DNA of 64,000 nt from Phaeosaccion multiseriatum (lineage: Eukaryota > Protista > Ochrophyta, other classes), in assembly GCA_965112735.1 (NCBI GenBank), contig OZ218953.1:930001-994000 (forward strand). Reading direction: 5' to 3'. The notes under the pieces are model-generated. The model searched no databases and was not told where the DNA came from. It worked only from the letters and a program-made list of their open reading frames with translations. Position 1 is the stretch's first letter; each line of letters opens with the position of its first letter. Positions 1 to 64,000 of this stretch are shown one piece after another. The position numbers were made by a program, and so were the translations under genes.

Positions 1-227
1 GGGTGTGAAGGGGTGGGGCCTCTCTCCTTCTTTCTCTCTTTTGAGAGAGGCTACAAGAGTCAGAGAAGGGCACAGAGGGAAGAAGAACTGTCAGTTCCAG
101 CCATTGGGATGGGGTGGGACAGAGTTGAGGGGAGGGGAGGGCAGGGGAGATTTTGTTGACTTTGAGGAATCAACCTAAGCATTACATCAACAGGAATGGG
201 AGGGAGTTGGCCAACTACTTGGGGAAT

Positions 228-491
228 CAGGTATATGGGCCAGGCATATGGGTCGGGCTTGTGGACCAGGCACATGGGTCGGGCTTGTGGGCCAGGCACA
301 TGGATCAGGCTTGTGGGTCAGGCATATGGGTCGGGCTTGTGGGCCAGGCATATGGGTCGGGCTTGTTGAGCAGGCATATGGGTCTGGCTTGTTGAGCAGT
401 CATATGGGTCGGGCTTGTGGGCCAGGCATATGGGTCAGGCTTATTGGCGAGGCATGTGGATCAGGCTTGTTGGCCAGGCATATGGGTCAGG
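228..491. repeat. Minisatellite, ~26-bp unit (GGGTCGGGCTTGTGGGCCAGGCATAT), ~10 degenerate copies
   Basis: Directly visible tandem array; explains spurious repetitive ORFs 153-496. Confidence 0.9.
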
Positions 492-898
492 TGTAACACT
501 CGGTGTGACCCTCTGGCACTCTGTTTGGTGTCTTGTTGGTGCGTGCCTTCCTCATATATCTTAGGAGGAGCCTCCAATAGAGGAGGAGGAGTCGAAACTG
601 TGCAAACTTCCCCATTTCCCAGCGAAATAAATAAAGTACCGTGAAAATAACGATTGATCGATCCAGAGAAGAGAGTCCTCTTAACTTGCCGTACAAGGTA
701 TATATCCTCTTTACTTGCCGGACAAGGTATATATCTTCTTTACTCTATGCTCTATCCTTCGTCCTATACCCACTCAGTTCCTCAATTCATCTACTCCGAA
801 GTAACTGTTCATCAGCCAACTCCGCTGGCCCGTCCCATCTATAGGACCACTGGCTGGTCAGTTAGCTCAACTGGCAACCCGTCCTTCCTCTGGTCAGC

Positions 899-1513
899 TC
901 AACTGGCCTGTCCGGTGTAAGGCTGGTCACTGGGGCCTGAAGCCGCCATTGCAAGCTCAACACCGTTTGCTCCGAAGGCGGGCAGCTTGCTCAGGGCAGC
1001 CCAGCTCAGTCGACGGAGGTACTGAGGGAAGGGAAGGAGGACGGGAAGAGGGGAGGGGAGAGAGAGAGCGAGGAGAAGAGGGTGTGGTGTGAGTGGACTG
1101 GTTAGTTGCATGTATGTGTGTGTATGCGTGCCTCCCTATATGCCTCTCAAGTCCCCTCCTCCCCATCCACTGCCATCCCCCCCCTGCGCCTCCACAATCT
1201 CTTCCTGCCCATCCCCCATACGCCTCTAAATCTCCACCTCTCCCGATACCTTGTCTCTGGAAAGCATCGTTCCGCGTCGAACTCGTTGGATTTCCGCGGC
1301 TTCGTCCATCCAGCCTGAGTGAGGGTATAGGTGGTTGGGGGGGGGGAGGGAGGGAGGTAGGTTGTGCGAGAGGGAGAGAGAGAGAGAAAGGAGAGGGGTT
1401 TCCAAGTTGAGAGTGATACGAAGAGAGAATGGTCTGTAGAGAGTGGTCTGTGTGGCATCCGCATGTAGTGTCCTGTGAGGAGAGCGCGAAGGAGCCCAAC
1501 AAAGAGACCAAGA

Positions 1514-1560
<47 letters not shown>

Positions 1561-1916
1561 TACACACATACATACCACACATACAAACACGCACACGCAC
1601 ACACATACACACATGCATACACATACATACACATCTACTCACTCACCTAGCCACGCAGTGAGCACCTGGTCACACGCCTTCTCAAGCAGCGCGGCCCCTG
1701 CCTCGGACCCGTCCGTTCGCACAGACATCTTGGCAGGGCTTGCCAGGAGGCGGCCCTCGAAGGTGGGCTCGACGGGCAGAGGGGTCGTGCTGGGGTTGTT
1801 GACCACTTCCTCGCGGAGAGCGGAGATGCCCGGCTTGGTGTAGTACTGCTCGCGATACACCTCGTCGTAAGGCAGGTCCACTTTGCTGATGAGGTCAATC
1901 TCCGCCTCCAGGCCTA

Positions 1917-1991
<75 letters not shown>

Positions 1992-2337
1992 TAGCGAGAG
2001 TGGATGGATAGAGCGGTCGGTTGATAAGGTGGTCGACAGGGGGGTACGGAAGGAGAGTAGGGGGGTAGGAGGGTAGGAGGTTGGTGGTACGGTATGGGTT
2101 CACAGGGGGTGGGGTCGGTCGATAGGTCGATAGATCGGTCCGTCGGTCGGTTGGTCGATCGTCCGCGTAGTCGAGATAACAGTTGATTGTCCATATGATT
2201 TTGATTGATTCGCGCGTGATGGATGGAAACAAAGGAGGGAGGGAGTGAGTGAGTGAGTGAGTGAGTGAGTGAGTGAGTTGGGCCATCAGAGATGAGAGAC
2301 GTCCGAGGAGGGGCGGGGAAGCGTGAGACTCGACAGG

Positions 2338-2372
<35 letters not shown>

Positions 2373-3391
2373 ACGCGCGCGCGTGTGTGTGTGTGGGTGT
2401 GTGCGCGTGTGTTTCCTCAATGCTTCTAATCCATTGGTTCTCTCCACAGTCAGTCGCGTATTGCTTGCCGTGGCACACACACGCACCTCCGTCCCTCGCT
2501 GTGAAGGTCAGTGAGAGATGAGGCACATCGAACATCGGCCTGCAGGAGGGAACGGAGCGAAAGGTCAGTGTGAGGAGCGCCTAAGACCGCCTACTAGACC
2601 GGTAACAATCGACCGCAGCCACAGCTGATGCCATCGCTTTCTCTCTCCCCCCCCCCTCTCTCTCTCTCCTGCAGCGGCTCCCGAATCGTAGGCCCTAACT
2701 CGCTCGCTAGCTCCAGCACTACTCATTGCACGCGCTTTCGTACGCGTGCTACTCACATGGTCCACGCCTGCAAGGAAGCGCTCTCCAAGCCTACCCCATT
2801 GGTGGAGGACTTCAGAACCCAATCGCACTTGTCTCCAAGATAGCCCTCAATCCTCCCGCTGCAACCACCTAAGTAAGTACGGCAGCAGCAGCAGCAGTAG
2901 CAGCAGCAGCAGCCGCAGCAGCCGCAGTTGGTGATACAGCAGTAGCACAAGGCAGAGGAGGGCTCTGATTGAGCTGCAGTGTGGGAGGAGAGCTGCCTGC
3001 CGTGTGGAAGTAGGCAACAAGGGGTACCACATCACGCGTTTCCTCCTCCATTTTACAGCCACTAACCTTCGCTCCAGTTGTCGGCGTTCATCGCCTGCGG
3101 GTGATCGCTGGGTCGCAGCTCCATGGCCCCCGAGAGTCTCCCGAACGCTCCGTCGATGAGGCTAGCGGCTGTTGATAAAAGTAGGCAAGATGAGTGAGGA
3201 AGCTCGTTTGAGTAGTGGGGAGCAAGGTGAAGAGAAGTGGATGACAAAGACTTACGTGTGGCGGCCATTTTTAAGGCTTCAGCGCTCCTCCTACTGACGC
3301 TGCGGCTGCTCTGCACCCTGAGCACTCCACCGGGAGAGAGAAAGCCATGGCAGACCACTGGGAGGCACAACACAAGCGCTACTGTCCTCAT
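899..3391 (-). CDS. Plastid-targeted red chlorophyll catabolite reductase-like / ferredoxin-dependent bilin reductase family protein, 7 exons
   Basis: Exons 3391-3256, 3168-3067, 2868-2757, 2539-2487, 1913-1647, 1314-1250, 1021-899 join in frame across GT-AG introns. N-terminus MRTVALVLCLPVVCHG-FLSP is a signal peptide followed by Phe. Motifs AWTMPMFDVPHL, IDLISKVDLPYDEVYREQYY and LSRDKYLRR resemble the RCCR family. Confidence 0.7.
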
Positions 3392-3873
3392 GCTCTCTTG
3401 TGCTTTGCAACCACGTTTACATACAATATGATTATGATGGGGGAGTAAGTCAATTAACCCCATTGGCGACCATCTCTCTTTTTTAAAAAATCTCGCTACG
3501 ACGATAAAACACCAAAGTGAAGATCTTAGGGGGAGCTGAGGCCTACACAGTGTACTCGGGTTTGGATAGCTCAAAGTGCGCTTGAAGAAGCGGCGGGGAG
3601 AAAGTGGGCAGCTGAAATTTGAAGGCCCTTCCGCCCATTGACGAGCGGGGGGGGGGGGGAAAGTGTACAGGCTTTAGAGCACGAGAGGTGAAGGGCTTCG
3701 GAGATCTTACGGAGAACATACGTGACGTGAGGGTGGGCATCTGAAAGTGCGATTGTTGGAGCTGTTGGGGGGGAGTGGGCAGGTGAAAAGTGAGGGTCCA
3801 TCCACCCGTGGAAGACGGGACTGTGCAAAATTTTCTTTTCTTTTCTTTCATCGAGACTCATCCTTGGAGAAGC

Positions 3874-6309
3874 ATGAGTGATACGTGCGGCGCGCGGGCC
3901 TTGAGTACTGTGGCCAGCCTTTTCCCGACACACAAGGCCCTGTGGGGAGTGTGCAAGGAGGTGGACAAGCTCACGTGCCGCACTCTGGTCCTCAGGGCCA
4001 ACATGCCTCGTGCTTTCAAGAGGCGCATGCTTAGCATGCTGGAGGAGCAGCAGCAGAAAGACGAGGAGAAGCACCATACTGCATCTTCGTCTTCTTGGTC
4101 GGGGACTAGGCCTGTTGCTGCTGCAGATCAGGATGCGCTCGAAAGGGGGGGGAAGCGGGCAAAGGGAAGAGCACAGCGCCAGCTGCCCGAGAGCTCACAG
4201 CGCAATGAGACTGGGCCGGGAAATGAGAGGCGCTCATTTTGCGTGACCGCCGTGCGTCTCGGCGCCCAGAGTGGACGCGGTTCTGCCCCTGAAGAGGCCC
4301 TCGTTGTCAAAGTGTTGTCCATGTTGCCACGGTCGGTGAAGGGTGTGCTCTTCTCTGACGCTTTCAATCAGTCTGACGTGTTGTTGCCGAGCTCGCTGGA
4401 GGAGGTGACATTCGGGAGGGACTTTAACAGACCCATCGCTTTCCCTGCCTCGCTGAGGAAGCTTACTTTCCACAAGCTTTCGGCGTTCAATCAGCCTGAT
4501 GTGTTGTTGCCGAGCTCGCTGGAGGAGGTGGCATTCGGGAAGTACTTTGACAGACCTATCGCTTTCCCTCCCTCGCTGAGGAAGCTTACTTTCTGCAGGA
4601 GTTCGGTGTTCAATCAGCCTGATGTGGTCCTGCCGAGCTCGCTGGAGGAGGTGACGTTCGGGAGGTACTTTAACAGACCCATCGCTTTCCCTCCCTCGCT
4701 GAGGAAGCTTACTTTCTCCAGTATCTCTAAGTTCGATCAGCCTGATGTGATCCTGCCGAGCTCGCTGGAGGAGGTGAGATTCGGGAGGTACTTTAACAGA
4801 CCCATAGTTTTCCCTCCCTCGCTGAGGAAGCTTACTTTCTGCAGGAGTTCGGTGTTCAATCAGCCTGATGTGGTCCTGCCGAGCTCGCTGGAGGAGGTGA
4901 GATTCGGGAGGCACTTTAACAGACCCATCGCTTTCCCTCCCTCGCTGAGGAAGCTTGCTTTTGCTGAGGACTCGCTGTTCAATCAGCCTGATGTGATCCT
5001 GCCGAGCTCACTGGAGGAGGTGACGTTCGGGAAGTACTTTAACAGACCCATCGCTTTCCCTCCCTCGCTGAGGAAGCTTACTTTTGCTGAGGACTCGCTG
5101 TTCAATCAGCCTGATGTGATCCTGCCGAGCTCACTGGAGGAGGTGACATTCGGGAAGTACTTTAACAGACCCATCGCTTTCCCTCCCTCGCTGAGGAAGC
5201 TTACTTTTGCTGAGTACTCGCTGTTCAATCAGCCTGATGTGATCCTGCCGAGCTCGCTGGAGGAGGTGACGTTCGGGAGGTACTTTAACAGACCCATAGT
5301 TTTCCCTCCCTCGCTGAGGAAGCTTACTTTTGCTGAGGACTCGCTGTTCAATCAGCCTGATGTGATCCTGCCGAGCTCACTGGAGGAGGTGACGTTCGGG
5401 AGGGACTTTAACAGACCCATCGCTTTCCCTCCCTCGCTGAGGAAGCTTACTTTTGCTGAGGACTCGCTGTTCAATCAGCCTGATGTGATCCTGCCGAGCT
5501 CACTGGAGGAGGTGACATTCGGGAAGTACTTTAACAGACCCATCGCTTTCCCTCCCTCGCTGAGGAAGCTTACTTTTGCTGAGTACTCGCTGTTCAATCA
5601 GCCTGATGTGATCCTGCCGAGCTCACTGGAGGAGGTGACGTTCGGGAGGGACTTTAACAGACCCATCGCTTTCCCTCCCTCGCTGAGGAAGCTTACTTTT
5701 GCTGAGGACTCGCTGTTCAATCAGCCTGATGTGATCCTGCCGAGCTCGATGAAGGAGGTGACATTCGGGAAGTACTTTAACAGACCCATCGCTTTCCCTC
5801 CCTCGCTGAGGAAGCTTACTTTTGCTGAGAACTCGCTGTTCAATCAGCCTGATGTGATCCTGCCGAGCTCGCTGAAGGAGATGACATTCAGGAGGCACTT
5901 TAACAGACCCATAGTTTTCCCTCCCTCGCTGAGGAAGCTTACTTTTGCTGAGGACTCGCTGTTCAATCAGCCTGATGTGATCCTGCCGAGCTCGCTGGAG
6001 GAGGTGACATTCGGGAGGGACTTTAACAGACCCATCGCTTTCCCTCCCTCGCTGAGGAAGCTTACTTTCGGCTGGAAAGCGCAGTTCAGTCAGCAGTTGA
6101 TTCTTCCTTGTGGTGTGGAGGAGGTGGTGATGGGTGGCGGCTTTAATCATCCCTTGCAGCTCCCTGCGTCTCTGCGGAGGCTGACGCTGAGAGAGAGGTA
6201 CACCTGTCCATTGACGGACCTGCCTGCTGGCCTCCAGTACCTCCTGGTTGGGAGGCAGTGCCCGCTGCCCGCAGATCTGCCGGATGGGCTCCGCGTGGAG
6301 TACTTCTAA
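3874..6309 (+). CDS. Intronless FNIP-repeat protein with possible N-terminal F-box-like segment
   Basis: ORF 3790-6309, first ATG 3874. About 14 tandem 41-aa (123-bp) units FNQPDVILPSSLEEVTFGxxFNRPIAFPPSLRKLTF. N-terminal LSTVASLF..LWGVCKEV is F-box-like. Confidence 0.9.
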   Translation: MSDTCGARALSTVASLFPTHKALWGVCKEVDKLTCRTLVLRANMPRAFKRRMLSMLEEQQQKDEEKHHTASSSSWSGTRPVAAADQDALERGGKRAKGRAQRQLPESSQRNETGPGNERRSFCVTAVRLGAQSGRGSAPEEALVVKVLSMLPRSVKGVLFSDAFNQSDVLLPSSLEEVTFGRDFNRPIAFPASLRKLTFHKLSAFNQPDVLLPSSLEEVAFGKYFDRPIAFPPSLRKLTFCRSSVFNQPDVVLPSSLEEVTFGRYFNRPIAFPPSLRKLTFSSISKFDQPDVILPSSLEEVRFGRYFNRPIVFPPSLRKLTFCRSSVFNQPDVVLPSSLEEVRFGRHFNRPIAFPPSLRKLAFAEDSLFNQPDVILPSSLEEVTFGKYFNRPIAFPPSLRKLTFAEDSLFNQPDVILPSSLEEVTFGKYFNRPIAFPPSLRKLTFAEYSLFNQPDVILPSSLEEVTFGRYFNRPIVFPPSLRKLTFAEDSLFNQPDVILPSSLEEVTFGRDFNRPIAFPPSLRKLTFAEDSLFNQPDVILPSSLEEVTFGKYFNRPIAFPPSLRKLTFAEYSLFNQPDVILPSSLEEVTFGRDFNRPIAFPPSLRKLTFAEDSLFNQPDVILPSSMKEVTFGKYFNRPIAFPPSLRKLTFAENSLFNQPDVILPSSLKEMTFRRHFNRPIVFPPSLRKLTFAEDSLFNQPDVILPSSLEEVTFGRDFNRPIAFPPSLRKLTFGWKAQFSQQLILPCGVEEVVMGGGFNHPLQLPASLRRLTLRERYTCPLTDLPAGLQYLLVGRQCPLPADLPDGLRVEYF

Positions 6310-6918
6310 ATCACCTAAGAAACTGAAAATGTGATTGTGAGAGTGTGCGTGTGTGTGAGTGTGCCCGTATCTCTGTGTCTCCGGGGCCCTTGAGGGGGCG
6401 GTTACTCCCCCTCTTGGGCGGGGAGGGGGAGTGCAGGACCGGCTCCGCGGTTGAGCCGACCCAGGAAGGCGCGCTCTCGCTCCGAGAGCCACATCTGGTG
6501 GCTGCAGCTGACGAGACGGCGAAGTCTGGTCATTATGATAGGGAATGTGCAGGAGCATACGACAATTGTGAAATGTATGTGCAACATCTACCCTTTTATG
6601 CCTCTCTCTCGATTATCCTCTCTCTTGGGAGAAGGTCACCAGTTTCTTCCTGTATGAATGGACTTACTAAGGCAGATCATATTTCCCCGGCATCATCATT
6701 TCTGTTAAATGCGTAGCGCAAAGTCCAAAGACGAGCATCGTATGTCTGGCCAATACCGCAGGTCGGGCAGTAGATCAACTGGCAGTGACATCCTTTGGAT
6801 CTCTTGCTCTCCTAGCAATGAGGCAGAGAAGCCCAGATGATACCAAAGGCCAATCCCGAGCTGTGACTCGCGCTTGACTCCTCCGGCCGCCGCAGTCGAC
6901 ACTCATCAATGGTAATTG

Positions 6919-9243
6919 TCAACCCCCACCGGTGACTCGCATCACCACTCTCCCCGGATTGTGTTCATCTTCCCATACTTCGACGCCCGGCCTCTCCAGC
7001 AGATAGGACAACACCGCGGGCTTGAGAACGCTGACGCCGTGCTCGCTGCCTCGGCCTCGACCCGTGACAACTTTGATCTCAGCCCCCACCTTCGCCTCTG
7101 AGAGCACGTGACGAAGCGCTGCCTTGCTCGTCCCCCTGGTGAAATCGTGCAAGTCCACCAACCTCCCAGGCTCCAGCCAGTGTGTGAAGACTCCTTGCGA
7201 CAGGGCCTTTGCGTACAGCTCATCAGCAGCCTCCTCATCACCACCCTCCTGCACAGCATCAATGATGGCGCTGTAGGTCCTTTCGCCAGGAGCGAGTCCT
7301 TCTCCAGTCATCTCCCTCAGTAAGCCCCATGCCTCCACGTGTTGGCTGGCCTTGGCGAAAGCATTAATGGTGGCGTTGTAGCTGACTTCATCCGGCTTGA
7401 TGCCCTCCGCCTTCATCTCCCTCAGTAAACCTAACGCCTCCACGTGTTGGTTGGCCTTGGCGCAAGCATCAATGGTGACGTTGTAACTGACTACATTCGG
7501 CTTGATGCCCTCCGCCTTCATCTCCCTCAACAACTCCATTGCCTCCACGTGGTGGCCGGTCTTGGCGTAAGCATCAATGGTGGCGCTGTAGCTGACTACA
7601 TCCCGCTTGATGCCCTCTGCCTTCATCTCCCTCAGTAAACCTAACGCCTCCACGTGTTGGCTGGCCTTGGCGCAAGCATCAATGGTGACGTTGTAGCTGA
7701 CTACATTCGGCTTGATGCCCTCCTCCTTCATCTCCCTCAACAACTCCATTGCCTCCACGTGGTGGCCGGTCTTGGCGTAAGCATCAATGGTGGCGTTGTA
7801 GCTGACTACATTCGGCTTGATGCCCTCTGCCTTCATCTCCCTCAGTAAACCTAACGCCTCCACGTGTTGGCTGGCCTTGGCGCAAGCATCAATGGTGACG
7901 TTGTAGCTGACTGCATCCGGCTGGATGCCCTCCGCCTTCATCTCCCCCAGTAAGCCCAATGCCTCCACGTGTTGGCTGGCCTTGGCGCAAGCATCAATGG
8001 TGACGTTGTAGCTGACTACATTCGGCTTGATGCCCTCCGCCTTCATCTCCCTCAGTAAGCCCAATGCCTCCACGTGTTGGCCGGCCTTGGCACAAGCATC
8101 AATGGTGGTGTTGTAGCTGACTGCATCCGGCTTGATGCCCTCTGCCTTCATCTCCCTCAACAACTCCATTGCCTCCACATGTTGGCTGGCCCTGGCGCAT
8201 GCGTTAATGGTGGAGCTGTAGCTGATTTCATCCGGAGCGAGTCCTTCTGCCTTCATCTCCCTCAGTAAACCCATTGCCTCCACGTGTTGGGTGGCCCTGG
8301 CGCATGCGTTTATGGTGGCGTTGTAGCTGATTTCATTGGGAGTGAGTCCTTGTGCTTTCATCTCCCTCAGTAAGCCCACTGCCTCCACGTATTGATTGGC
8401 CTTGGCGCATGCATTAATGGTGGAGCTGTAGTTGATCACAGTTGGAGTGAGTCCTTCTGCCTTCATCTCCCTCAACAACTCCATTGCCTCCACATGTTGG
8501 CTGGCCCTGGCGCATGCGTTTATGGTGGAGGTGTAGCTGATTTCATCCGGAGCGAGTCCTTCTGCCTTCATCTCCCTCAATAAAAGTAACGCTTCCACGT
8601 GTTGGTTATTGGCCTTAGCGCATGCGTCAATGGTGGAGCTGTAGCTGATTACGTCTGGAGCGAGTCCTTCTGCCTTCATCTCCCTCAGTAAACGCATTGC
8701 CTCCAAGTGTTGGCTGGCCTTGGCGCATGCGCTAATAGTGGCATTGTATGTGATCACATTTGGCCTGGGTCCTTCCTCCTTCATCTCAGCCAGAAGTTTC
8801 AAAGCGCCCTTCCACCGCCCGCACTTCCCAATCGCGGAAATTGCAGCATTAAAACAGTACTGGTCGGGATTGAGGCCTTCTCGCCGTGCGCCCTCCAGAG
8901 TAGGCGCAACCCTCTTCCAATCCTTGCTCCTCCCCAGAGCTTGGATCTCCCTCATAAGCCGTATCTGTCTCGACTTGTCACTCCCCCCAGTAGAGTAGCA
9001 AGACCATTGCTGCGGCAGGTGCTGCTGGTGATGGAGAGTAGAGTCAGTGCCCCCTTCAGCACAACCCGTTCCTCCTGGTGCTGCGGGTCCTCTTCTATTC
9101 CTGCCAATGCAAGAGGAGTAGCACGCTCTGGTCACCCCCCTCAACGACATCGCCCTTATCATCAGCATTGTTGTCTCGCGGTCTCTCCCTCCCCCACTCG
9201 ACCTTGGCAGCCAGCTGTGAGTTTGGGCGGAGGACCAACACAT
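6919..9243 (-). CDS. Intronless P-class PPR protein with C-terminal SMR domain (PPR-SMR #1)
   Basis: About 16 35-aa PPR motifs; C-terminal VDLHDFT...VVTGRGRGS..GVSVLKP SMR motifs. Arg/Ser-rich segment from ATG 9168 (MLMIRAMSLRGVTR) resembles a mitochondrial presequence. Confidence 0.92.
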   Translation of the reverse strand: MCWSSAQTHSWLPRSSGGGRDRETTMLMIRAMSLRGVTRACYSSCIGRNRRGPAAPGGTGCAEGGTDSTLHHQQHLPQQWSCYSTGGSDKSRQIRLMREIQALGRSKDWKRVAPTLEGARREGLNPDQYCFNAAISAIGKCGRWKGALKLLAEMKEEGPRPNVITYNATISACAKASQHLEAMRLLREMKAEGLAPDVISYSSTIDACAKANNQHVEALLLLREMKAEGLAPDEISYTSTINACARASQHVEAMELLREMKAEGLTPTVINYSSTINACAKANQYVEAVGLLREMKAQGLTPNEISYNATINACARATQHVEAMGLLREMKAEGLAPDEISYSSTINACARASQHVEAMELLREMKAEGIKPDAVSYNTTIDACAKAGQHVEALGLLREMKAEGIKPNVVSYNVTIDACAKASQHVEALGLLGEMKAEGIQPDAVSYNVTIDACAKASQHVEALGLLREMKAEGIKPNVVSYNATIDAYAKTGHHVEAMELLREMKEEGIKPNVVSYNVTIDACAKASQHVEALGLLREMKAEGIKRDVVSYSATIDAYAKTGHHVEAMELLREMKAEGIKPNVVSYNVTIDACAKANQHVEALGLLREMKAEGIKPDEVSYNATINAFAKASQHVEAWGLLREMTGEGLAPGERTYSAIIDAVQEGGDEEAADELYAKALSQGVFTHWLEPGRLVDLHDFTRGTSKAALRHVLSEAKVGAEIKVVTGRGRGSEHGVSVLKPAVLSYLLERPGVEVWEDEHNPGRVVMRVTGGG

Positions 9244-9594
9244 GCATCCACTTCGCTCCTCTCACTTTTCCATAGATGGCACTTTATCCACTTGCTTCAG
9301 AGGAGCAAGGACGGTCGAGGATTATAGTCAGAGGGGGCTGGAGCAAACTCAGAGGAAGAGGACCAGGAGGGAGAAGGAAGAAGGGGATGAGGCTGAGGGA
9401 GCACAATGAGCCACTTGTGATGTGGGACCAGCCACACACCTCAGACAACCAACAAGCACGGGGGATCGTATCCTATGTCGAGTGCGTGTAAAAGCTTTCC
9501 TTCATTTATATCCTCCTCCTGCGACTAACTGTTCATGAGGCGTACCTTCCCCAACTGACGGCAATCCGGCTTCGAACATGCCAAGCACCTTTGA

Positions 9595-9901
9595 TCGACC
9601 CCTGACACGCTATCGCTCACATTCTCGATAGCGCGCTATCGCGCCCCGGCGGGCCCGATAGCGCGCTATCGGCCGCCGGCCAATAGCGGATAGCGTGCCG
9701 GCTGGCGCCGGCCGATAGCGGATAGCGCGCCGGCTGGCGTCAGCTCTCCCCCCCCCCCCCGGTGCGGTAGCAGCTGACGCTGGCGATAGCGGATAGCGAG
9801 CCGGCTGCGCGCCGGCGATAGCGGATAGCGCGCCGGAGATAGCGGATAGCGTGCCGGCTGGCGCCGGCGATAGCGTTAGCGGATAGCGTGTCAGGGGTCG
9901 A
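9595..9901. mobile_element. MITE, 307 bp, perfect 20-bp TIR, 6-bp TSD CTTTGA
   Basis: TCGACCCCTGACACGCTATC (9595-9614) and its reverse complement (9882-9901). CTTTGA at 9589-9594 and 9902-9907. Internal GATAGCG arrays. Confidence 0.9.
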
Positions 9902-10998
9902 CTTTGAGACTCCACAACTAACCGGGCGGGGTGGGGAGAGTGACACACACTTGCAACGGTGCGCGACATTTTAATTGCTGTTCCATCTGATACGCCATAT
10001 GCAAGGACTAAATCCTTTTCATCCAATTGATTTCAATTAGCCTACGCAAGAGGTCAAATTCCTTTTCATCCCAATTGATTCTTTTAACTTCTAATTGATT
10101 TTCGTCTAGTTAATTAATTAAATAATACTTCAAAGTAGTAGTTAATAGTGTTGCCTCGGTAGAGCAAGCTTTAACTCCAACCTTCTTTTGCTCCCTCCAT
10201 ACACACAGGGAGCAGCAGAAGAGCAGAAGGAAGGAAGGCCCTTAATTGCATCTCGCCTATTGTAGAAACGGACATGGCTAGGCGGCAAGGCTGCTGCCGA
10301 ACTCCTTCTCCCCCCTCCCTCCACTCCCTCCCCCATTCCATCAACAGCACAACCCCCCCCCTTTCTCCCCTCGCAGCATGTCAAGGGTCTGCCCTTACAT
10401 TCCCTTCCAAGGGGAGCCGCTGCTGCCGAGCTGCTACCGAGCTGCTGCCGAGCTGCTGACGAGCTGCTACCGACCTGTTGCTCATACGCGGACTCCCAAC
10501 GCGACCAAAACTCCGTCAAGAACCAAACAGCAGCTCGGCAGCAGCTCCGTCGAGAACCAACCATCCGTTTTCTCCTCTCTCCCCTCCTTGTACTCCCAAT
10601 CTATCTATATCTACCCCCCGGCATGACGTCATCTGTATCTACCCCCCTGAATGACGTCAGAGGCCCTCCCTTCAAGGGGTCGCCGCTGCTGATCCACTGC
10701 TGCTGCTTCCACTACTGCTGCTGCTGCTGCTGCCCCCCGCGGCCACGAGGTGGCTTCGCTTTGCCCGGAGCTTGGAGTTGTGTGTGTCATGGGAGCTCTC
10801 GTCATGGCCGTCTTCGGAGTGAGCACCAGGAGCGTCGACACAAGGAGCAAAAGCAACCCAGTGAGCATAAGCAACAAGCAAGGCACGAGCAAAAGAGCAA
10901 GCGAGCAAGCGAGCAAGGAGGAGGGGGGAGAGAGCGGGGGGGAGGGGAGGATGAAATGCCGGCGCGGGGGGGGGGGGGTGAGGCAGACACTCTCTCAC

Positions 10999-23902
<12,904 letters not shown>

Positions 23903-24249
23903 TCTCTCCACCCGCACCGTCTCACCCCCCCCCCCTTTCTCAAGAAATGCGTCAGAAAAGACCAGCTCTAAAAGAACATTGGCGAATTCAAGGAGCAGTA
24001 GGGCTTACTCAGTTCTACTGGCACAGCATTGAGCCATCCCTCTGCTTGTAACGGGCTTTGTCTCGTCCAAAGCGGGCCCGTTCATTAAAAAAAAAAAAAG
24101 TCATGCACTCACAGGCAGAAAGTGTCGTGGGAAACGATGGCACCGGATGGCGCACCATTTCACATGAAACTGGCATTGCTCGGTCCTCCTCTCGCAGCCG
24201 CATCCATTTTTGTAATAAAAAAAGAGCCAAAGCCTTTGCTGTTGTTGTC

Positions 24250-30088
<5,839 letters not shown>

Positions 30089-30114
<26 letters not shown>

Positions 30115-30272
30115 GGGAGAGGCAGAAACGCTTACCAGCCGATAGCATGAGGGAGAGGGAGAAACGCTTACCAGCCGATAGCATGAGGGAGAGGCAGAAA
30201 CGCTTACCAGCCGATAGCATGAGGGAGAGGCAGAAACGCTTACCAGCCGATAGCATGAGGGAGAGGCAGAGA
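30089..30272. repeat. 36-bp tandem repeat x5 containing the GH1 stop codon
   Basis: GAAACGCTTACCAGCCGATAGCATGAGGGAGAGGCA repeated. Confidence 0.92.
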
Positions 30273-30362
30273 CTAGAGAGATAGAGAGATAGATGGGTAG
30301 AGAGAGACATGAGTGAGAGAGAGAGGGAGAGAGACAAAGAAAGAAAGAAAGAGAGAGAGAGA

Positions 30363-30396
<34 letters not shown>

Positions 30397-30694
30397 CAGA
30401 GAGAGGAAGAGCGCCATCTGTCGCGCCTCCGATGCATTAAGGGTAGGGTAGACAGGTAGGGGTAGGACTGAAGGGTAGGGTAGACAGGTAGGGGCAGGAA
30501 GGTGTGCGCCCACCCACTGCATACATCATTGGCCAGGGAAAGACCCTTGCTGTTATCGAATTCTCTATTTACGACATACTTCGACGTACGTATTACTACG
30601 TAATCGTACATACGATAGTATAGAGATGCTTACTGTAGCTGCTCTGTTGCTCTCAAAGGGGGGCGCCACACAGAGAGGTGGTGAGAAGAGCAGA

Positions 30695-30958
30695 CGCACA
30701 CACGCACATCCAAATTATCATCATTACGTAATCATTACCAAGTATTTGGATCAATCTGGACCCCCTCTGGAGAGTGTACGCACACACGCACATCCAAATT
30801 ATCATCATTACGTAATCATTACCAAGTATTTGGATCAATCTGGACCCCCTCTGGAGAGTGTACGCACACACGCACATCCAAATTATCATCATTACGTAAT
30901 CATTACCAAGTATTTGGATCAATCTGGACCCCCTCTGGAGAGTGTACGCACGCACGCA
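30695..30958. repeat. Perfect 84-bp tandem repeat x3, intergenic
   Basis: Units at ~30695, 30779, 30863. Confidence 0.92.
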
Positions 30959-31945
30959 CACACACGGGCCACACTGCACAATGCCGCCTCGGACGCTGCT
31001 GCCGCTGTATCACCAACTGCTACTGTTGCTGTTGCTGTATCACCAACTGCTACTGTTGCTGCACCACTGGTAGCTCTGGAGTAGGACAGGGCAGGGGCAG
31101 AGAGCGGTGAGGGCGACCCCCGAGGACGTGGGGCCTCAGTCCTGACACCTCTGACACCTCAGCCTCAGTCCTGACACCTCTGACACCTCAGCCTCCGCAA
31201 GGAAGTCAGCTTGGCCCGAAGCTGGCAACACACCCGTAGAGACGGTTGTTGTTGTTCCATCCCCATGTACTTGTAGTAGCAGCTGCGCACACCGGGCACA
31301 CCTGATGAGTTGCTGAGCAATCAAATCCTCGCCCTGCCCTATGTACATGGTTAGCCTAAGCAAAAGCAAACCCTCAGCTAAGAAGCTTATTGCCCGCAGT
31401 ACCTTCCATAGAAGCTCCATGTGATACCCGACAGGACCACACTGCACACAGCTGCACTGCACACAGCTGAGCCACACCCCCCCCTCCACGGCCTTGTGGT
31501 GTAAGGAAGGGCCTCAATTTGCCCCTCCACGGCCTTGTGGTGCAAGGAAGGGGCTCTAATTGCCTGAGTCAGGGCCTTACTGTTCGAGTCAGGCCTCCTC
31601 CCCCCCAAGAGCAGCAGCAGCAGCAGTAGCAGCAGAAGCAGCAGCAGTTGGTGATACAGTCGACAGTCGAGGGTGGAGAGGGCTGTTCTCCTCCCCTCCC
31701 TGCATGCTGACCGCTGCAGATGCTGCTGCTTGGCTCTGTGACACTGTTTCGGTTTCGGTCTTTCCACTCGCCGACCGCCGCGATACGGTATGGCAGGAAA
31801 GACAAAAATAGGCGAAGGTTTGGCCCAGCCGTAAGCAGGCCCAGCCGTAAGCAGGCCCAGCCGTAGGCAGGCCCAGCCGTAGGCACTGATTGGCTGAGTG
31901 GTGATTTGCACTACGTCATTGATGTCGTGTGCGCCCCTCCCTCCC

Positions 31946-32080
31946 CCCCCCATGTGGTCATACCCCCCCATGTGGTCATACCCCCCCATGTGGCCATACC
32001 CCCCCATGTGGTCATACCCCCCCGTGTGGTCATACCCCCCCGTGTGGTCATACCCCCCCGTGTGGTCATACCCCCCCGTG
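31946..32080. repeat. 18-bp tandem repeat x7 containing the VPS26C stop codon
   Basis: CCCC(A/G)TGTGGTCATACCC array. Confidence 0.9.
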
Positions 32081-35000
32081 GGGTCCGTCGTTTTCCCTAT
32101 ATAAGAGGACGGGAAAGTTCTCGCTGATGACGCACCCCGTGCCGAACACGATGATGAGATTGAGCTCAAACTCAACCTGCTCAGAGGGAGAGCAGCAGGC
32201 ACGCAGGCAGGCAGGGAGGCAGGCAGGGAGGCAGGGAGGGAGGACGGGAGGGAGTGTGCGTGTGCGAGTGAAGTGTGACAATGAGTGTGTGTGATAGAAA
32301 CAGTGTGTGTGTGTGTGAGGGAGCGAGGGAGTGAGTGAGTGAGAGAGTGAGTGAGTGAGTGAGTGAGAGAGAGTGTGTGAGGGAGGGGAGGAGGAGAGGT
32401 ATGTGAGCAGCTGCTGGAGCTTGTCGATGTCGTCATCGGTGTCTATATTGCTAGTCAAGGTCAATAAACTGAACATGAAACTGAACATAAAACTGAAACC
32501 CAAACTCTCACCTTGAACCTGGGTGTAACCATGGTAGGGCAGCTAAAAAGCCGGGGGAATATCATGTAGATAGGGATTGCGAGCCCTCGGCATACATCTC
32601 CGTCGCCAATCTGTGAGTGAAGTGGGGGGGGGGGGGGGATGACGAGGGGGGGAGAGGGGGGCACGGAGGGAGGGAGTGAGGGAGGAGAGAAAGAGCGAGG
32701 AAGAGATGGAGGGAGGAGAGAGACAGACAGACGAAGAGAGGAAGGGTTGGTCACCTGCTGCTTCCCTCACTCCTTTCCTCCGCCTCCTCCCCTCCTTCCC
32801 TCCTACACGCACATACGTTAATACGTACGTAATGCCCTCCTTTTCTAACCTGCAAGTTTTGTATCTCGGTGCTCTCTCTGAGGAAGTCTCTGTTTTGCTC
32901 CACCGCCTCCACCCTCACCAGTTGCACCTCCACAGACTTCACAGGGGCGTCGGAGTGTTCCACAGTTACCTGTATCGCATAGAGGGGTATATTTATTGAC
33001 ATAGAGGGGTGGAGGTGGAGGGGAGGGGAGGGGAGGGGAGAGGGAGAGGGAGAGGGAAGGGAGAGGGGGAGAGAGGGGGAGGGGGGGAGGGGGGGAGGGG
33101 CAATGGGAGGGATGCAGAGATGGAGAAGAGAGATTAAGAATTCCTGTCTATCCTTTGTCCCCCCTCCCCCCTTTCTCCTCGTCTCCTCTCTCTCTCTCTC
33201 TCTCCCCCTCTCTCTCCCTCTCCCTGTCTCCCTCCCCCCCCCCCCCCTCTCTCTTTCTGTGTGGGCACATTTTTTTTGTTTTGTATGTATGTATGTATGT
33301 ATTCTCACCTCCCCTGTGAGTGGAGCGTTGATGGGACAGCTCCCTCTATGAAGCTTCCCTGTGATCCGAAACGGCAAAATCCGCTTGCGATACCTCTCGC
33401 GCTGTTCCACTTGGGCCACCTCGTGGGTGATGACGAAGGGGACAGGGGAGGGGTTCATGGGGATCCTGAGAGGGGCGGGGGAGCAGAGGAGGGGGGCGGG
33501 ATGGGGTAGGAGGAAGTGAGGGGAGGGGCGGGGGTGGGGGAGCTTCAATGGGGTGGGAGGGAGGGGTGGGATGGATGATGCTGAAACTTGCCTTCTGGGC
33601 ACCTCAACGACCAAGTCGAGCTCCCTCTACCCCCCTGCAAGCCCTTGCCATCAACTGCCATCCTCTACCATCCCATCCCCTGCCATCCTCTGTCATCCAC
33701 TGCCATCCATCCCCTGCCTTGCACTGCCATCCCCTGCCATCCCTCTACCTTCTGGGCACCTCCACCACGAACTCGAGCTCCCTGTGTACGTCTCCCCTGA
33801 ACACCCCTCGCTCGATGGTCAGACCAATAATGTAACCGACGTTCAGGTACACGCCATGGTAGGACTGGAGGGGGAGGGGGAGGAGGATGGGCGGGTAACA
33901 GCGACTTAGCGACACATCGATATAGCGATGACAGTTGAGTTGCCATTCCTGCCCGAGTCCCATTCTGGCCCATCGATCATATTGATCGCCCCCCCCTGCC
34001 TGCCCGAGCGACCGACTGACCTCATGGAGCGTTGCCTCTCCAATACCCCGTACCGGAAACTCGAAGGGGATCTCTGTCTTTCCCTGCGGAAAGCTGCCAT
34101 GGATGACGAGAAATATTCGAAACAAATCGTAGGAGAGAACGGAGCAACCAGCGAGCGAGTCAGCAAGAGAGAGTGAGAGAGTGAGAGAGAGTGAGAGTGT
34201 GTGTTTGTGGGGTAGACACACAGAGCAGCGACGCCGCCCATCGCAAGGCCACACGAACGTGCGTCAGAGCAAAGCAGAGCAGAGCAGGGGCACGAGTGCA
34301 CCACACCAACCAATCAAACAGCCGACAGGAGATAAGGAAGAACAACCAATCAACAGCCGACAGGAGATAAGGAAGAACAACCAATCAACAGCCGACAGGA
34401 GATAAGGAAGAACAACCAATCAAACAGCCGACAGGAGATAAGGAAGAACAACCAATCAACAGCCGACAGGAGATAAGGAAGAACAACCAATCAAACAGCC
34501 GACAGGAGATAAGGAAGAACAGCCAATCAAACAGCCGACGGGAGATAAGGAAGAACAACCAATCAAACAGCCGACAGGAGATAAGGAAGAACAACCAATC
34601 AACAGCCGACAGGAGATAAGGAAGAACAACCAATCAAACAGCCGACAGGAGATAAGGAAGAACTACGAATCAACAGCCGACAGGAGATAAGGAAGAACAA
34701 CCAATCAACAGCCGACAGGAGATAAGGAAGAACAACCAATCAAACAGCCGACAGGAGATAAGGAAGAACAACCAATCAACAGCCGACAGGAGATAAGGAA
34801 GAACAACCAATCAAACAGCCGACAGGAGATAAGGAAGAACAGCCAATCAAACAGCCGACGGGAGATAAGGAAGAACAACCAATCAAACAGCCGACAGGAG
34901 ATAAGGAAGAACAACCAATCAACAGCCGACAGGAGATAAGGAAGAACAACCAATCAAACAGCCGACAGGAGATAAGGAAGAACAACCAATCAAACAGCCG

Positions 35001-35838
35001 ACAGGAGATAAGGAAGAACAACCAATTAACAGCTGACAGGAGGTTAGGAAGCTGCGGTAGCATGCACCACACCAACCAATTAACAGCTGACAGGAGGTTA
35101 GGAAGCTGCGGCAGCACCGATATCTCGTGCTGCAGTCGCTACTGCTGCTGCTGACCTGCCTGCCCCGCCCACGTTGACGGTTTCGTGCAGGAGCTCCAGC
35201 GGCTTGTTGCTCTCCCCGAACAGGCCGCGGTTGCCCGGAGTATCCACCATTCGTACGTGACCGGCAGCCTACACAGAGCAGCAGAGCAGAGCGAGCAGTA
35301 GAGGAGCAGAGAAGTATAACACACACACACACAGAGAGAGAGAGAGAGGGAGGAGTAGAACAGCAGAATAGCATGGGGTGGGGGGACTTTGGTGTTGCGA
35401 GAGAGCAGGTAGGGGGGGTGTTCGTGCTATGTGCTTGGGTGGGTCGGGCTGATGCCAGAGGGGCTGATGCCCGAGGGAGGGGGGGGGGGAGCATGGGATA
35501 CACAGCGTTCGCGTTTTCGGATGAGCGAGGAGACAAATATGCATGCCCCTTGCGGCGTAGACGTTACCTATACCTTCAAGAATATGTTCTTGTAGTCCCA
35601 TCCTTCCGTGGTCACGACCACGATGGTCCCTTCAACGATTTCCTGTCCGGCCAGCGCAGTGCACACAGAGGGTAAGAAAGGCGCGGACAGGTCTTCAGAA
35701 GTAGCCGCGGCTACCTAACTAAAGCGCCAACACCGAAGAATTGGTTTCTTAGTAACCCACCTTTACACGGTAGGTTTTGTCCAGTCGCTTGAGCCTTATC
35801 GCGATGGTGGCGGACTCAACTGGGTCGCTGAACATCAT
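32066..35838 (-). CDS. VPS26C: VPS26C/DSCR3 (Retriever complex subunit), 9 exons
   Basis: Exons 35838-35761, 35642-35574, 35268-35156, 34093-34021, 33864-33749, 33465-33309, 32969-32850, 32610-32512, 32176-32066. Motifs GKTEIPFEF, LHESYHGVY, SVEVQLVRVE, TEIQNLQIGDGDVCRGLAIPIYMIFPRLFSCPT, ENFPVLLYR. Confidence 0.92.
34305..35112. repeat. Intronic 35/36-bp minisatellite (~20 copies) with ~320-bp higher-order duplication
   Basis: ACCAATCA(A)ACAGCCGACAGGAGATAAGGAAGAACA; identical ORFs at 34385 and 34705 show the 320-bp period. Confidence 0.92.
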
Positions 35839-36360
35839 CCACAAGAACACAACAGAGGGCTTGATCGACGACTCTATTCCTCCTAGCCACCTCCTCCGAC
35901 CGCCCCCCCTTCGGTAGCTGACGCCGCGTCGATATACCCTCCCATCCACCGCGAAGTGAGCACTCCTCGGCCCGTGAACGTGAACGTGAAATCGAGATGT
36001 TGCCGTGTTGGAATACGGGACCCAAGTCACAGATCCGGCCAAAGCATGCTGGTGGCTTTAATTGCGTTGAATCAGCGCTTTCGCTCCCTCCCGCGTAGCT
36101 GAGCTGAAGAGAGGTACGACCGTGAACAGGACGCTGTTGGGTTTACTTGAGTCTCTGTTGCGCTGTCTCCGCCTTCCATACCCTCATCGGCGCTGAAGAG
36201 CACAAGGAGCGGAACAGGAGTCGATGTTGCTCGGAGGGAAGGGAATCAGCGCGCCCAGGTGGCCCTAAACAATCGCCCCTCCCCTAAGAAGCCTCTGTTC
36301 TGGAGCACGTGAGGGGGGGGTAGAAACCGAGAGGGGAGGAGAGGAGAAGGAGGGCGAGAA

Positions 36361-37292
36361 ATGAATGGGAAAGAGAAAAAGGAAGAAGAGGTGAAAGGAG
36401 AGGCTGAAGCGACATCAAAAGTCAGGCTGGCAGGCGAACCACCAGCAGCTTTAGATGGCACGGCGAAGGAAGTCGAGACTCCACCAGATCCAACTTACGT
36501 CAACGAAGGTAAGTGTCCCCTTCCCGCAGTTTTTGCACCCCAGCTAGACTGGCGACACTTGTCGCTCGTCGAACCCTCTTACACCCCCCCCCCTCTCCCC
36601 CATCTCCTCTCTGCCGTAAACCCTTTCCCTTGTATGGCCTGCGTTGAAAGGTCTGGTGAGGTGGGAACGGGACAGGGCCGAGTGGCTGGACTTGCCGAAC
36701 AAAAGCAAGCGGAAAGCACAGCGCGAGGCTGAGGAGGGGAAAGATGCGCCGCCAGTAACGTAAGTTCGTCATGCGGTTAAGCATATGGGATTAGCGTAGC
36801 ATCCTTGCAGCATAAGAGGAAGAGAGAGAGAGAGAGAGAGAGAGTTGGCTCGTCATTTTTGCCCATTTCAACACCGTCCCAGCGGCCCTGCGGGGGCTTG
36901 TCCACCGTAGCATCCCCCCCCCCCCCCACCTACCTGCAGCCTGCTATTGGATCTTCTCACCCTTTGGCTCTGTCCCTCCCCTCCCCTCCTTCCCACCACC
37001 CCTTCACTCTGCCCCTCCCCTCCCCTCCCCCCCGTCCCACTTTCCCGGGTCTCCCCCCTTTCCATCAATCAAATCAATCCATTTCTCCATATTCCGCAAA
37101 CTGCAAACTGTCTCTCTCCGCGCTGCACTCTTGTGAATTGGCAGTGCCAAATCGATGGACGTGGACCTCGTGATTGACAGCATTTTCTCTAGCCAAACCG
37201 AGCCCCTGGGGCTGCTTCCCCATGCCGTGCCTCTGCCTCAAATGATTGACGTCCTCACTGATCTATGGGAGGCAGAGGGTTTGTTCATTTGA
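36361..37292 (+). CDS. DUF4050 / Gag1-like clamp domain protein, 3 exons
   Basis: Exons 36361-36508, 36651-36759, 37145-37292 give YVNEGLVRWERDRAEW...VPLPQMIDVLTDLWEAEGL*, the two conserved DUF4050 blocks. Confidence 0.8.
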
Positions 37293-38901
37293 CTGGTCGT
37301 GGGCTGCATTGAAGACAGATCAGCTGAGTGGGGTTGCCCTTTCAACCCAACCGAGATGAGAAGGAGGAACAAGGCCGACGAGGAGAAGGAAGAAGGGGGA
37401 TACGCGAGATCAGAGACCGGCAAGTAGAAACACTCACACTCCTCAGAGGACGGATGGATGATGCTGAAGAGTCCCGAGGAGCAGCAAAGCGAGCGAGGCT
37501 GGGGGGTATCCAATCTGCGGACAGGGGCGAATCAGGGCACACTCAAAAGACATGACGCAAGACGCTTCGCACACCACCGCCTGGACACGCGGCGAATGCC
37601 CATCTGTTCCGGTTCGTGTTGGTTCTTCGGATCACAGCTGGCTTGTTGGGGGTGGCTCTGCTATACTGTGACTCTGCTGCGCGTGTACACAAAAGGAAGA
37701 CTGGTGGCGACGCGTGTATGTTACGTATGTGCGTATGTGTGTGCGTGTGTGCGTGTGTGTGTGTGTGCCCTCCGCGAGGAAGCACAAGACAATGCAGGAC
37801 AGAGGACACAGCCGTTTACTGTCTGTCCTTCCAGCAAGTCGCCACGGCAGAGTCAGCCCACCGACCCATCCATACGGGCAGAGGTGACCTCCAGCCAGGA
37901 GGAGGAGGAGGAGGACGAGGAGAAGACCCAGCACAAGCGCCAGCACCACCGCGGGCACCAGCAGAAGCAGAAGCAGAAGCAGAAGGAGCATAGTAGTGGA
38001 AGCAGCGGCTCCTGCTTGCGTCAAGTGTGTACATGGCAGGCGATGCACATTGGCGGCGGTGAGTGCCCTTCCTCCCTACATGTCTACATGTGTCGGAGAG
38101 GAGAGAACTGAAACTACCTACCCACCTCCTATCACGAGAGCGAGGTGGGGCGTCAGTCAATGAAGGTAGGGAGAAGGCCACATTCCACACTCTCCGCCTT
38201 CCTTGGCCTATGCTTGTGCCAGGAGGGCGCCAGGCTCCCCTCCGTTTGAGTCCGCAGACCATGCACCATGGCACCACGGAATGGGGCGTGACACCACGGA
38301 ACCGGGCGTGCGATAGCATTTTGGCCTTCCTTCCTCCCTTCGTTCCTTCCTTCCCTTGGATTGTTTGTCCCTCTTTAGCGATTCATTTATTCACAAAGGA
38401 GGGCACAAATTTGGCGTTCCTAGGAGGGAGAAGAACGTGCTGCGACGCATGCGCAGTAGGATAGGATAGGATAGGGAGGAGAGGACAGGACAAGAGAGGA
38501 GAAGAAAGGAAAGGAAAGCATGGAGTTGGATTGCTGTGGGTGGGAAGGGAAGGAGGGAGAGAGAGGGACTACTGCGCGAAAGGACTGATGATTGTTCGGT
38601 GTAGTTCAATTCAGTCACCGTAACATCCGTTACATCCACCTAAACCCAGAAATACATCCATCCGCAAGGAATAGAATGAAGTACAGAAGCACAGTGTCTC
38701 TCCTCTAAATCAATCATAAAGAGAGGCAGGTGTTGGTGTTTATTAGTAGAGGAAGCGGGGAAAAAGGAAAAAACATCCCAATCCATCAGGTGCCAGCTGG
38801 CATACTTCGCAGTACTTCGAACTGAAGCCGATTTTTCCTCCCCCCCCCCGCCCCCCCTGATACATGCAAGCACCGAAGCGGAAATGATGTTCGCTCGCTC
38901 T

Positions 38902-41712
38902 CTAAGCGCGACGGAGCAGAATGCGACCGTCGTTGGTGTCCACCCCCGTGGCGAGGAGCCCGAGGTCATCATTGAGGAAGGCCAGCACCGCAGGCTTGAG
39001 TACGCTGACGCCATCCACGCTGCCCCTTCCCCGTCCCGTGATGACTGTGACGTCACTCTCCCACGCCTCTTCCTCGGCGAAGATGGCATGGCAGAGGGCG
39101 ACTTTGGAGGTGGCCTCGGTGAAGCCGTGTAAGTCAATGACCTTGCCCCTCTGCCCCTCGGCCCAGTGGGCGAGTACCCCTCCTTCCAGGGCCTCGGCAT
39201 ACAGCGCTCCTGCAGGCGTCGAAGAAAGCGAATAACAAGAAGACGAAGAAGACGACGACGGCGACGACGATGACGAAGACAAAGGCGACGACAAAGCCGC
39301 CTCTTCCTCCTCCTCTGTCCCCTCCTCCCCCTCCTGGCACGACAGGAGTGCCTCGATGGCCACCGAGAAGACAGCTTTATCCGGCGGTTCCAATAGACCC
39401 TCCTTCGCTCGTGCCTTCATCTGCCGCCACACGTCCAGAATGGCCCCACCTTGACCCGCCTTGCCCAGCACAGCAATAACCGCACCGTAGGTGACGAGGT
39501 CGAGCTCCACCCCATCCTTCCGCATGTCCCCCACCAGACCCGTCACAAGACTCAGTCGACTTCTCGCAGATGATGAGTCAGAGGCAGAGGCAGAGGCAGA
39601 GGCAGAGGCAGAGGCAGAGGCAGAGGCTGGTGCACAAGAACCCCCCTCCTCGCCCTCCTTCTCTGCTGACCGGCCTGCCGCGGCGATGAGAGCGCTGTAG
39701 CTCTTGCCGTCCGGTGCCATCCCATCCTCGCGCATCCACGCCACCACTTGCATTGCCTTGCTAAACTCTCCGGCCCTGCCACATGCAGTAATCGCAGAGT
39801 TGTAGGCCGAGGGATTGGGCTCGGCGCCAGGACCATCCGGACCATCTGGACTACCTGGACTACCTTTACCGCGACGAGAGAGAGAGAGATCCTTGCGCAT
39901 CCCCCTCAACACAGTCAGGGCCTTGTCTGTCTTGCCCGCCTTGCCCAGGGAGTCGATTAGAATCGTGTAGGTGACCGCATCGGGTCGTAAGCCTTGGTCC
40001 TTCATGTCACCTAACAGCCCGAGCACTGTTTGGTACTGTCCTGCTGCTGCGCACGAGCTGAGAATGGAGTTGAAGGTGTAAAGATTTGGCGCGAGGCCTC
40101 TCTCGTCGCGCATCTCCTTCAGCAAAGCCAAGGCCCGCTGGTACTCGCCCTGCCTGCCACACGCAGCGATGACCGCACTGTAGCTGCGAACGTCGGGCTC
40201 CACACCCTGATTCAACATGTCACGCAAAAGCTCCACGGCTCTTTCGTGCTGCCCCGCCTTCCCATACGCGTCCAGTAACGCATTGTAACTGTAGGCGTTG
40301 GGAGAGAGACCTTCCCTGCCCATGCCCAATAAGAGACTCATGGCCACCTCGTACTGCTTTGATCTTCCCGCCGCGGTGATCAAGGTGGAGTACGTCTTGA
40401 CATCCGGGGAAAGCCCACACCGCTTCATCTCCTCCAACAACACCAGAGCCTCTTTGAGTTCGCCCACCTGTGCACAGGCCGTGATGGTCGCATTGTAGCT
40501 AATGACATTCGGAGTGAGCCCGTCTCTTCGCATCTCACCCAGCATGGCGATGGCTCGCTCGTACTGGCCGGCCTTGCCACAAGCAGTGATCAGGGTCGTG
40601 TAGGTGACCAATGTAGGGCGGATGCCTTGCCTGGTCATCTTGTCGAAGCACTCCATCGCCTTGTCGTACTGCCCTGCCTTGCTGTAGGCGGAGATTAGGG
40701 CCGTGAAGCTCACGGCGTTGGGCTCCAACCCTTCCCCCTGCATCTCTAATAAGAGCTCCATCGCTCTCTCGTATTGACCGGCCCTCCCCGCCGCGGTAAT
40801 CAAGATGCTGTACGTCTTGACGTTTGGGGTCAGCTTCCCCTGCTCCCTCATCTCTCTGAACACATACATGGCCTTGTCGAACTGCCCTGCGTTGCCACAA
40901 GTGGTGAAGACGGAGTTAAACGTGACGATATCGGGGGCAATGTTGCTGGCCTTCATCTCAGCGAGGAGGGAGAGGGCGCTGCTCCACTGCCCGCAGCGAC
41001 CCATGGCAGAGATGGCCGCGCTGTAGATGATGGCGTTCAAAGGCAGTCCAGACTTCTTCGCCTCCCCCAGAGCTGTGACAACGCCCGACCCGTTCCTCAC
41101 CTCCCCAAGGCGCTGCACTCTGCGCATCAGGTCGATCTGCCTCTGTCTCACGCCCACTCCGCCTCCTCCACGACCTCCCGCCCCTCCTCGTCCGCCGTAG
41201 CTGCTCCTGCCACCGCCGCCGCGGCCGCCGCTGCTGCTGCTTCTTCCTCCCGCCCCCCCCCCCCGGCCTCGACCTCGTCCTCCACTCCCTTGCTCAGCGG
41301 GAAGAAGGGACCTCACACTTCTCGCCCCCTGCAAGCCTTGCCCGGAATTGCGAGCAGCCCCAGCAGCAGCAACCTCCCGTTGTCGCGGGGCAGACTCTAA
41401 GTCAGTCCTGAACCTCTGCCTCTCCTTCGGCTGCTGCAGTGGCTGCTGCTGCTTCCGCAACGCTAGGTGCTGAAGCACAAAGCCGGGGACACGCCGAGTG
41501 AGCTGAGTCCTAGATGAATCAGGTTGACGTGGGAAGTTTCCACCGGTCCTGTGTTCCCCATACGGCCGAGCGGCCTCCGAGGCTGCACCTGAGAGAGCAC
41601 AAGCCCCTGAGATGTACGCTATCCTTCTCTTGCGGCCCATACCTTTTCCCTTTATCGACATTCGCTGACGCGGGAAAACCACATCCCCTTTCGGAAACCC
41701 TCGGAAATGCAC
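38902..41712 (-). CDS. Intronless P-class PPR-SMR protein #2
   Basis: About 13-14 diverged PPR motifs; C-terminal IDLHGFT...VITGRGRGSVDGVSVLKP. Paralogous to 6919-9243. Start codon uncertain. Confidence 0.92.
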   Translation of the reverse strand: MHFRGFPKGDVVFPRQRMSIKGKGMGRKRRIAYISGACALSGAASEAARPYGEHRTGGNFPRQPDSSRTQLTRRVPGFVLQHLALRKQQQPLQQPKERQRFRTDLESAPRQREVAAAGAARNSGQGLQGARSVRSLLPAEQGSGGRGRGRGGGAGGRSSSSGGRGGGGRSSYGGRGGAGGRGGGGVGVRQRQIDLMRRVQRLGEVRNGSGVVTALGEAKKSGLPLNAIIYSAAISAMGRCGQWSSALSLLAEMKASNIAPDIVTFNSVFTTCGNAGQFDKAMYVFREMREQGKLTPNVKTYSILITAAGRAGQYERAMELLLEMQGEGLEPNAVSFTALISAYSKAGQYDKAMECFDKMTRQGIRPTLVTYTTLITACGKAGQYERAIAMLGEMRRDGLTPNVISYNATITACAQVGELKEALVLLEEMKRCGLSPDVKTYSTLITAAGRSKQYEVAMSLLLGMGREGLSPNAYSYNALLDAYGKAGQHERAVELLRDMLNQGVEPDVRSYSAVIAACGRQGEYQRALALLKEMRDERGLAPNLYTFNSILSSCAAAGQYQTVLGLLGDMKDQGLRPDAVTYTILIDSLGKAGKTDKALTVLRGMRKDLSLSRRGKGSPGSPDGPDGPGAEPNPSAYNSAITACGRAGEFSKAMQVVAWMREDGMAPDGKSYSALIAAAGRSAEKEGEEGGSCAPASASASASASASASASDSSSARSRLSLVTGLVGDMRKDGVELDLVTYGAVIAVLGKAGQGGAILDVWRQMKARAKEGLLEPPDKAVFSVAIEALLSCQEGEEGTEEEEEAALSSPLSSSSSSPSSSSSSSCYSLSSTPAGALYAEALEGGVLAHWAEGQRGKVIDLHGFTEATSKVALCHAIFAEEEAWESDVTVITGRGRGSVDGVSVLKPAVLAFLNDDLGLLATGVDTNDGRILLRRA

Positions 41713-41727
41713 CAGCCATCCTCATTT

Positions 41728-42014
41728 TCGGCCCTGGAAGAGGTTATCAGATTACTGATTACGGCCGGCGCAGCCGGCCTGATTACTGATTACTGCCGGC
41801 GCCAGCCGGCCTGATTACTGATTATGGCGCCAGCCGGGCCTGATTACTGATTATGGCCGGCGCCAGCCGGGTCTGATTACTGATTATGACCGGCGCCAGC
41901 CGGCCTGATTACTGATTATGACGGGCGCTAGCCGGCCTGATTACTGATTATTGGCGCCAGCCGGCCTGATTACTGATTATGGTCGGCGAATACTGTAACC
42001 TCTTCCAGGGCCGA
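41728..42014. mobile_element. MITE, 287 bp, perfect 19-bp TIR, 6-bp TSD TCATTT
   Basis: TCGGCCCTGGAAGAGGTTA (41728-41746) and its reverse complement (41996-42014). TCATTT at 41722-41727 and 42015-42020. Internal ~30-bp GATTACTGATTA/GCCGGCGCCAGCCGG arrays. Confidence 0.9.
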
Positions 42015-42185
42015 TCATTTCCTTCCTTCTTTATTGCTTTTGTTGAGTCTTTTTGTTAGGCCACCCCCCCTTTCCCCTTAGGCTGGCTTTGGGGTTGCTG
42101 TTACCTTGTCCGTGTGTCTAGTTCCATCCTATCTGTAGGCGACAGCGCATGTAGGTTTACGTGCGCATGTCGTTTTACAAAATTG

Positions 42186-42297
42186 TCAACCCCTGATGCA
42201 CTATGGCCCACATTCTCGATAGCGCGCTATCGGGCCGTGGATAGCGGATCGGCTAGCGCCGGCGATAGCGGATAGCGGATAGTGCATCAGGGGTTGA
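42186..42297. mobile_element. Short MITE (112 bp) related to 9595-9901, perfect 19-bp TIR, no TSD seen
   Basis: TCAACCCCTGATGCACTAT...ATAGTGCATCAGGGGTTGA; shares CACATTCTCGATAGCGCGCTATCG and GATAGCG arrays with the 9595 element. Confidence 0.85.
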
Positions 42298-43502
42298 GCG
42301 GGTGGCGTCTCCCAGACCCCGAAGAGGACAGGCACCACAGTGGGGCGGGTGTAACAGTGTAGCCAGGCATAGGCAGGCATATAGGCAGGCGTGGGGATCT
42401 GCTGCTCTGCTGCTCCTCCTCCTCCTGCTGCTGCTGCTGCTGCTGTATCACCAACTGCTGGTGCTGGGAGGAGAGCCTCAGGGTGAACTGTCTCTCAGAC
42501 CCAGCGATGAGCCCTCCATTCTCGACCCGTGTGATGTGTGATGGGTAGGCGCTGCTGCTACTACTGCTAATAGTGCTACGAGTACTGTTGCTGCGTTGCT
42601 CATGCAAGTACCGCTGCTGGCAGTTTCTGAAACCTCGCGCAGAGCTGAGCCAAGCTGCGCGGAGTAGAGCTGTCAAATCCATCCAGTGATGGGGGCCCTA
42701 TTTACCTACCCACCTACCCACCTACCCTCCCTACTGCGGTTCAGTCCCGTACAGTGCAGCCCCCCAGCTCAGGCTCTCCGCGGAAGAGGGCATCATACAC
42801 ACACCACCTGGCCCGCACCCCTGACCAACAAGGAGGAGGAAAGCCTCGCAGGCCACACATCAGCGCCAAGGCCCAACAGCCTCTGGAGCCCCACCCAAGG
42901 AGGGGGCTGCCTACCCAGGGGGCGGACTACCCAGGGGGGGGGGGGCTACCCAGGTGTGGTGCTGCATCAGATGATGTGTCGGCGCATGGTGGCATCCCCC
43001 TCCACAAGTGTTGCTCCCATATGCTTGCGTATGCCTGGCAATGAGGGAAGCGAACACGCTCGGCCCTTGCTCCAGCTGCACGGTCGATCACTCCTTCAGG
43101 CCGGGAAATCCCCCCTTACTGAGGACCTCATTGAGCACCTCACTGAGGACAATGAAGCTTGAGTCATGCCCGTGTTGTGGGGACACTGAAGCAATGAGTC
43201 ATGCTGATGTGGGTGTGGGTGTGGGTGGCTTCCTCAACTTGTGCGTAACTGCCCCCGCCAGTGGACCTGTGCCGCGCTCCGGCCCTGCCCTTCGGCCCAC
43301 TTGCACCCGCTTGGTGGAATCGATTTTCCGATTTCGAATACCTTGGATTTCGACGGCTCGCATCTCGACGACCTCGTTCTTCTTTGGTCTCGACCACCTC
43401 CAACCACGTCGTTCCGCAGGGGCTGCGGCCCTGACGTGAGCAATGACCTAAGCAGCTCCGCAGAGCAACTGTGGCCCTGACCTCAGCAACGGCCTGAGCA
43501 CC

Positions 43503-46500
43503 TCAGCAGCGCACCTTAGCTAGAGCGTTGACGCACCCTATGATCTGTGCGTCCTCCTTGCAATTGTGGAAGAAGATCTGCGCGTAGCGGAAGCGAGGAG
43601 GCTGCTCTCAGGAGGGAGGAGTAACAGTTGGTGATACAGGAGGAGGAGGAGGAGGAGGAGCAGCGCGAGGGGGAGGAACACGGGGGGAAAGGGGCGTGAG
43701 GATGGAGGGGTATCCGGAGGGGTTGGCAGCTAAGGAGTGAAGGCAGCGCTTGCCGGCGGCACCCCTGACTTACCAACAACATCTCTGACTCACCACTGGT
43801 ACTAACCATTTCATTGCCATCTCAAGAAGAAGAAAAAACCCATCCACTAATGAAGAACCCCTTTGTATCACCAACTGCTGCTCAACCCTTAAATCCCCTC
43901 ACGAAAGATATGCAGTACTACAGTCCTCCCTAACACATGCCATCCTACCGTCCTCACTAACACTCCCCCATATCCGACTCACAAATGGCATCGCTGGCCC
44001 ACTCACACACACACTTTTTTACCATCCCTACCATCCCTTCCCACAGTACTCACCAACACTCACCCCATCCCCTTTACTCCCCTCCACTCACAAATGGCAC
44101 CGCTGACTCGCTCACAACCAACCACTCACCATCTCATCCCCTAAGGAGCACATGCAGTCCCACAGCCTTGACGTTTTGATGGAGGACATCTCCGCTATCT
44201 CTCTGTCCACCCCAAACAGCCACGATCCTATGGTTACATCCTCATTAGCAAAGGTTACGTAATGAGGCATGCCCTTGACAAGATGGTCCACCAACCCCTT
44301 GGAGATGAGGTAGAATGCGCCCTGAGAGGGGGAGGAGAGGAGAGGAGGGGAGGGATGGGGATGGGGATGAGGAGAGGGGAGGTAAGGGATCAGCCCATCT
44401 TTTCTTGACATGCCCATGGCCAGCGACACAGGAGGCAACAAGCGAGCACGTAAAGCAGGTAAGCAAGAAGGCAGGAGACAAGATAAAGCAAGCAAGCCAC
44501 ATGAACAAATTAGGCAAAAAGCACGCAAACACGCAGCAGGTTTCCGTACCTGCATGTAGACGGGGTAGCAGTTCATGCCCTCGAGCGTGTGGCTGATGAA
44601 GGCTTCATCGTACCACTTGTCGTTTGGGTCCATTATGACCTTACCGATGGGGTCACGAGGGTTCTTGGTGTCGCACACGGTGGGCACCCCAGCATAAATC
44701 TGGACAGGTAGACAGGCAGATGACAGGACAGGCAGGTAGGTAGGTAGGTAGGAGGGTAGGCAGGTAGGCAGGTAGGTAGGTAGATAGATAGGTAGGTAGG
44801 TAGGTAGGTAGGTAGGTAGGTAGGTAGGTAGATAGGTAGGCAGGCAGGTAGGTAGATAGGTAGGTGTGATGCAGCAGTAGTTGGTCATACAGGAGGAGGG
44901 GGGGAGGACAAGGAAAAGGAGGAGGGGAAGGAGGAGGACGAGGAGCAGGAAGAGGAGAAGAAGAAGAAGAAGAAGAAGAAGAAGAAGAAGAAGAAGAAGA
45001 AGAAGAAGAAGAAGAAGAAGAAGAAGAAGGAGGAGGAGGAGGGAATGCGAGCGAGGCAGGCTCAGGGGGCGCTTGGGTACAGGTAGGTCCGCCCCCCTGC
45101 TGTCCCCACGTGATACGTGTCTTGTCATGGCTCACCTTTTCTCTCTTCTCAAGGGGGATGGTGTGCAGGAAGCTGGCGAGTCGATCGAAGCACACAAAAG
45201 TATCATCATCACCCTTCATCAGGTACTGAAAGTCCAAGTGCTTCGCCTAAAGCACAAGACAAGACAAGAGGGACAGTCAGAGCAGCTGCCACGCCATGCG
45301 TATACTCTCCCTCTCTCCCCCCTTCCTCTCGTGTCGGGTGAGCAATGGTCCCTCTTCTCTTGGACTAAAGACACACCAGAAACACATCTCTCTCTCTCTC
45401 TGTGTGAGTGTTCCTCGCCCCGTCCTTCCCCTCTCTTCCACTCTCCCTCTGTCTCTCTCTCTCCCCCCCCCTCTCCCTCTCCCTCTACCTCCCTCTCTCT
45501 CTCTCTCTCTCCCTCCATCTCTCCCCCTGCCCCTCCCCCCTCTCCCTCTCTCTCTTCGGACTCACGACGCACCAGATACATCATCTTCTTCGTCTTCTGC
45601 ACGATGTTCTTGTAGCCCTTGGCGACGTCCACATAGAACATATCACCAACAAGCAGGCCCTCCTGAGCAGATGAGCAGGGCAGGTCGAAGGAGAGAAGCG
45701 CCAAGGAGGGGAGGAGGAGAGGAGAGCGGAGTGGGGCAGGGCACAGCATGGAACAGAGTTGGAGTTTGAGGAATGTCACATGTTCAGCAGTCTTCTTCGG
45801 TACAACAAATCGTCTTTGCTCGTGTGCTCCACGGAACAAGCAAGGCGATGGCAATTGATGGCAATAGAGGCTTTCATGGTCTCTCCCCTCCACCCCCCTC
45901 CCCCCCCCCCCTCCCCGTCAAATCCTCACACCTCTAGCTCCTAGCCCCATACACCTCTAGCTCCTAGCCCCATACACCTCTAGCTCCTAGCCCCATACAC
46001 CTCTAGCTCCTAGCCCCATACACCTGTAGCTACTAGCCCCATACACCTCTAGCTCCTAGCCCCATACACCTCTAGCTACTAGCCCCACCTCAGGCGCAGC
46101 AGGTCTTCCAACCACGAAGACAACCTTCAGGCTGTAGCGGACGTGGTGCCTCTGCGGGATGAAAATGGCGAAGGCAGGGGGGGGGGGCGTTAGTGATGCA
46201 GACGAGGGCAGGGAGCAGGAGGAGGAGGAGGCGGGAGGGGGAGGAGGAAGGAGCAGGAGAAGGAGAAGAAGAGGCAGAAGAGGAAGAAGAAGAAGAAGAA
46301 GAAAAAGAATAAGAACAAGAAGAAGGGGGTGGAGGAGGAGGAGGAGGAGACAGAAGAAGGGGGACACATTGACAGTGACATTGATACATTGCCTACCTTA
46401 TCGACGTGGGCCCATCCTCCGTATCTATCGTAGACCACCCTGAGAATATCTCGCTTGGCCCTGCCGTCCTCCGTGTTGGATGAGAAGACGGCAAATACCA

Positions 46501-46547
46501 TGTCGAAGTATTCAATGGGACGCTCTTGAACGCGCTTCTCGCCATCA

Positions 46548-46580
<33 letters not shown>

Positions 46581-47360
46581 GAGGAGGAGGAGGAGGAGGA
46601 GGAGAAGAAGGAGGGGGAGAAGAAGAAGAAGAAGGAGGAGGAGGCGGGAGGGGCAGGAGGAGGGGCGGGGAGGGGCGAGAGGGTGAAGGACAGGGGAGCC
46701 AAGAGTATGAGAAAAGAGTGTAGGGAGCGAGTGAGGAAAGCTGACAAAGGCTTCGCCAAACCATATGGAACGGACAAAGCATCGATTGGAGGACGTGAGG
46801 ACATGCCATGATGGCGCTACAAGGGTTTCACTTTAACCTTTCCTCCGTCTGCTCTGTCTACCACCCTCCCCCATCCCGTCAAGTAAAAGGTGCGAAAGAG
46901 ACGGCTCACTTACATCAGAGCCCACCGCTCGCACCACCGCTTGGGTCCCGTCGTGCTGCCCCACACCCTTCCGCTCGTGCTGTGGGAGTAAATTATATGT
47001 CTGGAGCCCTTCTCCAGATGCACTGTCTCGTAAGGCCCTTGCCTGCTGCAGCTGATGCCGCAGGTGAATGGAGAGGAGAGAGTGAGAGAGCACCGCTACC
47101 AATAGCACAGCACCCGCCAGCTTCAGCCCACTCCACCCCAGTTGCCGCACTCCCACCCTCTTCGGGCTCCTTCCTTCGGACGGACTCAAGCTCGCTGGTC
47201 CTCCCACTGTATCCGAGAAGGCAGTGGACGGTCTCTGTCCCAGCGGGCACGGAAAGAACCACGCAGGAAATGCGGAGAGCACCCCCCCTGCGCTGGACAG
47301 TGGACTGGCTGTAGGGCGAGCGAGGAAGGCGCGAAGGCGAGCTGCGGTGGAGCCACCCAT
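43503..47360 (-). CDS. GT31 family beta-1,3-galactosyltransferase-like type II membrane protein, ~8 exons
   Basis: Exons ~47360-46838, 46524-46397, 46151-46089, 45662-45573, 45246-45136, 44699-44550, 44321-44130, 43601-43503. TM LAGAVLLVAVLSHSLL; GYKNIVQKT, YLMKGDDDTFV, YPVYMQGAFY, NEDVTIGSW. Terminal exons less certain. Confidence 0.85.
45928..46086. repeat. 23-bp tandem repeat x~7 abutting a GT31 donor site
   Basis: CCTAGCCCCATACACCTCTAGCT array. Confidence 0.9.
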
Positions 47361-48061
47361 AGAGCGCCTGGGATGGGCAGGAATTGGGCGGGGCGGGGTG
47401 GGGCGGAGTGGAGTGGATGGCCGGCCGGCCGGACGGACGGGAGGGGGGGTTGAGGAAAAGGGGAAGGTGCGGAAAGGGAGGGAAGGAGCAGATGGGGTGC
47501 TTTTGCTTGCACTTACCGGTTCTTGCCGTTGGCCTCGCCATCAGGGGAGCTCCTCACGTCATCCGCGCCGTCCCTGCCTCCTGCATCCCCGAAATAAGCG
47601 GCACTGCCGCTGGACCCCAATTGGGGCGTGGTGCTGCTCAGCAGGCTGTTACTACTGCTATTGCCCGGTATGGCTGGCCTCTTCACTCTCCGTGGAGTAT
47701 TACTCTTGCTACTATTTGCGCTGTGTGGGCCACTGTTGTGCTCTCCTCCCGACAGGGACACTCTATAAGGGAGGGGCATGCTCTCATAACCTCACCGCCC
47801 TCTTGCTTTTTTTCTTCTCAATTCCTGGATGATGTCACTATCAACTTGCGATTCTCATGGCCTTTACCGTAGTAATCGGCTCTCTACATTGTATTCCATG
47901 GACAACCCCCCCCATTTTCTTTTCTCTATCTACTGCACCTCTTTCGTCCCCCTCACCCAAATTCCCAACGCCCGCTGGAGCACCAACATGCCAGGGACGG
48001 ACTCTCAACTCTTAAACTCTTATCAAACCCCTTTCTCTCTGAGAGACATGAGTAATATGTA

Positions 48062-49261
48062 ATGCTTGCTCATGCCCAGGAGGTGACAATGAATCAGCAG
48101 GAGTTCCCTGTTGCTACGGGGAAGAAGCGAGGGCTGCAAGGAGCTGGAGCAGTGGAGGGGGGGGAGGGAGTGCGAAAGATAGCAAAAAGCGGCGAGGGAG
48201 GACACCGGAAAGAGGGTGACACGTTCCTCTCTGATCGCCCGTCTTTCCTCTCCTCCCCTGGGGTTGCTTTCGCCCGAGATAGTCCAGAGGTGGGCGCGGA
48301 AGCAGCAGCAGTAGCCGCAGCGTCCGAAGCAGCGGCAGCAGCGGAGGGATCAGGGGAAGGAGTCCAACACGGCTTACGCTGCCGACATGCGAGGTTGAGC
48401 GGCCTGTGCGGGAGAGCAGCCGCAGTGAACGGCCTGTGCTTCCAGCACCACGGGGCCTCTCTCGCAAGGGGCAGTGGTGCCAATGGGCCTTCGCACGAGG
48501 TCGATGGACTGAAGGAAGCAGCCAGAGCAGCAGCGTCGTTTCCCGCTTCTCCCTGTGCAGCCGGTGGGGGGGGGCACGCGACCCCCACCGCGGGAGGAGG
48601 AAGGTTGTCCCCGATATCTCCTCCGTCTGGGCGGCCATATCCAGCGGTAACCACAACCGCTCCAACAGCAGAAACCGCAGGCGCGGTAGCAGCAGCAGCA
48701 GCAGCAGCAGCAGGAACAGCAGCACGAGATGGAAGAGGTGGGGTTTCAAAGCTGCCTGCTGAAATTGACCATGGGAGGACTGCGGGCTGGGTTTGGTTGG
48801 CCGGCGCGGCATACAGAAGGCAAAATCGGGACAAGTTTATAGCCGTAACGTGTCTCTCCTTCGGCTGCTCCCTGCCCGCCGCCAAGAACGGCCTGTGCTT
48901 CACACATCACGGGGCCATGCTGAAGCGGCGGAGCAACCCACCCCTCAAACCGAACCCACCCCAAATGGCGACTAAGGCAGCAGCAGCAGCAACCGCAGCA
49001 GCAACAGCAGCCGCCGCCGCAGCCGCAGCAGCAGCAGCAGCAGCAACAACAGCGTCGGATGCTTCTCCGGCGGAGGGAGGAGGGTACGGAGGGGGTCATC
49101 GTGCAGAGGAAGAAACAACAGTAGGCTCGGATCTGGGGGCAGCAGCATTAGCAGCAGCGGCGGCAGCAGCAGCGGCATCGGCACCGGGACTGAGCCTTAT
49201 GGAACCCTTCGCACTTCGGGCCCCACGAGCTTCGGCGGAGTGGGCGCTGGGGCGAGACTGA
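48062..49261 (+). CDS. Ala-rich hypothetical protein with two C-C-C-H(H) putative zinc-finger motifs
   Basis: 399-aa ORF; CRHARLSGLCGRAAAVNGLCFQHHG and CLSFGCSLPAAKNGLCFTHHG resemble WRKY19-like C3H fingers. Confidence 0.55.
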   Translation: MLAHAQEVTMNQQEFPVATGKKRGLQGAGAVEGGEGVRKIAKSGEGGHRKEGDTFLSDRPSFLSSPGVAFARDSPEVGAEAAAVAAASEAAAAAEGSGEGVQHGLRCRHARLSGLCGRAAAVNGLCFQHHGASLARGSGANGPSHEVDGLKEAARAAASFPASPCAAGGGGHATPTAGGGRLSPISPPSGRPYPAVTTTAPTAETAGAVAAAAAAAAGTAARDGRGGVSKLPAEIDHGRTAGWVWLAGAAYRRQNRDKFIAVTCLSFGCSLPAAKNGLCFTHHGAMLKRRSNPPLKPNPPQMATKAAAAATAAATAAAAAAAAAAAAATTASDASPAEGGGYGGGHRAEEETTVGSDLGAAALAAAAAAAAASAPGLSLMEPFALRAPRASAEWALGRD

Positions 49262-49492
49262 GCCGCATAGCTAGGTAGAGGCGTAGGAGCAGCAGTAGTA
49301 AAGCAGCAGCTAGGTAGAGGTGTGGCAGCAGCAGCAGTAGTAGAGCGGCAGCTAGATAAGAGGCATAGCAGCAGCAGCAGCAGTAGCAGCAGCAGCTAGG
49401 CAAAGCCACATCAGTAGAGCTAAAACACTTCCCTCGGGGCTTCTCTCTGTGGGCTCTATTCAATCCATCTCGAGCTGTGAATCACAGGCCCC

Positions 49493-49725
49493 TCACACCC
49501 TCCTTCCGCTCCCACCGCCTCCTCCTCCTCCTCCTCCTCCTCCTCCTCCTCCTCCCCCTCCTCCCCTCCCCTGTCGTCCTCTGCTTCTGTCCTCCCTCTC
49601 CCTGCTGTCGCCCCGCCCGCGCCTTTCCTGGAAGCCTCCACCCCCTCCCCCCCTTCCTCCTCGTCCTCCGCCTCCTCCTCCTCTGTCATACCTGCCTCCA
49701 CCCCTGTCATCGCCCCGCCCCTGCC

Positions 49726-49763
<38 letters not shown>

Positions 49764-51714
49764 GGTGGTAGCAGTTCGTCTCGCTGGTCCCTCTCCCTCG
49801 CCCTTTCTCTCCCCTCCCTCCCTCTCTCCCGGTCTCCGCCCCGGTCGCCGCCCCTACCGTACGACGAGTAATCCCTCCCTCCTCTACTACCACGCTCTCG
49901 CTCTCTCTCTCTCTCCCTGCTCCTGCTCCTCTTGGATCCCCTCTTCCTGCCCCTGTCCCTGCTCCTACTTCTGCTCCTCCGATGCCTGCTGCTCCTGCTG
50001 CTGCTGCTGCCGCCCCCCCCCTCCCCTTCCCCGTCGTCCATCCTCCTGCTCCCTCCTTCACCGTCCCCTCCTGTTCTCTCCTTCCTTCCCTCCTTGACTC
50101 TATCAGACGGCGATGAAACCCCCTCGCCGGTTTTTGGCGTTTCGCCTTCCCCTCTTGCCGGCAATGCCTTCTCCTCTTCCTTCCTCCCTCTACCACCACC
50201 ACCACCACTACCCTCCGCCTTCCTCGCTTCTGCTGCGGCGTGTAAAGATGGCTGCGGAGATGGGCCGTTGCGCACCCCCGCCTCGGCCGCAGGAGGCGTA
50301 GAAGCAGTGTTTGCGGCTATGCGGTCTCCTGTGCCGCCCGCTGCCACTTTGACTTTGCTATTGTCTTCTGTGCTTTGGGGGGCCGCACACACGGCATTCC
50401 CTGCAGCTGCCACTGTCACTGCCGCTGCCGCTGTTGTCGCCGTCGCTGCTGCTGCCGTCACTGCAGCAGCTACCGCCTGGCTCTTCTCCTCTCTCTCCTC
50501 CCTCTCCCGGTCCTCCACTCTCCTCATCTTGCTCCCATCTTTGAAAATACTGTACTCCGCCAGCGGCTCAATCCACTTGGCCTTTCTGCTCGTGCGTGTG
50601 GCGGCGGTACCCTCAACAGCATCACTCTCGCCCGTCTTCTTTTCCTTCCCTTCCTCCTCCTCCTCCTCCTCCTCCTCCTTCGTGACGTACAGTGCCAAGA
50701 TTGTATTGCAAATGACTCCCATTTCCTCAAAGTCCGCGCTGAAAAGCTCCCACCAAGGTGGAGAGGAGGGCAGGGCGATTTGCAGCACGCGGCTCGCCAG
50801 GTAGATGGCCGCACAGGCAATCACCTTTCCGTGGGCAGGGGCAGGGGTAGGGGCGCAGGCACATTCCGTGGGCAGGATGGGCAGGGACATTCCGTGGGTA
50901 GGGGCAGGGGCAAGGGCAGAGACAGAGACAGACAGGCAGGACACAGGCAGGCATGCAGGCAGGACAGAGGCAGGGAGGACACAGGCAGGCAGGGAGGACA
51001 GACAGGCAGGCATGCAGGCAGGACAGAGGCAGGGAGGACACAGGCAGGCAGGGAGGACAGACAGGCAGGCATGCAGGCAGGACAGAGGCAGGGAGGACAC
51101 AGGCAGGCAGGGAGGACAGACAGGCAGGCATGCAGGCAGGACAGAGGCAGGGAGGACACAGGCAGGCATGCAGGCAGGACAGAGGCAGGGAGGACACAGG
51201 CAGGCAGGGAGGCAGGACACAGGCAGGCAGGCAGGACACAGGCAGGCAGGGAGGACAGACAGGCAGGCAGGCAGGACACAGGCAGGCAGGGAGGACAGAC
51301 AGGCAGGCAGGCAGGCAGGTAGAGAGAGAGGTGGGGATCGAAAGTAGTGCCCCACGGGTCGGAGGGGAAGTAGCAGCGGAGCGGAGAGAAGGAACAAAGA
51401 AAAGATGCGGGAGGGAGAGGAGGGAGAGGAGGGGGACAAGAGGGAGGGGCATCCAGTGAGGGATATGCAGCGAGGCTTCATTTCCACGGAGGGGAAGGGG
51501 GGCTCTTATTCTATATGCGTGAGGGAGGGGAGGGAAGGGCGCTTCACTTTCTTGAGCGAGTGAAGTCCTTACCTCTGCTCTATATCTCAGGCACAGGTCA
51601 GTCCGAAGGCTGTCGTTGAGGTAATTCCAAGCCGTTTGAATGGCATTCTCCTCCAGATCGAGAATCTGAGTGGGCAGGAGACGAGAGTGGGGGTGCGGGG
51701 GAGGAGAGGAGGCA

Positions 51715-51769
<55 letters not shown>

Positions 51770-53385
51770 AGAGCAGTGAGTTACTCTAGCCATACGTGAC
51801 AAGTCCAGCTAAGCCAAAGCCAAGCCAAAGCCAAGGCAAGAAGGGAAGGGGGGGGGGGAGTTAAGCCGAGTCCAGGCAAGCCAACGAGGCAGAGCACGGG
51901 ATGGAACAAATCTCGACGAGAGTCGTTCCTCTCCATCTTCTCTCTTCCTCCCCCCCCTTTCTCCCTACCTCCCTCCCCCCCCCCCCCCTCTCTTCCCCTC
52001 CCTCTCTCTCCCTCCTCCCTCCCTCCCTCCCTCCCTCCCCCTTCCCTCTCTTCCCCCCTCCCTCCCTCCCTACCTCCCTCCCTCCCTCCCCCCCTCTCCC
52101 CCCCCCCCATCTCTCGCTCAGCACGGACGGACCTTGACGTAGTAGAGAATGAACTTGTGGGGGTGGTCCATGATGTTGTAAAAGCCAAAGCCGAGCTCCT
52201 TCAGCACGTGTTTTTCTGTAACCGTCATGGCGCGCTTGAGCTCATCATACACCACCGACGGTACTATGAGAGGTATCAACGGCAGCCCTCGCCGGCGCTG
52301 AGGACCGGACAGACGGACGGACGGACGGGGGGGGGAGGGGGGAAGGCGAAGAGGGAGTGGGGGTGGACGAGAAAGACACAGGGGTGGGTGTGAAGAAAGG
52401 AATGGGAGGGAAGGAGGGACGGAAGAAGGGAGAAATAGCAAGAGGAGCTGGGGTTGGTTAGGTGGGGGTGACCGCCACGACGGCATCTGTGTCATGAAAG
52501 GGCGAGGGAGGTCCATGGAAGTTCCACACATGGTACAGAATGAGAGCCTCAACCCCCCCCCCCCCCATCTCCTTTCCCTCCCTCCTCTGCACCTACCTGA
52601 TACAGTCTGTGGAACACCAGCACCACCTCCCTTGTTCGCTTAGGGCACTCTTCAATCTTTGTGGCCAGCAGCGTGCAGCCCATGGCGGCTGAGAAGGCGT
52701 CGAAGCGGTGCAGGCCTGATGGTAGGGAGGGGGGGGTGGAGGGTGGAGGTGAGGCAGGCATGGATGGCTACAAGAGGGAAGACAGAGCTGCTGCAAGCGG
52801 GAGAAGTCTACTGTACAGAGGGAGATGCGCGGAGATGCGCTGTTGGGCGGGAGACAGAACAAGTCAATCACTCATCCTTCGTCATAGACGTAGCTGCCTT
52901 CCTCGACCAGCTGGAGTACTCGAGAAAGTGCTTGTGCTGACGCTTATGGGGTAAGTGCGGGTGGTGTGCTCACAGGGCATGGTACCTTTTCTGTAGAAGA
53001 AGCGTTGCAAAATGGTCTGCGCAGTGCACATGACCACCTGCGGACAGCGCAGCAGAATGCCCGCCTCCGCGCACAGCTCGCAGCCCCACACACGGTGCGC
53101 CCTCTCCTCCTCCCGGGTCAGACCGCCCGTGAGCGACGGAGGCTCCTCCAGAACGTGGCTCGGCAGTATGACGGTACGGTGCCACTCCTTCTTCTCCTTG
53201 ACGGTCAGCTCCTCCACACCTTTCAAGGGCTCCAGCACAGCGCTACTATCGGCCCCATTCGAAGCGGCTGTATCCACCAACGAGGAGCTTGGGCCTCCCT
53301 CCGTGACAGCAGGAATCGCAGCAGCGGGGAGGGGCGAGCGCTTCGGCGGCTTGCCCTTGCCCCCGTCTGCCTCACTCGGCGGCAT
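49493..53385 (-). CDS. CCNL1: Cyclin L with C-terminal RS-rich domain, 5 exons
   Basis: Exons 53385-52986, 52715-52597, 52297-52133, 51665-51573, 50824-49493. GCELCAEAGILLRCPQVVMCTAQTILQRFFY, LATKIEE, EKHVLKELGF, HPHKF, AWNYLNDSLRTD, IACAAIYLA, RSRSRSRDR. Confidence 0.92.
50930..51320. repeat. Intronic GGCA-rich ~59-bp tandem repeat
   Basis: Visible. Confidence 0.85.
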
Positions 53386-53777
53386 CAATTATATCTAACT
53401 CCACAGGTCGAAGTCTCCTCCTCTATGGGCTGCTTTTTTCCTCTTATATATCCCCTCCAGGAGGCTCGCCCGAGGCAAAGGCAATTCCCAAACCGACTTT
53501 TTGTGGGTCGCTCCTCCTCTAGGACGAGCGCTTATTCGCGAACACAATCAGAATGAATACCTCCGCAACAACAGGAGGGGACGGGAAGCAGCGGTTGTCG
53601 GCCTTTCTCTCGGAGACGAGATTGATGGCCATCGGCTGCCATCGACTTGTCTGTCTGCTGCCATCTCTCGTAACCGAATCGAGGGATCGATCGAAACTGA
53701 TTTGTTTTACGCGCCTCCTCTCTGGAGGAGGATATATAAGAGACTTACGGAGAAATACAGACCGGGAGGGGGACGCG

Positions 53778-56700
53778 ATGCCGTCCGCCGCCGAGTCAGA
53801 GACGGTGGAAGAGACTGTGGCCAAGTTCAATGCCACCTTCGAGGACAAGGTGGTGCGGCTCGTGGAGGAGAGGGGGGGCGCCCTTCAGTCGGCCCTCTCC
53901 GTGTCGCTCACCGCGCAAGGAGAGTGCGTGCGAGACCCTCCGCGCCTACTCACGCAAGAGGTTGGCGGGCAGGAGGAGATTGCGGCCGCCGTGAGTAGTC
54001 TGCTGTACTGGCTTCCGATCAAGCTGCCGGCCTTGGAGGCCGCTCGTGTGGCGCTTCGCTACGGCGCGCAACTGGAAGAGCGCGCAGAGCTCACATGTGC
54101 ACGCGAGTGCTTCTATCGCTTCGCCAAGAACACGGCTCACGCTGTGCGGCAGCAGGAGCAGGCTGCCGCTAGCGGTGGGGGGGGGGGTGCAAAGAAGAAG
54201 AGAAAGGCAGCAAGAGGAGGGGCAACAGCAGCAACGGGCGGGGAGGCAGCCATCGATGATGCCTTGTGCATTGAGGTGCAGGCTGAGCTTGGTGAAGCCG
54301 CAACCCTCATGCGCCAAGCCCTGGCGAAGGACCCGCACGTCCGTCAGCCTCTGACCTTGCACCGCTTGCTGAGTTGTTTGCGCATGGAGCAAAGCGCGCT
54401 GCAGCAGCTCCTGGACAGGCGTCGAGAGTCCGGAAGTGACGCATGTGAGCGTCGCATCGCGTGGCTGCTGCTGAGGGGGACGACGCTGGTGTACGAGGGA
54501 GCGGAACCCCTCAGCGCCATGGGCTTTGGTGCTTCTGTGGTGGAGTTTCTGGTGTACGCCTTGCTCTCCATGCAAGCCTTTGTCCACCTCAGCACCGTGC
54601 AGCACCTGCCCTGGAGGATGAAGCTCACCTGCGCCATCGCCTACTGCTACGAGGCCTGTCAGCAAGTGCCCAACGCGGTTCGGAGCATACAGCACGCCAG
54701 AGACAAGGTCGCCGAGTTGCGTGCCCAAGAGGAGATGGACCCTCCGCTGACCCCAGTCATCGAGGCCTCTCTGACAGCCGCGGAGGAGGATCTTCGCGTC
54801 CTAACCTTCAAGTACGCTTTCCTCTCCAAGTGGGGCGGAGGGGCAGAGTCCCATGGGGGGCTGGGGGCGGGCATGGCAGTGGATGGCACGGAGCGGAAGC
54901 CGCTTCAGTCTCGCAAGAGTGAGGTCCCGAGCGAGGACACAGGAGGGACAGGGGAAGTGACGACCAAGGAAGTGGAAGACATGTTGAGAGAGATGCTACC
55001 CAATGGGCAGAGCTGGGCACGCGCCCTGCTCGAGCTGCTCAGCAGCCCCCTTTCGTCCGAGGACAGGTCCTCATCCTCAGCGATGGGGAGTCCAAGACTG
55101 GGGGAAGCTGCTGCCAAGGCTATAGCTGACACTGTCGTCAACATCTTGCGACCGCCCAAGAAAAAGAGGGACCGCGAAGTGGCGGCAGCAGCAGCGGCGG
55201 CGGCAGAAGCTGAAGCCGCAGCCGCAGCAGCCGCGGGGAAGAAGGGTGGCAAAGGAGGCGTGAGCAAAGCTGCGGTGCAACAGCAACAAGAGGAAGAGGA
55301 AGAGGAAGATGAGGAGGACGAAGAGGAGGAGGAACAACTCGTGAAGGAGGGCCACCCCCTCACCGCCACCATGCAGGTGATGGTAACGTCGTCTTTATCC
55401 TGCCTCGGGTGTCCCTTTGTTACGTCGCCTTGTAGCTCGGCCCCACGTGTTGGTGATACAACCTCCCGTTAACGTCACCTTGTCCCTTGGTTTGTTGAGC
55501 ATACATGTTTTGTTAACGTCGTCTTGTCCCGTTAAACCATGCCCTGCCCGCAGGTAATGCTCATGCGCGAGCTTGACCGTCACGGACAAGTGGAGGCCAA
55601 CCACGCGCTGGAGCCGCAGACCAGGGCCCTTCTGGACCTCACAGATGACATGAGTGGAAAGGACTATGACCTCTACTTGCTGGAGCTGCTTATGTTCAGC
55701 AAGCGAAGGCTCCTGAGGGATTGGGAGAATGTTGTTGTCCCGAAGAAGCCGAAACAGGAGCAGCCGGAGCAGTTGGTGATACAGCAGAGAGGCAGGCGAG
55801 GCAGCGGTAGTGGCAGCGGTGGCGGTAGCAATAGTAGCAGTCCTGAGAGAGGAGGGTCTCTGTCGAAGGAGCAGGGGGAAGGGCGGGCAGCGAGGAGGAA
55901 TGTGCTGGAGAGGAGGAAGTCCAGGCTGCCTAAGCTTATGCCGTTGAAGGACATCAAGGAGGCAGATGACCAACAGGTGAAGGAGGGAGGGGAGGGGAGG
56001 GGAGGGAAGGGAAGGGGAGAAGTGGGGCCTGACACAGCCTTGCCGGTGAAGGCTGCTTGCTTACCTGCCTCGCCTGCCTCTCTGCTGTATCACCAACTGC
56101 TCCGGACATCGCTTGCGTGCCTCATCTCATGGGGTTTCAACATGGAACACAGCAACTTCACTTGCAAGGGCACTCAACACCCCCCCTGGGGGGGGGGACA
56201 AGGCACCCATTCCGTCCCCTCTTCTCCTCCCACCACCCACCCATCCGCGCAGGGCCTCTCCCCTCTTGTAGTAACACACGCTCGAAGACATCTAACCTGC
56301 CCCCCTTTGTGTTGCTTGTTTTGTTTCTTTTCGGACCTCTCTTCCCCTCTCCTCCCCTCCCCTCCCCTCCCCTCTCCTCTCCTCCCCTCCCCTCCCCTCC
56401 CCTCCCCTCCCCTCCCCTCCCCTCCCCTCCCCTCTCCTCTCCTCCCCTCCACTCTCCTCTCCTCTCATCCCCTCCCCTCTCCTCTCCTCTCCTCTCCTCT
56501 CCTCTCCTCTCCCCTCCTCTCCCCTCCCCTCCCCTCTCCCAATGACTTAATAATCAGATGCGGCCAGAGATAATGCAGCTTCGTTTGGGCTTCGGAGGCA
56601 AGCTGCGCCGCCCCGTGCTGCTCAACCATCTTCACAGGCTGGCGACGCTTATCCGACAGTGTGTGTTCGGATCGCTCCAACGCGTCAAGGCCCTGCGTCC

Positions 56701-57063
56701 TGATGTGCTCAACGCCGCTGCTTTGGACATGTGGGATCCTTACCTTGTGCAAGTGCTAGATACTATGGACAATATGCCGGCGGAGGTACGAGATGCACGA
56801 GGGAGGAGGGAGAGAGGACACGTCGGTGTGCTTCGCTCCGTTGTGGAGGTCTCAGAGACACAAGCACTCCCTCTCTCTCGCGCGCGCTCTCTCTCTCACA
56901 CACACACACACGTACACACACTCTGTCTCACACGTACACCCACGCACCCACCCACCCACACACGCACCACCCCTTAACACCCCCCCTTTTCATCCCCCCC
57001 CCCCCCCACCACACACACACACACACACACGCAAACACACACACACACGCACACACACATATA

Positions 57064-57103
<40 letters not shown>

Positions 57104-57295
57104 TACACCCCCCCACCCACCCACACACACGCACACACACATATACACCCATCCACACACACACACACACACGCACACACACACACATACACACGCACAC
57201 ACACATATACACCCACCCCCCCCCCCCCACACACACACGCACACACACACACACATACACACGCACACACACATACACCCACCCACCCACCCACC

Positions 57296-57334
<39 letters not shown>

Positions 57335-58786
57335 ACACACACACACACACACTCACACACACACTCACACACACCTCAGGAGCCGATGGACTCGGGCGTG
57401 CAAGCAACTGTGCTTGAGTGCGTGGAAGCTGTGCACTTCGCTCTGTGGGCGGGGGACAGCGACGACATTGCACTGAGAGCAACAGTGGGCCTACGTCTGG
57501 CCATACTGCTCGCTGACTTCAAAGGTACGGAGGGTTGGGGTGGCGGTGGGTGGGGGGCACGATCGGGGACTCAGGCTGGGCTGTCGGTGTTGTAGAGGTC
57601 ACGGTGGTGTGGGCGGACTCAGTTGGGCGGACTTCTAGCCGACTTGAAACGTCGAGGGGGTGGGGGTGGGGATGGGTGAAACGCTTACCTGTTAATAGAT
57701 GAGGTGGAAACTGTGGAGATGAGCAAGCGATAACCGCGCCACCCCCGCGAGTGGGGGGTGGGGCCGCACAATCAAGCAGCCATCCGGCCAACCAACGAAC
57801 CAACCTCACCAACCAAACAACCAACCACAGCAGCTACACCGCCCAGCTAAGTATTCCTCCCTCCCTCCTTCCTTCCTTCCTTCCTTCCTTCCTTCCTTCC
57901 TTCCTTCCTTCCTTCCTTCCTTCCTTCCTTCCTTCCTTCCTTCCTTCCTTCCTTCCTTCCTTCCTTCCTTCCTTCCTTCCTTCCTTCCTTCCTTCCTTCC
58001 TTCCTTCCTTCCTTCCTTCCTTCCTTCCTTCCTTCCTTCCTTCCTTCCTTCCTTCCTTCCTTCCTTCCTTCCTTCCTTCCTTCCTTCCTTCCTTCCTTCC
58101 TTCCTTCCTTCCTTCCTTCCTTCCTTCCTTCCTTCCTTCCTTCCTTCCTTCCTTCCTTCCTTTCTTCCTTCCTTCCTTCCTTCCTTCCTTCCTTCCTTCC
58201 CTCCTCCTTCCCTCCTCCCTCCCTCCCTCCCTCCCTCCCGCCCTCTCTCCCTCCCTCCCTCCCCCCCAACCACACCAACCCACCTCCCACACCAACCAAC
58301 CAACCAATATCAGTGGATCGACGCAAGTCAGTGGCAGTGCTGAGGAGCAGCCTGGCCGCTGTGGAAGAGGCTCGCAGCTCTCTCACCTCCCCTCTGACCT
58401 TCTCCCTTCGAGACGGGGCGGACAGATCAGCCCTCTCCCAGAGCTCCATCACTACGCGTGTCAGTCAACACACCTTCGATGCCTCCTGCCCCGGGGGTGC
58501 CGGCCAGAGTCAGGGACAGGGTGAGGGCCTTAGGCCTGGGGCAGGAGCTGGGCCAAAGGTGACGGGTGGTGGTGTATTCGGTAGCGCTTCTCTTGCCGAT
58601 CCCCTCCTTCAGCACTTGGCGGCTCTGCAGACAGATTTGCAGTGCACTCTATACAGAGTGGAGCTGGAGATGGGGCGCCAACTCATGAGGCAGCAGGAGG
58701 CGCACAAGAAGCGACTGATACATCAGAAGAAGCACAGGACACAGAGCCCGGCGGCGGCGGGTGGTAAGGGGAGTAGGGATGCCACG

Positions 58787-58817
<31 letters not shown>

Positions 58818-61769
58818 GAGGAGGAGGAGAAGGGGGACAAGAGGGGAGTAGTGGGTTGTTGAAGGGCAGCACCAATGTGCAGTTCGGAGTGGGGGGTGGA
58901 CTCGGTCAGTCTGGGGCGGGAGTGCTTCGTCTTGACGAGGACATGGGTGGGACGGCGAGGCCCATCGGAGGAGGAGGAGGGGGGGGGGGAGGAGGAGAGG
59001 AGGAGGTGGCGACGCCTGGAGGAGGTAGAGCTCCACCCAAGTCCGCTTCGGTAGTGGCGGGCACGAACGCTCTCCTCACGGTGGCGGGGGGCACCACGCT
59101 CATCGACAGGCCTGCCTCGGAGGACGTACAGCAGTTGGTGGTACAGCAGCAGTCGCAGCGGCAGCACTCGTGTGGCAGTACGGAGTCTCGCCTCGTGCGA
59201 GAGGTGAAGCGCAACCCATATTCCAAAGCGCTGCTGTTGTGTGCCATGGCCAAGCTCCGAGCCGACAAAGCCTCGAGTTACGCCCTCCTCAGAGACGCGA
59301 GGGATGCCTTACTTGTGGCGGAGGAGCAGGAGAGGGTTTTGCTCGACCACTCAGCTCGTTGCTCGGCCCCGTGCGACGGGGAGGAGGAGGGAGGAGGAGG
59401 AGGAGGAGGAGGAGGAGGAGGAGGAGGAGGCAGTGTGAGCAGCGGTGTGAGCGTTGGTGGTAGCGGCGACGGCGGGGCGGACGTCGCTTCCCCTTCCCGA
59501 CCTCGGCCTTCCACAGGGCCTCCTGGGGCGCCCATTCTCTTTACGCGGAGCCACAGCGCCATCACCGTCCAGCCCGTGCCCTTTCTCGCTGCCCCGCGGC
59601 CAGACAGAGGAGGGGACAAGGGGGGCAACAACACCACCACTACCACCACCAACAACAACAACAGCAATAGTAATAGTAGCAGCAGTAGCGTGAACCAGCC
59701 CCCCGCCACAAGTGGTGGAGGCATGGCGACGGCGACGGTGGCGGACAAGGTGTGTGTGTACGCCAAGCCTGCAGGCGCCGGAACCAGCGTCAGCCTCAAC
59801 GCCACTGACTTTCCCGGCACGGGCATTCCCATCCCCTATGATCCCGTGACGGGGCGGTGTGGAGTCGCCACTGTGCATAACTTGCCTCCAAATGACGACT
59901 ATGTATTCGCGGTGGCGGCCTTCGACGCCGAGGGAAAGGTGCTGGGGGGGGGCATTGGTCTCACCTCAGAGGTCCCGGTGCTTGCCGCTTGCCCGCTGCC
60001 TCTGCCGTTGTGCTGGGCCTACCTCGCCAGGACGGCACTCGGATTGGGCTGCTTGAAGGTGGCGGAGGAGGCGGCAGGGGAAGTCTACAAGGAGATGGTG
60101 AGTGAGGGAGTGAGACTGAGTGAGTGAGGGAGTGAGTGAGTGAGTGAGTGAGTGAGTGAGTGAGTGAGTGAGTGAGGGAGTGAGTGAGTGAGTGAGTGAG
60201 CGAGTAGGTGGGTGGGTTGGGAGGGTGGGTGGGCTGGTGGGCTGGTGGGCTGGGGGGCTGGGGGGTGGGTGAATGGGTAAGTGGGTGGTGAGTGAGTGAG
60301 TAATTGAGTGAGTGAGTAATTGAGTGAGTGAGTGAGTGAGTGAGTAAGTGAGTGAGTGAGTGAGTGAGTAAGTGAGTGAGTGAGTGAGTGAGTGAGTGAG
60401 TGAGTGAGTGAGTGAGTGAGTAGGTGGGTGGGTTGGGAGGGTGGGTGGGCTGGTGGGCTGGTGGGCTGGTGGGTGGGTGAATGGGTACGTGGGTGGTGAG
60501 TGAGTGAGTAATTGAGTGAGTGAGTGAGTGAGTGAGTAAGTGAGTGAGTGAGTGAGTGAGTAAGTGAGTGAGTGAGTGAGTGAGTGTGTGAGTGAGTGAG
60601 TAGGTGGGTGAGTTGGGAGGGTGGGTGGGCTGGTGGGCTGGTGGGCTGTGGGGTGGGTGAATGGGTAATGGGTGAGTGAGTGAGTGGGTGAGTTAGTGAG
60701 TGAGTGAGAGATCGAGTGAGTGGGTGACTGAATGAGTAAGTGGGTGAGTGAGTGGGTGGGTGAGAGGATGAGTGGGTGAGTGAGTGAGTGAGTGAGTGAG
60801 TGAGTAGGTGGGTGGGTTGGGAGGGTGGGTGGGCTGGTGGGCTGGTGGGCTGTGGGGTGGGTGAATGGGTAATGGGTGAGTGAGTGAGTGGGTGAGTGAG
60901 TGAGTGAGTGAGAGATCGAGTGAGTGGGTGACCGAATGAGTAAGTGGGTGAGTGAGTGGGTGGGTGAGAGGATGAGTGGGTGAATGAGTGGGTGAGTGAG
61001 TGAGTGAGTGAGTGAGTGAGTGAGTGAGTGAGTGGGTGAGTGGATGAGTGAGGGAGTGCGTGGGTGAATCAGTCAGTGTGTGGGCGGGTGAGTGGGTGAG
61101 TAGGTGTGAGGGGGTATGTGGTTGGTTGGTCGGGTGGACGGCTAAGTGAGTGAGTGAGTCTCTCCGCCCACCCTCCCTCCACCCCACCCAATCCACCCAC
61201 CCAACCTAACTCACCCAGCCTACCCCACCCTCTATCCTGACACCCCCCCGTCCTCTTGTCCTGACACCTCCTGCCCCGTATATTATACACATAATGTATT
61301 GTACCCACGCACACACCCGCATCAGGTCTCCACCTCCCGCCAAGCTCTCGAAACGGACCTCTCTCTAGGCTGGCAGAGTAACCCTGTGCACGCCCACTGC
61401 CTGAGGGCCTCCCTCATTGACAGAGCATCTCCAGCGGTGCTGCAGGCCTTTGTGCAAGCGGCCTTTGTGCTGGTGGACACTGTGGACCATCCGGCCATTG
61501 AGGAGGACATTAGAGGACGACGACGACGACGAGGAGGAGGAGGAGGGGCGAGAGAAGGGGGAGGAGAACCAGGAGGTAGTAGGCTGCCCCGAGATACCCA
61601 GGTGCGGCGGCTCCTATGCCTGAAACGGGTGGTGCTGGCGGTGGAGGTATGTGCTCTCCTGCAGGACTGGGACATGCTTCAGCAAGGGGTGTGGAGGGCC
61701 TTCCACTACCTTCTACCTCTCCTCAGCCTGCCCAGCGGAGTCGCCAAGTATGTCTTCCAGGTAGGTGTG

Positions 61770-61801
<32 letters not shown>

Positions 61802-61968
61802 CGTGTGTGTGCGTGTGTGTGTGTGAATGTGTGAACTTCCCATAGCTATATATTAAAGTTGCGTAACCCTCCCTATGTCCCTCCCCACTCCTCTCCTCCT
61901 TGCCCCTCTATTTTTGTCCCTTGGTGTCCTATCCACTGCCATCCTCTCCCACTCCGGTCATTTCGGTG

Positions 61969-61999
<31 letters not shown>

Positions 62000-64000
62000 G
62001 CACAAATACACCCACACCCACATACACACATACACACCCACTCACCCACCCACACACCCACACACACCCATACACATGCCCCACCCCCACACACCCATTC
62101 ATAACAAACTAAACAAACCAACTTACCTAACTACCCACCTATCCACTCAACAGGTGTGCTGCACACTGCATCAAGCTCTCGCCATCACTCCCCGCGAGCG
62201 CTTCGATGAAAGCTCCAAGCGAGTCTACGCCACTCTCGCCTACGTCATTACAAGGCAAGGCATCTCTCTGCGAGAGGTCCAGGCAGCAAGGAGGGCAGTC
62301 TTGGGAGAGGCGGCGAGAGCGGTGGGGCAGAGTCAGATCACAGCGGGCGACGACGATGTGGAGGAGCAACTCGCAACGTTGCGTCTCTGGCGGCAGATCC
62401 CCGCCTTTCACTGCCATCCTTCTGCGCCGGATGGCAGTGGAAGTGCACGTGGTGCTGATGGTGATGAGGATTGTGCGTTGCTGCAGGCCTTGGCCATGAC
62501 CGGGGGAAGTAGAGCAGTTGGTGCTGCGGCAGGAGGGGCAGGAGGCCAAGCCAAGGGGGAGGAGGAGGAGGAGGAGGAGGAGGAGGAGAATGGCAATGGT
62601 CATCATGTGGACGAAGTGGACATGGTTCTCACACTTGGCGGCATGGCGAGCTCCAACCCTCTTGAAGCTTGGGCTACACTCACCAGCAGCGAGCACCAGT
62701 GGCGCCATGCTCCTTCCTTCCCTCGGTGGGTGTGTAGCGTTGCAAGGGCCGCCCTTGTGCATGAGGAAGTGGATTCAGAGGAGGTGTTACGTTGGCTGAA
62801 TTGGGTACCCGCGAGGTCAGTGGAAGGGGCCCAAGAAGGAGTAGCAGGAGCAGGAGGAGGAGGAGAGGGTGGAGGGGGGGGTGAGACGTCTGCACATGCT
62901 GTGGTGCTATACCAGGTGTCGAGCTTAGGACCTTTGGTGTGCTTCGTGTTGCAGCGACAGGGGGCGCTGGGGGGCGGGGGGAGAGGGGGAGAGAAGGGGG
63001 GAGGGGTGGAGGGACTGTCCTATCTTCGACTTCCCTCCTCGAAGCAAGAGAATGGAGCCGGGGGTGGCGACACAGATGGCGACACAGATGAGGAGGAAGG
63101 GGAGGGAGAGGGGGAGGGAGGAGGGGATGGCAATGGACCAGGGTTGCCAGCCTTGTGGCCTTCTCCCGGGGGGGGCATATCTCCCGGGGGGGAGGAGACG
63201 GAACAGCTGCTGTGCTTAGCGGAGGTGGAGCTGATCATTGCCACAGCCAAGACCAGAAAGGCGCTCGCTCTGGCATCACAGATGGCGGAGGCGAGCAAGG
63301 CGAGGAAGGCGCAGCAGTTGGTGATACAACAACAACAGCAACATCAGCAGCAGCGGCAGCGGCAGCAGTCTGGTGCTGCCAACATATGGAGGCCTTGTGG
63401 CTTCACGGGACCCCACGCTGATCTTACAACGGTACTGGACGAGGCGGGAGAGGCGTATCAGGAGGAGGAGGCGGAGAACGATTTTGATGACTTGGACGAA
63501 GAGGCCTATCTACAGACCATAGACGACACTGGCTTGGACTGGCCAAGGCCTCTTACTGTAACACAAGAGGAGGAGGAGGAGAAGGAGGAGGAGGAGGAGG
63601 AGGAGGAGGAAGAAGAAGAGGAAGGAGGGGGAGAGGAAAGCGAGGGGAGGGAGGGCGGGCAGAACGGCCAACGAGAAGGAGAAGTAACCGAGCTGTGCCG
63701 GCTTGTGGAGGACTCATTCCAACACTTGGCTTGGGCGGCGGACCGGGCCAAGGCGGCAGGAGCATGGAGGATGGCACTGGATGCGTGTGGGGCGCTGTGG
63801 AATCTTGTAACGGCTCTGTGGCTCTCTCCGCAGCACTTTGGCGACCACGGTAAGGGAGCGGAGAACCAACGCATCAACCACGTATCAAGAGCGTCCGCCT
63901 TCGACTCCTCCTCTTCCTCCGGAGGGGGAGGGGGAGGGGGAGGGGGAGGGGAGGGGGAGGAGGACGGGGAAGGGACGGGTCCTTTCCGAGCCGGCGTGTT
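53778..64000 (+). CDS. CFAP54: Cilia- and flagella-associated protein 54-like, 3'-partial
   Basis: Exons ~53778-55376, 55554-55976, 56558-56848, 57380-57524, 58314-60097, 61326-61760, 62154-end. [11 protein letters not shown]...[11 protein letters not shown]...[16 protein letters not shown] and [12 protein letters not shown]...[29 protein letters not shown] match recalled CFAP54 blocks. Confidence 0.8.
57860..58262. repeat. (TTCC)n microsatellite, >300 bp
   Basis: Visible. Confidence 0.97.
60098..61160. repeat. (GAGT/GGGT)n compound satellite with higher-order blocks filling a CFAP54 intron
   Basis: Visible; unit is the donor consensus GTGAGT. Confidence 0.92.

Follow-up and report, generated by a model that had tools for sequence, protein, structure and literature searches.

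Does the long repetitive reading frame in this stretch of nuclear DNA from the alga Phaeosaccion multiseriatum encode a natural RNA nuclease whose target is written in its repeats, and how did so uniform an array come about? PPR-SMR proteins are a small, conserved and poorly understood group, and reviews seek Smr domains and scaffolds for programmable RNA endonucleases (PMC6662315). The frame lies on the reverse strand at positions 6919-9243 of the window, by which we mean the whole 64,000-nucleotide stretch analysed here, and it is a single open frame of 774 codons that stays open across 1.6 kb of repeats. A sequence-only reading took it for a probably mitochondrial PPR-SMR protein, TALE-like in its logic and reprogrammed by repeat shuffling. 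We find a nuclear gene, intact and without introns, that encodes a P-class PPR-SMR protein. It belongs to a lineage-specific, reshuffled family whose members are probably site-specific organellar RNA-processing factors.

The gene, its leader and its two domains

The probable coding sequence occupies positions 6919..9168 (reverse strand; 749 codons plus the stop) and begins with the family-wide start MLM(I/M)RAMSLRG. The upstream ATG at position 9243 is an unlikely start, because the extension that it adds is common to two paralogues only and because many paralogues have stop codons just 5' of the common MLMMR start. Comparison with 54 paralogous loci shows DNA similarity that begins near position 6900 and stops near 9190. 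A mobile element carrying the gene was considered and rejected, since this similarity stops at the borders of the coding sequence; the flanks of the gene hold small dispersed repeats only.

The protein opens with a conserved Arg-rich leader (positions 9079..9168, reverse strand; residues 26-55 of the 774-codon frame), also found in about 30 paralogues, in which the first 30 residues include six basic and no acidic ones. The leader has no signal-peptide core (the maximum Kyte-Doolittle value over 9-residue windows is 1.6). The plastid is of the red type, since rbcS is located on the plastid contigs, and import into a complex red-type plastid requires a signal peptide. The leader looks like a mitochondrial-type presequence by simple composition measures, and the protein is predicted to be imported into the mitochondrion, the location that had been proposed for it.

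Downstream of the leader, the PPR array (positions 7285..8862, reverse strand) consists of 15 P-type motifs, 14 of 35 residues and one of 36. Placed in the standard register, the motifs have the residue-5/35 code pairs NN, ND, SD, TT, SN, ND, SD, NN, ND, NN, NN, ND, SN, ND and NG, the same list that the earlier reading had given; 13 of the 15 are standard pairs, the exceptions being TT and NG. Pfam finds 14-15 PPR stretches in the frame (E = 6e-172) plus a C-terminal Smr match. The tandem 35-residue motifs score above the curated cut-offs, as expected of P-class PPR proteins, with 558 bits for PF13041 over 15 stretches (cut-off 30) and 374 bits for PF01535 (cut-off 25). A 16th, degenerate PPR-like motif (ERTYSAIIDAVQEGG..., positions 7180..7284, reverse strand), which can be aligned with designer PPR motifs and recurs in conserved form in the paralogues, joins the array to the Smr domain.

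At the DNA level, TRF reports a 105-bp period between positions 7308 and 8748 (13.7 copies, 84% matches, no indels). DNA identity between units is 70-98%, with the first unit only about 50% identical to the others; among themselves, units 1-6 are 73-90% identical and units 7-13 are 84-98% identical. The array had been described as some 14 near-identical repeats. The 105-bp period stands, but the identity was overstated, as it reaches 84-98% in units 7-13 only. The array is indeed a mosaic of a few variants, comprising two unit types (..INACA..GLAPD and ..IDACAK..GIKPN/D) and a third (..DAYAKTGHH..) that alternates within units 9-13.

The C-terminal tail carries a small MutS-related (Smr) domain of the subfamily-2 type (positions 6922..7158, reverse strand), in which the LDXH and TGXG motifs of that subfamily appear as VDLH (residues 696-699) and TGRG (residues 727-730). 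The first residue of the former is V or M, not L, an aliphatic/nonpolar substitution permitted in the XaDXH form (PMC12787238). For PF01713, which has a cut-off of 25.7 bits, the tail alone scores 27.4 and all 42 aligned paralogue tails match, although the domain reaches only 22.8, below the cut-off, when the full-length protein is scored. The Smr profile built from the family matches the Smr domain of human N4BP2 (E = 1.6e-5). An AlphaFold2 model of the tail (pLDDT 84) has its structural elements in the expected Smr order, and its top Foldseek matches are the Smr domains of N4BP2/B3BP (TM 0.65) and MutS2 (TM 0.68), PAP2, and the YdaL Smr domain. Both the Pfam score of the tail and its predicted fold bear out the assignment to the PPR-SMR proteins.

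A family of reshuffled paralogues

The genome of this alga (67 Mb) contains 139 matches to the gene, which resolve into at least 55 loci, a lower bound. At least 22 of these form a cluster at 3.2-4.4 Mb of contig 3, and the Smr tail is intact in 44 family frames. Among 1.84 billion public protein representatives, searched exhaustively, there is no close relative. The nearest public Smr tail reaches 70.6 bits in the exhaustive profile search, which replaced a word-index search with the Smr tail that came back blank. By this comparison, the family is specific to its lineage, that of an alga with a red-type plastid.

The repeats of the family are also unusually alike. The median of the mean within-gene unit identities is 0.72 in the family versus 0.29 in public PPR hits. 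The public PPR-SMR proteins nearest by Smr tail have ordinary arrays, the best hit reaching 0.29 and a few short fragments no more than about 0.54-0.58. Some public hits do have fairly uniform units (0.5-0.7 mean identity), and no Smr domain was found in those uniform-repeat hits. Within the family, six standard pairs (ND, NN, SD, SN, TD and TN) account for 90% of 885 units, and no two paralogues share a code string. Across the units compared, the scaffold is nearly uniform while the residues predicted to specify bases toggle among ND, NN, S/T-D and S/T-N. The collection of paralogues, which had been suggested as a check, recovered code residues varying on a uniform scaffold.

An excess of variation at the code residues had been expected as well. 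In 311 independent nearest-unit pairs, pN is 0.092 at positions 5 and 35 versus 0.036 elsewhere, with an overall pS of 0.078. The two positions rank 4th and 2nd of the 35 in rate, among the four fastest, but they change no faster than positions 1 and 22. As positions 1 and 22 are equally fast and the rate at 5 and 35 is only about 1.2 times the synonymous one, code-specific positive selection is not demonstrated.

Judged by nearest relatives within the family, the gene itself is a chimera of two subfamilies. The leader and units 0-6 are nearest to contig-3-type genes (the best match of the leader is L042, at 88.6%), and units 7-14 with the Smr tail are nearest to L006 and L024, neighbours on contig 4 (the tail is 94.7% identical to that of L006). 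Unit 6 (positions 8125..8229, reverse strand) marks the junction of the parental unit types, starting as EISY..INACAR.. and ending as ..GIKPD. Units 9-10 and 11-12 (positions 7495..7914, reverse strand) stem from the recent duplication, in tandem, of a 210-bp block of two units; units 9 and 11 are 97% identical, and units 10 and 12 are 98% identical. All five differences between the copies alter the amino acid, and two of them fall at code residues, N35D between units 9 and 11 and N5S between units 10 and 12. New alleles in the family arise through point changes, through the duplication or loss of entire units and through recombination among the paralogues. For reprogramming by repeat shuffling, it is the rearrangement that is upheld, as recombination between paralogues and unit duplication rebuilt this gene.

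Predicted target, proposed role and rival explanations

The code pairs predict a target close to 5'-YUGnAUGYUYYUAU-3', and a scan for it in organellar sequences had been proposed as a check. The exact scan gave no such site. The exact YTGNATGYTYYTAT is absent from the mitochondrial contig (C17) and from the plastid contigs (C18-C22), and its 13 matches in the whole assembly, all nuclear, compare with 8 for the reversed control, which is chance level. With one mismatch allowed, the whole assembly has 570 matches of YTGNATGYTYYTAT versus 359 for the control. The predicted targets of three paralogues (L046, L017 and L026), searched with up to two mismatches, have no mitochondrial match and no nuclear excess over control. 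They yield a single plastid match, at chance level, to an AT-rich pattern for which the control count is above the real one.

On the reading that we favour, the protein would be imported into the mitochondrion, where its PPR tract would bind about 15 nt of single-stranded RNA with the N-terminal motif on the 5' base. The Smr domain would then cut the bound RNA slightly 3' of the site. Plant SOT1 has been shown to act in this way, with cleavage some 20 nt 3' of where it binds, and it has been re-engineered to new targets (PMC6662315, PMC3858433). Alternatively, the Smr domain may serve to dock the protein onto a different partner. Together, the paralogues would form a birth-and-death set of site-specific organellar RNA-processing factors, evolving in the manner of the plant restorer-of-fertility-like (RFL) PPRs, but with a nuclease-type domain built in. 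A bolder version, which we consider unlikely, sees a natural library of sequence-programmable RNA endonucleases, one organellar or selfish-element RNA per paralogue, engaged in an RFL-like arms race between nucleus and organelle. In such a library, specificities would be renewed by code toggling, unit duplication and paralogue recombination, in a lineage far from plants. That the conflict is with selfish elements or viruses is pure speculation.

In an alternative that we consider rather unlikely, the protein would be an RNA binder or adaptor without nuclease activity. Its PPR tract would bind and stabilise organellar RNAs or aid splicing or translation, and the Smr domain would contact proteins, ribosomes or nucleic acids. 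Such a contact role has been proposed for pTAC2/PAP2 (plastid polymerase), PPR-SMR1 (intron splicing) and PPR53 (RNA stabilisation), and the Smr domain of PAP2 is among our Foldseek matches. The moderate purifying selection on the Smr core (median dN/dS 0.46) also suits a binder. Cleavage is undemonstrated for most characterised plant PPR-SMR proteins (PMC6662315, PMC3858433), and RNA cleavage among PPR-SMR proteins has been shown for SOT1 only (PMC6662315). Against a binder, the family keeps both motifs, LDXH and TGXG, that mark the Smr domains proven to be nucleases, with D, L and H invariant and ITGRG at least 90% conserved in the 42 paralogue tails, whereas in Arabidopsis GUN1 alone retains both (PMC3858433).

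Two further explanations were weighed. We find it improbable that the copies have multiplied neutrally or selfishly, through duplication and gene conversion, and that each of them does little. Concerted evolution would then account for the uniform repeats, the variation at positions 5 and 35 would reflect relaxed constraint and easy A-to-G transitions (N/S, D/N), and the gene described here may be redundant or decaying. Stops or a missing Smr tail in L003, L005, L013 and L024, a rate at positions 5 and 35 that is compatible with neutrality and equalled at positions 1 and 22, and the scans of C17-C22, which found no organellar target, all agree with such an expansion. Yet most copies maintain reading frames of 600-1200 codons through highly repetitive DNA, the overall pN/pS is 0.52 and much smaller at scaffold positions, both the leader and the Smr motifs show conservation, and nine in ten code pairs are standard functional ones, not random residues. 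A defence role outside the organelles, where viral or transposon RNAs would be cut in the cytosol or nucleus under arms-race diversification, seems to us very improbable. It would account for the extreme diversity of code strings and for clustered, recombining genes. It could also draw on the near-target YTGNATGYTTCCAT, with U changed to C at one ND motif, for which there are 53 matches within two families of dispersed nuclear repeats versus one in the control. We judge YTGNATGYTTCCAT to be a chance overlap with repeats, however, because between 5 and 31 one-step variants were implicitly tried, so that some match to a repeat family is expected by chance, and because the targets of the other paralogues show no excess. 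The shared leader also resembles an organellar presequence, and PPR proteins are organellar in their overwhelming majority.

Relation to known systems

The architecture of the protein, a P-class tract followed by a subfamily-2 Smr domain with LDXH-type and TGXG motifs, is that of the plant PPR-SMR proteins SOT1/PPR53, GUN1, SVR7, pTAC2/PAP2 and PPR-SMR1. The plant proteins are organellar, whereas the algal one is only predicted to be so. To our knowledge, no PPR-SMR expansion comparable to this one has been described. The heterogeneous repeats of the plant proteins contrast with the near-uniform repeats of the alga, which has at least 44 intact copies with a code of its own in each. Plants have about eight PPR-SMR genes, conserved, orthologous and single-copy, and dinoflagellates have 1-5 (PMC3858433, PMC12787238). 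SOT1 is a proven sequence-specific RNA endonuclease, and editing its code residues alters its specificity (PMC6662315). The algal family would allow the PPR code and the rules of Smr cleavage to be tested on many matched natural examples. If its members are mere binders or largely redundant, they would represent a striking but modest instance of concerted evolution among repeats.

In its evolution, the family resembles the RFLs, P-class PPR genes with 15-20 motifs that occur in clusters and evolve fast, without belonging to their clade. The Smr domain and a host that is an alga with a red-type plastid exclude membership, since RFLs form a plant-specific clade. RFL repeats are less uniform, a nuclease-type domain is absent from them, and their cleavage depends on partners. 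Clustering and chimerism are common to both. RFLs change fastest at their code residues; in the algal family, positions 1 and 22 change as fast as positions 5 and 35. We know of no cytoplasmic male sterility or comparable conflict in this alga. The family would offer a non-plant parallel to RFL evolution, and a new system for nuclear-organelle co-evolution. RFLs are mitochondrial (PMC5075784).

With TALEs, which are bacterial effectors that bind double-stranded DNA, the gene has in common near-identical tandem repeats, two hypervariable specificity residues and reshuffling by recombination. The TALE-like label is apt as an analogy of logic; homology is rejected, as there is no link in sequence or fold. 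The gene also resembles the multi-'SACEK' PPRs of algae with red-type plastids, which have runs of consecutive, similar P-type motifs with x-A-C-x-K at positions 9-13 (here N/D/S-A-C-A-K). Reports of these PPRs are confined to dinoflagellates, heterokonts and some cryptophytes and haptophytes (PMC12787238).

From its sequence, the gene looks like a natural counterpart of the laboratory "designer" PPRs (dPPR, cPPR), in which one consensus 35-residue scaffold is repeated while residues 5 and 35 vary among ND, NN/NS, T/S-N and T/S-D. Unlike these synthetic proteins, which lack an Smr domain, the algal units also differ at positions 1, 22, 33, 15 and 9. The family would show evolution reaching the consensus-repeat solution of protein engineers. 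Among solved structures, the best matches of the array by sequence are designer PPRs (dPPR-U8G2, E = 2e-144), followed by PPR10 and PAP2, and the array is nearer in sequence to the laboratory designs than to any natural solved PPR.

Reading frame, Smr domain and known relatives

The PPR-SMR gene lies on the minus strand (6919-9243), in one uninterrupted frame of 774 codons. Here Pfam identifies 14-15 PPR motifs (PF13041, 558 bits), followed at the C-terminus by a match to Smr. A period of 105 bp is called by Tandem Repeats Finder at 7308-8748, with 13.7 copies, 84% matches and 0 indels. Setting the PPR motifs into the standard register, we find 15 canonical units (numbered 0-14), one of them with 36 residues, and then a degenerate 16th unit. 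The base-specifying residue pairs at positions 5 and 35 are NN ND SD TT SN ND SD NN ND NN NN ND SN ND NG, the same list as in the sequence-only reading, whose observation of a PPR-SMR repeat array with a varying 5/35 code is confirmed. Its description of the repeats as nearly identical overstates their DNA identity, which reaches 84-98% among units 7-13 and 73-90% among units 1-6, with the first unit about 50% identical to all others. The true start is probably the ATG at 9168, which gives 749 codons, because about 30 copies of the gene family have a common N-terminal leader (MLMMRAMSLRGVVRTCYSSCIGRNRRG), many with stops directly upstream of it. The upstream in-frame extension MCWSSAQTHS... 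(9169-9243, minus strand) is common to only two paralogues, L014 and L050 (contig 10), and is probably 5'-UTR homology, not coding.

The Smr domain is real. The last 90 residues alone score 27.4 bits against PF01713 (cut-off 25.7), a family matched by all 42 aligned paralogue tails, and a profile built from these tails finds the solved human N4BP2/B3BP Smr domain (E 1.6e-5). The domain is also confirmed structurally, with the Smr domains of N4BP2/B3BP, MutS2, PAP2/pTAC2 and YdaL as the best Foldseek matches of its predicted fold. The motifs LDXH and TGXG define the nuclease-competent subfamily-2 Smr domains (PMC3858433, PMC6662315), and both are found in the gene, as VDLH and TGRG; among the paralogues D-L-H never varies, and I-T-G-R-G is conserved at 90% or more.

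Published PPR-SMRs come from plants (8 in Arabidopsis) and green algae, as well as from heterokonts and dinoflagellates (1-5 per species) (PMC3858433, PMC12787238). In SOT1, which has been re-engineered for new targets, RNA is bound by the PPR tract and cleaved by the Smr domain about 20 nt further 3' (PMC6662315). When the Smr tail is searched exhaustively as a profile against 1.84 billion representative proteins, no close relative appears (best match 70.6 bits, none at E 1e-30). The nearest full-length public PPR-SMRs differ in having repeats of the ordinary, heterogeneous sort (the mean unit identity is about 0.29 for the best match). Units that are fairly uniform (0.5-0.7) do occur in some public protist PPRs, but all such proteins found lack an Smr domain. 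The kind is thus already known from published PPR-SMRs. New, within the reach of these searches, is the combination: dozens of copies whose uniform scaffold is designer-like and whose code has four letters, with the Smr domain built in.

Uniform scaffold and variable code

Our unit set consists of 885 gap-free 35-residue units from 60 frames. The mean amino acid identity between units of one gene has a family median of 0.72 and is 0.68 in the gene under study, compared with 0.29 by the same measure in 120 public PPR hits. By sequence, the array's best solved-structure matches are PPRs designed in the laboratory (dPPR-U8G2, E 2e-144), which rank above the natural PPR10 and PAP2. ND, NN, SD, SN, TD or TN is present in 90% of the units, and the code strings differ between all paralogues, no two being alike. 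For 311 independent nearest-unit pairs with at least 90% DNA identity, the overall pN/pS is 0.52. Relative to the overall pS of 0.078, pN at positions 5 and 35 (0.092) has a ratio of 1.2, pN at positions 1 and 22 (0.116) a ratio of 1.5, and pN at all positions except 5 and 35 (0.036) a ratio of 0.47. The four fastest positions are 1, 35, 22 and 5; the code residues are thus not alone in their speed, and these comparisons do not prove that they are under positive selection.

Organelles and predicted target

Contig 17 is a mitochondrial concatemer with four identical cox1 copies, one of them inverted; about 56 kb separates the first from the second. Either the multimer is a genuine rearranged concatemer, or it arose as an artefact of assembly. 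Plastid contigs 18-22 carry psbA, and rbcS is plastid-encoded, so the plastid is red-type. Repeats of the gene family have the x-A-C-x-K signature reported in heterokonts, dinoflagellates and certain haptophytes and cryptophytes (PMC12787238). In its first 30 positions the leader has 6-8 basic and 0 acidic residues, and it lacks a hydrophobic core. Import into a complex plastid needs a signal peptide, and the leader would fit a mitochondrial presequence instead.

A scan of organellar sequences for the predicted target had been proposed as a check. Exact YTGNATGYTYYTAT has 0 matches on the mitochondrial and plastid contigs, and 13 nuclear matches versus 8 for the reversed control. Predicted targets of three other paralogues, at up to two mismatches, gave nothing convincing. 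Two dispersed nuclear repeat families with TTGAATGTTTCCAT or CTGCATGCTTCCAT have 53 copies together versus 1 in the control; they are found on contigs C1, C2, C3, C7, C8, C13, C16 and others (as at C7:543923, 550211 and 556497), with some copies 6.3 or 9.7 kb apart. Both sequences fit the predicted target only if one ND motif accepts C, and we judge the overlap to be chance.

Genomic family, chimeric origin and flanks

A six-frame search over the window's own assembly (67.1 Mb, 22 contigs) gives 139 matches, or about 55 loci once merged. At least 22 of these lie at 3.2-4.4 Mb of contig 3; L006 and L024 are on contig 4, about 135-145 kb from the gene. The fetched loci contain PPR arrays in 60 open frames, 44 of which keep the Smr tail, and a few copies (L003, L005, L013, L024) have stops or no tail. 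L024 (G000:C4:791004-795068) and L006 (G000:C4:798271-802644) are tandem paralogues about 7 kb apart that share a leader. L006 is intact, with 18 units; L024 is a probable pseudogene, since it terminates directly behind unit 16 and its remnant tail is interrupted by stops. Inserted units and code changes distinguish the two.

DNA similarity of the gene locus to other loci starts and stops at the coding-sequence borders, and the nearest relatives of its two halves are split. For the leader and units 0-6 (type ..INACA..GLAPD), the nearest sequences are in contig-3-type genes; L042 matches the leader at 88.6% identity, and L006 is outside the leader's ten best matches. For units 7-14 (type ..IDACAK..GIKPN/D), together with the degenerate unit and the Smr tail, they are in the contig-4 neighbours L006 and L024, with a tail identity of 94.7% to L006 and about 91% to the second-best match. 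The junction between the two unit types falls inside unit 6. Sequence comparison identifies the gene as a chimera of a contig-3-type 5' part and a contig-4-type 3' part. Within the array, a recent tandem duplication of 210 bp relates units 9-10 to units 11-12 (97% and 98% identical); the two blocks differ at five sites, all amino-acid-changing and two of them code toggles (N35D and N5S). The repeat shuffling proposed earlier is borne out by the split relatives and this duplication, and the mechanisms described for restorer-of-fertility-like PPR genes of plants (PMC5075784) are those rebuilding arrays here. The proposal of a reprogrammable, probably mitochondrial RNA nuclease or binder in possible genetic conflict is partly supported: the architecture, designer-like scaffold, variable code and recombinational rebuilding are shown; nuclease activity, target, mitochondrial location and expression are putative, and any conflict is speculative.

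Downstream, a short dispersed repeat at 6636-6834 has a counterpart flanking the 3' end of L024 on contig 4 (83%), which agrees with a contig-4 origin of the gene's 3' half; another, at 6330-6532, also occurs in the flanks of L008 and L045 (86-91%). The neighbouring ORF (3790-6309, plus strand, 839 codons), tail-to-tail with the PPR-SMR gene, encodes 14 FNIP repeats (Pfam E 2e-103), and its DNA is likewise homogenised (period 123 bp, matches 94%). A MITE-like element of about 300 bp (9600-9897) is located upstream of the gene, about 430 bp from the probable start. Its terminal inverted repeats are CCCTGACACGCTATC / GATAGCGTGTCAGGG, and inside it are GATAGCGGATAGCG..GCCGGC repeats; copies of the element are found near three further family loci (L017, L040 and L051).
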